Source: a virus
IMG/VR virus record: IMGVR_UViG_3300033148_004210
Coordinates: 1-64,000 of that record
Direction: 5' to 3' (one strand)
Length of the DNA: 64,000 nt
Shown here one piece after another: positions 1 to 64,000 of the stretch. The first letter of the stretch is position 1. Each line of letters begins with the position of its first letter. The position numbers and the translations under genes were made by a program. The notes beneath the pieces are model-generated. The model saw only the letters and a list, made by a program, of their open reading frames with translations, searched no databases and was not told the DNA's origin.

Positions 1-549
1 AGTTCTCCTATAGGAATAATAACTCCTGAATATATAACTCAATTGTATATGGATATAATAAATAAAAAAATATATGTTTCTACTGGATTAACATCTTCAG
101 ATTGGACAATATCCGCCCCCGACGGGGGGGGGGCAGTATCTGGTGCAAGAGTAAGAGCTAGATTAACTCAATTTCAATGGATACCCAATGATATAGACAC
201 TAAGATTGAATTCAATACTAAAGATTGGGATATAAATAGTGAATTTAATAATGGCACTTTTACAGCTAAAGAAGAAGGATATTATATAATAATGTCTAAT
301 GCTGGTCTTTTAACAGGAGACCAAACATTTATAAGTTTAGCTATTTATAAAAACGAAATTTTTTTATTTAATCAATATGAAGATTCTGCTATAGGTGCAG
401 ATATAGGAACTATAAATATTTTTAATACTTTACATTTAGAGATAGGAGATACTTTAGAAGTTTATTTTCATCATAAAGCAGGAACACAAAAAGTTTTAAT
501 AGGTATTCCAGATAGTTATATGACATTAGTATCAATTAATAAAATATAA
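1..549 (+). CDS. C1q/TNF-like domain virion protein (5' end lies outside the window)
   Basis: Frame is open from base 1 (SSPIGIITPEYITQLYMD...). IEFNTKDWDINSEFNNGTFTAKEEGYY and LHLEIGDTLEVY resemble C1q beta-sandwich motifs. Confidence 0.55.
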   Translation, partial: SSPIGIITPEYITQLYMDIINKKIYVSTGLTSSDWTISAPDGGGAVSGARVRARLTQFQWIPNDIDTKIEFNTKDWDINSEFNNGTFTAKEEGYYIIMSNAGLLTGDQTFISLAIYKNEIFLFNQYEDSAIGADIGTINIFNTLHLEIGDTLEVYFHHKAGTQKVLIGIPDSYMTLVSINKI

Positions 550-626
550 GAATATAAAATTAAGAATAAATTGATAGGATAAAGAAGGAAAGAATTAGTA
601 AAATAAATCGAGGAGGAAATTATTTT

Positions 627-2528
627 ATGGAAAAAAAATTAACGAATTTGGAGGTTCAAGAGTTTTTAACTGATTTTGAAACAAATTCAGAAACAATTAT
701 TCTTGAAGAAGGTAGCAAAGAAAAAAACGAATTAGAGAAAATAGCAGGAGCAAGAGGTATAAAAGTTAAAGATTCAAGAGACTTAGCAGTATTTAAAACT
801 ATCTACGCTTTTACGGATGTTGCAAATTCTAATGGAGCTATTTTACCTAAAAAAGAATTACTTCGTGTTCTTCCTCAAATAGTAGGTAAACCTATAAATA
901 TTAACCATGAACGACGATTTGTGGTTGGACACTATATAGATTATAGGTATAAACAGAAAGATAGCCAAATAAATGCTTATGGTATTTATTATAAAAGTAA
1001 TTTCGGTAAAGAATTCGAAGAAGCTAAGAAATTGTTAAAAAAGAAAAAGCTTTCTTCTTCTTTTGAAATTTGGAGTCCTCAAGACAAAAGAATATATAGA
1101 GAAGATGGTTCATTTGAAATGCACCAAATGGAAATAGCTGGTGGAGCACTTATATATGAAGATAAAAATAACGAACCTGCTTTTAAAGATGCCAAAGTGC
1201 TTTCTATAGGTAAAGCTAAAGATTCTTCGCTTCCAGATTTAGTTTACGCTTCTAAATATAAGGAAGATGAATTAATTACTTCTGATGGAAAGACAATAGA
1301 AACAAAAATTAATCCAACTGTTTCTAAAATTAAATGTTCCAATTGTGGTGAAGAATTCGATTCTGGTATTGTAGATAAAATAAAATGTCCTAAATGTTTT
1401 GCAATTTTAGACAAAAGCGGAAATATGATTTATCCCCCTCAAATCATAGATTTTAAAATGCTTTGTCCAAGTTGCTCAATGAACAATTGGTTACTTTTAT
1501 CTAAAAAAGAAGATAAAGTTAAAGTAAGATGTTCAGGATGTAGCAAAGAATATAATTTATCTTTTGCAATAGAACAAAAGAGAGATATTGTTAATAAAAT
1601 AAATTTTGTATATTCTAGTAGGGTATTTTGTTTACAATGTCATAAACCTATTTATGTGATGGGAACATCGGGAACAAATACGAAAAATGTAAAGTGTAAG
1701 AAATGTGGGTTAGAATTCTCATATGATATAACTCATGATAGATATAAAAAGATTTCAAAAATAGAAGAAGTTATTCCTAATAAGAATAAAATAGATAATA
1801 CAAAGGAATCTTCGGAAGAAGGAGGACAAAAAATGGCAAAAGAAAAAGAAGTTAAAAAAACTTCTGAAAAGAAAGTTGAAGTTAAAAAGGAAGAAGTTAA
1901 AGTCGAAACCCCTGAGAAAGTCGAAACTAAAAAAGAGGAAAAGGTTGAAGCTAAGAAAGAAGAAGTTAAAGAAACTCCTAAAGTTGAAAAAGCAGAAAAG
2001 CCGATAATTGAAAAGAAGGTTGAAGTTAAAAAGGAAGAAAAGGTCGAGGTTAAAGAGGCAAAGAAAGAAGTTAAAGAAGCCCCTAAAACCGAAGAACCTA
2101 AAGCAGTAGAGCCTAAGATAGAAAAGAAAGAAGAAGTTAAGGTCGAAACTAAAATTGAAGCTAAGAAAGATGGCAAGTTAGATAAATATATAGCTGGTAT
2201 AAGAAAAATTGCTAAAAGAGTTAAAGAGCTAAGGAAAGAGAAAGCTTCTCTTGAAAAGAAAGTCGAACTTTATAAAAATAAAGCTAAGACAATTATTGAA
2301 AGACAGGCAGAACTTGGTGAAGGTTGTAATTTATCTGAAGAAGAGATTCTTAATGATGATAAATTTGGAAAAGCAAAAGCTGAAAAAGAACTAGCAAAAG
2401 CAAATGCTCAACTGAATAAAGGTAATGATATAGTAGGTGCGAAAACTGCTCATGACGAAAAATGGTATGCTGAAAGACGTAAAGCGATTGATGAAGAAGC
2501 GTTTAAGCATATTAACGATAAAAAATAA
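627..2528 (+). CDS. Prohead maturation protease fused to three zinc ribbons and a K/E-rich scaffold region
   Basis: Directly upstream of the capsid gene. N-terminal ANSNGAILPK...GKPININH...VVGH resembles phage prohead proteases. Six CxxC pairs (CSNC, CPKC, CPSC, CSGC, CLQC, CKKC), then KEEVKVE repeats and a coiled coil. SD GAGGAGG. Confidence 0.65.
   Translation: MEKKLTNLEVQEFLTDFETNSETIILEEGSKEKNELEKIAGARGIKVKDSRDLAVFKTIYAFTDVANSNGAILPKKELLRVLPQIVGKPININHERRFVVGHYIDYRYKQKDSQINAYGIYYKSNFGKEFEEAKKLLKKKKLSSSFEIWSPQDKRIYREDGSFEMHQMEIAGGALIYEDKNNEPAFKDAKVLSIGKAKDSSLPDLVYASKYKEDELITSDGKTIETKINPTVSKIKCSNCGEEFDSGIVDKIKCPKCFAILDKSGNMIYPPQIIDFKMLCPSCSMNNWLLLSKKEDKVKVRCSGCSKEYNLSFAIEQKRDIVNKINFVYSSRVFCLQCHKPIYVMGTSGTNTKNVKCKKCGLEFSYDITHDRYKKISKIEEVIPNKNKIDNTKESSEEGGQKMAKEKEVKKTSEKKVEVKKEEVKVETPEKVETKKEEKVEAKKEEVKETPKVEKAEKPIIEKKVEVKKEEKVEVKEAKKEVKEAPKTEEPKAVEPKIEKKEEVKVETKIEAKKDGKLDKYIAGIRKIAKRVKELRKEKASLEKKVELYKNKAKTIIERQAELGEGCNLSEEEILNDDKFGKAKAEKELAKANAQLNKGNDIVGAKTAHDEKWYAERRKAIDEEAFKHINDKK
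1833..2528 (+). CDS. Nested in-frame scaffold protein (internal start)
   Basis: AAGGAGGACAAAAAATGGC: GGAGG 7 nt before an in-frame ATG at the start of the K/E-rich region. The identical 19-mer precedes the gene at 28038. Confidence 0.6.
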   Translation: MAKEKEVKKTSEKKVEVKKEEVKVETPEKVETKKEEKVEAKKEEVKETPKVEKAEKPIIEKKVEVKKEEKVEVKEAKKEVKEAPKTEEPKAVEPKIEKKEEVKVETKIEAKKDGKLDKYIAGIRKIAKRVKELRKEKASLEKKVELYKNKAKTIIERQAELGEGCNLSEEEILNDDKFGKAKAEKELAKANAQLNKGNDIVGAKTAHDEKWYAERRKAIDEEAFKHINDKK

Positions 2529-2629
2529 GCTATCTATTAAGATAGAAAAGATATGTAGCAAAGATAAATGCAAACAATAGATATAAAGAAAAAGATATAA
2601 CTAGAAAAAAATTTATGAGGTAAATTAAA

Positions 2630-3589
2630 ATGACTCCTGATAAAAACATAGTATTAGAAGTTTCTAAGTTAGTAGGTGAGCCTATTAATAAGCAACTTCC
2701 AGTTCCAGTTGAAATTTCAGCTATCGCCGATACTTTTACAGCCGAACCAGGCGAAAAAGTTTGGAGATATACTACTTTTGATACTTCTCTAGATACAGTT
2801 TTAGCGGTTGATGCTAATGGTGTTATTACAGTTGTAAAGAGAACTCCCACAGGGGATGCAGAGCTTACGTTTGATGGATTAAATTCTAAGTTAGAGTATG
2901 TGTTGATAAATGATATTCTTTCTGAAACTGACAATACTTCGGTATTGGCAAGACGAAAAGAATCGATTACTCGTTCAATGGATAAGAAAGAGCTTTATGC
3001 TATCGTTACTGCTATTCTTAGCAAAACTGGAAGTTATCTTCCTGGCGTAGACCCTGAAGAGGTTACGATGACAGGTAATGACCTTTATGATGTTATTATA
3101 GCGTTGAAGCATAAGGTTGAAGATTATGGAGATGGTTTCGTGCTACTTTGCGGTAGTGCAGTAAAAGAAGCTATTGACACTTATGATAAGGATAAAGCTA
3201 GCACGTTTAATTATAGTGTTACTTTAAGTCAGAAACTTAAAGAACTTGGTATAGAGGTATTGAAGGTATTTGGTAGTGTTGAACTTACTGACGGTGGTGG
3301 AGAGACTCGAATTATGAACACCAATAAAATGGTGCTTATAGCGAAGAATTCCAGAATCGCTGAAGGTAAGCCGATTAAGTTTGTTCGAAGAAAGATTTCT
3401 GCTGAAATAGCGAAGTTGATGGGTGCAGATGTTGACAGTGCTCAAAGGGCACTTATTGTCAACCCGACTCCAGTTAATTCTGGTTCGGCTAACCTGCTTG
3501 CCTATGGGATATATGGCTACGAAAGTATGATTTTCACAATCACAAATCCGTTAGCTATTGCGTTTGCGGACTGTTCATCGATACTATAA
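2630..3589 (+). CDS. Major capsid protein
   Basis: 319 aa, follows protease/scaffold, SD GAGGT, distinct codon usage, followed by a strong hairpin. Confidence 0.7.
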   Translation: MTPDKNIVLEVSKLVGEPINKQLPVPVEISAIADTFTAEPGEKVWRYTTFDTSLDTVLAVDANGVITVVKRTPTGDAELTFDGLNSKLEYVLINDILSETDNTSVLARRKESITRSMDKKELYAIVTAILSKTGSYLPGVDPEEVTMTGNDLYDVIIALKHKVEDYGDGFVLLCGSAVKEAIDTYDKDKASTFNYSVTLSQKLKELGIEVLKVFGSVELTDGGGETRIMNTNKMVLIAKNSRIAEGKPIKFVRRKISAEIAKLMGADVDSAQRALIVNPTPVNSGSANLLAYGIYGYESMIFTITNPLAIAFADCSSIL

Positions 3590-3599
3590 TCGATAATTT

Positions 3600-3631
3600 T
3601 CTTAGGGGAAGCCTCAAAACTTCCCCTAAGA
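3600..3631 (+). terminator. Hairpin after the capsid gene (terminator or mRNA-stabilising stem)
   Basis: TCTTAGGGGAAG-CCTCAAAA-CTTCCCCTAAGA, perfect 12-bp stem, no real U tract. Confidence 0.6.
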
Positions 3632-3644
3632 TTCTAACAAAAGT

Positions 3645-4430
3645 ATGGTAAATATGAAAAAAAGAAAAATAACAAAAAAATATTTAGTAGAGCAATATAT
3701 AAAGAATAAAAAGAATTCTATTCAAATTGCTAAAAGTATAAAATGTTGCGATACTACAATAAGAAATTATCTTAAAAAATATAATATAAAAATAAGAACT
3801 TTATCAGAAGTTCATAGAGGATTAAAACATACATTTAAAACTCGACAAGAAATGAGTATTTCTCATAAGGGATTAAAACATACTGAAGCAACAAAAATCA
3901 AATTAAGTTTATTTCATAAAATATATGACAAAATTTTAACAAAACAATTTTTAATAAAAGAATATATAAAAAATAATAAATCTACTTTAAAAATAGCAAA
4001 GAAAATCGATTGTTCAGTAACAACAATTTGGAAATTTTTAAAGAAATATAATATTCCTGTAAGAAATTTTAGAGAAAGTAGTTGTTGGAAAGGGAAAAAG
4101 AATCCAGAACAGAGTAAAAGAATGAAAGGTAAGAAACATCCCAATTATATAGAAGGATTAGACAGAAAATATCCCTTAGAATTTGATAATCAATTAAAAC
4201 AACAAATTCGTAAACGAGACGATTATACTTGTCAAAACTGTAATATGACAGAAGAAGAACATATTATAGTTCATGGAAGAGTTTTAGATGTCCATCACAT
4301 TGATTATGATAAAGATAATTTAGCCCCAGAAAATTTAATAAGTTTATGTCAAAGTTGTAATATTAGAGCAAATTATAATAGAAAGTATTGGATAGAATAT
4401 TTTCAAACAAAAACAAAGGAAAAGGTATGA
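3645..4430 (+). CDS. Free-standing HNH endonuclease with HTH and NUMOD3-like modules
   Basis: RDDYTCQNC...LDVHHIDYDKDNLAPENLISLCQSCN; KHTEATKIKLS; two IAKxIxCxxTTI helix-turn-helix repeats. Confidence 0.85.
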   Translation: MVNMKKRKITKKYLVEQYIKNKKNSIQIAKSIKCCDTTIRNYLKKYNIKIRTLSEVHRGLKHTFKTRQEMSISHKGLKHTEATKIKLSLFHKIYDKILTKQFLIKEYIKNNKSTLKIAKKIDCSVTTIWKFLKKYNIPVRNFRESSCWKGKKNPEQSKRMKGKKHPNYIEGLDRKYPLEFDNQLKQQIRKRDDYTCQNCNMTEEEHIIVHGRVLDVHHIDYDKDNLAPENLISLCQSCNIRANYNRKYWIEYFQTKTKEKV

Positions 4431-4897
4431 TAATCTTCAAAAGCGGAAAAGTTTCAAAACAAGAAAAAGAAATTATCAATAACATTTTAATAGAATATAC
4501 TGATATTTGGAAGGATTGTTATATAACGAAAAATAATCTTCGTTTATTTCTCGCTGATAATAAAGAACTTCTTTATGAAGGATTGGTTAAGGGAGATAAA
4601 ATTGCTTTTGATGAAAATCAAGGGCTTATATTTATATGTGGATATTCAGATAAATTTCCTCGTAAGTATTTAAAAATTTTAGCTAAAAATGAAGATTCTG
4701 CAAATCGACTTTTAAAAATTTTGTCATGGAATATTAAAGATGATTTATATGCGAAAATGAAAAAATCGAATCCTATAATTAAAGTATTGGAAAGAAACGG
4801 TTTTAGATATATAAAAGATAGGGGAGCAGAAGCTCTTTTATTTAGAAAATATCTTCCGACAAGACCTATAAAACAAAAGGATAAGAATGAAGAATAA
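4427..4897 (+). CDS. Hypothetical protein, possible GNAT-like fold
   Basis: ATGA overlap with the HNH stop. C-terminal NPIIKVLERNGF resembles GNAT motif B. Confidence 0.4.
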   Translation: MIIFKSGKVSKQEKEIINNILIEYTDIWKDCYITKNNLRLFLADNKELLYEGLVKGDKIAFDENQGLIFICGYSDKFPRKYLKILAKNEDSANRLLKILSWNIKDDLYAKMKKSNPIIKVLERNGFRYIKDRGAEALLFRKYLPTRPIKQKDKNEE

Positions 4898-5072
4898 TAG
4901 ACCCTGGTTTTTAAATAAAAAATGTGAATTATGTGGAAAACAGGGAACAACTTTTAGACTTATAAAAAATAGGCATTATGTCCTTTGCGATAAAAAAATA
5001 TGTGATTATAAAACAAGAATAAGGGCAGGGTTTTTTAGTGAATTAAATTTTAAGGAGAAAATAAAATGTTAA
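4887..5072 (+). CDS. Small Cys-containing hypothetical protein
   Basis: CELC...CDKKIC; overlaps neighbouring genes. Confidence 0.5.
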   Translation: MKNNRPWFLNKKCELCGKQGTTFRLIKNRHYVLCDKKICDYKTRIRAGFFSELNFKEKIKC

Positions 5073-5647
5073 GCACAATAGGCACTTTAAGAACAAAAAC
5101 CAGAGCACTTGTAAGTGATATTATCAAATCTGACAAAGAAACATTTACTTATTCTAATTCGGCTATTTTTATTCTTGCCGAAGAAAATATAGAAAGTATA
5201 ACTCAAATAACTAAAAACGGGACAGCTCTCGGAACTGGCGAATTTTCTTTCGATTCTACTCTTAACGAAGTAACAGTTAGTCCAGATACAGGAAATGAAT
5301 TGACAAATGGAGATGTAATAATTGTTACATATACTTTTTATAAATATAGCACAACAGAATTAGACGAATACATAAGAGCTAGTTTAGTTTGGATGAGTGT
5401 TTTTGATGCAAGCGAAAATGATTTTGAAATAGAGAATGGAGACATTTACCCAACCCCAGATAATAGGACAATGGATTTAATAGTTTTAATTGCTTCCATT
5501 TTAATAAAACCGAATCATAGTGAATATCGTCTTCCAAATCTTACTGTGAAATATCCGCGTAAATGGAGCAAAGAAGAGAAGATAGAAAAATTAATTAATA
5601 GGTTTACTTTTGGACTTGGAATCTCGGACATAATTTCTTGGGACTAG
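5066..5647 (+). CDS. Putative head-tail adaptor/connector protein
   Basis: Position after capsid; LRTKTRALVSD...YSTTELDEYI pattern typical of adaptor proteins. Confidence 0.45.
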   Translation: MLSTIGTLRTKTRALVSDIIKSDKETFTYSNSAIFILAEENIESITQITKNGTALGTGEFSFDSTLNEVTVSPDTGNELTNGDVIIVTYTFYKYSTTELDEYIRASLVWMSVFDASENDFEIENGDIYPTPDNRTMDLIVLIASILIKPNHSEYRLPNLTVKYPRKWSKEEKIEKLINRFTFGLGISDIISWD

Positions 5648-5666
5648 AAATAAAGGAGTCAAAGAT

Positions 5667-6011
5667 ATGATACATAAAGAAATAGAAATTGTAAGAAAGA
5701 CCACTAAGATTTTTGAATTACATTTTACCAAAAGTGGTCAGAATGAAGACATTACAGGTTGGTCAGTATATTTTACTGCTAAATCCAATATGAACGATAT
5801 TGATGCCGATGCTAAAATTTCAAAAACTGTTACTTCTCATAGTGACCCTGTAGATGGTAAAACTTTAATAACATTAGAACCTGCCGATACAAATATTGAT
5901 GCAGGGAATTATTATTTCAGTATAGATTTTAAAGATTCTGATGACCAAATAGGAATTTTATTTCATGGAAAATTAAAGATAGTAGAGCCTGTAAGAAAAG
6001 ACAGAACTTAG
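5667..6011 (+). CDS. BppU N-terminal-like virion protein
   Basis: DITGWSVYFTAK...DGKTLITLEPADT...GNYYFSIDF...GKLKI pattern. Confidence 0.55.
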   Translation: MIHKEIEIVRKTTKIFELHFTKSGQNEDITGWSVYFTAKSNMNDIDADAKISKTVTSHSDPVDGKTLITLEPADTNIDAGNYYFSIDFKDSDDQIGILFHGKLKIVEPVRKDRT

Positions 6012-6025
6012 TAGGAATTTAAAAA

Positions 6026-6373
6026 ATGCCAATAGACACTGAATTAAAAGTCGATTTAATTGAAAAAGAATTAGTAGACATAGAACTAATCGATAAAGAA
6101 TTGGTAGATATAGATTTAGTTGTAATTGATGTTTTACAATATCATGAAAAAGAAATTATTTCTAATTTTAAACAAGAAGTCCCTACTCATGTAAGTGGTT
6201 ATCAATTTAGGACTTCATTAGAATATGTATCGACTACTCTCAAAGTCTATGTAAACGGAATAAAAGAAAAAATAAATCAAATACAAATAGACTCTTTAAC
6301 CACTTTTACATTTTTAGACCCCATAGATATTAATCTAGATTATATAGAAGTAAGTTATGTAGAAGTTACTTAA
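6026..6373 (+). CDS. Acidic virion structural protein
   Basis: VDIELIDKEL repeat; TLKVYVNG...IEVSY beta domain similar to the C-terminus of 7342-8121. Confidence 0.45.
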   Translation: MPIDTELKVDLIEKELVDIELIDKELVDIDLVVIDVLQYHEKEIISNFKQEVPTHVSGYQFRTSLEYVSTTLKVYVNGIKEKINQIQIDSLTTFTFLDPIDINLDYIEVSYVEVT

Positions 6374-6387
6374 ATAAAGGATAAACA

Positions 6388-6654
6388 ATGCAAATAGCTA
6401 AAGAAATATTTTTAAAAAGTCTTAATATTATGAAGAAAACACTGGACTTAGGTGAAGTTTTATTCGATATGAGAACTAAACAATTTAAATATTTTCGTGC
6501 ACAAGTTATGGAAATAACATATACAGATTTAAAAAAATTATTTAAATATTTCTCTGATGAAAAAATTCTCAAAAAATGTCCTGAAAAATGTAATTTAAGG
6601 AAGGGCTATTCTAAATGTTTATGTGGGGGGTCAGGATTTATTAATGCCAAGTAA
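6388..6654 (+). CDS. Hypothetical protein with C-terminal Cys cluster
   Basis: CPEKC...CLCGGSG; SD AAGGA. Confidence 0.5.
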   Translation: MQIAKEIFLKSLNIMKKTLDLGEVLFDMRTKQFKYFRAQVMEITYTDLKKLFKYFSDEKILKKCPEKCNLRKGYSKCLCGGSGFINAK

Positions 6655-7210
6655 AGGATATAAACAAACAAAAGAACAAAAAGAAAATATTAGTAAAGCT
6701 ACTAAGAAAGCTATGGCTAGACCTGAAGTTAAAGAAAAAATGATAAAAGCTAATAAAAGAAGAAGAAAATATAATCCCTGGAATAAAGGATTAACTAAAG
6801 AGATAGATTTAAGATTGAGAAAAAGAAGTAATGATTTAAAAGGACATGATTTCAAAAATCATAAACTTAATTGTCAATGTCCGATTTGTAAACAGACAAG
6901 AGGAGAATGGATTTCTAAATTTGGCAAAGAAGCCCCAAATTGGCAAAATGGTAAATCCTTCGAACCTTATCCTTTAGGTTGGAACAAAACTTTTAAAGAA
7001 CAAATAAGATTTAGAGATGGATATAAATGCCAAATTTGTGGATGTCCAGAAGTTGAAAATAATAGAAAATTAGCAGTGCATCATATTGATTACGATAAAG
7101 AAAATTTAGCCCCTGAAAATTTGATAAGTTTATGCAATGGTTGTCATAGTAAAACTAATGGAAATCGAAAATATTGGACAGAATTTTTAAGAGATATAAT
7201 TAAAGTTTAA
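6644..7210 (+). CDS. Free-standing HNH endonuclease
   Basis: PWNKGLTKE, RDGYKCQICG, LAVHHIDYDKENLAPENLISLCNGCHSKTN; likely start MPSKGY at 6644. Confidence 0.85.
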   Translation: MPSKGYKQTKEQKENISKATKKAMARPEVKEKMIKANKRRRKYNPWNKGLTKEIDLRLRKRSNDLKGHDFKNHKLNCQCPICKQTRGEWISKFGKEAPNWQNGKSFEPYPLGWNKTFKEQIRFRDGYKCQICGCPEVENNRKLAVHHIDYDKENLAPENLISLCNGCHSKTNGNRKYWTEFLRDIIKV

Positions 7211-7341
7211 TAATTTAAAATGAAAACTGAGTAATTTGTGTGTTTTCGCAAGGTAAAATGCGGAAAATAGCTCGAAAGAGCCTGAAAAATGAATATGACC
7301 CTTGATAATTGAAAATAAATTACAAGGAGGAAATAAAATTT

Positions 7342-8121
7342 ATGGCAAATCGTAATACAAGAATAAGAGGAATACAAATTTTAGATAAAGGTGTAGATAC
7401 TGCTCAAATAGCTGATAGTGCTGTTGAAGCTTTACAGATTAATGCTGATGCGGTTACTACTGTTAAAATTTTAGATAATAATGTTACTTTAGCTAAAATA
7501 GCAGATGGAACGGATGCTCAAATGATAATTTGTGATGCTAGCGGTTATCCTACCTATGCGGTAGTAACTGGTGGAGATGTTCATATTGATAATGCTGGTT
7601 TAGCTACTATCCAAGCTACTAAAGTTACTGATGCCATGCTTAATGATGATGTGGCTACTGGTTTAGCTGGTGTCGGTCTTTCTGATACTAGTGGTGTTAT
7701 GGCACTCGATGTTAATGAAGTTGGAGAAGTTGTGGTAGATGTTGCTAATGATTCGTTTTGTTTAACTGACAATTCCGATTCAGATGCTACTAAAAGGGAT
7801 ACCATTGCTGATTTAGTTACTGCTATAGCTGGAGCTGGATTAACAGCTACTGCTGGTGTTTTAGCAGTTGATGAACATGCTTCTGGTATAATTACTGAAG
7901 ATGATATAGTTAGAAATGAAGTTGTTGAACCCGATACTGCTTCAGATACTGATTATACTTTAGCTAATAGTCCTGTTGTTGGCACTGTGAATATCTATTT
8001 AAATGGACTTTTACAGCAACCAGGCACGGGAGAAGATTATGTTATTGATGGAGCAAGTGTAGTTTTTGCAACTGCGGTTGATGCTTCAGACCTCGTTTTA
8101 GCTGACTACATTGTGACTTAG
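7342..8121 (+). CDS. Acidic Ala/Asp/Val-rich virion fibre or decoration protein
   Basis: SD AAGGAGG before ATG 7342. IADSAV/INADAVT/ILDNNVTLAKIA fibre repeats; C-terminal IYLNGLLQQPG..DY domain. Confidence 0.6.
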   Translation: MANRNTRIRGIQILDKGVDTAQIADSAVEALQINADAVTTVKILDNNVTLAKIADGTDAQMIICDASGYPTYAVVTGGDVHIDNAGLATIQATKVTDAMLNDDVATGLAGVGLSDTSGVMALDVNEVGEVVVDVANDSFCLTDNSDSDATKRDTIADLVTAIAGAGLTATAGVLAVDEHASGIITEDDIVRNEVVEPDTASDTDYTLANSPVVGTVNIYLNGLLQQPGTGEDYVIDGASVVFATAVDASDLVLADYIVT

Positions 8122-8124
8122 AAA

Positions 8125-8146
8125 TAATTTAGAGTAATCTAAATTA
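8125..8146 (+). terminator. Hairpin with GNRA loop after a structural gene
   Basis: TAATTTAGA-GTAA-TCTAAATTA, perfect 9-bp stem, no U tract. Confidence 0.4.
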
Positions 8147-8187
8147 GCCTAAAAAAACACACAAATTACAATTTTATAAGAAAAAAT

Positions 8188-8838
8188 ATGATACATACTA
8201 AATTATCGAAAGTTTTAACAAAACAATTATTACTAAAAGAATATACAAAAAATCTAAAATCTGCAAACCAAATTGCTAAAAAACTTAGATGTTCCAGTGG
8301 AACTATTTATATTTATTTGAAGAAATATAACATAAAAACAAGAACTTATATTGAAGCTTTAAGTGGAAAAAAAGCTGGCAGGTTTAAAGATGGTAGAACA
8401 ATGAAAAAATATTATTGTAAAGATTGTGGTATAAAAATCACTTATCAATCTGGTTATTATGGTCAAGGAAAATGTAATCATTGTAATCAAATAAGTAAAC
8501 CTTTACCTTCTAAGGAAGCGATTCGAAACCAAAGTCTGGCTCATGGAGGAACTGGAATTCCTTACGAAAACGATGAATATGGTGCAGAATTTGATAATGC
8601 TTTAAAAGAACAAGTTAGATTTCGAGATAAGTATAAATGCCAAGTTTGCGGATGTCCTCAAATAGAAAATGGAAGACAATTAGACGTTCATCATATTGAT
8701 TATAATAAGAGGAATAATATTTTAAATAATTTAGTATCCTTATGTCGCAAATGCCATATGAAAACAAATTACAATAGAGAAGAATGGGAAGAATATTTCC
8801 AAGCAAAATTAAGGAGAATTCATGAAACCCAAAGGTAA
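8188..8838 (+). CDS. Free-standing HNH endonuclease
   Basis: RDKYKCQVCG...LDVHHIDYNKRNNILNNLVSLCRKCH; close paralogue of 15284-15904 in the C-terminal half. Confidence 0.85.
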   Translation: MIHTKLSKVLTKQLLLKEYTKNLKSANQIAKKLRCSSGTIYIYLKKYNIKTRTYIEALSGKKAGRFKDGRTMKKYYCKDCGIKITYQSGYYGQGKCNHCNQISKPLPSKEAIRNQSLAHGGTGIPYENDEYGAEFDNALKEQVRFRDKYKCQVCGCPQIENGRQLDVHHIDYNKRNNILNNLVSLCRKCHMKTNYNREEWEEYFQAKLRRIHETQR

Positions 8839-9112
8839 AAATTATTCTCGAATGAACAAAAAACAACAAGTAAAAGTTGATAAAACTATAAAACGTATGG
8901 AAAAAACAAGAATTAAAGATGATGTTAGGCTTCGTAAATCTATAAAAGCCAAACTTGAATGGGCTAAAGAACAGAAAAAGAAAGGTTTGGAAGCTGTTGA
9001 GGATTTTAAAAAAAGAATTCAGACAAATACGAAAGAATTACTTAAACTTGAAGGTATAATATTAGTATTAAGTCAAATATTACAGGAAGAACAACCAAAG
9101 AAAGAAAAATAA
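8822..9112 (+). CDS. Basic coiled-coil hypothetical protein
   Basis: ORF track; SD AAGGAG. Confidence 0.5.
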   Translation: MKPKGKNYSRMNKKQQVKVDKTIKRMEKTRIKDDVRLRKSIKAKLEWAKEQKKKGLEAVEDFKKRIQTNTKELLKLEGIILVLSQILQEEQPKKEK

Positions 9113-9292
9113 ATGCTTACAGCCCAATTAGATTTTAAATGTAATATATGCGGATGTGAAAAATTTTTTGTAATGCCTGTTGGAAAATTAACCAAAAGTG
9201 GTGATACAGTAACTACTCTTTCGGAATATTTGCTGAAATGTAAAAAATGTTTAAAGGCATATATTTTAGATTTTTCAATAAAGGCGTGTTAA
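9113..9292 (+). CDS. 59-aa zinc-ribbon protein (not in ORF track)
   Basis: MLTAQLDFKCNICGC...KCKKCLKAY...; ATG directly after the upstream stop. Confidence 0.55.
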   Translation: MLTAQLDFKCNICGCEKFFVMPVGKLTKSGDTVTTLSEYLLKCKKCLKAYILDFSIKAC

Positions 9293-9306
9293 AAAAGGAA
9301 TAAAAG

Positions 9307-9456
9307 ATGATAAGACGTATTAGAAACTTAAAAGAAATAGAAAAGGGAAAGCAAGAAAAGAAACATCAATCTCTTTTGGAAGATTTAATTATCCTTTTAA
9401 TTAAAAAAGGTATTATTTCAAAAGAAGATTATGAGGAATTAACAAATGGCAGATAG
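9307..9456 (+). CDS. 49-aa protein, XkdX-like (not in ORF track)
   Basis: LLIKKGIISKEDYEELT matches the XkdX-type pattern; SD AAGGA; overlaps the fibre gene start. Confidence 0.45.
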   Translation: MIRRIRNLKEIEKGKQEKKHQSLLEDLIILLIKKGIISKEDYEELTNGR

Positions 9457-12400
9457 GAATACATCGATAAGAAGAAGCCAATTAAAACCTATTATTTGGG
9501 ATGATTTAGATGCTACCAATTCTCCTAGTGATAATTATGTCCCTTCTTATGACGATGCTACAAAAAAATTTACTTGGATTGCAGTTGTAGGAAGCCATGA
9601 TAGACAACACAGTATAGTAGCATCTGCCGACCATTCTGATAAAGCTGATTATATAGACATACCTTATTCTCCTACTATTTTAACTGGTGGAGTTCTTTCT
9701 GAAGGAACAAATCCAGGAACTTTAAAAATAAGTGCTTTAACTGCTTTACTTAGAACAACAGATTCTACTACTGGAGCATTAGCAAAAATAACTTTGACTG
9801 AACAAGATAATCAATCTATAGGTTCTGCTAATACAATATATAAAGTAGTATTAGATTATAATGACGGAAGTCCTCAAATACTTATACAAATAGCTGGTGC
9901 AGACCATAAAAGACAAATAAATATTGGGACTTGTATGAAAGAATTAGATAATACTATTCATATTACTAATGCAGGGTTTAGATTAGCCGAAAGTGCTAAA
10001 AAATCTCATCGTAGAGCTGGTAAACTTAGAAAATGGGAATTGTCTAATGAAATAACAATAACAGATGAAGGCAGTAAACAATTTTCAATATCTTCAGGAG
10101 AACTTTTTAAAGGAATTAATAATTTTATTTGGGCTGGATTTGATTCTTCTGCAACTGGAGAAACTTTTACTTATGTATATTTTGATGGAGATGTTACTGC
10201 TGGAGGAGCTTGGGTATATGTTCCTGACCAAACAGACATAGATGTAGATAATTATAACGATATAGCAATTGGATTAGATTCTTTTACTAAATATAAATGT
10301 GATTGGGTTTTCATTCATCCTGATGATGGACATGTTTATGTAGTTTATGGTCAACAGGACGGAACAATAGGGCAAATATCTGATTCAAGTGTTCCTACGC
10401 TTCCTGATTTAATAGATACTTTTGGAGCATTAGTAGGAAGAATTATAGTAGATGCTGGTGTAGCTACATTTCATAGAATAGAAGTGGTTCAAAATGTAAC
10501 TTTTAGTCCTCAAGTGGTTATAGACCATAATGATAATTCAAATATACAAGGTGGAACTACAGACCAATATTACCATTTAACTTCTGCCGATTATACAGAA
10601 CTTACTCAATGGTTAGATAATGTTACTTTGGGTAGTGATGGCAAATTGACTTTGGTAAGTGGAACAGCTATTAACGAATTTTCTACAGATGGAACTTTAT
10701 CGGACAATTCTGATGATGCAGTGCCAACAGAAAAAGCAGTAAAAACTTATGTTGATAATGCAGTTCCTAATTTGTCTACCAGTGTAGACGATTTTACAAT
10801 TAAATATGAAAACGATAAATTAAAAATCGCAGACCGTATTGAACAAAATATAGCGTTATTAGCTTTTTATAGAGCAATAGACCAATCAGAATCTATTTAT
10901 AATTTAGTGGATGGATTTATAGACGAATTTGAAGACGAAACAGGAGTAGATACTGGAAATTCTACAAATGAAGATTATGATAGTGATAACGATTTATATA
11001 GTCCTTTAACTTTAGCAAATTTAGAATTAGATTATATGGAATATTCTAGTGATGAATTGGTTAGGGCTGATTGGGTATCTTCTGACCCCACATCAGGGAG
11101 TGGCGGTATAGATGCAAATACAAAATTACTTATTCATGGCAATGATGGAGATGCCAGTGGACAAAATCATATACCTACTTATGTAGGAACAGCTAAAATA
11201 GATGCTACTACTTATAAATGGGAAAAAGGTAGTTTATCAGTAGATGGAGATTCCGATTGTCTTACTTTTTCAGACAGTGGTGATTGGGATGTGATAGGTT
11301 CAAATTCAGATAATTGGACTATAGATTTTTGGGTAAAACATACTGACCATGCTGGAAGCGAATATTATATGGCTCATCATGAAGATGGTAGTAATCGATG
11401 GTTTTTCAAACATGGAGATGGCACGGGTTTACTTTTTTATGTTCAAGGCGTTGCGAATTTCAACACAGGTTCTGGTGGAGAAATAACAGATACGGATTGG
11501 CATCATGTTGCAGTTTGTAAAATAGCAGATAAATATGCTTGTTATTTAGATGGAACTCAAGTAAATTATGTTCAAAATAGTGATGTTGATACTTTTGCAG
11601 GAAGTTTATATATAGCACAATCTGGGAGTGGTGATAGTTGGTTTGCTGGTAATATGGACAGTATTAGAATAAATCATAGTAATGTTTTAAATGCAGTAAT
11701 AGATGCTGATGGAAGTTCAGGAACTTGCGACCTTCCTACTTCAGCTTCAACAGCAGATGCAAATACTAAACTTTTACTTAATTTCGAAGACGGAGACCAA
11801 TATGGAGGACATAATGTAGAACCTCAAGGAACAGCTCAAATAGATAGAACTACTAAAAAATGGGGCAATGGTTCTTGGAAATTTGATGGAAACAGTGATT
11901 ATTTAGAATTACCAGATAGTGCAGATTGGGATATAGGTGCTTCAAATTCAGATGATTGGACTATAGATTTATGGGTAAAATGTAGAGTAGCTGATATTTC
12001 TGATGAAGCCCAAGTTATAATGAGCCAAAGAAACGGTGCTGATTATTGGCTTTTTTATAGACATCCTGCCGAAAGTCTTTACTTTTCTACTTCTTGGGGA
12101 GTATCTTCAATAAGTGCGACAGGTCTTCTTGCAGATACTGATTGGCATCATATTGCTTTAATAAAAGTAGCAGATAAATATGCTATCTATTTAGATGGAA
12201 CTCAAATATCTTATACTCAAAATGCTTCAGTTGGCAATATTACTGCTAGTCTATTAATAGGAAAACAAACTGCTGGACAATGGTGGGATGGTCACATGGA
12301 TGAAGTAAGAATACAACATAGTAATATATTTAATGCTTCTCCAAACGATACTCCAAATGATACCATAACAATTCCTACAGGAGAATATGATGTATTAGTA

Positions 12401-13147
12401 GAAGGTTCATTAAATGTATATTCAGAAGGTGGAACAGGTGCTATAGTAAATCAAGGAACTTATTCTTTAAAAGGAATAGCAGAAGCAGTAAACTCTTTAA
12501 ATGAAACTATAACCAAAACTTTAGGAACAGGCGAACATTTAGATTTAACTAATTATGATACTATAAAATTTGACGTATATGCTTCAGAAGTAGGAACTAA
12601 TTTACAATTACAAATACATGATAGTGGAGGCACAACTTCTACTAAAGATATAGTAATAGGAACTGGAGACGAAGATAGTTGGGTAACAGTTACTTGGGAT
12701 ATATCAGGAATTTCAACAGCCAATAAAGATGATATTGATTCTATAATAATAAAAGTAATAGCCAGCGATACTGGAACAAGTGATAACACTTTTTATATCG
12801 ATAATATGTATGCCGAAGGATTAACTCAAAATATGACCCTTATTAGTAATAGCCAAACTGCTGAAGCTGTGCCCTCAGACGGGCGTGTGATTATATTTCA
12901 GGAGGACGTGGATGCAGTTACACTCAATGTGGACATCAAGGCATATTTGAGTAGGGATTCTGGTTCAACTTGGGCAGAAATAACACTCGCAGATGAGGGG
13001 AATTACAGTGGAGCGAAGAGAATTTTGTCAGGATTAGCCGATTTTACAGCGACAGGAATTGGTAGTGGAACAAATATGGAGTATCGTGTCACTACACATA
13101 ATAATAAAGATATGAAAATTCACGGAATTTCCGCGAGTTGGGACTAA
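9446..13147 (+). CDS. Large virion fibre protein with two tandem LamG/concanavalin-A-like domains
   Basis: Duplicated DANTKLL...WTIDxWVK...DTDWHHxA...YLDGTQ...MDxxRI units; INEFSTDGTLSDNSDDAVPTEKAVKTYVD fibre motif. Confidence 0.75.
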   Translation: MADRNTSIRRSQLKPIIWDDLDATNSPSDNYVPSYDDATKKFTWIAVVGSHDRQHSIVASADHSDKADYIDIPYSPTILTGGVLSEGTNPGTLKISALTALLRTTDSTTGALAKITLTEQDNQSIGSANTIYKVVLDYNDGSPQILIQIAGADHKRQINIGTCMKELDNTIHITNAGFRLAESAKKSHRRAGKLRKWELSNEITITDEGSKQFSISSGELFKGINNFIWAGFDSSATGETFTYVYFDGDVTAGGAWVYVPDQTDIDVDNYNDIAIGLDSFTKYKCDWVFIHPDDGHVYVVYGQQDGTIGQISDSSVPTLPDLIDTFGALVGRIIVDAGVATFHRIEVVQNVTFSPQVVIDHNDNSNIQGGTTDQYYHLTSADYTELTQWLDNVTLGSDGKLTLVSGTAINEFSTDGTLSDNSDDAVPTEKAVKTYVDNAVPNLSTSVDDFTIKYENDKLKIADRIEQNIALLAFYRAIDQSESIYNLVDGFIDEFEDETGVDTGNSTNEDYDSDNDLYSPLTLANLELDYMEYSSDELVRADWVSSDPTSGSGGIDANTKLLIHGNDGDASGQNHIPTYVGTAKIDATTYKWEKGSLSVDGDSDCLTFSDSGDWDVIGSNSDNWTIDFWVKHTDHAGSEYYMAHHEDGSNRWFFKHGDGTGLLFYVQGVANFNTGSGGEITDTDWHHVAVCKIADKYACYLDGTQVNYVQNSDVDTFAGSLYIAQSGSGDSWFAGNMDSIRINHSNVLNAVIDADGSSGTCDLPTSASTADANTKLLLNFEDGDQYGGHNVEPQGTAQIDRTTKKWGNGSWKFDGNSDYLELPDSADWDIGASNSDDWTIDLWVKCRVADISDEAQVIMSQRNGADYWLFYRHPAESLYFSTSWGVSSISATGLLADTDWHHIALIKVADKYAIYLDGTQISYTQNASVGNITASLLIGKQTAGQWWDGHMDEVRIQHSNIFNASPNDTPNDTITIPTGEYDVLVEGSLNVYSEGGTGAIVNQGTYSLKGIAEAVNSLNETITKTLGTGEHLDLTNYDTIKFDVYASEVGTNLQLQIHDSGGTTSTKDIVIGTGDEDSWVTVTWDISGISTANKDDIDSIIIKVIASDTGTSDNTFYIDNMYAEGLTQNMTLISNSQTAEAVPSDGRVIIFQEDVDAVTLNVDIKAYLSRDSGSTWAEITLADEGNYSGAKRILSGLADFTATGIGSGTNMEYRVTTHNNKDMKIHGISASWD

Positions 13148-13150
13148 AAT

Positions 13151-13510
13151 ATGGACGAATTATTTAACGAAAAAAGCGAATATATAAGAATTTTTATGGG
13201 GACGGAAAATATCGACGACCCCTACGAGAAGAATGTGACAGAAACTTTAATAAATTCTATTCCAATTAAAGCAATTGTAACTGATGTTTCTCCAGCTTCT
13301 TCTCAATGGAAAATGCCTGGTATTGTTAGCGAAAAGACAAAACAAATTTTAATAAAAAAGAAATATGAAGATATGCTAAAAATGTCGCGAAAAATAGAAA
13401 TAGATAATGAAGACTATTATGGATATAAGACGAATGGTAGATTGAATTATGTTATTGAGGGCGAATACATTCGTGCATATGTGTATATAAAGAAGGAATC
13501 TAATGCTTAA
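13151..13510 (+). CDS. Putative head closure/head-tail joining protein
   Basis: Size, synteny and beta-rich pattern. Confidence 0.45.
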   Translation: MDELFNEKSEYIRIFMGTENIDDPYEKNVTETLINSIPIKAIVTDVSPASSQWKMPGIVSEKTKQILIKKKYEDMLKMSRKIEIDNEDYYGYKTNGRLNYVIEGEYIRAYVYIKKESNA

Positions 13511-14021
13511 AATTACACCCAGGTTCTCTGCAAAAGAGATAATTTCAGATACTATAGAAAAAGACTGGTTTTTTTTCCAAGCGGAAGCTTTTGCTTTAGG
13601 AAGTAAGATGGCTAATTACATGTCTGCCTACATAAATAATAATAGAAAAAGACGTGGTGGCACTGGAAGACTTGCTAAAGCTATGAAATTTCAAGGATTT
13701 ACTGGTGCAGGTTTAGTTTCTTGGGGAATAGGATTTATTCCTTCCTTACCTAAATATTGGTATGTTATAAATTATGGTAAAATGGTAAGTGGCGAACCTT
13801 TTGTTCCGTTTCGAGGAGGTTTTGTGCCAGGAAGTTTTGAAGGAAATAAACCCGATTCTGCATTAAAAGGTGGAGTAGAAAGATTTAATATTGGGGACGG
13901 AAGTAAATTTGGAATGAAACCCAAATCAATTGTGAGACCTATGAATTATATACAAGCAACTAAAGCAAGATTAAATGCTAATTTGACAGCACTTCTGGCA
14001 AGAATAAGGATGGGAAAATAA
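13503..14021 (+). CDS. Putative neck protein (HK97 gp10-like)
   Basis: TGRLAKAM...YWYVINYG...RPMNYI pattern; synteny. Confidence 0.5.
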   Translation: MLKITPRFSAKEIISDTIEKDWFFFQAEAFALGSKMANYMSAYINNNRKRRGGTGRLAKAMKFQGFTGAGLVSWGIGFIPSLPKYWYVINYGKMVSGEPFVPFRGGFVPGSFEGNKPDSALKGGVERFNIGDGSKFGMKPKSIVRPMNYIQATKARLNANLTALLARIRMGK

Positions 14022-14818
14022 TGAGAAATAGAAATAAAATAATTAAATCAACTTTGACTAAATATTTTCTTATAACAAAATATATAAAAAACAAAAAATC
14101 TATTTTACAAATTGCTCATGAACTTGGAAATTGTAATTATGTAACAGTTTATAACTATCTGAAAAACTACAAAATTAAGATTAGACCTTTAAGCGAGAGC
14201 ACTAAAGGGAATAGAAATGGTTTCTTTGGCAAACATCATACTGAAACTCAAAAAGAAAAATGGAGTAAAACTCGTAAAGGAATAAAACTTTCTATAAAAA
14301 CTAGGGAAGCGATGTCTAAAGCTTCAAAAGGAAAAAAGAAATCTTTAGAAACGAAAAAGAAAATGAAAGTAGGGGCATTAAAAAGATGGAAGAATAATTT
14401 TATAGAAAAAAAGAGGTTAAGTAATTGGAATAAATTGAGATGGAGTAATTTAAAATATAAAGAAAAAGTTTTGAAAAAGATGTTTGAAACAAGAAAAATA
14501 AAACCAAACAAACCCGAAAAATTTTTAAATAAATTAATTGGCAAGTTATTCCCAAAAGAATATAAATTTGTTGGAGATGGTAAAATCTGGTTTGACCATT
14601 TCAATCCTGATTTTATAAATATAAATGGTCAAAAGAAAATAATTGAAATGTATGGTGATTATTGGCATAATAGAGAAGAAATGATAGAAAGAGATAATCG
14701 AAGGATTAAAACTTACAAAAAATATGGTTATAAGACCTTAATTATTTGGGACTATGAATTAAAAAATTTAAAAATACTTAAAGAAAAAATAAAGGAGTTT
14801 CACGATGGGTCAATATAG
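14021..14818 (+). CDS. Free-standing Vsr/DUF559-like endonuclease with HTH and NUMOD3 modules
   Basis: PNKPEK...PDF...IIEMYGDYWH...D..R...GYKTLIIWDYEL; GKHHTETQKEKWS. Confidence 0.8.
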   Translation: MRNRNKIIKSTLTKYFLITKYIKNKKSILQIAHELGNCNYVTVYNYLKNYKIKIRPLSESTKGNRNGFFGKHHTETQKEKWSKTRKGIKLSIKTREAMSKASKGKKKSLETKKKMKVGALKRWKNNFIEKKRLSNWNKLRWSNLKYKEKVLKKMFETRKIKPNKPEKFLNKLIGKLFPKEYKFVGDGKIWFDHFNPDFININGQKKIIEMYGDYWHNREEMIERDNRRIKTYKKYGYKTLIIWDYELKNLKILKEKIKEFHDGSI

Positions 14819-15284
14819 AACGAGTAGAGCTATCGAAGCCTCATTAATAGATTTTCTTAAACCACTATTAGAGGCGAATTGGGGTAATATTTCAGTAGAA
14901 AAAACTTTTGCAAAAATTTATGATATTTCCTTGCCTAGCGTATGTATAAGAGTAGGAGATACCTCCCATGCAAAGGCAGAAATCGGCGATGATAGCACTA
15001 TTAGAACAGTCCAAGTTTTTATCGATATTTTTGCTTCGAGTGATGGACAGAGATTAGATATAAAAGATTTTATAGTAGAAAATATAAAAAATGGTGGAAT
15101 TTTTTATGATTATGTTATTTCTGGAGGTTCTGTTCAAAGCAAAACTGCCAATGGTCGTTTGAGAGTTACTAGTATAGAAGACAGTGGTATTAATTTTGAT
15201 ACTGATAAAGAAAAACTTGATAAACATGATAGATATAGGTCACTCATTACTTTAAGTATTAGCTTAGGGAGAATAGAAAGCTAA
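14805..15284 (+). CDS. Putative tail terminator/completion protein
   Basis: LPSVCI...VFIDIFA...RLDIKDFI pattern; position before tail tube. Confidence 0.55.
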   Translation: MGQYRTSRAIEASLIDFLKPLLEANWGNISVEKTFAKIYDISLPSVCIRVGDTSHAKAEIGDDSTIRTVQVFIDIFASSDGQRLDIKDFIVENIKNGGIFYDYVISGGSVQSKTANGRLRVTSIEDSGINFDTDKEKLDKHDRYRSLITLSISLGRIES

Positions 15285-15904
15285 TGTATCCTAAAAAATA
15301 TTATTTAACCAATAAATGTATTGATTGTGGCAAATTAATCCATAGACAAGCTATAAGATGTAGAGATTGTCAAGACCGCCACCGTGCTTTATTAATAAAA
15401 GGAGATAAAAACCCAAATTTTAGGCACGGAGAAACATTAAAAAAACATTATTGTTCCGATTGTGGAAAAGAAATAAGTGACTATAGACGTAAAAGATGTC
15501 AGTCTTGTGCAAATAAATTAATAAATTTAGGAAGAAAACATACTATAAAAGCAAAACAAAACATGAGCAAAGCATTAAAAGGGAAACCGAAATCTAAAAA
15601 ACATATAAAAAATTTGAGTTTAGCTCATGGTGGCACAGGTATCCCTTATGAAAATACTGAATATGGTGCAGAATTTGATAACGAACTAAAAGAGCAAGTT
15701 AGATTTAGAGATAAATATAAATGTCAAATATGTGGCTGTTCCCAATTAGAAAATGGTAAACAGTTAGATTGCCATCATATTGACTATAATAAAAAGCATA
15801 ATATTTTAAATAATTTAGTGGCTTTATGTATAGGTTGCCATAGAAAAACGAATTTTAATAGAAAGTATTGGAAAAATCTTTTCCTTAGTAGAGTGGAGGT
15901 ATAA
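15284..15904 (+). CDS. Free-standing HNH endonuclease with zinc fingers
   Basis: CIDCG/CSDCG fingers, GRKHTIKAKQNMS, LDCHHIDYNKKHNILNNLVALCIGCH. Confidence 0.85.
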   Translation: MYPKKYYLTNKCIDCGKLIHRQAIRCRDCQDRHRALLIKGDKNPNFRHGETLKKHYCSDCGKEISDYRRKRCQSCANKLINLGRKHTIKAKQNMSKALKGKPKSKKHIKNLSLAHGGTGIPYENTEYGAEFDNELKEQVRFRDKYKCQICGCSQLENGKQLDCHHIDYNKKHNILNNLVALCIGCHRKTNFNRKYWKNLFLSRVEV

Positions 15905-15906
15905 TA

Positions 15907-16209
15907 ATGAAAGAATATATGGGATTTATATCAGATTGGAGATTTTGGTTTTTATTAGTAAGTGTTTGTTCATTTTTATTTAGCATAATTAATTTAATGA
16001 TTGGGAGACATGTTGCTAATAAAATAATGGGAAACGATTTAAAACACATCACTGCTGATATTGTTGATTTAAAAAAAGAAAATAAAGAAATTAAAATAGA
16101 TTTGAAAGCAGATTTGGGCAAGATTTTTAAACGATTAGGTCGTATTGATAAAGGTTTAGCTATCAGAAAAGCAATCTGCGACGAAAGACATTCAAAAGAT
16201 AGAAAGTAA
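15907..16209 (+). CDS. Membrane-anchored coiled-coil protein (holin/XhlA-like candidate)
   Basis: One N-terminal hydrophobic helix followed by a coiled coil; SD GGAGGT. Confidence 0.4.
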   Translation: MKEYMGFISDWRFWFLLVSVCSFLFSIINLMIGRHVANKIMGNDLKHITADIVDLKKENKEIKIDLKADLGKIFKRLGRIDKGLAIRKAICDERHSKDRK

Positions 16210-16295
16210 GGAGTATCTAATAGATTAGTAAGTAAGTGTGAAATTTCATAGGAGGAAATTAACACTAAAATAAATACTACATAGGAGGTAGTAAT

Positions 16296-17540
16296 ATGAT
16301 TCATAGTAGTTACTTTAAGCCGAGAATATTTCCGATTAAAGGAGACACAGTTCCTGCGGAAATAGATAGAGCACAATCAATTGACCCTACAGTTTCTCTT
16401 AATAGAGAAAAGGTAGAAGAGATTGGAAGAGATGGTGTAGTTGGTTATCTTTCAAAGAGTCCGACGGTTGGTTATAGATTAACACAGTTAGAATATGGTT
16501 CATTGGAATTTTGGCAGAAGTTAGTTAATAGTGATGTATTGGGAAATGATGGACAAACTGAAATTGACATATCAGATTTCAAAACTCCGTATTTTGATAT
16601 ATGTGCTTATTTAACTGATGATGATGGCACTTTTCAAGGAACGATTTATTATCCTGCATTAAGAGCTTCAGGTTTTTCCTTTAGCGTGGGAGACCCCCAG
16701 GCAAGAATGGAAAGAAGTTTTGATTTTGTTGGAGAATCTGCAAAGATTCTAAAGGGGGCTAATAAATATTTGATTTATGTTAGAGATGATGTAGAAACTG
16801 CTGATTTGGTAACTGGAGACGATGTAGTTGTGGATTTAAGTGCAAGAACACCTGTAGAAGACCCTAATAATTCTGGCGTTTATATGCTTCGAGTTGTTAG
16901 AGTAAGAAGCGGAGTTAGCACTGAATTAGTAGATGGAACAGATTTTAGTTACGATAGTGTAACTGAAGAATTAAGAGTTGAAGTTTGTGTAGTTGGCGAT
17001 GTCATTAAAATTTGGCATATGTCTGCTACAGCACCTGCAACGCAGTTTACTTTAAATGATAATGATGCTTCTGCATTACTTGGAGATTCTGCTTCGATTT
17101 ATTTATATGTTCCTGCAACTGGTAAACCTTCGTCTAGCGATTATATTTATCGATTACAAAGTGTTACTCTTGATGTTAGATTTGATAGAGAAGATGTTAG
17201 AGAAATCGGTAATAAAAATGTTGTTGCTAGAGGAATTAAAAACTCAACAGTTACAGTTACATTAGGTAGAATTCTTGAAGATTTTACAGTTGAAGAAGCA
17301 TTGCATGGCTCTAGTATAGATGTCATAGATGTAGAGAATCTTTCAGATGAATGTGTTTTAATAGTGAAAATTTTTAGTGATAACACTAAAGATACTTTAA
17401 AATACGGATTTATAGCAACTGGATTAACACCTACAGAGCTTCGTGGTGGAGCTTCGGTTAATGAGTATGTTCGCAAGGACAGCACTCTTGAAGGAGAAAG
17501 TTTAAAAATATCTGCTGACACTACAGTGCTTGGTATATAA
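16296..17540 (+). CDS. Major tail (tube) protein
   Basis: 414 aa, acidic, located between terminator and chaperones. Two related segments (RAQSIDPTVSLNREKVEEIG / RLQSVTLDVRFDREDVREIG). SD GGAGGT. Confidence 0.65.
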   Translation: MIHSSYFKPRIFPIKGDTVPAEIDRAQSIDPTVSLNREKVEEIGRDGVVGYLSKSPTVGYRLTQLEYGSLEFWQKLVNSDVLGNDGQTEIDISDFKTPYFDICAYLTDDDGTFQGTIYYPALRASGFSFSVGDPQARMERSFDFVGESAKILKGANKYLIYVRDDVETADLVTGDDVVVDLSARTPVEDPNNSGVYMLRVVRVRSGVSTELVDGTDFSYDSVTEELRVEVCVVGDVIKIWHMSATAPATQFTLNDNDASALLGDSASIYLYVPATGKPSSSDYIYRLQSVTLDVRFDREDVREIGNKNVVARGIKNSTVTVTLGRILEDFTVEEALHGSSIDVIDVENLSDECVLIVKIFSDNTKDTLKYGFIATGLTPTELRGGASVNEYVRKDSTLEGESLKISADTTVLGI

Positions 17541-17547
17541 TTTTTAA

Positions 17548-17614
17548 TTAATGGGAATGGCATTGTTTTTGTGGAAGTAACCCTTCTGTGAAAACCTTGC
17601 CTATCCCTCATTAA
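17548..17614 (+). promoter_or_regulatory. Long imperfect hairpin after the tail tube gene (possible processing or stability stem)
   Basis: TTAATG/CATTAA, GGCA/TGCC, GTTTT/AAAAC and GTGGAAG/CTTCTGT pair in register. Confidence 0.45.
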
Positions 17615-17632
17615 AGTAAGGGAAGTAAGAAA

Positions 17633-17854
17633 ATGGACGAATATAAAATAACTGAAAAATTTTTGGACGATATATTAACAAAGACTTCTAGAACTCTTGT
17701 AGGAATAGTCTGTAAGCGTTTCGAAATCTTAGAAAACAAAGAGGATATTAAGAAGTCTGTCAAAGAACTTATTTATGAAAATGCTCGAAATATTAAAGCG
17801 TTTATAAAATCTTTTAATTGTGGAGTAGAATTCAAAAACAAACCCAAAGAATAG
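17633..17854 (+). CDS. Hypothetical protein
   Basis: ORF track; SD AAGGGA. Confidence 0.55.
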   Translation: MDEYKITEKFLDDILTKTSRTLVGIVCKRFEILENKEDIKKSVKELIYENARNIKAFIKSFNCGVEFKNKPKE

Positions 17855-17884
17855 GTGGAGTTTACCTACTTTGGGATTTTTTAT
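17843..17884 (+). terminator. Rho-independent terminator
   Basis: CCCAAAG-AA-TAGGTGG...TTTACCTA-CTTTGGG stem followed by ATTTTTTATT. Confidence 0.6.
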
Positions 17885-17909
17885 TGTAAGGAAAATAAGG
17901 AGGAAAGAA

Positions 17910-18548
17910 ATGGAAAGTAAGAAAAAGAATGAGAAACATCTATTAGCGAAAGAGGGGATGAAAGCTATATCGGAATTAGAAGAAACAATAAAGATGGAAA
18001 ATGTTATTAAGGATAATAAAATAGTTTTTACTTCTGGCGGTAAGTCTTTTAGAGTAAGAAAACCGACTTTAAGTGAACAACAGGAAATAGACTCTATTCG
18101 TAGAAAAAAATATATGGGATTAGTCAGAGATGACAGTTTTATGTTTAGAAAGCAATGGGTAGAAATTTATAAGAAAAAAGGTATTGATATAAATAAAATG
18201 AGGGATGATATAAATAGAATTCAAGATGACCTTAGAAGTTTATTGTTAAGATTGGCAAAAACAGCAGAACCGAAAGCTGTTAAATTGTTAAAGGACGAAA
18301 TAATTAAGTTAAAAGACAAATCTTATAATTTATCAATTGAAATGACAGATTTGCTTGTTTATTCAATAGAAGACCAACTTACTATTCATGTAAATTCTTA
18401 TACTACTTATGTGGTATTAGAACGAAATGAAGGAGGAAAGTGGACGAAGAATTTTAAATCTTATGAAGATTTTGAGAAATCGGAGAATAATGATTTAATA
18501 GGTAAGGCGTTTTATTTTATAAACAATTTGATGTATGGACAAAAATAA
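17910..18548 (+). CDS. Putative tail assembly chaperone
   Basis: SD AAGGAGG before ATG 17910; FRVRKPTLSEQQEID; lies between tube and tape measure. Confidence 0.5.
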   Translation: MESKKKNEKHLLAKEGMKAISELEETIKMENVIKDNKIVFTSGGKSFRVRKPTLSEQQEIDSIRRKKYMGLVRDDSFMFRKQWVEIYKKKGIDINKMRDDINRIQDDLRSLLLRLAKTAEPKAVKLLKDEIIKLKDKSYNLSIEMTDLLVYSIEDQLTIHVNSYTTYVVLERNEGGKWTKNFKSYEDFEKSENNDLIGKAFYFINNLMYGQK

Positions 18549-18892
18549 TGGATTTTACGATATTAAAAAAATTAGCTAAATCTGATAAATATCAGATTTT
18601 ATACAATAGAGCAAAGGAGATAGGAACTTTAAAGTTATTTTCTAATGATTCTGATTTATCAGGTATTCAACTTTGGTTTTTATATCTTTTGCAAATGTAT
18701 AATATTTTATATCAAGATTTAGCAGAAGATAGAGATTATATAAGCGAAGAAGTTATAGCAGACGATATACGAACGGAAGCTTATTTGTTATTAAGAAAAC
18801 AAATAAAAAATAAAAAGAATAAAATAAATCCAAGTAAGAAAGAAGTAAATACTTCTGGAGAAATTCCAGGGATTATTTTTAGAGGGAAGTAA
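18548..18892 (+). CDS. Putative second tail assembly chaperone segment
   Basis: TAATG coupling; directly upstream of tape measure. Confidence 0.45.
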   Translation: MDFTILKKLAKSDKYQILYNRAKEIGTLKLFSNDSDLSGIQLWFLYLLQMYNILYQDLAEDRDYISEEVIADDIRTEAYLLLRKQIKNKKNKINPSKKEVNTSGEIPGIIFRGK

Positions 18893-18897
18893 AAAAC

Positions 18898-21435
18898 ATG
18901 ATAAATGCTCGCCAATATCTAATTTCATTTTTAGCGACCATATCGGGACATAGAGCTGTTACGAGTGGTTTGACTCAAATGGAACGAGGAACAAAAGGAT
19001 ATGCCACTGCTACTGGTAAATCGACAATGCGAACCCAATCCTTTAATGATATGTTAAATAAAGCCACTAAAAGGGCTTTGATTGTTGCTCCAGTATGGAT
19101 GATGTTAAGAACTATTATGATGGGATTTGTTAGAACTATAGGAGATATGGTAAGAGCTGGTTTGGATTTAGAAGAAGGTATGGCTAGAATAAAAACAGTT
19201 GTGCATGGAACTGCTTCTACAGTAAAAGCAGATTTAGTAGCTATCAGAAGTCAAATTTTAACTACTGCTACGGATTCTAGAATAAGTATAAAAGAATTAG
19301 CAGAAGCTTTTTATTTTCTTAAAACAGCAAGTTTATCTACACAAGAGTCTATGTCAGCCTTTAAAGTCGTTACAGATGCTATGGTAGGCACAGGAGTAAA
19401 AGCTAAAGAAATGGCTAGAGCTGTTGCTGGTATATATAATACGATGGGGCAATATATGAATAAAAATTTAACTATTGCCGAAAAAATGACAAAAATTGGA
19501 GATGCTTTAACATATACTTATGCGACTCAAGATGTTGAAATGAGTGAGTTAATAGCTGGTTATACCAAATTTGCTCCATATATTTCAGGATTGACTGATG
19601 ATATTACTGAAGTTATAACTGTTTTAGGATTTTTAAATACTAAAATGTTAAGAGGTTCGAGAACAGGAAGATTATTAGGTAGAGCAGTTTTACAAATAAC
19701 AAAAAATTCAAAACAATTAGCCAGTGTATTTAACATTACTTTTGACCCCGATAAGCCCGTTAAATTTTTAGATGTTATTTCTAAAGTTACTAAAGCTATG
19801 GGAGCAACCACTAAATTAACAGAAAAGCAATCAAGAGCATTACAAACTGTTTTTGCTACTAGGGGTGGAGTTCCTATTAGATTATTAATTCCTCATTTTG
19901 ATGCTTTAATACATACTTTAAAACTCGCCGAAGAAAATATGTCAGGGTTTAATGAAAGAATGAAAGAAATTAGGATGCAAACTGTAATGGCTCAAGCTGA
20001 AAGATTTGGAAATATATTAAAAGTTATGGCAATTCAGTTTGCCGAAGGCTTATTTGGGGCTGGAACAATGGCACAATCTTTAAAAGAACTTAACGATACT
20101 TTTCAAGGAGGGGTTTCAGTAGCTAAAGCATATGGAGATAGTATAGGATATATATTCACAGAATATGCTAGAGTAGCATTATTATTATCTCAATTTACTA
20201 AAGCAGGAATTACTGTTGCCGATATATTAAATCCTGGTATGTTAGGAACAAAATACAAAGAAATAGGAGAAGCTGTTGAAAATATCATAAAAATGTTTGA
20301 TGAAGGTGAGGTTGGACATCTTACTCCAGATGAATTTTTAAAGAAAAGAATAGAGCAGGAGCAAAAGGAAGCAGATATAATTAAAAAAAGAGAAGCATCA
20401 ACTAAACTTAATTTAGATAGATTAAAAGAGGAAAAAGATATATTAAAAAGTAATGTTAAGATTATGAAAACTTTTGGAGCACATGCTTTAGATATTGCTA
20501 AATATAAAAAAGAATATTATGAAACTTTAAAAAAGGAATTAGCAGAAAGAAGTGAAAATATAAATCTTGCAGAATATGATTTACAAATAGCAGATGCTCA
20601 ATTAGAAATATTAGAAGCCGAAATTAAATATAGAAAAGAAATTCAAGATTTAGTGAGAGGAACAGGAATTCAAATTTTACAATCTATAGGTGCTTCCGAA
20701 TCTCAAATTTTAGAAATAAAAATAAGACAATTAGAAGCAGATAAAGAATCAATGGGAAATACTCAATATTTGCTTAATTTCGATAAATTAAGATTACAAC
20801 AAGTGGTGGCATTACAAAAAGAGAAAGAAAAAGAACTTCAAACTGCAACTAATCTTGCAATGCAATATGAAAAAGCAGATGCAATGGAAAGGTCTCGTTT
20901 GAGAAGAATGATGGAATTGAGGGGATTATCTCCAGAAAAATTAACAAAACAATATGAAGAAGATATGTATGATAGAACTATTATAGAGGAATATTGGAGC
21001 AACTTTTCCAAAGAAGGACAACAAGCTATAGGAGAAGTTATTAGAAAGATGTATGATTTACCAGAATCTCCTACAGGAGGTCTTGGAGAAGTTCCAGATA
21101 ATTTAACAGATATTTTTGCTCCTACAGGTGCTCATCGGTATTGGGATGAATGGACAACTCGTTCTAGAGATGCTTTAAAAGAATTTGGAGATGAATGGGT
21201 AAAATTAGGAGGTTTAGGTGGGGGCTTGGGTGCAGTAGGTAAAACCACCAGAGATAGAATTGCAATTAACCAAAAAGTAGATATGAGCACAACTATAGAA
21301 AATATAGAAGTTAAATTACCAAAAAATGCGTTAGATAAAGTAGCAGAAGAAGCTTCAAAAAAATTCAAAGAATTTTTAGAAAATGACGAAGCTTTCCAAA
21401 AAAGGACTGCGAATCTTTTAAGACCGTATCTATAA
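18898..21435 (+). CDS. Tape measure protein (TP901-like core)
   Basis: 845 aa helical; LEEGMARIKTV...ELAEAFYFLKTA...GSRTGRLLGRAV core motifs. Confidence 0.85.
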   Translation: MINARQYLISFLATISGHRAVTSGLTQMERGTKGYATATGKSTMRTQSFNDMLNKATKRALIVAPVWMMLRTIMMGFVRTIGDMVRAGLDLEEGMARIKTVVHGTASTVKADLVAIRSQILTTATDSRISIKELAEAFYFLKTASLSTQESMSAFKVVTDAMVGTGVKAKEMARAVAGIYNTMGQYMNKNLTIAEKMTKIGDALTYTYATQDVEMSELIAGYTKFAPYISGLTDDITEVITVLGFLNTKMLRGSRTGRLLGRAVLQITKNSKQLASVFNITFDPDKPVKFLDVISKVTKAMGATTKLTEKQSRALQTVFATRGGVPIRLLIPHFDALIHTLKLAEENMSGFNERMKEIRMQTVMAQAERFGNILKVMAIQFAEGLFGAGTMAQSLKELNDTFQGGVSVAKAYGDSIGYIFTEYARVALLLSQFTKAGITVADILNPGMLGTKYKEIGEAVENIIKMFDEGEVGHLTPDEFLKKRIEQEQKEADIIKKREASTKLNLDRLKEEKDILKSNVKIMKTFGAHALDIAKYKKEYYETLKKELAERSENINLAEYDLQIADAQLEILEAEIKYRKEIQDLVRGTGIQILQSIGASESQILEIKIRQLEADKESMGNTQYLLNFDKLRLQQVVALQKEKEKELQTATNLAMQYEKADAMERSRLRRMMELRGLSPEKLTKQYEEDMYDRTIIEEYWSNFSKEGQQAIGEVIRKMYDLPESPTGGLGEVPDNLTDIFAPTGAHRYWDEWTTRSRDALKEFGDEWVKLGGLGGGLGAVGKTTRDRIAINQKVDMSTTIENIEVKLPKNALDKVAEEASKKFKEFLENDEAFQKRTANLLRPYL

Positions 21436-21454
21436 TATTTTAAGGAGAAAAAAA

Positions 21455-21868
21455 ATGGATTATACTGTAAAAATTACATTTCTTGAAGATAGCACAGGTT
21501 CTGTAGATTATGATTTGCCTTATGTATTTCATGTAACCGACCCTCATCCTGGTATGAAAGCTACTGTTATTCATGGGACTAGAGGAGATGGTTCTATAGT
21601 AATCGAAGGTGGTAAAAAAAGCCAAGAAATTATTGTAAGAGGAAAATTATTCGATACAGATGGATATAAAGATTTAACTACTTTAATAAACGAGATGAGA
21701 ACAAAACTTACAACGGAAGTGGCAACTTTAACTATGAAACATAATGATGGTGGATGGGTAACTGATTGGCAATACACTGTCCGACGTATTGAGGAGATTA
21801 GATTCCCAAAGAGCTATCGAACCCAAAGCCAAGATTATGAAGTCAGCTTTTTAGTGTTGGCATATTAA
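21455..21868 (+). CDS. Putative distal tail protein
   Basis: Immediately after tape measure; GGKKSQEIIVRG pattern. Confidence 0.5.
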   Translation: MDYTVKITFLEDSTGSVDYDLPYVFHVTDPHPGMKATVIHGTRGDGSIVIEGGKKSQEIIVRGKLFDTDGYKDLTTLINEMRTKLTTEVATLTMKHNDGGWVTDWQYTVRRIEEIRFPKSYRTQSQDYEVSFLVLAY

Positions 21869-21886
21869 TTTTATAGGAGGAAATAA

Positions 21887-22522
21887 ATGACAAATCTAAC
21901 TTTACGGGTAAACAAAGGAGATGCTGATACTGCTTATGGAGAGACAGGAGCAGATTATATTAATGCAGACCTTACAAATGATTATATTATTTGGACTGCT
22001 GGAAGTTCTGCGGTAGCGGATGGGCAAGATGAACCTACTGAAGACGAATTAAATCAAGCTTATTCTATAATTACCGATAGCGACCTTACAGTTGCACATT
22101 GTTTATTTTTCGATTATAGTGGAGATGTGTTAGAAGATGTAGAAGGTATGGGATTAAATAAACGATACGTATTTTGTTTTTCTTTTGATGGAGCAACTGC
22201 AAGTGAACCACAATTGGAAGCTTGGGACGATTCTGACCATGATTCCATTGATAAACATGTTCTTGGTGTAGAAACTGGTGAAGATTCTTTTGTAAAGGGA
22301 GTTTGCACTACTTTAGGATTACCTGGAGCAGATTGGGTTGGAGACCCTATTGCAGGAACTGATGTATTGTTATTAAATAATACTAATGGTGCTTTAAGTG
22401 CTTTAGCTACTGGAGAAACAAGTCAAGAATTATATGCTAATTTAAAAATTGTTATTCCTGCAAACTATAGCACTCCTGCAATTGAAACTTTTGTATTAAC
22501 AGTGCGATATACTTGGATGTAA
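21887..22522 (+). CDS. Acidic virion structural protein
   Basis: SD GGAGG; acidic, beta-rich. Confidence 0.5.
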   Translation: MTNLTLRVNKGDADTAYGETGADYINADLTNDYIIWTAGSSAVADGQDEPTEDELNQAYSIITDSDLTVAHCLFFDYSGDVLEDVEGMGLNKRYVFCFSFDGATASEPQLEAWDDSDHDSIDKHVLGVETGEDSFVKGVCTTLGLPGADWVGDPIAGTDVLLLNNTNGALSALATGETSQELYANLKIVIPANYSTPAIETFVLTVRYTWM

Positions 22523-22532
22523 TAAAGGAGAA

Positions 22533-22916
22533 ATGATGAAATCTTTATACACAGTAATATTTGAAGACGGAAGTAATTATCTCGGAGGAAATTATCAAAA
22601 TACTGGATGGATGGATATTCCTAATAAACCTATTAAAAGAATAATATATTCTTTACCAAATGGCGATAACTTGGTTTTAAATGGTTATGACGAATATTTT
22701 CATTATATTGAAGTTACACAAAACATAATGGGCAAAAACTCAGGAAAAATGAGACTTGAATCCGCTAATATTTTAGGATTGAAAAATAATATAGTAACGA
22801 GTTATAAAATAGCATTATTTCAAAATTCTGAACATAAAATTGGAGAAATAAAAAAAGAAATTTTTAATAAAAACGATAAAAAAATAAAACAATTAAATCC
22901 TTCAGGATGGAAGTAA
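22533..22916 (+). CDS. Hypothetical protein
   Basis: ORF track; SD AAGGAG. Confidence 0.5.
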   Translation: MMKSLYTVIFEDGSNYLGGNYQNTGWMDIPNKPIKRIIYSLPNGDNLVLNGYDEYFHYIEVTQNIMGKNSGKMRLESANILGLKNNIVTSYKIALFQNSEHKIGEIKKEIFNKNDKKIKQLNPSGWK

Positions 22917-23657
22917 ATGAAAGAATATCTTAAAAAACATTATTGTATAGAATCTAATTGCAACAACAAAATTTGTTATTCTACTTTTCTTTATGGGAGT
23001 AAAAAATGTAGAAGTTGCTCAAATAAAGGAAGAATTGTTACAGAAGAAACTAAGAAAAAAATAATTAAAATACATACGGGTTTGAAGCGTTCCAAAAAAA
23101 CTTGTAAAAATATTAGCGACTCTTTAAAAGGAAAATACAAATATAATATTTCTAAAGAATTTTTGATTAAAGAATATATAAAGAAGAATAAATCAATGAA
23201 AATAATAGCAAAAGAGATAGAATGTAGTGAAGCCACTATTTGTTATAGAATGAAAAAATACAATATTCTGCGGAGAAATAGGTATGAAGCAATGAAAGGA
23301 GTCCCTAAATCAAATAAAGGTAAAAAACATCATTGGTATGGGAAAATTATTCATGGCAAATGGGGGAAATATAAAGGGATTTATATGCGGTCTTCTTGGG
23401 AAATATTATATGCTAAATATCTTGATAAACAACATATTAATTGGCAATATGAACCTATAGCATTTGAATTGGATAATACTACTTATACACCAGATTTTTA
23501 TTTACCAGAAAAGAATAAATATATAGAAATAAAAGGTTATTGGAGAGACGATTCCAAAAAGAAATTTAATAAATTTAAGGAAAAATATCCAGATAAAGAT
23601 ATTACAGTATTAATGAAAACAGACTTAGAAGAATTGGGAATTTTAGAAAAAAAATAA
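22917..23657 (+). CDS. Free-standing PD-(D/E)XK endonuclease (T7 endo I/TnsA-like) with HTH module
   Basis: MRSSWEILYAKYLD...WQYEP...YTPDFYLP...IEIKGYW. Confidence 0.8.
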   Translation: MKEYLKKHYCIESNCNNKICYSTFLYGSKKCRSCSNKGRIVTEETKKKIIKIHTGLKRSKKTCKNISDSLKGKYKYNISKEFLIKEYIKKNKSMKIIAKEIECSEATICYRMKKYNILRRNRYEAMKGVPKSNKGKKHHWYGKIIHGKWGKYKGIYMRSSWEILYAKYLDKQHINWQYEPIAFELDNTTYTPDFYLPEKNKYIEIKGYWRDDSKKKFNKFKEKYPDKDITVLMKTDLEELGILEKK

Positions 23658-23684
23658 AACAAAAAAAACAAGGAGGAAAAAATA

Positions 23685-24140
23685 ATGAAAGATGGAATTA
23701 AATTAACAGGTGATGTCGTAATTGAACGACGAAGAAAAGATGGTTCAGTTATTGATAGGGAAGAGTTGAAAAATCTAATTGTAAATTCTGGCAAAGAAAG
23801 AGTTGCTAGACTTATTGCCGAAGGTGTCGGAACTGGTTTAACAGGATTTAGTTATATTGCTATAGGGACAGGAGTAACTGGTGCAAATGCTACCGATACT
23901 TCTCTTGAAACAGAAGTAGAGAGAGAACTTTCTACAGTAGATTATGAAGCTAGTTATAAAGCTACTTTTGAAAAGACATTTACTTTTGAAACTGGCGACA
24001 GTTATGCCATTACCGAAGCTGGAGTTGGAGATAGTGCAAGTTCAACTGGAGATACTTTATTGGATAGGTTTGTATTTACAGCAAAAAATGTAGATATAGA
24101 TACTGACCTTTATGTGAAAATTACTATAACAGTAGCCTAA
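23685..24140 (+). CDS. Tail/baseplate-associated structural protein
   Basis: NLIVNSGK...YIAIGTG...DTSLETEV...ITEAG motif common in phage tail proteins. Confidence 0.6.
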   Translation: MKDGIKLTGDVVIERRRKDGSVIDREELKNLIVNSGKERVARLIAEGVGTGLTGFSYIAIGTGVTGANATDTSLETEVERELSTVDYEASYKATFEKTFTFETGDSYAITEAGVGDSASSTGDTLLDRFVFTAKNVDIDTDLYVKITITVA

Positions 24141-24187
24141 GATTGATTTATATTTAAATAATTCAAGTAAGGAGGAAAAGTTTTTTT

Positions 24188-26758
24188 ATGGGCTACCTTT
24201 CACAATATCCCCCTGCACATAGTGATACTTATGTAAAAGCTACAGAAACTTACAGTAGTAGTTATTACCCTTATTTTTCGACAGACCCTGCTAAATCTCT
24301 TATAGGAACAGGTGCTGATAATAAATGGTATCCTAATGTTTCAACTGTAAGTAATCAAAGATTTCATATAGATTTAGGTTCTGCAAAAATAATTAAAAGA
24401 ATATATTATGAAAATGACCATACATCAGGAAGTGCAACTGATAGAGGAGTTCAGAATTTCACTTTCTGGGGTTCGAATGAAGCTTCGGCTTTTGCAGACC
24501 TTGTGTATGGTAATGATGACGATTGGACACAATTAACTACTGGACAATCGACTTTTGATGAACACGTAGGAGCAAACCAAGCAGACCCTAAATATATTTT
24601 AGTAACTAATTCAACCGCTTATCGTTATTATGCTTTTAAATTTGTAGATAATCGTGGAGATGTTAGTTTTTTAGGTATTAGGCGTGTAGAATTACAAATA
24701 GAAGAAAGTATTCCTACCTATGAAGGCGAAGACACTCTTACTCTTTCCGATGTAATAGAGTTAAATGTTTCTTTGGAAAAAATAGAACTGTCCGATACTT
24801 TAAATTTATCCGATAATTTGAAATTTTCCGCAGAACAACAAGAAAGTTCAGATACTACTGATTTAAGTGATGAAATATCTCTTTCAATAGCAAAATCTAA
24901 TGAAGATACTTTAACTCTTTCTGATGATTTAGAAGTTTTACTTTCTAAAGATTTGGATGATACTTTAACTTTAAGTGATGAAATAACTGTAGCTACTATT
25001 GAAGAAGCTAGTTCAAATATTTACAATAAATTTGGTATGGTTAATGGAGTTTTATTGGATGTTGATAATAAAATAGGATTTATTGGTAGAAATCTTTCTG
25101 ATATAAATAATAAAGTGGGTTTTCTTAAATCTTGGCAAGTTGCTGGAGATGCTGGATTTCAATCTTTAGGAAAAACATATATAAAAGTATATATAGATAG
25201 TGTAGAACAAACAGATGTGGATATAGACAGTATAACAATATCAAAAATTCTTAATGGGTCTCATTCTGCTAATTTTATATTGGGAAGACCTTATGATAAT
25301 AATAAACCTTCTCAAGAATCTGTAGTAGAAATTAAATATCATACTTGGACTTTATATAAAGGATATATAACTCAAATAACTCCTACCAATAACCCAGATT
25401 CAATAAAAATAATATGTCAAGATGAATATTGGAAACAAAATAAAACGAAACAGTATTTTTATATTGGACATAAACCGACTGATAATCAAGAACTTTATTA
25501 TAATCATATATCGGAAGGATTATCTGTTTGTGGGGTTAATTTTGGTATAGGGGGATTTATACCACAACCTATAAATTGTTTTGGAACAGGGACTTCAGAA
25601 TGTATTAGTAATTTAGTAACAAATTCAGGCAATTATGCTTGGTATTATGATGTGGACGGTAGTAAAAAATTATGGACATCAGGACAAGGAGATATAATTA
25701 ATTTAGAAAAACAAGAGATAGGTAAAAATTTAGGTTTATATCAAGTATTACGACATTCTTTTAAAGAGTCTATAGAAAATATAGTAAATAAATTTAGAGT
25801 TCAAATGGGCGATAAAGTTATAAGGAGATTTAATAATTCTGGAGGAACTAAAGAATATACAGGTCATGAATATGAATATTTTTATGGAGGAGCTTCTTCG
25901 GCTTGGGATTCTACCTATGAAAGATTAGCCCAAAATTCAGACGATGGACATGGAGTGTTTCATCATCCTGTTTCTCAAAATGATTTATATGAAGATGTAT
26001 TTACAAAATATTATTTACCTACTTTAAATTCTACTTTGGAATCTTGGACTGATAGATTTCCTCCTTTAGTTAAATTAATGATTCCTTTTGGTTTTTGGAA
26101 ATGTTCTTTTGGAGATTTTAAATGGTATGATGGTTCAAAAAGAATAACAGAAGGATTTACTATTGATTATGAATCAGGGACATTGACATTTAACGAACCT
26201 GTTTATATTTTCCAAACTAACGAAAATGGAGAAATGACATCAATTAGAAAACCTACTATTACATTACAATTATGGAAAGAAAAATATTATTCTAATACTG
26301 AAACACCAAGTGACAATCCAGCTACAGATATATCAAATCCGTTAATGTTTTTTACTGATAAAATGGGAGATTATCCTGAAACTATTATGGAAAATTTGGA
26401 TTTAGGAGGATTAAGTATTCAAGTAGGAAGTTGGTATATAGCTGAACAAACAGATGAACAAACTACATGGAGACTTGTTCCTTCTTGGAATGATACTTTA
26501 TTTGCTACGGATTATGCTAACTGGCAATTAAGTAAAAATTGCGATAAAAAAGTTAATGGGTCTATAGATTTAACAATAGATACCATACAATTTTATGATA
26601 TAACTTTAGATAAAAGAATAATGATAGATGGTATAATAGAAAATCCTTTAAATATAATAGGAATTACTTATAATATCGGAAACTGGAGAGCAAGTGTTCA
26701 ATTAGAAAATGGTAGATATTATAATCGCACTTCAAGTATCCAATCGAGAGGAGAATAA
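24188..26758 (+). CDS. Tail hub-like protein with N-terminal discoidin (F5/8-type) domain and DTLTLSD repeats
   Basis: FHIDLGSAKIIKRIY...NFTFWGSN...YRYYAFKF; five DTxxLSD repeats; hub-like C-terminal part (LYKGYITQI, IVNKFRVQ). Confidence 0.6.
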   Translation: MGYLSQYPPAHSDTYVKATETYSSSYYPYFSTDPAKSLIGTGADNKWYPNVSTVSNQRFHIDLGSAKIIKRIYYENDHTSGSATDRGVQNFTFWGSNEASAFADLVYGNDDDWTQLTTGQSTFDEHVGANQADPKYILVTNSTAYRYYAFKFVDNRGDVSFLGIRRVELQIEESIPTYEGEDTLTLSDVIELNVSLEKIELSDTLNLSDNLKFSAEQQESSDTTDLSDEISLSIAKSNEDTLTLSDDLEVLLSKDLDDTLTLSDEITVATIEEASSNIYNKFGMVNGVLLDVDNKIGFIGRNLSDINNKVGFLKSWQVAGDAGFQSLGKTYIKVYIDSVEQTDVDIDSITISKILNGSHSANFILGRPYDNNKPSQESVVEIKYHTWTLYKGYITQITPTNNPDSIKIICQDEYWKQNKTKQYFYIGHKPTDNQELYYNHISEGLSVCGVNFGIGGFIPQPINCFGTGTSECISNLVTNSGNYAWYYDVDGSKKLWTSGQGDIINLEKQEIGKNLGLYQVLRHSFKESIENIVNKFRVQMGDKVIRRFNNSGGTKEYTGHEYEYFYGGASSAWDSTYERLAQNSDDGHGVFHHPVSQNDLYEDVFTKYYLPTLNSTLESWTDRFPPLVKLMIPFGFWKCSFGDFKWYDGSKRITEGFTIDYESGTLTFNEPVYIFQTNENGEMTSIRKPTITLQLWKEKYYSNTETPSDNPATDISNPLMFFTDKMGDYPETIMENLDLGGLSIQVGSWYIAEQTDEQTTWRLVPSWNDTLFATDYANWQLSKNCDKKVNGSIDLTIDTIQFYDITLDKRIMIDGIIENPLNIIGITYNIGNWRASVQLENGRYYNRTSSIQSRGE

Positions 26759-26761
26759 ATA

Positions 26762-26980
26762 ATGGGAGAAAAAACCTACAAACAAAAATTTAAAGAAATA
26801 CAACAACAATTAAAAGAAAATAGAGCTTTGCTTGATGATATACTTAATAATATTGAGGATAAAAAAGCAAAACCTCATTCTAAAGTAAAAAGTCAATCAA
26901 AACTTGGTAACATGGATATGGTTTATGATGCTAAAACTGGGTTATGGAAATCGCATGCAATATATAAGGACGATGAGTAA
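26762..26980 (+). CDS. Small coiled-coil virion-associated protein
   Basis: ORF track; MVYDAKTGLWK. Confidence 0.45.
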   Translation: MGEKTYKQKFKEIQQQLKENRALLDDILNNIEDKKAKPHSKVKSQSKLGNMDMVYDAKTGLWKSHAIYKDDE

Positions 26981-26982
26981 AA

Positions 26983-28023
26983 ATGTCAAAAGATAGATGT
27001 CCTAGATGTTTCAGTGAATTAAATGTTACAGGAGGATACACAGATGACCCGATTTTAACTCCAAAAGGTGAAGCAGGGGATGATTATAAAGGATTTACTG
27101 ATATAAAACCTATACATATACAAGAATTGCAAACTCTTAGAGCACAACAAGAAATAGATGCAGGAATTGCAGAAGAAGATAGAACTACTTTTACAGAAAT
27201 AGATACTACACATAATTTAGTTAATTTTTATAGAAAACATCTTTTAGAATTACGAGAATCAACAGAGAAATTATTAACTGCACTCGGACAAACAAAAGAT
27301 ACTTATTTTAATTACGACGAAGAAGGAACAGAATATAATATTGGAGAACATCAAACAGATTGGACAGACCCTAATTTAGAAACAAGAGTTAATAAATTTG
27401 TAAATATAAAGGCTTATCATATAGAAGATTTGAGACACTTTTTAATGGTAGTTTCTCCTTGTAAAAATTTATTAATATATAATGAAGATAGTGATAGTAA
27501 TACTATTCTTATGGGAACAGATACTACACCAGGTTTAGAACAAACAGGAGTAGGACATAGTTGGAATACAGAAGACGATTACGCATGTATATCTGGTGGT
27601 GGTTCGCATTATGTAAGTGGATATTATTATACTAAATATGTTTATCATTATGATGCTCAAGGTTGGAATCATAAAACTTATTCGTTAAATTCTACAAATA
27701 TAAGCCAGTTTTCACAATTTAATTTTACTTTGGAGTCTTCTGCACCTAGTGGAAATAATTTAATTTGTAATATTAAATCTACTAATGAAGAATATCATTG
27801 GACAAGAAGTTATAAATACGATGTCCATAGACATTGGGTAACAAATTATTATTCTAGATGTTATGATAGTGATTGGAATTTACTTTGGGAAATTACTCAT
27901 CCTGGAGAAGAATGGGGATTTATACCTGGAGCACCTTACCATTATTGGTATATAACTGATGTATCTGATGATATTAATGAGTATTATGATGATTATAGAT
28001 GGGGAGCTTGTTGGAAAACATAA
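26983..28023 (+). CDS. Putative tail fibre/receptor-binding protein
   Basis: Repeats IKPIHIQELQ / RKHLLELRE / IKAYHIEDLR; Tyr/Trp-rich C-terminus. Confidence 0.45.
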   Translation: MSKDRCPRCFSELNVTGGYTDDPILTPKGEAGDDYKGFTDIKPIHIQELQTLRAQQEIDAGIAEEDRTTFTEIDTTHNLVNFYRKHLLELRESTEKLLTALGQTKDTYFNYDEEGTEYNIGEHQTDWTDPNLETRVNKFVNIKAYHIEDLRHFLMVVSPCKNLLIYNEDSDSNTILMGTDTTPGLEQTGVGHSWNTEDDYACISGGGSHYVSGYYYTKYVYHYDAQGWNHKTYSLNSTNISQFSQFNFTLESSAPSGNNLICNIKSTNEEYHWTRSYKYDVHRHWVTNYYSRCYDSDWNLLWEITHPGEEWGFIPGAPYHYWYITDVSDDINEYYDDYRWGACWKT

Positions 28024-28037
28024 AAGGAGGACAAAAA

Positions 28038-28250
28038 ATGGCTTGTAAAAACTGTCCAGAGAATAAAAAATATATAAAACCAGATAAAACTGAATTAGAT
28101 ATTTTGTTACAGCAATTCGAAGAGCAGAAAATAAATAATAAACAATTAAAACAAAAAATTAAAAATTATATACAAGAAACGATAATAGTATTATGTCCTA
28201 AATATAAAAACTGCTATTTTATTGATTATTTAAACAAAAATAAATTTTAA
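28038..28250 (+). CDS. Small Cys-containing protein, last gene of the + arm
   Basis: SD AAGGAGG, MACKNCPE...CPKYKNC. Confidence 0.55.
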   Translation: MACKNCPENKKYIKPDKTELDILLQQFEEQKINNKQLKQKIKNYIQETIIVLCPKYKNCYFIDYLNKNKF

Positions 28251-28732
28251 TATAATTCTTTTACGGTAAGATTTTTAATAAGCTTGCTGTTATCAATATC
28301 GGCTGGTGTAACGAGTAAAGGATTCTTTCCTTTCTTAAAATAAAAACCTACCTTACTTAAACAATTAGCAATCATTCCTGAACAACTCATTACAGGTTTT
28401 CTTCTTGCATATCCACAACCTATCAATAATAATGTCCAGAAAAATTGAAAGTAAGACCTGTCTTTTTTATATCCTAATCCTATTTTTATAGCTTTATCGA
28501 TGTCTTTCCTTTTGATTTTTTTAAGACGTAACAATTTTACTTTACAATAAGGTCTTTTGTAATATTTATTTATAGGACGAGTTATTAGACCATAACTTCT
28601 TAATTCGAATAATTGAGTATCACTTAAACACCAACAGGCATGAGTCCATTTACTATGAGTAAACCAAGAAATTATCCAAGACAAAGGGTCTATATAATTT
28701 CGAACTAATAGTATATCTCCCTTACGAATCAT
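28247..28732 (-). CDS. Permuted papain-like NlpC/P60 amidase (YiiX/YaeF family)
   Basis: GDILLVR...SKWTHA (His) precedes SCSGMIA (Cys); TPADI ending. Confidence 0.75.
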   Translation of the reverse strand: MIRKGDILLVRNYIDPLSWIISWFTHSKWTHACWCLSDTQLFELRSYGLITRPINKYYKRPYCKVKLLRLKKIKRKDIDKAIKIGLGYKKDRSYFQFFWTLLLIGCGYARRKPVMSCSGMIANCLSKVGFYFKKGKNPLLVTPADIDNSKLIKNLTVKELY

Positions 28733-29397
28733 TTTAATTTCTCCTTTATATATTGTCTTAAAAGAGTTTGGTCAAAAGTTTTTTTATTCAACATTTTATA
28801 AAAAGTCGTATAGTCTATTTTTTCGAAAGTATTTATTTTTGAGTTAGGACTTACATTATATATTTTAACTCTCTTCTCTTTAGCATAAGGAGCAAAATCT
28901 CTATCAGCTCTTCCCTTAGTGCCATAATAGTTTATTTTACCTCGTCCTTTATGCTCTATATTCTCATAATAATGAGTATTCGCCCTACCTTTATTATCTT
29001 TACCTATTCCGCAAAAATCATAACCTAAAAGAAAAATTTCCCCAACATCAAGTAAATATATTGCTAAACTTAAAGCATAGTAACCCGAAAGACTGCCTTT
29101 ATAAACTCCTTTTCTAACATCTCTATTATAAGAAGAAACTGTTTTTAATTGTATAGTATTGGGAGGTAGTTTTTTACCTGTTTTAGTAATTATTAAAGGA
29201 AATTTATTAAGAGCTTCTTTATTTCTATCGTAAAATTTATAATCTAACCATACTTGGAAAGTAGGGTTTTTTAAATGGCGATAGGAATAATTTATTCCGA
29301 TAACAAACTTATTTTCGATACTAGACCATAATTGAGGCAAAGCTTGTTTGATTGATGACCCTCCACCGACAATAACACATTGCGTTGGTCTATTCAT
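28729..29397 (-). CDS. Maf/DUF115 (MptE-like) glycosyltransferase-related protein
   Basis: CVIVGGGSSI...VIGIN...SGYYALSLAIYL...EIFLLGYD...IYNVSPNSKINTF. Confidence 0.65.
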   Translation of the reverse strand: MNRPTQCVIVGGGSSIKQALPQLWSSIENKFVIGINYSYRHLKNPTFQVWLDYKFYDRNKEALNKFPLIITKTGKKLPPNTIQLKTVSSYNRDVRKGVYKGSLSGYYALSLAIYLLDVGEIFLLGYDFCGIGKDNKGRANTHYYENIEHKGRGKINYYGTKGRADRDFAPYAKEKRVKIYNVSPNSKINTFEKIDYTTFYKMLNKKTFDQTLLRQYIKEKLK

Positions 29398-29408
29398 TTT
29401 TTATCTCC

Positions 29409-29678
29409 TTAAAATATTAATAACATCGCAAAAAGAGTTAAAGTAGAATAAGGTATTATTTCACTCCAAGTCAGACTTTTTCCGAAAATTGTAACACTTC
29501 CTAATGTTCTCCAACTTAATAAAGCGAAAACCGAAGTTGTAATTATACTTCCTATAATATATACAATCCAATTTGATTTTATTATAGGTATAGTTAAAAA
29601 AGTCAAACAAGACATTAATCCTATTGTTCCTCTTGTCATACAGTTTGTTAATAATAAAATTTGTTCTTTTTTATTCAT
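29409..29678 (-). CDS. Membrane protein, probable C-terminal half of a split gene
   Basis: About three hydrophobic helices; ATG overlaps the endonuclease stop. Confidence 0.5.
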   Translation of the reverse strand: MNKKEQILLLTNCMTRGTIGLMSCLTFLTIPIIKSNWIVYIIGSIITTSVFALLSWRTLGSVTIFGKSLTWSEIIPYSTLTLFAMLLIF

Positions 29679-30435
29679 AATTAAATACCAATATTTTAGA
29701 TTCAAGTTTCTCTAAATTTCCTAATTCTTTTTCCCATACTATTAAGGTTCTATATCCACATTTTTTGTAAGTTTTAATACGACGTTTATCTCTTTCCTTT
29801 ACATCTTTTCTATTATGCCAGTAATCGCCATATAATTCTATAATCTTTTTCTTATTTTTATGTATAAAATCAGGACAAAATCCTCCTATTATTAACTTTC
29901 CATCTCCTACGAATTTATATGTATTAGAAAATATTTTATTTAATAATTCGATTAATTTTAATTCTTTTTTATTAGGTGTTAATTTCAAAGCTTTCCAAGT
30001 GGCTTTGATAGTTTTTTCTCTAAATTTTAAATCCTTCCATTTCCTCTTACTTATTTCGGAAAATTTCTTTTTTTGTTTTTTAGAAAATTTTTTACCATAC
30101 ATCCCATTGTTTTTTCCTTTGGATTTTTCAGGATTAGTAATAATATCATATTTTCTTGCACAAGACCGACATCTTCCTCCTCCATAAACCCCAGAAAAAA
30201 CAGAAATTTCTTTACCACAATCTTTGCAAAAATACTGCTCAGAATATCTACCATCTATATATCTTCCATTATTTTTTCCTGAATTACTATTAGGACGAAT
30301 TTTTAATTTAAATTTTCTTAAATAATTTCCAACTGTCATTTGTGAACAGTCCATTGTTTTGACTGTTTGTGTTTGAGATTTTTTATTTTTATCGTATTCT
30401 CTTATTAAAAATTTTTTAGTTATTATTTTTTTCAT
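29671..30435 (-). CDS. Free-standing Vsr/DUF559-like endonuclease
   Basis: PNKKE...FVGDG...CPDF...IIELYGDYWH...RDKRR...RTLIVWEKEL; paralogue of 14021-14818. Confidence 0.8.
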   Translation of the reverse strand: MKKIITKKFLIREYDKNKKSQTQTVKTMDCSQMTVGNYLRKFKLKIRPNSNSGKNNGRYIDGRYSEQYFCKDCGKEISVFSGVYGGGRCRSCARKYDIITNPEKSKGKNNGMYGKKFSKKQKKKFSEISKRKWKDLKFREKTIKATWKALKLTPNKKELKLIELLNKIFSNTYKFVGDGKLIIGGFCPDFIHKNKKKIIELYGDYWHNRKDVKERDKRRIKTYKKCGYRTLIVWEKELGNLEKLESKILVFNYE

Positions 30436-30719
30436 TTTATTATTCTATTCCAAAAGTTATAAAAAAATTTTCCTAAAGGACTCCCTTCGTCTCCCGAATA
30501 AGAACAAGGTAAACCATAACCAATAGTTAAAACAGCATATAAGCTCATTATAGACAATACATACCATTGTTTTATTACAATAAAGGCTAATACACTAATT
30601 AATATAGGTAGTCCTAACCTTCTCCATAATTTAGAAGTATTATCTGCACCACCGAAAGCACCTAAAATACCTCCAATTAATCCTATTCCTATAGATTTAA
30701 ATATTTCTTTAATTTTCAT
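30432..30719 (-). CDS. Membrane protein, probable N-terminal half of a split gene
   Basis: GGILGAFGG...WRRLGLP...GYGLP; hydrophobic; TGA overlaps the endonuclease ATG. Confidence 0.5.
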   Translation of the reverse strand: MKIKEIFKSIGIGLIGGILGAFGGADNTSKLWRRLGLPILISVLAFIVIKQWYVLSIMSLYAVLTIGYGLPCSYSGDEGSPLGKFFYNFWNRIIK

Positions 30720-30745
30720 TTTCTTTCCCTCAATAATTTTTTTTA

Positions 30746-31366
30746 TTATCTTTTCCAATTTCTTCGATTACGATATTGTCTAGATTTTTGATGATGAAAT
30801 ATTACAGGTTTTTTTATATATTTTGGAATACTTCCATCGTGCATAGCAACTGTAGTATATTCTGCTGGTAATATGTAAGATTTTATTTCTTTATTATTTT
30901 TAATAATTTCTTGTAATATCCGTTGTTCCCACTTGGTAGAAGTCTTAGTCCTTTCTACCCATTTTCTTACTAAAGATAAAACCTTTTCATTATACCTGAA
31001 CATCATCGTTCCACTTAAAAGCTCCCATTTATCTCCACCTTCTTTATTACGCCATTGTCTCATCCAATCAAGTAAGTGATAGGCTATATCGTATTCTTCA
31101 GGTATCTCCCAAAATAAAGAAGGATGTTTCTCTATAGTGCCATCTGCATCTATAAATACTATATTTTTTTTGTGTTTTAATAACATTTTTAAAATAAATT
31201 CACTTTTGTAACTTGTATTTTTTTGCCAGTTTCCCCTGTCTTCCACTTCTTCTATATCATGAATTAAATTGAACTTTTCTAAGCTAGGTCTCAAATGGGT
31301 ATTCATTACTTTTTCATAAGGAGATTTACGAGTATAAAAACTTATAAATATTATTGATGAAGGCAT
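30746..31366 (-). CDS. GT-A fold nucleotide-diphospho-sugar transferase
   Basis: K..FIL..L...IVFIDADG (DxD), LLSGTMMF, WEQRIL, VIFHHQKSR. Confidence 0.7.
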   Translation of the reverse strand: MPSSIIFISFYTRKSPYEKVMNTHLRPSLEKFNLIHDIEEVEDRGNWQKNTSYKSEFILKMLLKHKKNIVFIDADGTIEKHPSLFWEIPEEYDIAYHLLDWMRQWRNKEGGDKWELLSGTMMFRYNEKVLSLVRKWVERTKTSTKWEQRILQEIIKNNKEIKSYILPAEYTTVAMHDGSIPKYIKKPVIFHHQKSRQYRNRRNWKR

Positions 31367-32160
31367 TGTTCTATCCATTCTACTATTGCTTTAGGAGTGC
31401 AGTATTGTCGAAATAAATCTTTGGCATTGAATCCGATAGCTTGACATTCTTTTCTATGAGTTTTACACCATTCTATTCTTTCAATCAAATTAGAATAATC
31501 CCTATAACATTCTAAATAATGAATATTGGGTATTAATTTTTTATTATAAGGTAATATAGTATTTATTTTTGGTGAAATAGTGCAACAACCAAATGCCATC
31601 ATTTGTAATTGACCTCTATCTAAAATATCATTTCTATAACCTGGAACATGGACAGATACCAAACAATTATTAGCTTTCTTCCAATAAGTAATTTGGTCTG
31701 TCAATGTAAAATTTACATAATCTCCATATCTATCTTTCAATTCCTTTTGGACTTTCTTTCTCCTTTCTTTAGCGTTAGCATAAGCCCGTTGATTATTTAA
31801 AATTATATCAGTGCCACAATTATATTCGATTTGTCCTTTCAAAAGGTTATATTCCTTCCAATCAAAAAAACTCATAGCTCCCAAAGGATAAAGATTTTTA
31901 ATTCCATCATGTATATTTTTAGTGACATGATATTTAAAACAAGCGTAATAATCTTTATATTTAGGATATAATTTTGGGTCATCGGAAACATCTATTAAAA
32001 TTTGTTTACCATCGATATTAATGGAGAAATGAGTAGTATCTAATTCAGTAGAAGAACAAAGCTCAATATTCGCTCCAGCTTCTTTGAATACATTGAGAAG
32101 GAAGAAGTAATGAAATTTATAGTAATGCTGGTGCTCTTTTTTAGGAAATTTAATTTTCAT
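31351..32160 (-). CDS. GT-B type glycosyltransferase-like protein
   Basis: C-terminal QMMAFGCCTISP...HYL...L.ERIEW...IGFNAKDLF resembles the Glyco_trans_1_2/CgeB domain. Confidence 0.6.
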   Translation of the reverse strand: MKIKFPKKEHQHYYKFHYFFLLNVFKEAGANIELCSSTELDTTHFSINIDGKQILIDVSDDPKLYPKYKDYYACFKYHVTKNIHDGIKNLYPLGAMSFFDWKEYNLLKGQIEYNCGTDIILNNQRAYANAKERRKKVQKELKDRYGDYVNFTLTDQITYWKKANNCLVSVHVPGYRNDILDRGQLQMMAFGCCTISPKINTILPYNKKLIPNIHYLECYRDYSNLIERIEWCKTHRKECQAIGFNAKDLFRQYCTPKAIVEWIEQCLHQ

Positions 32161-32162
32161 TT

Positions 32163-32342
32163 TTACACCTTATAGAATTTGTCAACATCGTGTCCTTGAC
32201 CGTTTCTTATTTCCATCCATTCAATACATTTAAGAGCACAATCTAAACCTTTATCATGAGGTTGTTTAGCTATTTTCCTGTTCTCTATTGCATCTAAAAT
32301 CGCGTCTTTGGCTAAATCTATTATTTCTTTTTTTGTAAACAT
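32163..32342 (-). CDS. 59-aa hypothetical protein (not in ORF track)
   Basis: MFTKKEIIDLAKDAIL...FYKV; TAATG coupling to the reductase. Confidence 0.5.
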   Translation of the reverse strand: MFTKKEIIDLAKDAILDAIENRKIAKQPHDKGLDCALKCIEWMEIRNGQGHDVDKFYKV

Positions 32343-33184
32343 TATCTTTTCCTTTCGATAAATTCTTTCATTTCTATTAATTGAGTTTTATAATTAGGTA
32401 TCTTAGGGTTATATTCTTTCTTTCGATTGTTGATTAGTGTTTTATCTTGTCTAAAGGTATCATTTTTCAATATATATACATCCCATTTTTCCCATATCCT
32501 ATCTATTAATTTCAATAAATCATATTTAGAAATTTTAAAATCAGGAGCAAGATGATAAAGTCCTATTAGTTTGGTATTTATAATCCTATCTATTTGTTTT
32601 GCAAGTTCGAACGTAGTAATCCCACTCCATATAGCCTTCGTATAGCCTTCTATATCCCCTTCTTGTCGCAGAAACCATTCAAAAAGACCACTTCCATCTC
32701 TCTTTAATTCATCTCCTATAATCGATAATCTAAGGGTCAGATGTTTATTATCTATAATTTCTCCCAGAACTTTAGTTTTTCCATAAACATTAGTTTCGTT
32801 TGGTATATCAGTCTCAGAATAATTTCCCTTCTTTCCATCAAAAACACAATCAGTGCTTATATGAATAATTTTAGTTTTCATATTTTTAGTAATATCTACT
32901 AGTGTATGAGGAAATACAGCATTAACAATCCAAGCGTTTTGAGGATATTTTTTAGAATCTTTAACTAAAATACCTACGCAGTTAATTATAATATCTGGCT
33001 GACTATTTATAATAACTCTTTCAAGAAAATTAATATCTCTAACTACATCTATAATAAGAGTATCTTTATTAAATTTTTGTCGGGCAGTATTTATTAATTC
33101 GTATTTATTAAGGGAGTCTAAATATTGGAAGATAGTATGACCAGCCATACCTCTTGAGCCGATGATGAGAACTTTCTTTTTCAT
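32342..33184 (-). CDS. RmlD-like NDP-4-keto-6-deoxyhexose reductase (QnlA/WbvR type)
   Basis: GSRGMAG Rossmann motif, HISTDCVFDG, YGKTK (YxxxK); no C-terminal cupin. Confidence 0.85.
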   Translation of the reverse strand: MKKKVLIIGSRGMAGHTIFQYLDSLNKYELINTARQKFNKDTLIIDVVRDINFLERVIINSQPDIIINCVGILVKDSKKYPQNAWIVNAVFPHTLVDITKNMKTKIIHISTDCVFDGKKGNYSETDIPNETNVYGKTKVLGEIIDNKHLTLRLSIIGDELKRDGSGLFEWFLRQEGDIEGYTKAIWSGITTFELAKQIDRIINTKLIGLYHLAPDFKISKYDLLKLIDRIWEKWDVYILKNDTFRQDKTLINNRKKEYNPKIPNYKTQLIEMKEFIERKR

Positions 33185-33196
33185 TCTTTTTTATCC

Positions 33197-33511
33197 TTAT
33201 TCGTTATATTTTTTAGCTAAATCAGGATACCAAAAACTTGAAACAGTATTTGACCCTTCTATTTTATCATCAATTTCATTTGTTCTTAATTGGGTTCTTA
33301 CCATTTCTATAGGAATTCGTTTAGTTGTTTCTATTATCGCAAACCCTCCATTATGTTCGAACCCTAAAGAATGTAACATTTTTAAAACTTTATTAAAATG
33401 CTTACTATCTTCTTTAGAATATATTCGAGTTTCAAGACAAGTATATAATCGAGGAACTACAGAATTATTATAAGAACATCTGGTTATAATTTGACCATAA
33501 TGCCATTTCAT
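33197..33511 (-). CDS. Hypothetical protein, copy 1 of a duplicated gene
   Basis: Near-identical to 60295-60630; ATGA overlap with the upstream dehydratase. Confidence 0.65.
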   Translation of the reverse strand: MKWHYGQIITRCSYNNSVVPRLYTCLETRIYSKEDSKHFNKVLKMLHSLGFEHNGGFAIIETTKRIPIEMVRTQLRTNEIDDKIEGSNTVSSFWYPDLAKKYNE

Positions 33512-33515
33512 TTTA
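33216..33515. repeat. 300-bp direct repeat, copy 1
   Basis: 9 mismatches versus 60335-60634 by manual alignment. Confidence 0.95.
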
Positions 33516-34491
33516 AGTAGCCTCCTCTTTTAAGTAACTCTTTAATTTCTTCTTTTGTCATAAGCTTTTGATATGAATTATATTCTTCTAAAGTTGTTTT
33601 CTTATATCCTATATTATTTGCTGAATCCGCTTCATTGGTAATTAAATAATAATTCTTACCGTATTCATAAGCATTTGAAGTTTCATGTTTAGAGATAAGA
33701 ACTTCATCTATCTTTTCACCAGGTCTTATACCCATTATTTCTATTTTAGTATCTTTATTACCATAATATTCTTTCATAACTTCGGCTAAATCTATAAGCT
33801 TGCATGAAGGCATTTTCATAACAAACAATCCACCATTAATACCACTTCTCATAGCGACAAATAAAAGTTTAATTGCTTCTGGTAAAGTAAGGAAATATCG
33901 AGTCATTTCTTTAGAAGTTACCGAAATTTTATTAAATCGTTTAATCTGGTCTATCCAATGAGGCACTACTGAACCTGCTGTGCCTAAAACATTACCACCC
34001 CTTACAACCATAAATTTAGTTTTTTCACTTAATTTTGAGGCATTAAGCATGAGTTTTTCTCCTATAGCCTTAGTCATACCATAAGTATTGATTGGAAGAA
34101 CTGCTTTATCAGAAGAAACATCCACTACTAATTCAACCTCATTATCAATAGAAGCTCTTATTATATTTCGAGTGCCATTAATATTCGTTTTTATCGCTTC
34201 ATAAGGGAATTCTTCACAAATGGGAACGTGCTTGAGGGCTGAAAGATGAAAAACGTAATTAACCCCCTTACAGGCAAATTTAAGTTTACCATAGTCTCTG
34301 ACATTACCAATTTCTATTTTAATGCGAGGGTCATTGAATTTTCTCTTCATGGATACTTGATTGAATTCATTACGAGCAAGGATTTTAATTTGTTTTACGT
34401 CGAATTGTAGTAACTGTTTAGTTAATTCTTGACCCCAACTCCCAGTTCCTCCGCTTACCAGAATTATTTTTCCTTTAAACATATTTCCCAT
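33508..34491 (-). CDS. UDP-GlcNAc 4,6-dehydratase/5-epimerase (FnlA/CapE family)
   Basis: SGGTGSWG, HLSALKHVP, SSDKAV, YGMTK, RGGNVLGTAGSV, RPGEKIDEVL. Confidence 0.88.
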   Translation of the reverse strand: MGNMFKGKIILVSGGTGSWGQELTKQLLQFDVKQIKILARNEFNQVSMKRKFNDPRIKIEIGNVRDYGKLKFACKGVNYVFHLSALKHVPICEEFPYEAIKTNINGTRNIIRASIDNEVELVVDVSSDKAVLPINTYGMTKAIGEKLMLNASKLSEKTKFMVVRGGNVLGTAGSVVPHWIDQIKRFNKISVTSKEMTRYFLTLPEAIKLLFVAMRSGINGGLFVMKMPSCKLIDLAEVMKEYYGNKDTKIEIMGIRPGEKIDEVLISKHETSNAYEYGKNYYLITNEADSANNIGYKKTTLEEYNSYQKLMTKEEIKELLKRGGYLK

Positions 34492-35571
34492 TTATATTCT
34501 CCCTGTTAAATATTTAATAATTTTTTCCGACACGTTTAAATCCATATAACCTTCTGGCATATCCCAATTTCTTTTAGAAGTTACCATTAATTCTGTGCAT
34601 TTTAAAATACTTTTTCCATCTATTCCTGATAATATTGCACTACCTACTTCAATAGTTTCAGGTCTTTCCGTTGAATTACGACAAATAACTGTAGGAGTTT
34701 TTAAAATTGTCCCTTCTTCACAAACTGTTCCCGAATCACTTATAATACATAAAGCATTTTTTTCTAATTTTACGAAGTCAAAAAATGATAAAGGTTCTAA
34801 AAATTTAATATTTTTGTTAAGAGCTTTCAATCCCCATTTATCCAGCTTTTGTCTGGTTCTTGGATGGATACTTGCGATTATAGGTAAATTATATTTACTT
34901 GCAACTAATTGTAAACCGAATATTATTTCATATAATTTTGTATATTCATCAACACACTCAGCCCGATGAAACGTAGCTAAAAAATAACCTCTTGAATTTA
35001 GATTTAATTTTTTCAATATTTTACTTGCTTGTATTTTAGTTTCATAAAATTTTATTACTTCTCTAATAGGATTACCCGATATAATTATTTTCTTTCTATC
35101 TATACCTTCTTTACATAAATTTCTTCGACTTCCAGGAGTATAAGGAAAATTATAGGTAGAAACATGGTCAATTATTTTGCGGTTAATCTCTTCAGGAACT
35201 TCTTTATTATAACATCTATTACCAGCTTCCATATGGTAAACAGGTATTCCCATTCTTTCCGCTATAATTGCAGATAACCCTGAATTTGTATCGCCTAAAA
35301 CTAATACTTTATCTGGTTTTTCTCTAATAAATATCTTCTCAACTTCTCTTAAAATAATACCGATTTGTTCTCCCATACTTCCTTTAGCTCCTAAATAGTA
35401 ATCGGGTTGTCTTAATCCCAAATCTTTAAAGAATATATCACTAAGTTTAGGGTCGTAATTCTGACCCGTATGAATCATAATATGGTCACAAACTTTATCA
35501 AGTTTTGGCATAATCCGAGATAGTCTAATAGTTTCAGGTCTAGTTCCTAAAACTGTAATAATTTTATCCAT
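34492..35571 (-). CDS. Non-hydrolysing UDP-sugar 2-epimerase (FnlC/WbjD/QnlB type)
   Basis: GTRPETIRLS, HTGQNYD, LGDTNS, HMEAGNRC, PEEINR, SDSGTVCEE, TERPE. Confidence 0.9.
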   Translation of the reverse strand: MDKIITVLGTRPETIRLSRIMPKLDKVCDHIMIHTGQNYDPKLSDIFFKDLGLRQPDYYLGAKGSMGEQIGIILREVEKIFIREKPDKVLVLGDTNSGLSAIIAERMGIPVYHMEAGNRCYNKEVPEEINRKIIDHVSTYNFPYTPGSRRNLCKEGIDRKKIIISGNPIREVIKFYETKIQASKILKKLNLNSRGYFLATFHRAECVDEYTKLYEIIFGLQLVASKYNLPIIASIHPRTRQKLDKWGLKALNKNIKFLEPLSFFDFVKLEKNALCIISDSGTVCEEGTILKTPTVICRNSTERPETIEVGSAILSGIDGKSILKCTELMVTSKRNWDMPEGYMDLNVSEKIIKYLTGRI

Positions 35572-37270
35572 TTAAATTTCTCCCATTAAAGTTATCGTTC
35601 AACGCTTTTTTCATACATAAACCTATGACTTTATCAAATTCTTGCCAATTTTCTTCACAAACTTTATTTACCATTTTACCAGCTAAAGGATGTCCAGCAT
35701 ACCAATGTAATCCTATAGTATTTTTTGTTATTCTACATAAATTAGGTTCTGTGTATATTTCATTTATTTTAGTAGCATTGTATGGATAAACTGTAGATTC
35801 GGAAATATTTTTAGGGAACAACACGGGAAATCTTTTATTTATCGATTCAATAGAAGAGAATTCTTTATTTAATAATTTAACTCCTATACTTTGATAATGA
35901 GAGGAATTAAATTTTTTACGAGCTTCTGCAAACAAATAATCGAAATATCTATTTTTAGGGGAAGATAACATAAATCCTATAGAATGACCATAGTCTTTTC
36001 CAATACAAACAACAGTATCTGTTTGATTATAATCTTCTCGATTAATTTTTATTTGATTCATAGATTCGAAATATATTATATCCATATCTGACCATAATCC
36101 TCCTTCAATAGCTAATAAATACCATCTTAAAAAATCGGATTTATGGACTTCTGAAATATTATTATTTACTCCCAAAGCTCTCATATCTACAGTAATAATT
36201 TCCACTCCCATCTTTTTTAATTTTGAAAAATAATTTGCACCTGTTAATTGATATTTTTGTTCATTAGTTGTCCATGTTTTTGTTTTGGTTGGAAACAGTG
36301 GAACATAAAATTTAATTTTCCAATCAGAATTAAATTTATGAAAAGATAATACTGTCAAATATCTAAGAAATGGTAATATTTCTTCTCCCCAATAAAAATG
36401 AGCAACTTTAGGAATTCTATTTAAATTCCATTTTATCTTTCTTTCCTTATACATGTCTATTAATTTTTTATTATCCTCACTGTCTTTCATTTGTCCCCAA
36501 ATTTTACCAACATTACTGTATATAATCCCTTCTTTATCTTTTTTTTCATATAAATTTTTATTATGATGATATAATTGCATAATACTTTTTAATCCTATTC
36601 TATGCCGAGGGTGATATAAATGAATAATAGTAGAATTTATTTTTGTATAAGTGCATCCATATCTTCTTAATCTCGCAATAAAATCTGTATCATCGTAAGC
36701 CCATCCAATAAAATCTTCATCGTATCCTCCAATAGTTAAATAATCTTTTTTATTCATTCCTAAAAAGAAAGGAAGATGAGTTTGTAAACCTTTTAAAGAA
36801 TTTACTTTAGACTTATCTATTATTTCTCCTTTAGTATTTTCAATATATTCTAAAAACAAACCTTTCCTATCATCTTTACCAAAAGTTTTAACCAATTTCT
36901 TTTTTTGGTTAATTAAATTTTTTATTACTTTTTGAATGGCTCGATTATCCATATGAAAAATTTCAGGACAAGTTAAAATAATATATTTACCTTTGGCTCG
37001 TTTAACTCCTATATTTATTGCATATCCTGGACATCTCCAGAAAATATGTTTCAAATTTCTTTGTCCTGTAAAAACATATTTAATATTTAATTTATTTTTA
37101 TATAGTTCACATATTTTTTCGGTTTCATCAGGAATTCCATCGTTTAAAACTATTATTTCAAAAGAATAAGAACATTTTTGTTGAGACAAGGAATGTAATC
37201 CCCATTTTAATAAATGTGCTCTTTTAAAAGAAGGTATTATTATCGAACATGTGGGTTTTTTAGCTTTCAT
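35564..37270 (-). CDS. Two-domain glycosyltransferase (GT2-like + GT32/DxD-like)
   Basis: SIIIPSF..IIVLNDG..GGYDEDF.GWAYDDTDF; second domain IPKVAHFYW..SDFLR..GGLWSDMD. Confidence 0.8.
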   Translation of the reverse strand: MKAKKPTCSIIIPSFKRAHLLKWGLHSLSQQKCSYSFEIIVLNDGIPDETEKICELYKNKLNIKYVFTGQRNLKHIFWRCPGYAINIGVKRAKGKYIILTCPEIFHMDNRAIQKVIKNLINQKKKLVKTFGKDDRKGLFLEYIENTKGEIIDKSKVNSLKGLQTHLPFFLGMNKKDYLTIGGYDEDFIGWAYDDTDFIARLRRYGCTYTKINSTIIHLYHPRHRIGLKSIMQLYHHNKNLYEKKDKEGIIYSNVGKIWGQMKDSEDNKKLIDMYKERKIKWNLNRIPKVAHFYWGEEILPFLRYLTVLSFHKFNSDWKIKFYVPLFPTKTKTWTTNEQKYQLTGANYFSKLKKMGVEIITVDMRALGVNNNISEVHKSDFLRWYLLAIEGGLWSDMDIIYFESMNQIKINREDYNQTDTVVCIGKDYGHSIGFMLSSPKNRYFDYLFAEARKKFNSSHYQSIGVKLLNKEFSSIESINKRFPVLFPKNISESTVYPYNATKINEIYTEPNLCRITKNTIGLHWYAGHPLAGKMVNKVCEENWQEFDKVIGLCMKKALNDNFNGRNLNG

Positions 37271-38228
37271 TTAACCAGCCTTGAATTTTATTGTCTATAA
37301 TAGAAGCTACTTTTTTCATATCTGTGCATTTTTGTATTTGACTGTCCCATTTCTTTTTATTTATTGGAGTATTTATTTCTTTTAATAATTCTATTTTATT
37401 ATTAAAAATTGGGATATTAAATCTATCAATATTATATTTAGGTATTGCTCCATTAGGACTTAATACTTTTATACCTCTTACTAACATATCAATAACACTG
37501 AAATTATAACTACCTACATGTGTAATTATAAAAGTCTCCATTGTTTGAGTTTTTTCTAAATAATCCATATAATCGGTTGCTTGTATAGGAATAATCCAAT
37601 TAGGTAATACCTTTAAATGCTCGTTTTTCGGATTTCCGCATTTCAAATCAATAGAACGAGAAATAAGACTGTATATTTTATATTCGTTTTTTATCTCCTC
37701 TAACCAATTCCAAATTCTTTTTGACCAAGCGTAATGTTTTATTTTCTCATTTTTCCAGGCATTTAAATATATATGGTCTAATAAAATAGATTTAGATTCT
37801 TTCGGAATATTAAAATAAAAATCAGAAATATAAGGAGCTGGAATTATTTCTGTTTTATTTTTATCCTGCTTAAAAGGAGCATTTTTAAACATAAAAGAAA
37901 AATCTGATAGTTCTCCTATTTCTAAAAACGATATAACTTTTTTACATTTCTTTTTTAATAACGATATGTTTTCTTGGGTAAAGAAAGGATGATAATTTAT
38001 TATTATAATAAAATCTACATTTGGTATTTTTGATAAGTCTAATTTTGGCATTGATAGTCCACTATAATTTTTATTGGTCTTTATAAAATAATCACTTTCG
38101 ATTAAAGTAATATGTTCCATTTGTTTAAAGGACTGTTCTAGTCCATAAGTAAGCATTGAAAAACATAGATTTATATGTCTCTTGTTTTTTACTGGATAAC
38201 CTAATATTAATAGTTTATATTTTTTCAT
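37260..38228 (-). CDS. Hypothetical protein, possible GT-B glycosyltransferase
   Basis: Cluster context; FIITHVGSYNFSVIDMLVRGIKV resembles the GT-B ExFG...E..A.G..V motif. Confidence 0.45.
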   Translation of the reverse strand: MKKYKLLILGYPVKNKRHINLCFSMLTYGLEQSFKQMEHITLIESDYFIKTNKNYSGLSMPKLDLSKIPNVDFIIIINYHPFFTQENISLLKKKCKKVISFLEIGELSDFSFMFKNAPFKQDKNKTEIIPAPYISDFYFNIPKESKSILLDHIYLNAWKNEKIKHYAWSKRIWNWLEEIKNEYKIYSLISRSIDLKCGNPKNEHLKVLPNWIIPIQATDYMDYLEKTQTMETFIITHVGSYNFSVIDMLVRGIKVLSPNGAIPKYNIDRFNIPIFNNKIELLKEINTPINKKKWDSQIQKCTDMKKVASIIDNKIQGWLNES

Positions 38229-38796
38229 TTTTTAATGTTATTATATGTTCAATTACAAATCTTTTATTTAAATTATATTTTCGAGTATTGTTATCAGTAT
38301 AAAAATTCTTTTTGGGTTTTTTCCAATCATTACCATATAAAATGTTTAAATAAGATTTATAATCTAAAATTATTTTAACTTCTTTACCTAGAAACAAGTA
38401 TTCGTTTCTTTCTGATATTATTTTTCTTGGGAAATATCTGATATGTTGTTTACTTAAATCTATACAATAATAAATATCTTTTTTCTTACTTAAAAAATAT
38501 CTATCTATATCCACATGTAAAGAACTATCTTCTTCTATTTTAATCGACCAATTGCCTCTAATTAAAGGAATTTTTAATCCTCTTTTATATAAAGAACTTA
38601 AAAAAGCATTGAGTTTATTATAATCATCAAAAAAATCATTAGTTGTTCCTATATCTATATCTTTATCATATTTAATAAAATCTTTATTTCTCATAGCTCC
38701 TAATAATGTTCCAGCTTCTAAAAAATAATCTATATTATTTTCTTCTAAAGCTTCTATTACTTTGAATAACAATTCTTTTGCTTTTGTTTTATTCAT
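38215..38796 (-). CDS. LicD family phosphotransferase
   Basis: YFLEAGTLLGAMR..DFIKYDKDIDIG...YLNILYGNDW. Confidence 0.88.
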   Translation of the reverse strand: MNKTKAKELLFKVIEALEENNIDYFLEAGTLLGAMRNKDFIKYDKDIDIGTTNDFFDDYNKLNAFLSSLYKRGLKIPLIRGNWSIKIEEDSSLHVDIDRYFLSKKKDIYYCIDLSKQHIRYFPRKIISERNEYLFLGKEVKIILDYKSYLNILYGNDWKKPKKNFYTDNNTRKYNLNKRFVIEHIITLKNEKI

Positions 38797-39368
38797 TTTA
38801 CATCCTTATATAAAGGCATAATAGATTGGTAACTTATTAAAGTATAATGTTTATAAGGTATTTTATTTGTCCTACCTTTTTTTCCATGTTGAGGTATTCT
38901 CCAATCATTGCCATATAAATAATTTAAATATTTTTCTGGATTATGAGGAACTTTAAATTTCCTTTCTAAGAAAATAAGAGTGTCTAATGAACTTATAAAT
39001 TCTTCTGGAAACTTACTTATCATATCTTTTAAATAAATGTTATAATATTTTCCTTCTTTTTTATAATGATAAACATCAAGAGGCACTTTATTAGCATTTA
39101 AAAAACATGTCGAAGCAAAATCATTCCAATTTATATGTGGATAAATATTAACTTTCTTTAAATCTGCAAGTATATTATGCCACAATTTACCATCTTTAAA
39201 ATACTTATATTTGACTCCTATATCAATATCAGCATCTCCTTTAATAAAATTATTATCTCGGATTGCTCCTAAAAGAGTCCCAGAAGATAAGAAAAATTCT
39301 ATATTATATTTTTCTAATACATCTGCCATTTTAAAAAGATAGTTTTTTAACCCTAAATTTTTACTCAT
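38793..39368 (-). CDS. LicD family phosphotransferase
   Basis: FFLSSGTLLGAIRDNNFIKGDADIDIG...PHNPEKYLNYLYGNDWRIP. Confidence 0.88.
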   Translation of the reverse strand: MSKNLGLKNYLFKMADVLEKYNIEFFLSSGTLLGAIRDNNFIKGDADIDIGVKYKYFKDGKLWHNILADLKKVNIYPHINWNDFASTCFLNANKVPLDVYHYKKEGKYYNIYLKDMISKFPEEFISSLDTLIFLERKFKVPHNPEKYLNYLYGNDWRIPQHGKKGRTNKIPYKHYTLISYQSIMPLYKDVK

Positions 39369-40581
39369 TTATAGCCCTCATAAATCTTTCTTTAATTTGT
39401 TTTCCAGTTAAAGGAATTCTTGGAGCATTTCCTTTGCCTTTTTCTATTTTAATAACTATAGTATTAGGAGCTAACGATTTAAAATCACAATAATTAGAAG
39501 CTGTTTGTTGTCCTCCTGTTGAAGCATGGGTGTTGTTATCCAAAATATAATGATGTAAATTTTTAGGATTTAATTTTTTATGTGTTATTAAACTATTTAA
39601 TCCCATAAGGGTTTCTCCATCTCCTGTTATAACAACTATTTTCTTTTTGGTATTTTTTGCAATACCGATACCTATAGAAAGACAACTGCCCATTCCTCCT
39701 AAAAGATATAAATTTTTATCACTATCTAATATTTTATAAATCGTCCTTGAAGTCATGCCTAATGAAGATATTAACAAAGTATCTTTTTTTAATGTATATA
39801 AAATTAATTTAATCGCTTCCTCTCTTGTGGGATTTTTATTGTTTACTAGATACTTAAAATATTTTTTCCAAAATTTTCTGTTTATATTTGTTTTGCCATG
39901 ACATGATAAACAAAGACTTATAAGGTTATTAAAATTTAAATTATTTTTATTGTAATCTATATGATGGATACATAAAGATTTTTTTATTTCGGATTGTTTT
40001 ATACTACATAATTGGCAACTATATTTATCTCTTTTTCTAATTTCTTTTTTTAATCTTTCTGTAAATTCTATAGGATAAGGTTCAAAAGAAGAACCATTAT
40101 TCCAATGAGGACTATTTTCTCCTTTCTTTGCACATGCCCCACATCTTCCTAAACCAAAACAAGCGGAATCATAACAAATTTTATTTCCACATTCTATACA
40201 ATAATAAATTTGTTTGGTTTTTCCATCTTTATAATTATGATTTAATTTATCTTTTTTAGATTCGCTCAAACTTCTAATAGGAATTTCATGTATTTTTAAA
40301 TATTTAAAAACAGTAGTTATTGAACAATTCTTTTCCATTGCTATTTTAGAAGGAATTTTTGAATTTTTGATATATTGTTCATAAAGAAATTCTTTAGTTA
40401 AAATTTTATCCCACTTTTTTTGATGGAGGTTTCGTCTCGGAATATTATATTTTTTCATCCAATATAATATCACTTTATGAGAACAATCTAATTCAGATGC
40501 AATCCTATGTAATGATATTTTATTTTTTATATATTTCTTGATAAGCAATTTTCTTGTTATGTTGTATTTTTTCTTAGCCAT
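39361..40581 (-). CDS. HNH endonuclease fused in frame to phosphonopyruvate (or sulfopyruvate) decarboxylase beta subunit
   Basis: N-part RDKYSCQLC..HHIDYNK..CLSCHGKTN. C-part (39361-39828) TREEAIK..GGMGSCLSIGIG..TGDGETLM..LDNNTHASTGGQ (ThDP GDG...NN motif). Confidence 0.85.
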   Translation of the reverse strand: MAKKKYNITRKLLIKKYIKNKISLHRIASELDCSHKVILYWMKKYNIPRRNLHQKKWDKILTKEFLYEQYIKNSKIPSKIAMEKNCSITTVFKYLKIHEIPIRSLSESKKDKLNHNYKDGKTKQIYYCIECGNKICYDSACFGLGRCGACAKKGENSPHWNNGSSFEPYPIEFTERLKKEIRKRDKYSCQLCSIKQSEIKKSLCIHHIDYNKNNLNFNNLISLCLSCHGKTNINRKFWKKYFKYLVNNKNPTREEAIKLILYTLKKDTLLISSLGMTSRTIYKILDSDKNLYLLGGMGSCLSIGIGIAKNTKKKIVVITGDGETLMGLNSLITHKKLNPKNLHHYILDNNTHASTGGQQTASNYCDFKSLAPNTIVIKIEKGKGNAPRIPLTGKQIKERFMRAINE

Positions 40582-40939
40582 TTTGTTTTACATATTTTAT
40601 GTTTTTATAATTAAGTAAATTTAATAATTTAGGAGTTATTTTACTCATATGTCTATGATATTCAGGTTTTTTTCTTAGACTTATTAATAAATCTATTTCT
40701 ATGTCATAATATTGCATAATAGAAGTTAATAAAGTTAAACAAGAACCCAATCCACTATCTTGCATAAAAACTAAAGGATTTTTATCCATTAATTTTGCTC
40801 CTATCGCCATAGCCAAAGCTTCATCCTCTTTTGTGGCAATAATAACCTTATCATAATTTATTATTCCTTTAAATTTAGAACAAGGAACTCCCGTAATAAA
40901 ATCATGAGAATCGACCCATCGTTTTAATTTTCTATTCAT
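40574..40939 (-). CDS. Phosphonopyruvate (or sulfopyruvate) decarboxylase alpha subunit, compact
   Basis: FITGVPCS..ATKEDEALAMAIG..VFMQDSGLG..SLR..PEYH. Confidence 0.85.
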   Translation of the reverse strand: MNRKLKRWVDSHDFITGVPCSKFKGIINYDKVIIATKEDEALAMAIGAKLMDKNPLVFMQDSGLGSCLTLLTSIMQYYDIEIDLLISLRKKPEYHRHMSKITPKLLNLLNYKNIKYVKQNG

Positions 40940-42188
40940 ATTTTAATTTTCTTCTTTTTGTTTCTTCTATAGGAGTAAGACTACGAAATTCGTCCAAAGT
41001 AGATATATACTTTTCTAATGATTTTGCGTTTTGTTTAGTTTTCAATATCTGTAATATTTTTTTAACTCCAAATATTTTTGCTCTCTGAGTTTGGTTCGCA
41101 AATATCACTATCGAATATCCAGCATCAAATAATTCTTTATTAGTAATATGTGGGAATTTTGAAGGCACAATTATTAATGGTATTTCTCTTTTCCAATATT
41201 TAGGAATCCCCAGGGCTTCTTTTCCAGTTTTGTCTTTTGAGTGCATTAAAATAAGGTCTGCACCACAATCAGCATAATAATTAGCTCTTATTAATGCTTC
41301 TTTTTTCCCGTATCCTCTAATAAGAGCCTCTGTTCTTGCTATAATACAAAAATCTTTTGTTCTTTGTATTGCTTTTCCAGCTTTAATTTTAGCACCATGT
41401 TTTTTCATATCTACTATAGGAATTTTTCCTCCCCAAAGAGAATTAGATTTTGGAAAAATATTATCTTCTATACAAATTGCAGATACTCCAATTTTTTCTA
41501 ATTCCTTAACTGCTCTTATAAATTGTTCTATATTCCCATATCCAGTATCGGCATCTACTATAACAGGAATATTAACAGATTCTACAATTGGTCTTGCAAT
41601 ATTTATCATATCCGTTAAATTTATAGTTTCATTGTCTACTAATCCTAATCGGGCACTTGTTTCAAAAGAAGAAACCCAAATACCATCGAACCCATACTGT
41701 TCTACTAATTTCGCTGTAATGGCATCATTAGCAGATACTATTACTAATTTTTCTTTAAAAGCATTTTTTAAAGTGTTTTTACTCCTAATATTTTGTAATA
41801 ATTTGGTAGTTGATAAATTAGGATAATAAGGAACTAAAACAGTTTTAATTCCCATTTCTTCAGCTTTTTTAGTATAAGGAGGTATAAAGTCATCGCCATG
41901 AACTATTATATTAACATCGTATTTTTTCAAGTTTTCATATGTTGTAGGGGATTCTTTATCTCTACAATCTTTGATTACCAAATCAATTTCTTTAATAGAT
42001 TTTAATATTTCCACTCTATCTTTATAAGGCATTATAGGTTTTCTTTTATAATCTTGAGTTATATTATCAGGATGCACTCCAATTATTAAATAATCTCCCA
42101 AAGCTTTAGCTTTACGGAAAAATTCTATATGTCCCCGATGCGGTATATCTGCCACTACATTAGCGTATACTATTACTTTATTTTTCAT
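40932..42188 (-). CDS. pepM: Cytidylyltransferase-phosphoenolpyruvate mutase fusion
   Basis: N-terminal HRGH nucleotidyltransferase with VHGDD and STT. C-terminal GFDGIWVSS, VDADTGYG, IEDNIFPKSNS, IIARTEALI, GADLILMHSK. Next to decarboxylase and AEP transaminase genes. Confidence 0.85.
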   Translation of the reverse strand: MKNKVIVYANVVADIPHRGHIEFFRKAKALGDYLIIGVHPDNITQDYKRKPIMPYKDRVEILKSIKEIDLVIKDCRDKESPTTYENLKKYDVNIIVHGDDFIPPYTKKAEEMGIKTVLVPYYPNLSTTKLLQNIRSKNTLKNAFKEKLVIVSANDAITAKLVEQYGFDGIWVSSFETSARLGLVDNETINLTDMINIARPIVESVNIPVIVDADTGYGNIEQFIRAVKELEKIGVSAICIEDNIFPKSNSLWGGKIPIVDMKKHGAKIKAGKAIQRTKDFCIIARTEALIRGYGKKEALIRANYYADCGADLILMHSKDKTGKEALGIPKYWKREIPLIIVPSKFPHITNKELFDAGYSIVIFANQTQRAKIFGVKKILQILKTKQNAKSLEKYISTLDEFRSLTPIEETKRRKLKYE

Positions 42189-43153
42189 AAATAAAAACTT
42201 CCTTTATAATCATTAAAAAATTGATTTCTAATTCCTTTTTTAACTGCCTTTTCATAAATTATTTTCGCTAAAGCAATATCGCAAATAGCTATCCCTATAT
42301 TATAAGCTATAATTTTTTCTTTATTATTATCTCTTGCTCTTTTTCCTAAAATAATTTCCCCTAATTCTGCATAAATGTTTGGTAATCCTCCGCTAAATTC
42401 TCCTTTTGATTTATAATATAAAGTTTGTTCTTTGTCATCGGTAATAGTTTTATCAAATTTCATAGCACAATTTTCCCATCCTCTATGATGAATAGGTAAA
42501 ACCAATACCCCTTCTTTTAACCAATTCGGATTAACAAAAGGTTTATTTACATAAGTAGTTGCTGTTAAAATAATATCCGAATCTTTTACTGTTTTTTCTA
42601 TTGATGAACAAATTTCAAAAATTAACTTTGTTGGGCGAAATCTTTTAATAAACCTAACAGCAGTGTTTTTATATCTATAAATTTTTATTTTCTTAATTTG
42701 TGGACATAATTTATATATAAATTGCAAGCAAGCTACTGATTGGACACCTGCACCTATAATTGCAAGGGTTTTTGCTTCTTGAGTAGCAAAATATTTCGCA
42801 GTCAACCCAGCCATTACTCCTGTTCTCATAGCAGTAAGCCAACTAGCTTCCATTACTGCTAAAGGATGTCCTGTAATCATGTCATTTAATAAATAAGTGC
42901 TAATTACTTTTGGAATATTTTTATTAGTATTTTTGGGAAAACGACTTACCCATTTAATTCCTGACATATTGTATTTCGGAACATAAGAAGGCATTGAGGT
43001 AAAAAATATACCATCTTCAGGAGCAATACTTACTTTGGCTGGCATAAAAACTCTTTCGTTTGCGTGTTCTTTTAAAACATCTACTATCGCATTTAAACAT
43101 TCATTAAAAGTAATCTTTAATGATAATATTTGTTTATGAGATAAAACAATCAT
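42185..43153 (-). CDS. Ornithine cyclodeaminase/mu-crystallin family oxidoreductase
   Basis: MPSY..GIKWVSRFPKN, LTAMRTG, IIGAGVQ, AELGEIILG, GIAICDIA. Confidence 0.85.
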   Translation of the reverse strand: MIVLSHKQILSLKITFNECLNAIVDVLKEHANERVFMPAKVSIAPEDGIFFTSMPSYVPKYNMSGIKWVSRFPKNTNKNIPKVISTYLLNDMITGHPLAVMEASWLTAMRTGVMAGLTAKYFATQEAKTLAIIGAGVQSVACLQFIYKLCPQIKKIKIYRYKNTAVRFIKRFRPTKLIFEICSSIEKTVKDSDIILTATTYVNKPFVNPNWLKEGVLVLPIHHRGWENCAMKFDKTITDDKEQTLYYKSKGEFSGGLPNIYAELGEIILGKRARDNNKEKIIAYNIGIAICDIALAKIIYEKAVKKGIRNQFFNDYKGSFYL

Positions 43154-44240
43154 TTTTTACCTTCTTTACTGCTTTCAAAAACTTTCTAATATCTTTCTCT
43201 GTTATATTCCCTATATTTCCTAACCTAAAGGTTTTTTCATTGGTTAATTTTCCAGGATAAATAGTGAACCCTTTTTCTTTTAATTTATCATGAAATTTAT
43301 TAAAATCAAATTTTTTAGGTTCATAAAAAGTCGAAACTATCATACTTTTTTCCTCATCTATAAATAATAAAGGTCGAAATCCTAATTGTATCATACCATA
43401 TTCCAATTCCATAGAATTGCGACAATATCTTTTATATCGATTTATTCCCCCTTCTTTAAAATATTCTTTTAAAGCTTGTTTTAAAGAATATAAACATTGC
43501 ACCGCAGGTGTAAAAGGAGTTTGATTATGTTTATCAAAATGCTTATAATTACGCCATAAATTTAGATAATAAGACCTTATAGGATAATTTCGAGTTTTCA
43601 TAAGTGCCATTTTTTTTGCAATTACAAATGAAATTCCTGGCATCCCTTGTAAACATTTATTTGCTGAACCCATAATAAAATCGGCTTGAACTTTTTGAAT
43701 ATCAATAGGTATTCCCCCAAACGAAGATATAGTATCAACAATATAAATTTTTTTATGTTCTTTAACTATCTTTCCTATAGTTTCAATATCATTTAAAATT
43801 CCTGTAGTAGTTTCGTGATGAATTACTGCTACTGCGGTTATATCAGGATAATATCTAAAACAATATTCGATAGCATCTATTCTGATAGAAGTTCCCCATT
43901 CTGTTTTTATTGAAATAGTATTAATACCATAACTTTTTGCTATTTCTTCTATTCGTGTTCCATAAGCTCCATTTTCTAAAATCAATAATTTTCCATTTTT
44001 CGGAATAACAGAATTAATAGTGGCATCCATAACAGAAGTTCCTGAACCAGTAAATAATATAGAAGTATATTTTTTATCCCCATGAACTACTTTAAGTAAA
44101 TCTTTTCTAATACCTTCCATCACTGCCCCAAACTCCTTTTCTCTTGGACAAATATCAGGAACAACTTGAGCATATTTTACAGTGTCGGTAGTTGTTGCTG
44201 GTGCTGGAGTTAATATAATATTTCGTTTAATTTTTTTCAT
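43134..44240 (-). CDS. phnW: 2-aminoethylphosphonate-pyruvate transaminase
   Basis: LTPAPATT, DICPREKEF, GSGT, NGAYG.R, HHETTTGILN, DTISSFGG, SANKCLQGMPG, FTPAVQ, IYPGK. Confidence 0.9.
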   Translation of the reverse strand: MKKIKRNIILTPAPATTTDTVKYAQVVPDICPREKEFGAVMEGIRKDLLKVVHGDKKYTSILFTGSGTSVMDATINSVIPKNGKLLILENGAYGTRIEEIAKSYGINTISIKTEWGTSIRIDAIEYCFRYYPDITAVAVIHHETTTGILNDIETIGKIVKEHKKIYIVDTISSFGGIPIDIQKVQADFIMGSANKCLQGMPGISFVIAKKMALMKTRNYPIRSYYLNLWRNYKHFDKHNQTPFTPAVQCLYSLKQALKEYFKEGGINRYKRYCRNSMELEYGMIQLGFRPLLFIDEEKSMIVSTFYEPKKFDFNKFHDKLKEKGFTIYPGKLTNEKTFRLGNIGNITEKDIRKFLKAVKKVKNDCFIS

Positions 44241-45220
44241 TAATATTTCCTATAAGGTTTCCCAGAATGGAATCCATTGGCATTAAGCCATTTATAATGT
44301 TCTCTAACTGCATCCACACATTCTTCTTTTTTATAATCAAGAGTATATCCAAAATACTCCATTATATCTCCAAAATAATATTCAATAACTTTTCTTTGAT
44401 ATTCTGTTAAAATTTCCTTATAAATACCAATTCTATTTTTATTAATTCCTTTATAAATTTTAGTAAAACTATTTCCTTTCCATTCTACTCCACAACAAGT
44501 TGGATTAAGATTTAAAAGGGATTCTCTAATTCCTATCCATTGACATAATTCTGTCATTGATTTTTTTGGAGATTGCACTAACTTCTCATAACAAATATTT
44601 TTATATTTTGTAATTCCGAATTTAAGCCAATTATCTTTCGCCATATTCATACATAAATAACCTCTATCAATAAAATCTCTTAATAATCTTTCTTTACTGT
44701 CATATTGATTTTTGTAATGCTTATCCCATCCAGTTAAAATAGAAGCGAAATTATCTCTTGGGTCTCTAACTATATTTATAAATTTGGCATCTGGGTAGAT
44801 TTTAAAAATTTCATTTACATATATTTCAGAATGGGTATCTTTAGTAATTACAATTTTATCTTTTATTCTTATTTCTTTATCTAAAACATTTCTTACAGCA
44901 TCTATCATAGAAACAAAAAACCCACATACATCTTTATTGTGAATCGATAAAAGTGCATCAAAATTATTTTCTAATTCTTTCTGAAAAATCTCCTTTTTAC
45001 CCCATTTTAAAACTATTTGACACAAATCTTTTAATAAAAAATTCTTTATTCTATCTTTTTGTTGTTCTAAAGTATATTTAGATTTTAAATATTCAGGATA
45101 AAAAGAATACCAAAAATGAGTTTCATAAGGATAGACCCATAAATCAGGATGTCCATCTAAAAGACTAGCGAGTAAAGTAGTCCCTGATTTTCTATGTCCT
45201 CCAACAAATAAATGTTTCAT
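44240..45220 (-). CDS. Sulfotransferase family protein
   Basis: 5'-PSB motif GHRKSGTTLL, LDGHP, FINIVRDPRDNFAS, YEKLVQSP. Confidence 0.82.
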   Translation of the reverse strand: MKHLFVGGHRKSGTTLLASLLDGHPDLWVYPYETHFWYSFYPEYLKSKYTLEQQKDRIKNFLLKDLCQIVLKWGKKEIFQKELENNFDALLSIHNKDVCGFFVSMIDAVRNVLDKEIRIKDKIVITKDTHSEIYVNEIFKIYPDAKFINIVRDPRDNFASILTGWDKHYKNQYDSKERLLRDFIDRGYLCMNMAKDNWLKFGITKYKNICYEKLVQSPKKSMTELCQWIGIRESLLNLNPTCCGVEWKGNSFTKIYKGINKNRIGIYKEILTEYQRKVIEYYFGDIMEYFGYTLDYKKEECVDAVREHYKWLNANGFHSGKPYRKY

Positions 45221-45221
45221 T

Positions 45222-45398
45222 TTACCTCTTAAATATTTTATAAAAAACTATATCGTAAATAAAATAAACTATGGTAGCAACTATAGCAATCAATAATGCG
45301 GTTTTAATCCCAAATAAACAGGCATAAATTATAGTTGCTAAAATACGATAAAAAAGAGCTTTTAAAAATAATATATTAGAAGTAATCTTCGATTTCAT
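45222..45398 (-). CDS. 58-aa membrane protein, DUF2061-like (not in ORF track)
   Basis: KALFYRILAT...TIVYFIYDIVF, two hydrophobic helices. Confidence 0.45.
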   Translation of the reverse strand: MKSKITSNILFLKALFYRILATIIYACLFGIKTALLIAIVATIVYFIYDIVFYKIFKR

Positions 45399-45553
45399 TT
45401 CTCTAATTCCTTATGAATTAAATAATGTTCTTTTAAAGCTTCGTTTAACCAGTTTTTTAACTGTATTCCTTTAAATAACCTATCACTTCTTACTATCCAC
45501 TTATGACCACATAAATAACATTCGTAACTTGTGGTGTCATAGAATTTTTTCAT
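45395..45553 (-). CDS. 52-aa C2H2-like zinc finger protein (not in ORF track)
   Basis: YECYLCG...LKEHYLIH; overlaps both neighbours. Confidence 0.5.
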   Translation of the reverse strand: MKKFYDTTSYECYLCGHKWIVRSDRLFKGIQLKNWLNEALKEHYLIHKELEK

Positions 45554-46137
45554 TATTTACTCCAATTTTTAGGGGGTTTTATATACTTTTGTAATCCGTT
45601 TATAGACTTTAAATCCAATAATTTCCATACTTCTTTTAGTTCTTTATCAGGATTTTTTACTAAAAATTCATACGATACAATATTACTAATATTTAAGTTT
45701 TTTTCTTCAAAATGAAGAAAACTAGCTACCATATGGTGTCTAAATCCTATATATAAATTCTTACTACATAATCCTCTAACACTATGTTTATCTTGTCCTA
45801 CCCAAGATTTATAAGTTTGTTCAGCATCTCTAACAATAAAAATAAACTTCGCTTCAGGAAATACTAAAGCCAATCTTCGCCAAGTCATAGCTTCTATACC
45901 AGCATTTAAAGCAAATTTAGCTCCCTTATATTTCCCAGGTGCATAAGAAAATTCTTTAATAATCTTTTTAACATAAGGGTCGTTTTTATATCTTCCTAAA
46001 TGAGAAACCCTAATACTGTGCCAAAGTTCATAAGGCTCAAATTTTATTTCTTGGACTTCAGGATGTTTTAATATTAAGTCTCTTAAAATGCTAGTGCCAC
46101 TTCGTCTCATACCAATTATAAAAAATAGTTTATCCAC
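45553..46137 (-). CDS. Sulfotransferase family protein
   Basis: FIIGMRRSGTSIL, FPEAKFIFIVRD, SYEFLVKNP. Confidence 0.8.
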   Translation of the reverse strand: MDKLFFIIGMRRSGTSILRDLILKHPEVQEIKFEPYELWHSIRVSHLGRYKNDPYVKKIIKEFSYAPGKYKGAKFALNAGIEAMTWRRLALVFPEAKFIFIVRDAEQTYKSWVGQDKHSVRGLCSKNLYIGFRHHMVASFLHFEEKNLNISNIVSYEFLVKNPDKELKEVWKLLDLKSINGLQKYIKPPKNWSK

Positions 46138-46141
46138 TTTT

Positions 46142-47566
46142 TTATTCCTTATTTAAATTTATTATACCGATATTTTCTGGAATATCGTTAAAATGATGCA
46201 AACACATAATTAATTGGAAAGGCAATCCTTCAAAAACTTGTAATATATGCTGTAAATTATTAGTATCAAGATTCGCAAACCCTTCATCTGCAATTACGAC
46301 ACCAGTATCGTTATTTTGTAAAAGTAAAGCCAACTTAAATGCAATCTGAAGCATTAATTTTTGTCCACAAGAAAGTTCTTTATACTTGTAATCTATATTA
46401 TTTTTTCGTAATTTAATCCCAAATTTTCCTTTAGTATTTACATCAAAAGATACAGTGAAATTAATTTTTTGTAAAATAGAATTTATTATCGGTTCTAAAG
46501 TTTTAACCGTCTCTGTTAAATAATAAGAAGAAATATTATCCAATTCTTTAATAGCTTGTTTAACTATTTCTTCATCTTTATTAGTATATATAAATTCTTT
46601 CATTTTTAATCGAGATTCTAATTTAATTTTTAAATTTAATAAGACTTGTAATTTATTACTAATGTTTTCTATAATAGTCCTATGAGAAGCGATAAGGTCT
46701 TTCATTTCCGCTATCTCTGAAGTCTTAGTTGCTAAAGAAGTATTAATCTCCTTAACTTCTTTTTCTATATCTACAGTTAATCTTTTTTGAGTAGTTTGAG
46801 GAATAACCTGTTTACATACAAAACAAGTTCTGTCTTTAGTAACTTTATTTTGATTATACTTTATAGTCTTTTTCCTTTGTTCTAATTGTCCCATTTCTCT
46901 TTCGGTTTTACGAAAATCGTTTTCAAATTCTCTAACAGTTTTAATTAGTTCTAAATTTTGTTCATCTAATTCTACATATTTACTATTTATAAGTTGTAAT
47001 CGTTTTTCACTAGGATAATGAGTAGAAGCTTGAATCCTGTCTTTATTATAAAGTTCTCTATTTCGTTTTATCTCTAATAATTTAACCCTCATATTATTAA
47101 AAATCTCATCTGAACCTGCAAATATAATTCTCTTTAAAGCAACATTGCCTTGTTCTAATAAATTGCTTTCTTTAGCAGAATCTATAACTCTAAATTTTTG
47201 AAAATTCTCCCTAGACCCTATTAAATCAGTAATAAATCTATTGCCTTCTGCACCTGTATCAAATTTAACTGGTTTATTGTCTTTAATAATAGAAAGTTTA
47301 GTAGGAAAACTTCTTTTTACGATATAGTTAGAGTTATTATGTTTAAATTCGAGTTCTACAGAACAGGATTTGGATACTCCTTTTGTAGGTAAATCGCTTA
47401 ATAAAGGATGTGTCGTGTAGCCAAACAGGGCATAAAGCAGTGATTCTAAGGCTACAGTGGTCTTTCCTGACCCGTTAGCTCCCTGCACCAATGTCATAGG
47501 GTCAAATAGGAATTTAGCCCCTTTAAAACACTTAAAATTCGTTAAACGAACAGTCTTTATAATCAT
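46142..47566 (-). CDS. sbcC: SbcC/Rad50-like ATPase
   Basis: LTNFKCF, GANGSGKTT, CFVC zinc hook, LSCGQ signature, IADEGFANLD. Confidence 0.88.
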   Translation of the reverse strand: MIIKTVRLTNFKCFKGAKFLFDPMTLVQGANGSGKTTVALESLLYALFGYTTHPLLSDLPTKGVSKSCSVELEFKHNNSNYIVKRSFPTKLSIIKDNKPVKFDTGAEGNRFITDLIGSRENFQKFRVIDSAKESNLLEQGNVALKRIIFAGSDEIFNNMRVKLLEIKRNRELYNKDRIQASTHYPSEKRLQLINSKYVELDEQNLELIKTVREFENDFRKTEREMGQLEQRKKTIKYNQNKVTKDRTCFVCKQVIPQTTQKRLTVDIEKEVKEINTSLATKTSEIAEMKDLIASHRTIIENISNKLQVLLNLKIKLESRLKMKEFIYTNKDEEIVKQAIKELDNISSYYLTETVKTLEPIINSILQKINFTVSFDVNTKGKFGIKLRKNNIDYKYKELSCGQKLMLQIAFKLALLLQNNDTGVVIADEGFANLDTNNLQHILQVFEGLPFQLIMCLHHFNDIPENIGIINLNKE

Positions 47567-48471
47567 TTTAAACTCCTAATAAATTCCACTAATGTTTTAA
47601 TAGGTTCACCAGTTGCTTTATTTTTCTTTTCATCGAAAGCAGATGAGGCAATATCGAGGTGAATCCAATTATTAGGGTATTTAATGAATTGTTTAAGAAA
47701 CATCCCTGCCATAATTGTGCCACACTTTTTCTTTGAAGCATTTTGTATTCTTTTCTTGTTAAAATCTTTTTGTAGATAATCCCAAAGTGGTAAACGCCAT
47801 GCTAATTCTCCAGTTTTCATACTTGCTTTTTTATATGCGTGAGTAAATTCTTTAGTTGGTGTCATAAAAGCGGTTGCCTTTTTTCCTAACGCATAAGCAC
47901 AAGCTCCAGTTAAAGTCGCTACTGTAATAATTATATCGTTTTTTGAAGCGTTTAAATTCGTAATCGCTTCAGCCAAAATTAATCGACCTTCGGCATCTGT
48001 ATTCGTTATTTCAACTTCTTTAGTTCCTATTTTAATATAATCGCCAGGAATAATTCCATTAGGAATAAAATTTGTAGCTACAGGACAATAAGCAATTATA
48101 TTATCATTATCAAAATAAGAAGAAACTCCAAAAGCTACTGCCATCCCAGCCATATCTGCTTTCATTCCTAACATTTTAGTTTTTAAATCATATCCTCCTG
48201 CATCGAAAAGAATTCCCTTACCTACAATATAAATATTTCTCTTCTTTTTATCAATAGTGTTCATTAAAACAGAAGAAATTATTTTGGCATTTTCATGTTG
48301 ATTAGACATTAATTTAATAGGAGATTTAGAAGAAGTTTCGTTAAGTCCTAAACAAAAAAGAGAATACGCTTTTAATAATTTATCTTGATAATTATCAAGA
48401 TTTAATTTATTATAAGGCATATCAATTAATTTTTTACAAGCATTAATATAATAATCGAGTTTATTCTTCAT
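47563..48471 (-). CDS. M17 leucyl aminopeptidase, catalytic domain with reduced N-terminus
   Basis: VGKGILFDAGG.DLK, MKADMAG, NTDAEGRLILA, ATLTGA, WRLPL, WIHLDIA. Confidence 0.88.
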   Translation of the reverse strand: MKNKLDYYINACKKLIDMPYNKLNLDNYQDKLLKAYSLFCLGLNETSSKSPIKLMSNQHENAKIISSVLMNTIDKKKRNIYIVGKGILFDAGGYDLKTKMLGMKADMAGMAVAFGVSSYFDNDNIIAYCPVATNFIPNGIIPGDYIKIGTKEVEITNTDAEGRLILAEAITNLNASKNDIIITVATLTGACAYALGKKATAFMTPTKEFTHAYKKASMKTGELAWRLPLWDYLQKDFNKKRIQNASKKKCGTIMAGMFLKQFIKYPNNWIHLDIASSAFDEKKNKATGEPIKTLVEFIRSLK

Positions 48472-48716
48472 TTTATATACTCCTGTATTAGTTTTTTATT
48501 TTTCTTCGCAAATTGAATATTCTTAAAATTGAGAGTTAATCTGCCATTATAAGCATGGCAATATAATTTTTGTTTTCTGCGAATTACTTTATAAACTTCA
48601 AAAGTATATATTATTTCATTTGTTTTTTTGTTTTGCAGTTTAAGAATAGCCTCTGGAAGATGTGCTCCTATTTCTTCAATTTTATTTCTGTTTAAAGTTA
48701 TGGTTTTATTTTTCAT
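48468..48716 (-). CDS. Hypothetical protein
   Basis: ORF track; overlaps neighbours. Confidence 0.45.
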   Translation of the reverse strand: MKNKTITLNRNKIEEIGAHLPEAILKLQNKKTNEIIYTFEVYKVIRRKQKLYCHAYNGRLTLNFKNIQFAKKNKKLIQEYIK

Positions 48717-49575
48717 CTAAAATCTCCCTTAAAAGAATTTGAACCTCTTTATCTTTAACTTTTTTTATCCCTTCTATAAGAATTTCTTTTAATTTTTTAG
48801 ATTGTGTTATTGTTTTTTCTGGTTTAGCAATTGTATTGGTAAAATTAAGTTTAACTTTAAATACATTAAATTTATGTTTCCATTTATTTATTTCATTTAC
48901 TTCTTTCTTAAATTGGTCGAAAGAATTTATTACCAAACGAATTTGGATTTTGCCAGGGATAATGTTTGGTAACTCTTTTACACTATGAATGTCAAGCATT
49001 GGGTAAGGAGATTTTAAGGGAATAAATTTAATCTTTCCATCTTCTAATAAAATTACCCTTTTAAATTTATCGTCTACTTCATTAAAATGTTGCCATCTAA
49101 TACTTCCTGGATGATAAATTTTATCTTTTTTAAGTTCCTGAAATAAATGCTGATGCCCTAAAAACACAAAATCATATTTTGCCAAATCTTTTACTCCACA
49201 CTTACCAGTTCCATATTCAAGTTTGGAGGAATGTAACATGTAATGTCCAAATCGAATATTATCTCTTACAAAATCTCCTTTAACAGAATTAATTCCCAAC
49301 TCTTTTAAGAATTCGATAATACTTACATCATGTAAAAGGTCGTGATTCCCTGTGCCTGAAATTATAGTAACATCTTTAAATTTCTTTTTTAATTTTTTTA
49401 CAATGGAAGTAGCAAATTTTAACTCCGCAGGAGTAGGTCTATTATGCTCAAAAAAATCACCCAATTGCACAAATCTATCTGCCTTGATTTTTAATATTTC
49501 TTTAAAAATTCCTGTCAATTCAGGGATTGCTTTTTCTTCTATATGAATATCTCCGATGATTAAGGATTTGTTCAT
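48706..49575 (-). CDS. sbcD: SbcD/Mre11-like nuclease
   Basis: GDIH, LGDFF, GNHD, LGHQH, HPGS. Confidence 0.85.
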   Translation of the reverse strand: MNKSLIIGDIHIEEKAIPELTGIFKEILKIKADRFVQLGDFFEHNRPTPAELKFATSIVKKLKKKFKDVTIISGTGNHDLLHDVSIIEFLKELGINSVKGDFVRDNIRFGHYMLHSSKLEYGTGKCGVKDLAKYDFVFLGHQHLFQELKKDKIYHPGSIRWQHFNEVDDKFKRVILLEDGKIKFIPLKSPYPMLDIHSVKELPNIIPGKIQIRLVINSFDQFKKEVNEINKWKHKFNVFKVKLNFTNTIAKPEKTITQSKKLKEILIEGIKKVKDKEVQILLREILDEK

Positions 49576-49640
49576 TATTGTTTCCTTAAATTTTCCTCCG
49601 CCCATAAGGGTTGGAGATTTTTATAATTAAAACATTTCTT

Positions 49641-49877
49641 TTATTTTTTGTCTGGAGTGGGAAGAGAAGCATAAGCACCTAAATCTTTAACTTCCTTTTT
49701 TTCTTTTTTAATTTTTAATTTAAGACGAATAACTTTTTCTTTGGGTAATCTAAAGACAGAATAATTTTTTTCTAACCATTGTAAGTTCCGTTGTAATTTA
49801 GCAACACGTTCATAACGCTTGCGAACACTTCTTTCAGTAAGCCATATATTTCTTTTTAATGATGGATGTTGACTCAT
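49641..49877 (-). CDS. Small basic protein, PVC-superphylum signature protein homologue
   Basis: MSQHPSLK...RSV.KRYER...L....W....SVF.LPK.K followed by a Lys-rich tail. Confidence 0.7.
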   Translation of the reverse strand: MSQHPSLKRNIWLTERSVRKRYERVAKLQRNLQWLEKNYSVFRLPKEKVIRLKLKIKKEKKEVKDLGAYASLPTPDKK

Positions 49878-49880
49878 AAT

Positions 49881-50132
49881 TTATTCTCCTTTATTTTCAA
49901 CGACAACAAACCTGCTATCCGCATCTATAAGATTGGGCTTCTTTTTTGAAAGTTTAAGTCCCGAAAGAATTACCCCTACATCGAGAACCTTCTTCCAACG
50001 TGCAAAATTACGAAATTTAGGAGCAATATAAGAGATATAACTTTTACCTGTTAAAGATTTGAAACAAACCAGGTATACATCGCCTCCGAATTTTGACCTT
50101 TGCTTACTAATTTTAATTATCTCACAAGTCAT
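49881..50132 (-). CDS. Hypothetical protein
   Basis: ORF track. Confidence 0.5.
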   Translation of the reverse strand: MTCEIIKISKQRSKFGGDVYLVCFKSLTGKSYISYIAPKFRNFARWKKVLDVGVILSGLKLSKKKPNLIDADSRFVVVENKGE

Positions 50133-50133
50133 T

Positions 50134-50355
50134 TTATTTTCCTTTTTCTGGGTTTTTATCTTTTTCTTTAGGAACTATCCCTAATTCTTTTGCTTTAGTA
50201 ATAACTTCATTTACCCCTTTTAATCTTTTAGTTAATTCTTCTAGCTGTTTCTCCAAAGCTTCTTTACCTTTAATAAGCCCAGCTAAATCTATATTAACTT
50301 TTTTTTCAGTTATTACTTGAATTGTATTTGCATCTACTTTTTTGTATTTAGCCAT
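50134..50355 (-). CDS. Coiled-coil hypothetical protein
   Basis: ORF track; SD AGGGGA. Confidence 0.55.
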   Translation of the reverse strand: MAKYKKVDANTIQVITEKKVNIDLAGLIKGKEALEKQLEELTKRLKGVNEVITKAKELGIVPKEKDKNPEKGK

Positions 50356-50368
50356 TTTTTATTCCCCT

Positions 50369-50548
50369 TTAAGTTTTCTTTTTAGTTTTCTTTTGCAAAC
50401 TTATTATCCCTTCTTCTATAACACAAATTGGACAAATGTTTAACTCGCAGTATAATATCGAAGCCTTCGTCCATCCCAATATGGTTTTCTCGACCTCACA
50501 ATAATCAAAAGGACGTTTACAAATTTTACAATGTATATGTTCTTCCAT
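50369..50548 (-). CDS. 59-aa zinc-finger protein (not in ORF track)
   Basis: MEEHIHCKICK...ICPIC; SD AAGGAG. Confidence 0.5.
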   Translation of the reverse strand: MEEHIHCKICKRPFDYCEVEKTILGWTKASILYCELNICPICVIEEGIISLQKKTKKKT

Positions 50549-50574
50549 TTTTTTGCTCCTTTTTTATCTTTGTT

Positions 50575-51609
50575 TTAAATATTGCCATTATACATTTTGC
50601 CATTGTAGATAAATTTTCCTTTAACAATTCTTATATTTTGAACAAAGAAATAACCATTTGGCATGTAATATACTATTGCAAATCCATGCGACCATTTGTT
50701 CGGCTTATTTCTTAAATAGTCTGGATTTTTATCACATAAGCAACCCCCATTATAACCGATAATTGCTATTTCTTTCGCAGGAGAACTTGATGACCTTGAA
50801 CCTATTCTATGTGTATGAAAAAACAATACATTGGTTTTAAACTCGTCAATATGCTTCTTAACTGCATGCACGTTTGCATATACCCCATGAGTTGTTGATA
50901 ATCTTCCGACTTTTTCGATATAATTCAAATTCTCATAAACTTTATAACCACGCTTCTCCAAATGTAATTCTGTTGTAGGATTTAACATCCCTTCCAAAAC
51001 AGGCATCTTTTCTATGAGTTGATTATACCAATCTTCATGATTACCCCAAAAATACGCTTTATCGCAATCTTTCGGCAATCTCTTATCGTATTCATCTAAA
51101 AGAGTATTACCTATAATATAATCTTTTTTGATTCTTTGTGTTTCAAGTGTTTTTCTTTTATGTTCGTTCCAGTGACTTATAGGAGACATATCCATATAAT
51201 CGCCTACAATCCTAAACCCATCAAATTTAATATCCTCCATAAGTTTATGAATAGCCCTATTTGCAGGAATATTATGGTCTGGAACATGTTGGTCTGCTAC
51301 ATATAGCCAAATTTTAAAGGTCTCATTATCTCCTTCTTTTTTAACACCTTTAGGCACTTTCCATTGACTTACAGCAAGTTTCTTCTGCTTATCTTCATCA
51401 AGAGTAGAAAGTTTATCCAATCCCAATTTATCTGTAGTTTGAATCACTTTTCTGGATTTAATTTTGTTTTTAGCTCTCAATCTTTGAGCAAATCTGGAAA
51501 CTGTTCTTTCCCCTAAGCCCAATAATTGACTGATTTCAAAATCATTCTTACCTATTTTATACAATTCTATAAACAACTTTTCGTTTATTTTAACTTGTTT
51601 CTTTTTCAT
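50575..51609 (-). CDS. HTH + calcineurin-like metallophosphoesterase
   Basis: ADQHVP, VGDYMD, WGNHED, THG, FHTHR, GCLC; N-terminal EISQLLGLGERTVSR. Confidence 0.8.
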   Translation of the reverse strand: MKKKQVKINEKLFIELYKIGKNDFEISQLLGLGERTVSRFAQRLRAKNKIKSRKVIQTTDKLGLDKLSTLDEDKQKKLAVSQWKVPKGVKKEGDNETFKIWLYVADQHVPDHNIPANRAIHKLMEDIKFDGFRIVGDYMDMSPISHWNEHKRKTLETQRIKKDYIIGNTLLDEYDKRLPKDCDKAYFWGNHEDWYNQLIEKMPVLEGMLNPTTELHLEKRGYKVYENLNYIEKVGRLSTTHGVYANVHAVKKHIDEFKTNVLFFHTHRIGSRSSSSPAKEIAIIGYNGGCLCDKNPDYLRNKPNKWSHGFAIVYYMPNGYFFVQNIRIVKGKFIYNGKMYNGNI

Positions 51610-51610
51610 T

Positions 51611-51880
51611 TTATTTTCTCCTATTTAAAGTAATATCTAAAATCCAATCTTTTTCACCATCTTTAATTCCTACTATTAATTTCGGAAGTTTATTCGATTC
51701 CAATGCTTCGTCCCAAATTTTTTGTAATATTTTTTTTGTAATAGAAAATGATTTCTTTTCAGTATATTTACATTCAATAAGATAATCGTCTGTTTTTAAA
51801 TCTCCTTTGTCAAAAAATAAAGCCCCACTATTTATTGTTTTTTGAACTTTTTCTTCGAACTTTCGCCCTATGTTTTTCAT
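51611..51880 (-). CDS. Holliday junction resolvase-like PD-(D/E)XK protein
   Basis: FEEKV...NSGA..DKGD...LIECKYT. Confidence 0.7.
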   Translation of the reverse strand: MKNIGRKFEEKVQKTINSGALFFDKGDLKTDDYLIECKYTEKKSFSITKKILQKIWDEALESNKLPKLIVGIKDGEKDWILDITLNRRK

Positions 51881-51897
51881 TATCTACCTCTACATAT

Positions 51898-51927
51898 AGT
51901 ATATCATATCAACCCTAACACTGTCAA
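51898..51927 (-). promoter_or_regulatory. Sigma70-type promoter
   Basis: TTGACA (51927-51922), 18-nt spacer ending in TGA, TATACT (51903-51898), i.e. an extended -10; in an intergenic gap upstream of SD GAGGT. Confidence 0.75.
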
Positions 51928-51968
51928 GACTATAGGACTAACTTTTGGAACTCTTAACTATAAGGTAA

Positions 51969-52003
51969 GCTGGGAGGAAAAAATATATATAAATCCCCCC
52001 AGC
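51969..52003 (-). terminator. Hairpin ending the polymerase transcription unit
   Basis: GCTGGGGGGA...TCCTCCCAGC 10-bp stem right after a stop codon and upstream of the promoter; weak U tract. Confidence 0.5.
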
Positions 52004-52011
52004 AAAATTCC

Positions 52012-52233
52012 TTATTTCTTTACACCTTCGCTAGGGCTTCTATCTGTTCTCTCGTTTCGTATCTTAACTCCACTTGCCTCAGCGATTTTAACTTGGTTAG
52101 TTCTAATATCAAGCAATAGCTTTAAAATTAGACTACCAATCTTTGCAACATCAGATACAGTAGCTTTTCCTTCCTTAATCCTAGCTTCAATATCAACTAA
52201 ATCTTCTCTTGCATGTTTAGCTCTTAATGGCAT
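52012..52233 (-). CDS. Hypothetical protein
   Basis: SD GGAGGT before MPLRAK. Confidence 0.55.
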   Translation of the reverse strand: MPLRAKHAREDLVDIEARIKEGKATVSDVAKIGSLILKLLLDIRTNQVKIAEASGVKIRNERTDRSPSEGVKK

Positions 52234-52249
52234 ATCATTACCTCCCTTC

Positions 52250-52450
52250 TTAGTCGTTAAATTTCCCAAATTCCATTCCTGATGGCTTTTTGGGTTGTTC
52301 TTTTACTTTATAATATTTTTTTATACAATATTTAATATAAACTTCTTTTATTATTGCCAATAAAATTTGAAATAAACTCCACGCAATAATAGCACCAGTA
52401 GCAAATAAAAACCCTATTGATACAAATGACAGTGCATTAAGTAGTCCCAT
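52250..52450 (-). CDS. Small membrane protein
   Basis: One long hydrophobic helix; SD AGGAGG. Confidence 0.55.
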   Translation of the reverse strand: MGLLNALSFVSIGFLFATGAIIAWSLFQILLAIIKEVYIKYCIKKYYKVKEQPKKPSGMEFGKFND

Positions 52451-55400
52451 TTATTCCTCCTTTAAATCTTTTATTTTAGGGTAAGGTTGTTCAGGAAATT
52501 TTTTATACCAATCTCTTTTTTCTTTTTTATTACCTAGACACATTAAATAAACATGTTTTTTCAAAGCGGATTTTATCTCTAATCTATCTCCGTAAATTTG
52601 TTCTAAATTTTTCTTAGATGTGCTTCCATGTTTAGCATTTAAATTTCTTGTATGCACTTCTTTCCCATCAATAAAAATTCTTCTTTCTGGTAATAATCTC
52701 CTTTGAACACCAACATATCTCCAATTAGTTGCTTGATAAATATAACCAATATGTCCATGATTCGGGTCAGCATAAGAAATTAAATATTTAAATTCTGGTC
52801 TATTTTGTCTAATATATTTGAAAGATTGACCTATACAATAACTTTCTATATTTTTAGGTAATCCGTCTTTACTAAATAATCTGATTAATTCTACACAATT
52901 TTCTCTATCTATCTGTAACCATTCAGTAACTCTTCTTCCTATAGGGCATCCATAGACAACAGCAGTAACTAATTCTTTATTATAATAGAATCCTAAAGCC
53001 AGTTTAACAGATGAAGCAATGGTGTGGGAATAATGATTTTTTATTATGTATTTTTTAGCTTCTCGAAAATCTATTTTTTTTATTTCTAAATCTTTTAATT
53101 CAAAATCCAATTCTTTTATTTGTTTTTTCTCTTTTTGAATTCTTTGATATTCTTGATTTACAATGTCTATATTTGGAGCGAGGTTAGAGACTTGCACTCT
53201 ACTCTCCGAACTGGAAGTTCGGCATGTCTTTTTCGACACTTCCCTCGCAAACTGTTTTTCGTTTTTAAGTTTATTAATATATTCTGCCACTTCGTCTTTA
53301 GTTTCTATTCCTATAATTTCCTTAATATTCCACCCCATTGCCTCAAATATAGTTTGGAGTTTCATTAAAATATTACGATTCTTCATAGTTTCCCAATCTA
53401 CTTTGTTTTTATCCACATGTCCGTATGTTTCTTCATCAAATGCCATCACATTTTTTAATTTGCCTTTAGTTGTAATAGAATGTGTAGTTACTTTCCCTTT
53501 GGTAATTAAATGTTCGATTAATTCTTCTTGTTTAATTTTATCCATATTTTTTACTAAAACTTTTTGTCCAAAATGTAATTCCCATTCTTTCTTTAATTTA
53601 GAAGAAGTTAATTTACCTCCATCATACCAAAGAATATTCTTTTTATTCTGCTCATATTCATCTGAATTTACATAAATATAATAAAATAATTCTCCTACTT
53701 TTTTCTTAAAAGAAGGAACTAATTCTTGAGCATATTTTGAAGCCCGAACAAAGATTGGCATGTTTTTATATTCATCTATAGGTTTGCCAATTTTACAGGG
53801 AAAAGCGATATTTTGCAGTGGTTGATTTCTTATTTCTTTAATTTGATTTTTAATCCATACAAAAATAGATTCTTTGGATTCTTTATCGAGTATTTTATCT
53901 ATAAGAGTTCGTTGGAATTTTTTCATAAATACAGTGCTATCTTTTCTTTTTGCTTCTACTCCTTTAACTTCTTCTTCTAATCCTTTGTCTGTTCGAACAT
54001 AACCAAGATACCTACACTTTGTTAATATCAAAATTTTCTCATAATATCCTTTATATTCGAATTCGTTGACAATATTTTCTTTACCATATTTATCCTTAGC
54101 CCATTTTTTTACTAAACTATTCAAAAGATTGGAAATATCATCAGTATTGTTGTTTATCATAACCCCATCGGTGTCCACATATATAACTTCGTAACCCTTT
54201 GATTTTAAAGCAGTTATGACATAATGTAAAAGGTCTCGAACTAAAAAAGTAGTCGCAGATGCAACTTGTTTATTATAAAGTCTAAAAAATCTATTCCCAA
54301 ATACTCCATATGCACTATTCACAACTGTTTTAACTGCATCATATCTTTTTTTTATATCTTTATAATGTCCACTATTTATTGGACATTTTGATAAAGCGGA
54401 CTTAATTTGATTTTTCAAAGTTATCAACTTCTTGACAACTGTTGGAAGTAACGCATTTGAATTTTGTGCGAAATGGCTATTTTCTATAGGAAGTATGTCA
54501 AAACCATCTGCTATCAATCCTTGTTTATCAGATTTTCTTATATTAGCAGGGTCTAAACAAAAATCTATAATCATTGAGGGGTAGCAAGAACTAAGGTCAT
54601 AGATTCCAGTTCCTTCAGTAAACGCTCCAGTTTTAAACGCTTCTCTAAATGCTCCAGCAAAATCTTCTTTTTCTGATAATGTTCCTCTCATTTCGTCAGG
54701 TTTCATTGGTAAAGCTACTTTTTGATTTTTAGCTTCTTGTAATAAAAGCATATCCAATACTCTACTATTCCACAAAAGGTCTTCCCATTCTATTTTCGAC
54801 ATTCTTCTAATTTCATCAAAATAAGAAATAATTTTATGTTTCTTTTCTAACTCAACTAATATCTTAACATCGTCTATATTTCTTTCTTTTGTTTCAGGAG
54901 AAAGTTTAGAAAAATCTAACTTCATATGCTTCTTGCCACGACCTAAATGTTTTTTAGCAATATAATCTAGAGAATAGGCTTGCTCTCTATTTAAAGTTAC
55001 CTTTTTAAACCAAGAAAGATAATCTATAATACTTATACCAGCAGGGTAATAAATTTCTCCGTCTCCATAACGAGTTTGTCCAATAGGACTAATTGATTCG
55101 GCAAAATCTGGATAACGATTACATAAATACGGAAAATCGAATCTTGTAAAATTCCAACCCAATAATATATCAAATTTCTCTTGTTTAAGATACTCTATAA
55201 AAGAATCTATCATTTTGTATTCTGTTTCATAATCTTCGAGATAAAATGTTTTAATTTTCTCACTAAAAGAATTCGAAACACTAATACAACTAACAGGTTT
55301 ATTTGCTTTTTTTACATCAGGCAATTCATCCGATAATATTTCTATATCTATAAAGGAATATTTAATAGGACATTTATCTAATTTATCAATAGCATCAATC

Positions 55401-55651
55401 ATATATCTTTGACAAAATCTTATATCTCCTTCATACGATTTATCACTTCTTTGTTTACGAATGTCGGAAGGCTTGCATATAAATATTTTTCTTAAAGGAG
55501 TTCCATCGAATCCTTTAAATTTACCGTTAATATCGTGTTCGTATAGATAATGAAAGAAATTATTAACTTTTTTAATTTCCTGTTGTCCTTCTTTATTACG
55601 AAGGAAAAGATATATTTCACGATATTTATTATAAATATTAACTAACTTCAT
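52451..55651 (-). CDS. Family B DNA polymerase fused to a C-terminal Mom-family adenine modification domain
   Basis: Exo FIDIE, GWNFTRFDFPY; pol YDLSSCYPS, KTVVNSAYG, YVDTDG. C-terminal (about 52451-53092) IIKNHYSH, VYGCP, ELIRL, PKNIESYCIG, LISYADPNHGHIGYIYQATNW.Y.G = Mom family. Confidence 0.88.
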   Translation of the reverse strand: MKLVNIYNKYREIYLFLRNKEGQQEIKKVNNFFHYLYEHDINGKFKGFDGTPLRKIFICKPSDIRKQRSDKSYEGDIRFCQRYMIDAIDKLDKCPIKYSFIDIEILSDELPDVKKANKPVSCISVSNSFSEKIKTFYLEDYETEYKMIDSFIEYLKQEKFDILLGWNFTRFDFPYLCNRYPDFAESISPIGQTRYGDGEIYYPAGISIIDYLSWFKKVTLNREQAYSLDYIAKKHLGRGKKHMKLDFSKLSPETKERNIDDVKILVELEKKHKIISYFDEIRRMSKIEWEDLLWNSRVLDMLLLQEAKNQKVALPMKPDEMRGTLSEKEDFAGAFREAFKTGAFTEGTGIYDLSSCYPSMIIDFCLDPANIRKSDKQGLIADGFDILPIENSHFAQNSNALLPTVVKKLITLKNQIKSALSKCPINSGHYKDIKKRYDAVKTVVNSAYGVFGNRFFRLYNKQVASATTFLVRDLLHYVITALKSKGYEVIYVDTDGVMINNNTDDISNLLNSLVKKWAKDKYGKENIVNEFEYKGYYEKILILTKCRYLGYVRTDKGLEEEVKGVEAKRKDSTVFMKKFQRTLIDKILDKESKESIFVWIKNQIKEIRNQPLQNIAFPCKIGKPIDEYKNMPIFVRASKYAQELVPSFKKKVGELFYYIYVNSDEYEQNKKNILWYDGGKLTSSKLKKEWELHFGQKVLVKNMDKIKQEELIEHLITKGKVTTHSITTKGKLKNVMAFDEETYGHVDKNKVDWETMKNRNILMKLQTIFEAMGWNIKEIIGIETKDEVAEYINKLKNEKQFAREVSKKTCRTSSSESRVQVSNLAPNIDIVNQEYQRIQKEKKQIKELDFELKDLEIKKIDFREAKKYIIKNHYSHTIASSVKLALGFYYNKELVTAVVYGCPIGRRVTEWLQIDRENCVELIRLFSKDGLPKNIESYCIGQSFKYIRQNRPEFKYLISYADPNHGHIGYIYQATNWRYVGVQRRLLPERRIFIDGKEVHTRNLNAKHGSTSKKNLEQIYGDRLEIKSALKKHVYLMCLGNKKEKRDWYKKFPEQPYPKIKDLKEE
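53174..53248 (-). tRNA. Non-canonical tRNA-Gly(UCC) with encoded CCA, inside the PolB-Mom linker
   Basis: GCGAGGG AA GTGTC GAAAAA GACAT G CCGAA CTTCCAG TTCGG AGAG TAGAG TGCAAGT CTCTA ACCTCGC T CCA. All four stems pair (acceptor 6/7); anticodon TCC at 53215-53213; U73 discriminator. Confidence 0.88.
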
Positions 55652-55937
55652 TATGTAATTCCTTCCAAATTTTAACTATAACATCTCCATGACAAGCTTT
55701 CGGTTTACAATAGCATCCAAGTATTATATTTTTTGGCATATCGTCCAATAATTTTCTCCATACACTATAAGGTTCTAAAATGCCAGGTTCAGATATTTTT
55801 TTCCTTAACCAATTCTCATATTTTGCAATTACTTCTTCTCTTGTTCCATCTTTTCCTATTACAAAAGGATTTCCAAAAGGACTACCTCTTCCTATATAAA
55901 AGTCATATTTTTCTTTTCTTAAATTAACGACTCTCAT
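55638..55937 (-). CDS. DUF4326 family protein
   Basis: YIGRGSPFGNPF..DGTREEVI..Y..LGCYCKPKACHGDVI. Confidence 0.85.
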   Translation of the reverse strand: MRVVNLRKEKYDFYIGRGSPFGNPFVIGKDGTREEVIAKYENWLRKKISEPGILEPYSVWRKLLDDMPKNIILGCYCKPKACHGDVIVKIWKELHNEVS

Positions 55938-56167
55938 TTCTCTAACTCCTGACCAAAAATTAAACGCATAGTTCTATCAACATTACCGATACCAACATAT
56001 TCATTATCACCCATAAAAAACTCAATCCCTTTTATACCTATTTTTTTTGTTATCTTTTTTTCTAATCCATATACAGCAGTCCTATATAAATCGTCCATTG
56101 CTTTTAAACTTTCCCAATAAGGTTTTAATTTTTTTATTAATGCTTTTGTAACTTTTATATTTTTCAT
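55934..56167 (-). CDS. Hypothetical protein
   Basis: ORF track. Confidence 0.5.
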   Translation of the reverse strand: MKNIKVTKALIKKLKPYWESLKAMDDLYRTAVYGLEKKITKKIGIKGIEFFMGDNEYVGIGNVDRTMRLIFGQELEK

Positions 56168-56177
56168 ATTATAACTC

Positions 56178-56369
56178 TCATTTTAATAAATATATCTCTC
56201 TTTTATAGTTGTTTATTCTAAGCAAATAGGGTTTTTGGAATTCATCACTTTGCCATAAATGTAAATTTAATTCTTCATGCCAAATTTTATCTTTTAATTC
56301 TTCGATTTTAATCTTAATTTTTAATTTTTCTATTTTGTTTTTGAGTTTAGCTATTTTTAAATTTATCAT
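56178..56369 (-). CDS. Hypothetical protein
   Basis: ORF track; ATGA overlap. Confidence 0.4.
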   Translation of the reverse strand: MINLKIAKLKNKIEKLKIKIKIEELKDKIWHEELNLHLWQSDEFQKPYLLRINNYKREIYLLK

Positions 56370-56761
56370 AAATCTAACAACCCTTTCTTCCTCATTTTAT
56401 CTTCTGTCATTTCTTTACCCTTAACTACACGACCACCTTGTTTCTTTCTTTTAATATCTTTAGGTTGAATAAAACCACTATCTACATATGCCAATTCAAT
56501 CATCACCGAATCTTCTACAGCAATAAATCTATGGCGTAAAGGAGGTTTTACTTCGAAGCTTTGATTTTTAGTCAATGTCTTCTGACCAAATTCAGTTTCA
56601 ATTCTGACCTTGCCTTCAATGACAACGAACTTATTTATTTTAGTAAGATGAGAATGAGTTGAGCAAAAGGTGTCTTTTTTAACGTAAAGGAGGTCTATCT
56701 CAGTTTGGTCAGTTAATAATATTCGCCGACGTTCGCCCCAAATTTTAAAAATGGAACTCAT
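56366..56761 (-). CDS. Cupin domain protein (sugar isomerase-like)
   Basis: KIWG.R...CSTHSH..K..F.VIEG...VKPPLRHRF.A..DS.MIE. Confidence 0.7.
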   Translation of the reverse strand: MSSIFKIWGERRRILLTDQTEIDLLYVKKDTFCSTHSHLTKINKFVVIEGKVRIETEFGQKTLTKNQSFEVKPPLRHRFIAVEDSVMIELAYVDSGFIQPKDIKRKKQGGRVVKGKEMTEDKMRKKGLLDL

Positions 56762-57171
56762 AATTTTACTCCTTTTTGTCTATTTTCTTTTGCCCATAAG
56801 GGCTGTAAATTAGTATAATGAAAGCATTTCTTTTGTTCTTCAGGTTTACTTAAATCAAAACTACAACAAGGTTTTATATGGTCTACACACCATTTTCTTT
56901 TCCCTTTTCCATAATTTTTCCAAGTCATACCTTTTTTGAATTGATTTTGTAAATATTCTTTTCGTTGTTTTTTTATCTTCGCTTTATTTTTACATTGGTA
57001 TTTTTTGCTGTATTTTAAACTTTTTTCTTTGTTATCATTATACCATTTTGCATCATACTCTTTTCTACAATGTCTACAATAATTACTATATCCATCCTTT
57101 CTTATTTTATTTTTGTAAAATTTATTTATACTTTTTATTCTATAACATCTACTACAAATCTTAGTTTTCAT
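56758..57171 (-). CDS. Short HNH/endonuclease VII-like protein, possibly internally deleted
   Basis: CSRC..CRHC finger; QF..GMTWKNYG..W.VDHIKPCCSFDL...CFHYTNLQPLWAKEN. Confidence 0.7.
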   Translation of the reverse strand: MKTKICSRCYRIKSINKFYKNKIRKDGYSNYCRHCRKEYDAKWYNDNKEKSLKYSKKYQCKNKAKIKKQRKEYLQNQFKKGMTWKNYGKGKRKWCVDHIKPCCSFDLSKPEEQKKCFHYTNLQPLWAKENRQKGVKL

Positions 57172-57175
57172 AGTT

Positions 57176-57619
57176 TTATTGATTTTGATTATATTCTACT
57201 GCCATATATCTTAAAATAGACTGTAAACTAGAAATCGCTTTTTCAGCAGATTCTTTATAACCTAAAATTAAATTTTTAATTCTTCTGTATGCACTAACTT
57301 CCCCACTTGCTTGTTTTTCTGAAGAGGCAGAAATAAACTTTTTACCAGCATTTTCGACATCAATTCTGATTTGATTATATGCTCGTATTTCACGATTTTT
57401 CTTTTCTGTTTCTGCAATAGCTAATGCTGTGCGAAGATTGGAAAAAGTGCCTGTTAATTCTGTAAGGGCTGATTTTACTTCTTCTGGATTATTTACAATA
57501 TTAGTTTGCATAAGATTTGCATAATAATCCGTTTTATCAAAATCGGCTTTTAATTCTTCCAATACTTTATCAAGAGTTTCTTCTTTTTTAAATAAATTTT
57601 CTAATTCTAATATTCTCAT
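57176..57619 (-). CDS. Helical protein, possible UvsY-like recombination mediator
   Basis: All-helical 147 aa near RecA; weak resemblance only. Confidence 0.35.
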   Translation of the reverse strand: MRILELENLFKKEETLDKVLEELKADFDKTDYYANLMQTNIVNNPEEVKSALTELTGTFSNLRTALAIAETEKKNREIRAYNQIRIDVENAGKKFISASSEKQASGEVSAYRRIKNLILGYKESAEKAISSLQSILRYMAVEYNQNQ

Positions 57620-57870
57620 GTTTTCTCCTTTTTTATTTTTTCGGTTAATTTTTCTCTTATAATTTCTCTAACTTTTTCTGGTTGTTTCTTTAGTAAAATC
57701 GAACTAAAATAATCTATTGATGTTGCTTTATGAGTTTTTTGGTTATAAGCGTAATATCCTAACATTAATGAACCTGCACTACTTTTAACTGAATTAGGGT
57801 CTATTATTATAATATATTTTTGTCCATTTACTTGAAATCGTTTCCCTTTAAAATGTTTATCTATTCTCAT
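57616..57870 (-). CDS. Hypothetical protein
   Basis: ORF track; SD AAGGAG. Confidence 0.5.
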   Translation of the reverse strand: MRIDKHFKGKRFQVNGQKYIIIIDPNSVKSSAGSLMLGYYAYNQKTHKATSIDYFSSILLKKQPEKVREIIREKLTEKIKKEKT

Positions 57871-57995
57871 TATTTTTTCTCCTTTTTATTTATACTTTTC
57901 TTTTTTTTAAAACTTAAACATCTATTACAACCATAATAATATTCATGTGCTCTTTTGTTATGACCACAAATACAAGTTTTTCTTTTATAACTCAT
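57870..57995 (-). CDS. 41-aa Cys/His zinc-binding peptide (not in ORF track)
   Basis: CICGHNKRAH...CNRC; SD GGAG; TAATG coupling. Confidence 0.45.
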   Translation of the reverse strand: MSYKRKTCICGHNKRAHEYYYGCNRCLSFKKKKSINKKEKK

Positions 57996-58028
57996 AATAT
58001 ATCTCCCAATTTAGTTATACCTAAATTA

Positions 58029-58352
58029 CTATTCATAATTGATTTCAAGTATTTTACGTCCATGTTCAGTTGTTATCACGATAGATTTCTTTAACTCAAG
58101 AATTACTAATGAATAAAGATTATAAAGGTCTTTTGTAAGGTCTAAGTCTCCATAAAAAATTTCATGGTCTTGTCCTTTAAAAAAATCTTTAATATCTTCC
58201 AATCGGGCTTTGTAAGTCGTTTTAGTATAAATTCTGGCATTAAAGACTGTTAGATTATTAGGATTTCTGTCATGATAACCAGATTTACTTCCAAGTAATC
58301 TTCCAAAATTAAATCCGTATTTTTGAAAAACGTCTAAATATTCTTTATTCAT
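58029..58352 (-). CDS. Hypothetical phage protein
   Basis: GRLLGSKSGY..NP.NL.VFNARI...FYGDLDLTKD. Confidence 0.55.
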   Translation of the reverse strand: MNKEYLDVFQKYGFNFGRLLGSKSGYHDRNPNNLTVFNARIYTKTTYKARLEDIKDFFKGQDHEIFYGDLDLTKDLYNLYSLVILELKKSIVITTEHGRKILEINYE

Positions 58353-58527
58353 TATCTGCCTCCTGAATAGAATCTCCGTCTCCTAATTCAAATCTGATTT
58401 TTCCTTCATCTCCATAAACTTCATAGCCAACCAACACTAATGCTGATATTAAATCTTTCCAAGCTTCCCTAGAAACTTCTTCCGCACCTGACCACCTATC
58501 AATATTTATCATTGTTTTTTTATTCAT
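58345..58527 (-). CDS. Hypothetical protein
   Basis: ORF track. Confidence 0.5.
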   Translation of the reverse strand: MNKKTMINIDRWSGAEEVSREAWKDLISALVLVGYEVYGDEGKIRFELGDGDSIQEADNE

Positions 58528-59198
58528 TATTTTATTTCTCCTTTAAAGTCTTTTGTTTTTATTTTAGTTATTATTCTATATCCTCTTCTGTCTCTTAATT
58601 CGTATTTTAGTTTGCCTACTACTCCTTCGGCTATAAAGTCTCCAAATGTTGAATACACTCCTTTTTTAATACTGCTAATTGCACAATCAATGGTAGTTTC
58701 TCCTATAATAGGAACAATCCCTATTCCTAATTGGTCGGCTATTTTTTCCAGGTCTTCCCTTTTTAGCCAATAATTACCTATCTTAATATCGAATAAAATA
58801 AATTCTACTCGCTTTTCTCCATTAACATATTTGCCACCAGTTTGTATTTTATATCCGTATCCTTCTCCGTAGAGACAAACATCAGGCAGTTCATCTCCCA
58901 TTCCAAATATTTCTTTCATTTTTTCTAAAGGAAATAATTGCTGTAATTTTTCTAATAAATGTTTAGGCACATCTGCTTTATCTGTCTTCCCTTTGAATTC
59001 TATTTCAGGATAACATAAAGGACAAGTATAATAACAAACTCTAATATTAGTTCCATCTATTTTTTCTGTCCAGACCCATTGTAAGTCTTTTAAGAATTCA
59101 AATTCAGGTTTACTGTATTCTCCGATAATAAATTTACCTTTCTTCGCTCCTTCTAAATATCTTTTATACAATCCGTTGATTTTTGGGTATTGATTCAT
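58527..59198 (-). CDS. ATP-dependent RNA ligase (Rnl2-like adenylation domain)
   Basis: Motif I EKIDGTN, III YGEGYG, IIIa FILFDI, IV AEGVV, V ITKIK; TAATG coupling to recA. Confidence 0.82.
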   Translation of the reverse strand: MNQYPKINGLYKRYLEGAKKGKFIIGEYSKPEFEFLKDLQWVWTEKIDGTNIRVCYYTCPLCYPEIEFKGKTDKADVPKHLLEKLQQLFPLEKMKEIFGMGDELPDVCLYGEGYGYKIQTGGKYVNGEKRVEFILFDIKIGNYWLKREDLEKIADQLGIGIVPIIGETTIDCAISSIKKGVYSTFGDFIAEGVVGKLKYELRDRRGYRIITKIKTKDFKGEIK

Positions 59199-60160
59199 TA
59201 TTTCATTACCTTCCATATTTGTTTTTCTATATGTTCCCAATCTTTATCTGTTAGCAATTTTATGAAGTTATCTTTCCCTACCGCTTTCTTTTTACCGTAA
59301 GTATATGTCTTTCCTGATAATTCAATTATTAAATATTTTAATGCACTAAAGAATACGCATTTTTTATTGTTAATTTTGCCAGTTATAAAAAAGTCAATAA
59401 CGCCTCTACGATATGCTCTGCCTTTTTTATTCTTCTTTGCAAAAATATTAATCTCCATCCCTATTCTTTCCTTCTTATCTCCACTACCTACATCTATAGG
59501 TTTACCAGCTCTGAATTGGATTCGTGAATCGTATAAATGTTTTAAAGCCCTACCCCCAGCAGTATGTTCTGGATTACCATACATAACCCCGACTTTTTCT
59601 CTTAGTTGATTAATAAAAATTACTGTAGTTTTATATTTATTTCTTATCCTATTAATTTTCCTACACATTGGAGAATTAACACTTGCTTGAGATGCCATTG
59701 TTTTTTCTGTTAAATCTCGTTCTATTTCAGCCTCTGGAACTAACGCTACAATACTATCAATAACTATTAAATCTACTTGGGGAATTAATTCTAAAAGACA
59801 TTCCCCAGCTTCTTCTAAAGTATCAGGAGTAATAAGCAATATATTGTCATTATCTACTCCATTTATTTTAGCCCATTGAGGGTCATAAGAAGCTTCAGCA
59901 TTAATGAAAGCACAAGTCTTACCTAATTTTTGATATTTAGCAATAATCTTTAAAGCAAAAGTAGTTTTACCAGAAGATTCTCCACCATAAAATTCTATCA
60001 TATGTCCACCAGAATATTGGGAGATACCGCCATCAAGACAATAATCAAGAGGATAAACCCCTGTCCTAATCTTAGGCTCTACAATAATATCAGAACCTTT
60101 TTGAACTTTGTAATTTTTTTCCAATGAGTTTAAAAGTTTATTTAGTTTTTCATTTTTCAT
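59198..60160 (-). CDS. recA: RecA/UvsX recombinase
   Basis: TG..LD..L.GG, EFYGGESSGKTT, VIDSIVALVP.AE, FINQLREKVGVMYGNPE.T.GGRALK. Confidence 0.92.
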   Translation of the reverse strand: MKNEKLNKLLNSLEKNYKVQKGSDIIVEPKIRTGVYPLDYCLDGGISQYSGGHMIEFYGGESSGKTTFALKIIAKYQKLGKTCAFINAEASYDPQWAKINGVDNDNILLITPDTLEEAGECLLELIPQVDLIVIDSIVALVPEAEIERDLTEKTMASQASVNSPMCRKINRIRNKYKTTVIFINQLREKVGVMYGNPEHTAGGRALKHLYDSRIQFRAGKPIDVGSGDKKERIGMEINIFAKKNKKGRAYRRGVIDFFITGKINNKKCVFFSALKYLIIELSGKTYTYGKKKAVGKDNFIKLLTDKDWEHIEKQIWKVMK

Positions 60161-60320
60161 TTTCTTCCCATCTTTCTTCAGGAATGTCTCCTCGTTTTAA
60201 TCCTTCTTTAACTCTCTCTATATTTCCAGGTCTTCCCATAAGTTTGGCAATTCTTTCTAAAGTTTTGCCTTTTTGAAACTCGGCTATTATTTTTTTATCT
60301 GTTCCGTTTAAATGACCCAT
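60150..60320 (-). CDS. 56-aa HTH-like protein (not in ORF track)
   Basis: FQKGKTLERIAKLMGR; SD AAGGA. Confidence 0.5.
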   Translation of the reverse strand: MGHLNGTDKKIIAEFQKGKTLERIAKLMGRPGNIERVKEGLKRGDIPEERWEENEK

Positions 60321-60630
60321 TATTGTATTCCTTTGCTAAATCAGGATACCAAAAACTTGAAACAGTATTTGACCCTTCTATTTTATCGTCTATTTCATTT
60401 ATTCTCAATTGGGTTCTTACCATTTCTATAGGAATTCGTTTAGTTGTTTCTATTATCGCAAACCCCCCATTATGTTCGAATCCTAAAGAATGTAAAATTT
60501 TTAAAACCTTATTAAAATGCTTGCTATCTTCTTTAGAATATATTCGAGTTTCAAGACAAGTATATAATCGAGGAACTACAGAATTATTATAAGAACATCT
60601 GGTTATAATTTGACCATAATGCCATTTCAT
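60295..60630 (-). CDS. Hypothetical protein, copy 2 of a duplicated gene
   Basis: Near-identical to 33197-33511; SD GGAGG. Confidence 0.65.
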   Translation of the reverse strand: MKWHYGQIITRCSYNNSVVPRLYTCLETRIYSKEDSKHFNKVLKILHSLGFEHNGGFAIIETTKRIPIEMVRTQLRINEIDDKIEGSNTVSSFWYPDLAKEYNNGSFKRNR

Positions 60631-60634
60631 TTTA
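60335..60634. repeat. 300-bp direct repeat, copy 2
   Basis: 9 mismatches versus 33216-33515. Confidence 0.95.
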
Positions 60635-61201
60635 TTCCTCCACCAATCCTGCTAAAGCTAATACACACGCATCTGCAATATCTTGGTCTTTTATTTTTAA
60701 TTTCAAATCCAACGCATTATTGATATATTCTACGATTTCTTTTTTGAGTGCATGTCCCTTTATTTTTTTAGAAGATTTTTTAAAATTTACTTTATTTCTT
60801 GCCGAAGTTGGTAATAGAAATTTCTGCTTACGAGCCAATCCTTTAAATTTATCATAAACAAGCACCGAATGACGAGCCAATGCTTTAAGCGTATTGACAT
60901 TAGACCCAAAATAACAATCTTCAATAATATTAATATCTATTTTATAAGTTTTACTTATTTCCATAGCAAATTCATTTAATTGATTAATGAATAAATCAAG
61001 AGCATCTATTTGAACTACATTTTTAGGAATAGTTATTTTTCGGGTTTTATCTATAATAAGATAACTATCAGTAGTTCTAATAACAGCTACCCCTGTGCTT
61101 CGAACACTAACATCCCAACCTATAGAAATCATATTAGGTTTCAAGTGGATTCCTAAAAAAGCTTCTACTCTGGATTTATTAATCTTTTTTATTGGTTTCA
61201 T
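60632..61201 (-). CDS. RuvC-like Holliday junction resolvase
   Basis: IGWDVSVRSTGVAVI, IIED, L.TSAR, QDIADACVLA. Confidence 0.8.
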   Translation of the reverse strand: MKPIKKINKSRVEAFLGIHLKPNMISIGWDVSVRSTGVAVIRTTDSYLIIDKTRKITIPKNVVQIDALDLFINQLNEFAMEISKTYKIDINIIEDCYFGSNVNTLKALARHSVLVYDKFKGLARKQKFLLPTSARNKVNFKKSSKKIKGHALKKEIVEYINNALDLKLKIKDQDIADACVLALAGLVEE

Positions 61202-63086
61202 TTTGTTTTATTTTTTCCTGTTCAATTTCTTCTACTGTTTTTACTAAATGATTTTCCCAATCATATAAACAAGGTATAGGAAATCTTTTACGTCTTATTT
61301 TTGCATCTCTTACGTTTTCTACTAAAAATTGAGTATCCGTTCCTTCTTCGTTATTATAAACATATTTTGCTAATAAAGCAGGGAATTGTCCTATTTGGTC
61401 TTTTGCAAAAAAGTTATCGTCATTTCTTAATTGCACGAAACAAATTAAAAATCCATTTGTCTTTTTAACTTTTTCTATAAGTTCTGCAAATACATTATCA
61501 GTTCTCGCAAAATCATCTGGTTTAACCCAATCGAATATAGTTACTTTTCCTTCTCTTAAAATTACTTTGGAAGGACTACTTACCCACGCACTAGAAAAAT
61601 CGCCACCCTTCATACCTAATTTTAAAGCCACTTTAGCAAATCTTCCACCAGTTTCATTGTAAATATAATCTGGCTTTATTCCTTGATTAACTAATTTTTT
61701 TACAAAGTTCATCGAAAGGGTCGTCTTCCCGTATTTATTTTGACTTCCTATTATTATTAAATCTTGTTGATTAAAATAAGCCCAATTATGAAAATAAGGC
61801 ACTTTAAATTTTATAGGAACTCCGATTTGAAGTAATTCTTCTGACCAATCTAATTGTTTAATTATTGAATACTTAGCACCTCGTTTACATAAATATTCTT
61901 CTCTAACTAAATATTCCAATACTTTATCTACTCTCTTTTTTTCTTCCCCTCTATTAGTTCCTGCAATAGTCATTGCCATTTCTGTTCTACTCATTTCGCC
62001 AGTTTCTTTTAAATGTTCAAGCACTTTATGAGCTAATTCTTTTTCATCAAATACATTATATTTATCCAATTCTCTAATCATAGCTCTTATTGCTTGTTGT
62101 TGCATAGGTTTTTCTAACATGTGCTTATTTAAAACATTTAATACATATTTTGTTTGGTCAATATTTAATTGTTTTCTTAAAATACCCCCTAATTTTATAA
62201 ATTCGGTATTACAACTTCCATCTAAATTATTATTTTTTAAAAGAAATTTTTTCGGGTCTATTTTAAAATCTTCAGTTATAATATCTTCTCTTAATTTTTC
62301 GCTATTCGTTTTTCTTGGCACTGTTATTTTAGAAAGTAAAAGTTTTTTTAATTCCTTTGGCATTTCTATAATTGGGCGTATTTGTATTATTCGTGAAATA
62401 TCTTTAACTTTAGAAGGATAAATAACAACTTGACCGCCCTCATTTTCAATATCTATTTTAAGAGAATCTATTCTTGTTTTTGGAAAGTTTTTATCATATT
62501 TATAGAAAAGGTGAAACCCATTAGTAGATTCTTGTGTTAAAGTTTTACCCATTAACTTTTTTATTTCTTCAGGAATAGGTTTTTGGTCTATATCTATAAT
62601 AATAATATTACTTTTACTACCAGTTTTAACTCCTAAATTTAATCCATTAACTAACCACCCCTGCCATTCGTCTTTTTCCTTGTGGTTTTTATTTGTCCAA
62701 TCTTTTTCGATAGGTTTTTTTTGGTTATTAGCAATAGGAACTAAATCGAATCCGTTTTCTACATAAAAATCTAAAACTTTTTCTATATTTATTTCGTCTG
62801 TTTTTGTCATTACTTTTACTTTTAATAATTCTTTAAGATAATGATATTGTTCTTCTTCATCGACAGGAAAATTTTTCTCTATTTTTTTAGCTATATCTAA
62901 AACGGTATATTTCTTTTTACAAACAAAACAATTCACAATATTTGTATTGGGAATGATATTTGCTACCATCTTATCTTGATTACAAAAAGGACATTTTACC
63001 ATTATCACCTTGCCAGATTTTTTATAAGGAATTTTTCTTAATTTTAAATATTGAAGTAAATAAGTCTCTATAATTTTTTTATACAT
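61179..63086 (-). CDS. Zn-finger + primase-polymerase (Prim-Pol) + RecA-type helicase-like protein
   Basis: CPFC..CFVC; VPI..QKKP, NLGVKTG, IDID, STNGFHLFY, QVVIYPS; C-terminal GSQNKYGKTT, IFDW, FVQL. Confidence 0.78.
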   Translation of the reverse strand: MYKKIIETYLLQYLKLRKIPYKKSGKVIMVKCPFCNQDKMVANIIPNTNIVNCFVCKKKYTVLDIAKKIEKNFPVDEEEQYHYLKELLKVKVMTKTDEINIEKVLDFYVENGFDLVPIANNQKKPIEKDWTNKNHKEKDEWQGWLVNGLNLGVKTGSKSNIIIIDIDQKPIPEEIKKLMGKTLTQESTNGFHLFYKYDKNFPKTRIDSLKIDIENEGGQVVIYPSKVKDISRIIQIRPIIEMPKELKKLLLSKITVPRKTNSEKLREDIITEDFKIDPKKFLLKNNNLDGSCNTEFIKLGGILRKQLNIDQTKYVLNVLNKHMLEKPMQQQAIRAMIRELDKYNVFDEKELAHKVLEHLKETGEMSRTEMAMTIAGTNRGEEKKRVDKVLEYLVREEYLCKRGAKYSIIKQLDWSEELLQIGVPIKFKVPYFHNWAYFNQQDLIIIGSQNKYGKTTLSMNFVKKLVNQGIKPDYIYNETGGRFAKVALKLGMKGGDFSSAWVSSPSKVILREGKVTIFDWVKPDDFARTDNVFAELIEKVKKTNGFLICFVQLRNDDNFFAKDQIGQFPALLAKYVYNNEEGTDTQFLVENVRDAKIRRKRFPIPCLYDWENHLVKTVEEIEQEKIKQNETNKKD

Positions 63087-63597
63087 TTATCCAGTCCTCT
63101 CCATTCCATATTTTATTGAATTTTTCTTTCATCACGAACGCAAGCCAGAGCTGTTCCATAGAATTTATCTTTTCATTATCTTGGATAAAACTTGAAAAAT
63201 CCCATATCAAGTCATGGGGGAATTTTTTCGACCAAGCATATTTGTCTTTCAACATCTCCTGCAACTGGTCTTGACGAGGACAAAATATTACATTATTAAT
63301 AAGAGTTACCACCCCTGCTCCATCTGTCATTCCTTGAGCTATCTTCACTAACTTTTCCTTTACTCCAATTTTACAACTACCACCGAAACCATTAAGACTC
63401 GAAATATATCCGTATCGTTCAAAAGGAAGACTATAATATGCCCATTTATTCTTGCCAAATAAATAAGTTTCCCAATTATAACTCCTGCCTTCAACCATTC
63501 CTTTTGTGGAAACGAAATCTCCTATTAATGGTTTCCACTTTTTCTGTATCTCCTTTGCCTTCTCACACATTTTTATATATTCTTTTAAATTGTCCAT
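63079..63597 (-). CDS. Hypothetical phage protein
   Basis: EYIKMCEKAKEIQ...PRQDQLQEM...SMEQLWLAFVM.EKF.K.WNGEDW. Confidence 0.6.
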   Translation of the reverse strand: MDNLKEYIKMCEKAKEIQKKWKPLIGDFVSTKGMVEGRSYNWETYLFGKNKWAYYSLPFERYGYISSLNGFGGSCKIGVKEKLVKIAQGMTDGAGVVTLINNVIFCPRQDQLQEMLKDKYAWSKKFPHDLIWDFSSFIQDNEKINSMEQLWLAFVMKEKFNKIWNGEDWINV

Positions 63598-63605
63598 ATT
63601 ATTCC

Positions 63606-63782
63606 TTATTTGATACTATCTACGAACCAGCCCGTTTTACCATTAATTATCATATAATATCCATCACAATATTTGCCTGTATTATTACAATTTTTACAAA
63701 TACCTTTCTCATCAGGATGATGATAAGTGCATTTTTGATATAAAGGAATAAACTCTACCTTTGGTTTCTTTTCCTTCGACAT
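63606..63782 (-). CDS. 58-aa Cys-containing protein (not in ORF track)
   Basis: MSKEKKPKVEF...CKNCNNTG; SD AAGGAG. Confidence 0.5.
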   Translation of the reverse strand: MSKEKKPKVEFIPLYQKCTYHHPDEKGICKNCNNTGKYCDGYYMIINGKTGWFVDSIK

Positions 63783-64000
63783 CGCTTTCTCCTTTTTGCT
63801 ATTGTAATTTTAATGTATTTTAATTTAAGAATTGCATAAATAAAAAATGCCGAAATAATTGCTAATGTATATTGACCCATACCGCATAAAATTCCAACTC
63901 CTACAATAGACCAAATACAAGCAGAAGTAGTTATTCCCCGAACTTTACGCTTGTCTCCTACTATTACTATACCTGCTAAAAACCCGACCCCTGCGACAAC
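63755..64000 (-). CDS. MgtC/SapB family membrane protein, 3' part (not in ORF track)
   Basis: VVAGVGFLAGIVIV....VRGITTSACIWSIVGVGILCGMG matches the MgtC consensus. Confidence 0.78.
   Translation of the reverse strand, partial: VVAGVGFLAGIVIVGDKRKVRGITTSACIWSIVGVGILCGMGQYTLAIISAFFIYAILKLKYIKITIAKRRKRCRRKRNQR

What the first reader, a model, noticed from the sequence alone, without database searches (positions are those of the whole stretch)
53174..53248. A complete non-canonical tRNA-Gly(UCC) hidden in frame in the linker between DNA polymerase and the Mom domain: candidate dedicated glycyl donor for DNA hypermodification
Seen: the minus strand reads GCGAGGG-AA-GTGTC-GAAAAA-GACAT-G-CCGAA-CT TCC AG-TTCGG-AGAG-TAGAG-TGCAAGT-CTCTA-ACCTCGC-T-CCA. 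This 75-nt cloverleaf is a GC-rich island in an AT-rich gene. It is also translated as 25 codons (AREVSKKTCRTSSSESRVQVSNLAP) about 27 codons before the Mom domain. It keeps the bacterial GlyRS identity set (G1-C72, C2-G71, G3-C70, C35/C36, U73, CCA). It has lost features of translational tRNAs: A instead of U8, no GG in the D-loop, T-loop UGCAAGU instead of UUCRAxY, and a G7.A66 mismatch. Established: loss of the D-loop GG and GUGC in place of GTpsiC mark the staphylococcal non-proteinogenic tRNA-Gly species that feed glycine to Fem transferases. Mu Mom is a GNAT-fold enzyme making N6-carbamoylmethyladenine, formally a glycine-derived adduct. I recall recent work reporting Gly-tRNA-Gly as the Mom donor but cannot verify it here. 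Inference: the phage encodes its own ribosome-avoiding tRNA-Gly as a private cosubstrate for Mom, built into the same gene, so one stretch of DNA encodes both the linker peptide and the enzyme's substrate.
Basis: partly seen in the sequence, partly recalled or inferred. Interest (0 to 1): 0.96.

Follow-up and report, generated by a model that had tools for sequence, protein, structure and literature searches.

The report
Glycine-tRNA look-alike inside Mom gene
Twenty-five codons of this phage's DNA-polymerase/Mom fusion gene also spell a conserved but deformed glycine tRNA, and because Mom enzymes take glycine from charged glycine tRNA to disguise DNA, this RNA is most likely the enzyme's own glycine carrier, though nobody has tested that at the bench.

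Summary
Minus strand 53248..53174 is a 75-nt, 52% GC cloverleaf in a ~28% GC gene. It forms codons 802-826 of a 1066-aa PolB-Mom fusion.

It is a real, selected RNA. Ten distinct in-ORF copies in related metagenomic phages, plus two free-standing relatives, pair at 99% of stem cells. 14 of 21 stem pairs show changes on both sides, against at most 46% pairing in slid controls.

- **Invariant positions:** G1-C72, C2-G71, U73-CCA, U33, C35, C36 and A37. This is the bacterial GlyRS identity set.
- **Free or odd positions:** position 34 is U or A, and 32:38 always pairs. A8, no D-loop GG, the GUGC T-loop and G7.A66 are kept family-wide.
- **Standard detectors miss it:** ARAGORN and Rfam tRNA models do not call it.
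- **Not protein-driven:** variation shows no third-codon-position excess, and the encoded peptide is predicted disordered.

In relatives mom is a separate gene and the element starts 54-102 nt after its ATG, so the PolB "linker" position is only one arrangement.

Mu Mom does use Gly-tRNAGly (Silva 2026). A dedicated glycyl donor is the best explanation (~0.55), untested.

The arrangement is not new. A tRNA-Gly-like "pseudo-tRNA" inside Dehalococcoides mom homologues was published in 2011. This scan's earlier notes report it on other DNA (65 notes, at least 51 genomes). The functional link appears unpublished.

The parts
53174..53248 (-). 75-nt non-canonical tRNA-Gly(UCC)-like element, identical to codons 802-826 of the PolB-Mom ORF
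   Evidence: Sequence. The cloverleaf is the MFE structure. R1/R2 covariance-model hit at 96.8-100.7 bits, the only one in the 101.6-kb genome. Covariation in 12 distinct homologues.
53242..53248 (-). Acceptor stem, 5' strand (G1 C2 G3 A4 G5 G6 G7). G7 faces A66, a mismatch invariant in the in-ORF family.
   Evidence: Pairs 1-72 and 2-71 are invariant (GC 12/12, CG 12/12). Pairs 3-70, 4-69 and 5-68 covary.
53224..53241 (-). A8 A9 plus the D arm: a 5-bp stem GUGUC/GACAU and a 6-nt loop GAAAAA without G18G19
   Evidence: Alignment A2/A4. The loop is GAAA(A/C/G)A in all in-ORF copies. 12-23 covaries G-C/A-U.
53206..53222 (-). Anticodon arm CCGAA-CUUCCAG-UUCGG. The anticodon UCC is at 53213-53215, which is also Ser codon 813.
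   Evidence: All 5 stem pairs covary. 32:38 pairs in 12/12 (CG 6, AU 3, UA 2, UG 1). C35, C36 and A37 are invariant, and U33 in all but L011 (G). Position 34 is U or A.
53185..53201 (-). T arm UAGAG-UGCAAGU-CUCUA (GUGC in place of GUUC)
   Evidence: 4 of 5 stem pairs covary and G53-C61 is invariant. The loop is (U/C)GCAAGU in all in-ORF copies.
53174..53184 (-). A66, the acceptor 3' strand CCUCGC, discriminator U73 (53177) and encoded CCA (53174-53176)
   Evidence: GCUCCA is invariant in all in-ORF copies and in L011. L057 ends CUCUA.
52451..55651 (-). 1066-aa PolB-Mom fusion ORF that contains the element
   Evidence: ORF list and translation. Pfam and PHROG domains.
53636..55639 (-). Family B DNA polymerase part (residues ~5-672)
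   Evidence: phrog_262 5-666, E 1.1e-79. PF00136 300-672 and PF03104 102-231.
53249..53287 (-). Degenerate remnant (EYINKLKNEKQF) of the leader peptide MDLSKLSNEELLKLK.KF that heads the separate mom genes of relatives
   Evidence: tblastn and protein alignments.
53093..53173 (-). 27-codon spacer between the element and the Mom domain. It has no ATG.
   Evidence: Translation. The equivalent stretch in L001 Mom is low-confidence or helical in AF2.
52475..53092 (-). Mom (GNAT-fold, PF25680) domain, residues 854-1059, with the equivalents of Mu Mom R111 and S124 present
   Evidence: Pfam E 8.6e-45. The genome search gives 52475-53092. The alignment to PDB 8bv8 (E 3.5e-17) matches ELIRLF with ELNRMW and NIES with NSE[A/S].

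Best explanation
The 75 nt are a dedicated, non-ribosomal tRNA-Gly-like RNA that travels with Mom-type GNAT genes.

**Proposed mechanism (every step after transcription is inferred).**
1. The element is transcribed as part of the polB-mom (or mom) mRNA.
2. On untranslated copies it folds into the cloverleaf.
3. RNase P releases it at G1, and 3' trimming stops at the encoded CCA.
4. The host's bacterial-type GlyRS charges it through G1-C72, C2-G71, U73, C35 and C36.
5. Its remodelled core keeps it out of the EF-Tu/ribosome pool. That core comprises A8, no G18G19, G55, G7.A66 and a 6-bp anticodon stem with a 5-nt loop.
6. The Mom domain then uses it as the glycyl donor for N6-adenine modification of phage dsDNA.

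**What is shown here.** It is a real, selected RNA structure. Its invariant positions are the GlyRS identity set. It is tied to Mom-type genes.
For: **1. Structure under selection.**
- 12 distinct sequences pair at 99.2% of stem cells.
- 14 of 21 pairs have changes on both sides (15 of 22 if 32:38 is included), and 0 of 500 shuffles reach the observed values.
- Slid controls pair at 46% or less.
- On the first 5 distinct copies, aligned without any model, 11 of 22 pairs change on both sides.

**2. RNA-level, not protein-level, constraint.**
- Variable columns number 12, 11 and 10 of 25 at codon positions 1, 2 and 3.
- 25 of 42 paired columns vary, all compensated. Only 8 of 33 unpaired columns vary.
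- Element identity is 67-100% where the adjoining enzyme domains are 18-78% identical.
- AF2 gives pLDDT below 50 and coil for residues 14-44 of L001 Mom, next to a confident Mom fold.

**3. The invariants match GlyRS identity.**
- Invariant: G1-C72, C2-G71, U73, C35 and C36 (the identity set as listed in PMC7826273), plus A37 and CCA. U33 holds in all but L011.
- Position 34 is U or A. A34 arose at least twice (L085; L128 versus L119).

**4. Mom's co-substrate.** It is Gly-tRNAGly, and the terminal riboadenosine is essential (PMC13219725). The window's Mom keeps the R111 and S124 equivalents.

**5. The association is with the GNAT gene, not with PolB.**
- L002 has two Mom paralogues that are 34% identical, each headed by an identical copy.
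- L011 has a free-standing copy 28 nt before four tandem Moms.
- L057 has one upstream of three Moms.
- The same leader-plus-element cassette heads DruA-like GNAT genes.
- The descriptor scan hits only Mom 5' ends and nothing in shuffles.

**6. It is not part of a translational tRNA set.**
- It is the only tRNA-like gene in this complete 101.6-kb genome.
- Four of five relatives' records have no canonical tRNA.
- Ordinary tRNAs in 121 Bacilli genomes score 26 bits or less with R1, against 89-101 bits for family members.

**7. Precedent for the logic.** Staphylococcal NP-tRNAGly carry UGC in the T loop, lack G19, have a 5-base anticodon loop, bind EF-Tu poorly and feed FmhB (PMC7826273).
Against: - No RNA data. 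No processed 75-nt species, charging or use by Mom has been shown, and no sequencing run could be listed.
- In the in-ORF family, excision would cut the Mom-coding part off from its start codon. Each transcript would therefore yield either enzyme or tRNA.
- L002 keeps one identical copy in each of two mom genes. That hints at a need in cis, or may only reflect recombination within the conserved stretch.
- Mu Mom works with ordinary host tRNAGly, so a private donor is not required by the chemistry.
- About 200 other Mom loci searched here show no such element within 2.5-4 kb.
- The missing G18G19/psi55 elbow could impair RNase P and GlyRS as well as EF-Tu.
- G3-C70 is not conserved.
- The host is unknown. 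One relative's protein is labelled from a Lokiarchaeia MAG bin. Archaeal GlyRS would expect A73, by my own knowledge, although RecA and RuvC point to a bacterial host.
Confidence: 0.55

Rival explanations
1. Cis-acting tRNA mimic. The cloverleaf stays in the mRNA and serves as a binding or cleavage site. Mom itself, GlyRS or RNase P would act on it to throttle or time the expression of a toxic DNA modifier, or to separate polB and mom messages. Known analogues are the thrS operator and MALAT1 mascRNA-type processing.
For: - In the main family the element always lies in cis, inside the mom reading frame, 54-102 nt after the ATG.
- L002 keeps one copy per mom gene. The duplicated block is SD + ATG + leader + element, and it ends about 5 nt after CCA.
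- By my own knowledge, Mu mom is under tight translational control (Com).
- RNase P cleavage at G1 would necessarily inactivate the mom message.
Against: - In the window the element lies 2.4 kb from the start codon. In L057 it lies 1.4 kb and one ORF away from the Moms. In L011 one copy serves four Moms.
- At 54 nt or more from the AUG it is outside the initiation footprint.
- A processing or roadblock signal would not need invariant C35, C36, A37 and U73-CCA with a free position 34.
- G125 has a second Mom with no element.
Confidence: 0.22
2. An ordinary decoding tRNA-Gly. The phage supplies it for translation, and it merely became overlapped by the mom reading frame.
For: - It is a complete cloverleaf with U33, an NCC anticodon, A37 and CCA.
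- Phages commonly carry tRNAs.
- L057's relative has a canonical GGUUCGAUUCC T arm and GG in the D loop.
Against: - A8, the missing G18G19, G55, G7.A66 and an always-paired 32:38 are conserved.
- ARAGORN and RF00005 do not call it.
- A34 variants exist.
- It is the sole tRNA-like gene in a 101-kb genome and is always tied to Mom-type genes.
Confidence: 0.07
3. A tRNA acting as an in-frame 'intron'. The 75 nt (25 codons) are excised by tRNA-processing enzymes and the mRNA halves are rejoined by the phage RNA ligase. One transcript would then give both the tRNA and a Mom lacking the 25-residue peptide.
For: - All ten in-ORF copies are exactly 75 nt and begin at codon position 1.
- A PF09414 RNA_ligase gene lies at 58527-59198 on the same strand. 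One is also found in 3 of 5 relatives' records.
- The encoded peptide is predicted disordered.
Against: - Staying in frame is required anyway for an ORF to run through the element, and common descent explains the shared phase.
- PF09414 sits in a replication/recombination module (RecA, RuvC, prim-pol) and could serve DNA or RNA repair.
- It was not found in G122 or G123, though both records are incomplete.
- I know of no precedent and have no RNA data.
Confidence: 0.04
4. Chance cloverleaf, or conservation caused only by the encoded peptide.
For: - A single-sequence z-score of -3.3 is not rare across 64 kb.
- The peptide FA.EVSK..S..VQ.N.AP is conserved.
Against: - Compensatory changes occur in all four stems and there is no third-position excess.
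- The amino-acid changes are non-conservative (R/G, C/Y, TCR/ILL/TRP) and the peptide is predicted disordered.
- Free-standing non-coding copies exist in L011 and L057.
Confidence: 0.01

Closest known systems
tRNA-Gly-like 'pseudo-tRNA' embedded in the mom homologue of Dehalococcoides ssrA genomic islands (McMurdie et al. 2011, BMC Genomics 12:287, PMC3146451)
   Same: - A tRNA-Gly-like cloverleaf of about 76 nt lies inside the first 150 bp of a ~270-aa Mom homologue.
- Its apparent anticodon is DCC, and its 3' end is highly conserved.
- The relatives of this window have the same layout: a 75-nt element starting 54-102 nt after the ATG of Moms of about 275-300 aa, with anticodon UCC or ACC.
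   Different: - That case lies in bacterial integrative islands, not phages.
- Its function was left open, because Mom's tRNA dependence was then unknown.
- Here the gene is fused to PolB, so the element sits 2.4 kb into the ORF.
- I could not obtain the Dehalococcoides sequences, so sequence homology between the two is untested.
Phage Mu Mom with host Gly-tRNAGly (Silva et al. 2026, Nat Commun, PMC13219725; PDB 8bv8)
   Same: - The same enzyme family: PF25680, E 8.6e-45, and phmmer to 8bv8 at E 3.5e-17, with the R111 and S124 equivalents kept.
- The expected co-substrate is a glycyl-tRNAGly with a terminal riboadenosine.
   Different: - Mu scavenges ordinary host isoacceptors and encodes no tRNA.
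- The paper does not mention embedded or phage-encoded tRNAs.
- Here a private, non-canonical tRNA-Gly-like RNA is written into the enzyme's own gene.
Staphylococcal non-proteogenic tRNAGly (NP1-3) feeding FmhB/FemAB (Rietmeyer et al. 2020/21, PMC7826273)
   Same: - UCC anticodon and the GlyRS identity set.
- UGC instead of UUC in the T loop, so no psi55, and no G19.
- A five-base anticodon loop on a six-pair stem.
- The logic of a glycyl donor kept away from EF-Tu for a GNAT-fold transferase.
   Different: - NP tRNAs are free-standing chromosomal genes of one bacterial genus and keep U8 (s4U8).
- The phage element has A8 and G7.A66, lies inside an ORF and serves a DNA modifier.
- There is no evidence of common descent: R1 scores 26 bits or less on 121 Bacilli genomes, whose names are not known.
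tRNA-like structures in mRNAs (thrS operator; plant-virus 3' TLS; MALAT1 mascRNA)
   Same: A tRNA-shaped fold inside a longer transcript, recognised by tRNA enzymes.
   Different: Those lie in untranslated regions. None is an in-frame part of the coding sequence of the enzyme that uses the matching aminoacyl-tRNA. This comparison rests on my own knowledge and was not tested here.

Membership tests
Canonical (translational) bacterial tRNA, Rfam RF00005 / ARAGORN | Cloverleaf with acceptor, D, anticodon and T stems | tested here: met
   The MFE structure is a cloverleaf. All four stems are supported by covariation.
Canonical (translational) bacterial tRNA, Rfam RF00005 / ARAGORN | Conserved core: U8, G18G19 in the D loop, U54-psi55-C56 in the T loop, 7-66 paired | tested here: not met
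   A8, D loop GAAAAA, T loop UGCAAGU (G55) and G7.A66 are invariant across the in-ORF family.
Canonical (translational) bacterial tRNA, Rfam RF00005 / ARAGORN | Scores above the detectors' thresholds | tested here: not met
   ARAGORN default finds 0. Rfam gives no hit at gathering score or at E<=10. ARAGORN calls it tRNA-Gly only at 80-90% of its thresholds.
Substrate of bacterial GlyRS (tRNAGly identity set) | G1-C72, C2-G71, U73, C35, C36 present | tested here: met
   All are present in the window and invariant in 12 of 12 distinct sequences. The identity set is as listed in PMC7826273.
Substrate of bacterial GlyRS (tRNAGly identity set) | G3-C70 | tested here: inconclusive
   Present in the window. 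In the family it is GC 8, AU 3 and one A.C mismatch.
Substrate of bacterial GlyRS (tRNAGly identity set) | Actually glycylated, with a free CCA-3' end | not testable with these tools
   Needs processing and charging assays. No RNA run could be listed.
Staphylococcal-type non-proteogenic tRNAGly | UGC/UGU instead of UUC in the T loop; no G19; 5-base anticodon loop | tested here: met
   GUGC in the T arm, no GG in the D loop, and 32:38 paired in 12 of 12. Compared with the description in PMC7826273.
Staphylococcal-type non-proteogenic tRNAGly | U8 (s4U8); membership of the staphylococcal lineage | tested here: not met
   A8 is invariant. The host is unknown. R1 finds nothing above 26 bits in 121 Bacilli genomes, whose genera are not told.
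Staphylococcal-type non-proteogenic tRNAGly | [quoted passage not shown] | not testable with these tools
   T-stem pairs 49-65, 50-64 and 51-63 vary in the family. No affinity can be derived here.
mom-embedded tRNA-Gly-like RNA (McMurdie 2011) | tRNA-Gly-like fold of about 76 nt inside the first ~150 bp of a Mom homologue; anticodon DCC | tested here: met
   In separate-gene relatives the element starts 54-102 nt after the ATG, with UCC or ACC. In the window the PolB fusion moves it to codon 802. Paper text.
mom-embedded tRNA-Gly-like RNA (McMurdie 2011) | Sequence homology to the Dehalococcoides copies | not tested
Mom (PF25680) tRNA-dependent DNA N6-adenine modifier | Mom domain with the equivalents of catalytic R111 and S124 | tested here: met
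   PF25680 E 8.6e-45. The alignment to 8bv8 shows ELIRLF and NIES at the two positions. The numbering allows for the 10-residue truncation of the crystallised construct.
Mom (PF25680) tRNA-dependent DNA N6-adenine modifier | Transfers glycine from Gly-tRNAGly to dsDNA | not testable with these tools
   Shown only for Mu Mom and two mined homologues (PMC13219725).

The most novel reading that the evidence does not exclude
One stretch of DNA encodes both an enzyme and its co-substrate. The mom message would be either translated through the cloverleaf or cut to release a private, EF-Tu-evading glycyl-tRNA that the same Mom uses to hypermodify DNA. The same leader-plus-tRNA cassette also heads DruA-like GNAT genes. 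Proteins of the DruA family (Pfam PF14236, named after a Druantia defence protein) may therefore also be aminoacyl-tRNA-dependent nucleic-acid modifiers.
Probability: 0.4. Interest if true: 0.92.

Novelty: new variant of a known kind. Interest (0 to 1): 0.8.

Why it matters
**If the element is the glycyl donor**, Mom-type DNA hypermodification systems can be self-sufficient. The enzyme and its activated substrate carrier would travel together on mobile DNA, even within the same nucleotides. That would be a second, independent case of a tRNA set aside for non-ribosomal chemistry, after the staphylococcal NP-tRNAGly. It would also be the first serving DNA modification.

**It gives a ready test system.**
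- A 75-nt transcript, GlyRS and the published Mom assay can ask what Mom recognises on tRNA, which the 2026 paper left open.
- The same system can ask how a tRNA is kept away from EF-Tu.

**It explains an orphan observation.** The 2011 'pseudo-tRNA' in Dehalococcoides mom genes would gain a function.

**It flags a blind spot.** Functional tRNA-like genes inside ORFs are invisible to tRNAscan-type tools at default thresholds.

**It offers a biochemical lead.** The cassette's link to DruA-like GNATs suggests a function for a defence-system protein family that has none assigned.

Tried and rejected
**Standard detectors**
- ARAGORN (default) and Rfam (gathering score and E<=10) do not call the element or its relatives. 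L057 gives only a weak tRNA-Sec row, 19 bits.
- ARAGORN at 80% thresholds on 1.13 Mb of Mom loci gave 475 calls. That is too noisy to use, and only the known copies were real.

**Expression data**
- The look-up of sequencing runs listed no run, DNA or RNA, so no reads could be laid on the sequence.

The DNA behind P0006-P0016 could not be read, so those 13 or more proteins support the family only through the encoded peptide.

**Pattern scans**
- The genome-contig scan for the 3' half gave 12 hits, none real by R1 (best 13.8 bits). No host or prophage was found this way.
- The metagenome-contig scan added only four distinct new copies, in L116, L119/L136 and L128.
- The 5'-half scan of viral contigs added nothing real.

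**Wider searches**
- R2 on about 200 further Mom loci found only L011 and L057, plus a marginal 19-bit row in L155 that I did not follow.
- The INPHARED phage collection holds no cultured phage with the element and no close relative of the gene.
- R1 on 121 Bacilli genomes gave a best hit of 26 bits. A direct comparison with staphylococcal NP-tRNAGly sequences was not possible.

**Other checks**
- hhalign of the L085 protein against the Mom alignment matched only the element-encoded peptide. Its enzyme domain is DruA-like, not Mom.
- The Dehalococcoides element sequence is not in the held supplements.
- I considered attP or a tRNA-gene fragment for integration. I rejected it because this is a complete tRNA-like unit inside a replication-module gene of a DTR phage, and it is conserved by covariation.


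Full report
**1. The observation**

The minus strand of 53248..53174 reads GCGAGGG-AA-GUGUC-GAAAAA-GACAU-G-CCGAA-CUUCCAG-UUCGG-AGAG-UAGAG-UGCAAGU-CUCUA-A-CCUCGC-U-CCA.

- **Fold.** RNAfold returns this cloverleaf as both MFE and centroid, at -28.2 kcal/mol with z -3.3.
- **Composition.** The stretch is a GC island, 0.52 against about 0.28.
- **Gene context.** It forms codons 802-826 of ORF 52451..55651(-), 1066 aa. Pfam and PHROGs read that ORF as family-B DNA polymerase plus Mom, with PF25680 at residues 854-1059, E 8.6e-45.
- **Standard detectors.** ARAGORN and Rfam do not call it in the window, in a permissive 451-nt search, or in the complete 101.6-kb DTR virus genome. ARAGORN calls it tRNA-Gly(tcc), with exactly these ends, only at 80% of its thresholds.

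**2. Is it real?**

Related IMG/VR and JGI metagenome contigs carry the same 75 nt. They were found through the Mom protein and through DNA patterns.

- **Copies.** There are ten distinct in-ORF copies: the window, L001, L003, L002 (two identical copies), L004, L082, L085, L116, L119/L136 and L128.
- **Alignment.** None has an indel, so the alignment does not depend on any model.
- **Covariation, first set.** On the first five distinct copies, 11 of 22 proposed pairs change on both sides. 95.5% of cells pair, and the only exception is the invariant G7.A66.
- **Covariation, full set.** With 12 distinct sequences, 99.2% of cells pair. 14 of 21 pairs change on both sides, no shuffle of 500 reaches the observed values, and slid registers pair at 46% or less.
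- **Position 32:38.** It also pairs in 12 of 12 (CG 6, AU 3, UA 2, UG 1). The anticodon stem is therefore six pairs long with a five-base loop U-N-C-C-A.

The constraint acts on the RNA rather than the protein.

- Variable columns number 12, 11 and 10 of 25 at codon positions 1, 2 and 3.
- 25 of 42 paired columns vary, compensated, against 8 of 33 unpaired columns.
- Element identity is 67-100% where the adjoining enzyme domains are 18-78% identical.
- AlphaFold gives pLDDT below 50 and coil for the encoded peptide, next to a confident Mom fold.

**3. What is conserved**

- **Invariant in all 12:** G1-C72, C2-G71, C35, C36, A37, U73, G53-C61 and A8. U33 holds in all but L011, which has G.
- **Invariant in the in-ORF family:** the D loop GAAA(A/C/G)A, the T loop (U/C)GCAAGU, G7.A66 and CCA.
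- **Free or variable:** position 34 is U in most copies and A in L085 and L128. L128 otherwise nearly equals the UCC-bearing L119. G3-C70 varies.

The invariant set is the bacterial GlyRS identity set as listed in PMC7826273. The features that decoding, EF-Tu and the tRNA elbow depend on are changed or free.

**4. Gene context**

- **The PolB-Mom fusion is only one arrangement.** In L001, L003, L004 and L082, mom is a separate gene that starts at the polB stop. In L002 the two mom genes follow polB, and in L116 and L119 mom is also a separate gene. These genes encode about 275-300 aa. Most encode MDLSKLSNEELLKLK.KF first and then run straight into the element, in frame and at codon position 1.
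- **More members in the protein collection.** Thirteen proteins there share this N-terminus, always with Ser at the anticodon codon.
- **The window's leader is degenerate.** It reads YINKLKNEKQF.
- **The link is to the GNAT gene, not to PolB.**
  - L002 has two Mom paralogues, 34% identical. Each is headed by an identical block of SD, ATG, leader and element, and identity stops about 5 nt after CCA.
  - L011 has a free-standing, more deformed copy (GUGCAAC T loop, loop UGUCCAG, short D arm, UCCA end). It lies 28 nt before four tandem Moms.
  - L057 has a free-standing relative with a canonical T arm, the same G7.A66 and A8, a 9-nt anticodon loop and no encoded CCA. It lies upstream of a 454-aa ORF and three Moms.
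  - In L085, and in protein P0016, the same cassette heads a DruA-like (PF14236) domain. That domain folds as a GNAT, with Z 10-11 to many GNATs and Mu Mom at Z 10.4 over the longest alignment, 172 residues.
- **A minority feature in my sample.** CM, relaxed ARAGORN and a descriptor scan of about 209 Mom loci found it only in the contigs above.
- **Not part of a tRNA set.** It is the only tRNA-like gene in this phage. Four of five relatives' records hold no canonical tRNA.

**5. Mechanism**

Silva et al. (Nat Commun 2026, PMC13219725) showed three things about Mu Mom:
- It transfers glycine from Gly-tRNAGly to N6 of adenine in dsDNA.
- It needs the terminal riboadenosine.
- It accepts all three E. 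coli isoacceptors but rejects Gly-tRNAAla.

The window's Mom domain aligns to PDB 8bv8 at E 3.5e-17 and keeps the equivalents of R111 and S124.

The best reading is a dedicated glycyl donor. It would be released from the message, charged by host GlyRS, kept away from EF-Tu and the ribosome by its remodelled core, and used by Mom. The logic parallels the staphylococcal NP-tRNAGly/FmhB system. Those tRNAs also have UGC in the T loop, lack G19 and have a five-base anticodon loop (PMC7826273).

Only the structure, its invariants and its gene association are shown here. Release, charging, EF-Tu avoidance and use by Mom are all inferred. I put this reading at about 0.55.

Rivals, in order of likelihood:
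- **Cis-acting mimic or processing signal (0.22).** The strict in-ORF position and one copy per mom in L002 favour it. The invariant anticodon and CCA, the 2.4-kb distance from the start codon here, and the free-standing copies that serve Mom arrays count against it.
- **Ordinary decoding tRNA (0.07).**
- **In-frame excision plus religation by the phage PF09414 ligase at 58527-59198 (0.04).**
- **Chance or peptide-only conservation.** This is refuted.

**6. Comparison with the known, and novelty**

I first found no description of such an element in the literature. Silva et al. do not mention one.

Earlier notes of this scan pointed me to McMurdie et al. 2011 (PMC3146451), which I read. It reports a 76-bp conserved tRNA-Gly-like 'pseudo-tRNA' with apparent anticodon DCC. 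It is embedded in the first 150 bp of the Mom homologue of 16 Dehalococcoides ssrA islands and of a deep-sea fosmid. No function was proposed.

- **The kind of object is therefore published.** The scan has also noted it on other DNA: 65 notes in at least 51 genomes. I did not check those.
- **What is new here:**
  - the phage family with its GUGC T loop;
  - the PolB fusion;
  - the quantified covariation and codon-position evidence;
  - the A34 variants and the 32:38 pairing;
  - the cassette's link to DruA-like GNATs.
- **The functional connection** to Mom's tRNA dependence appears unpublished in the library I searched.
- **Untested:** homology with the Dehalococcoides copies.

**7. Limits**

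- No RNA-level data could be obtained.
- The host is unknown. RecA and RuvC suggest a bacterium, while one relative's protein carries a Lokiarchaeia MAG label.

Noticed in passing
L085:2-1249 (+); protein P0016; alignment A6: The same leader-plus-element cassette heads DruA-like (PF14236) domains instead of Mom. In L085, PolB C-terminus, element (ACC) and a DruA-like domain lie in one frame, and that complete phage (G126) has no PF25680 Mom. P0016 shares its first 49 residues with L119's Mom and then switches to DruA-like. The DruA-like domain models confidently (pLDDT 91) as a GNAT fold, with Z 10-11 to many GNATs and Mu Mom 8bv8 at Z 10.4 over 172 residues. DruA-family proteins may therefore be aminoacyl-tRNA-dependent.
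   Followed up: partly
L001:4225-4278, L002:2942-3004 and 3995-4057; window 53249-53287: Separate mom genes of this clade begin with a conserved peptide, MDLSKLSNEELLKLK.KF (13 proteins). It is degenerate (YINKLKNEKQF) in the window's PolB-Mom fusion. It may be a PolB-docking peptide made redundant by the fusion.
   Followed up: no
L002:2891-3083 versus L002:3944-4136: Two Mom paralogues are only 34% identical as proteins. They share a 100% identical block of SD, ATG, leader and element, and identity ends about 5 nt after CCA. The same sharp boundary at the element's 3' end separates L119 Mom from P0016, and P0002 from P0008. The conserved 75 nt seem to act as a recombination joint or a portable 5' cassette.
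   Followed up: partly
L119:~335-355, L136 and L128 (equivalent positions, 5 nt upstream of the element): In this subgroup a 6-bp hairpin with compensatory changes lies just 5' of the element, inside the ORF (ACAGGG...CCCTGT versus GCAGAG...CTCTGC). Its function is unknown.
   Followed up: no
L057:2494-2598: A free-standing relative of the element has a canonical GGUUCGAUUCC T arm, GG in the D loop, the same G7.A66 and A8, a 9-nt anticodon loop (ARAGORN at -ps90 calls a 4-base anticodon 'tcca') and a 3' CUCUA end. It directly follows a terminator-like hairpin. It precedes a 454-aa ORF with no Pfam match and three tandem Mom genes. Moms 68-71% identical in other contigs (L219-L221) show no such element.
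   Followed up: partly
L011:90-3747: An N6/N4 DNA methylase gene is followed by a deformed tRNA-Gly-like element (887-955, 62% GC, short D arm) and then four tandem Mom paralogues. This looks like an array of modifiers served by one tRNA-like RNA.
   Followed up: partly
window 58527-63086 (-): The replication and recombination module upstream of polB-mom holds a PF09414 RNA_ligase-family protein (58527-59198), RecA (59198-60160), RuvC (60632-61201) and a primase-polymerase (61179-63086). RNA_ligase homologues are also found in 3 of 5 relatives' records.
   Followed up: partly
G125 (the record holding L082): 9660-10259 (-): The L082 phage has a second Mom gene (217-aa ORF) about 6 kb from the element-bearing one. 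It lacks the N-terminal extension and therefore the element.
   Followed up: no
L282:1501-1579 (G124, the L004 phage): This is the only canonical tRNA found in five relatives' records. ARAGORN calls it tRNA-Tyr(GUA), but it is 79 nt with an unusually long anticodon arm and a U discriminator.
   Followed up: no
protein P0005 (the L003 Mom): NCBI holds this protein as a hypothetical protein of a 'Candidatus Lokiarchaeia archaeon' MAG, on a 93.6-kb contig. It is probably a viral contig binned by composition, but the host of this phage group remains unknown.
   Followed up: no
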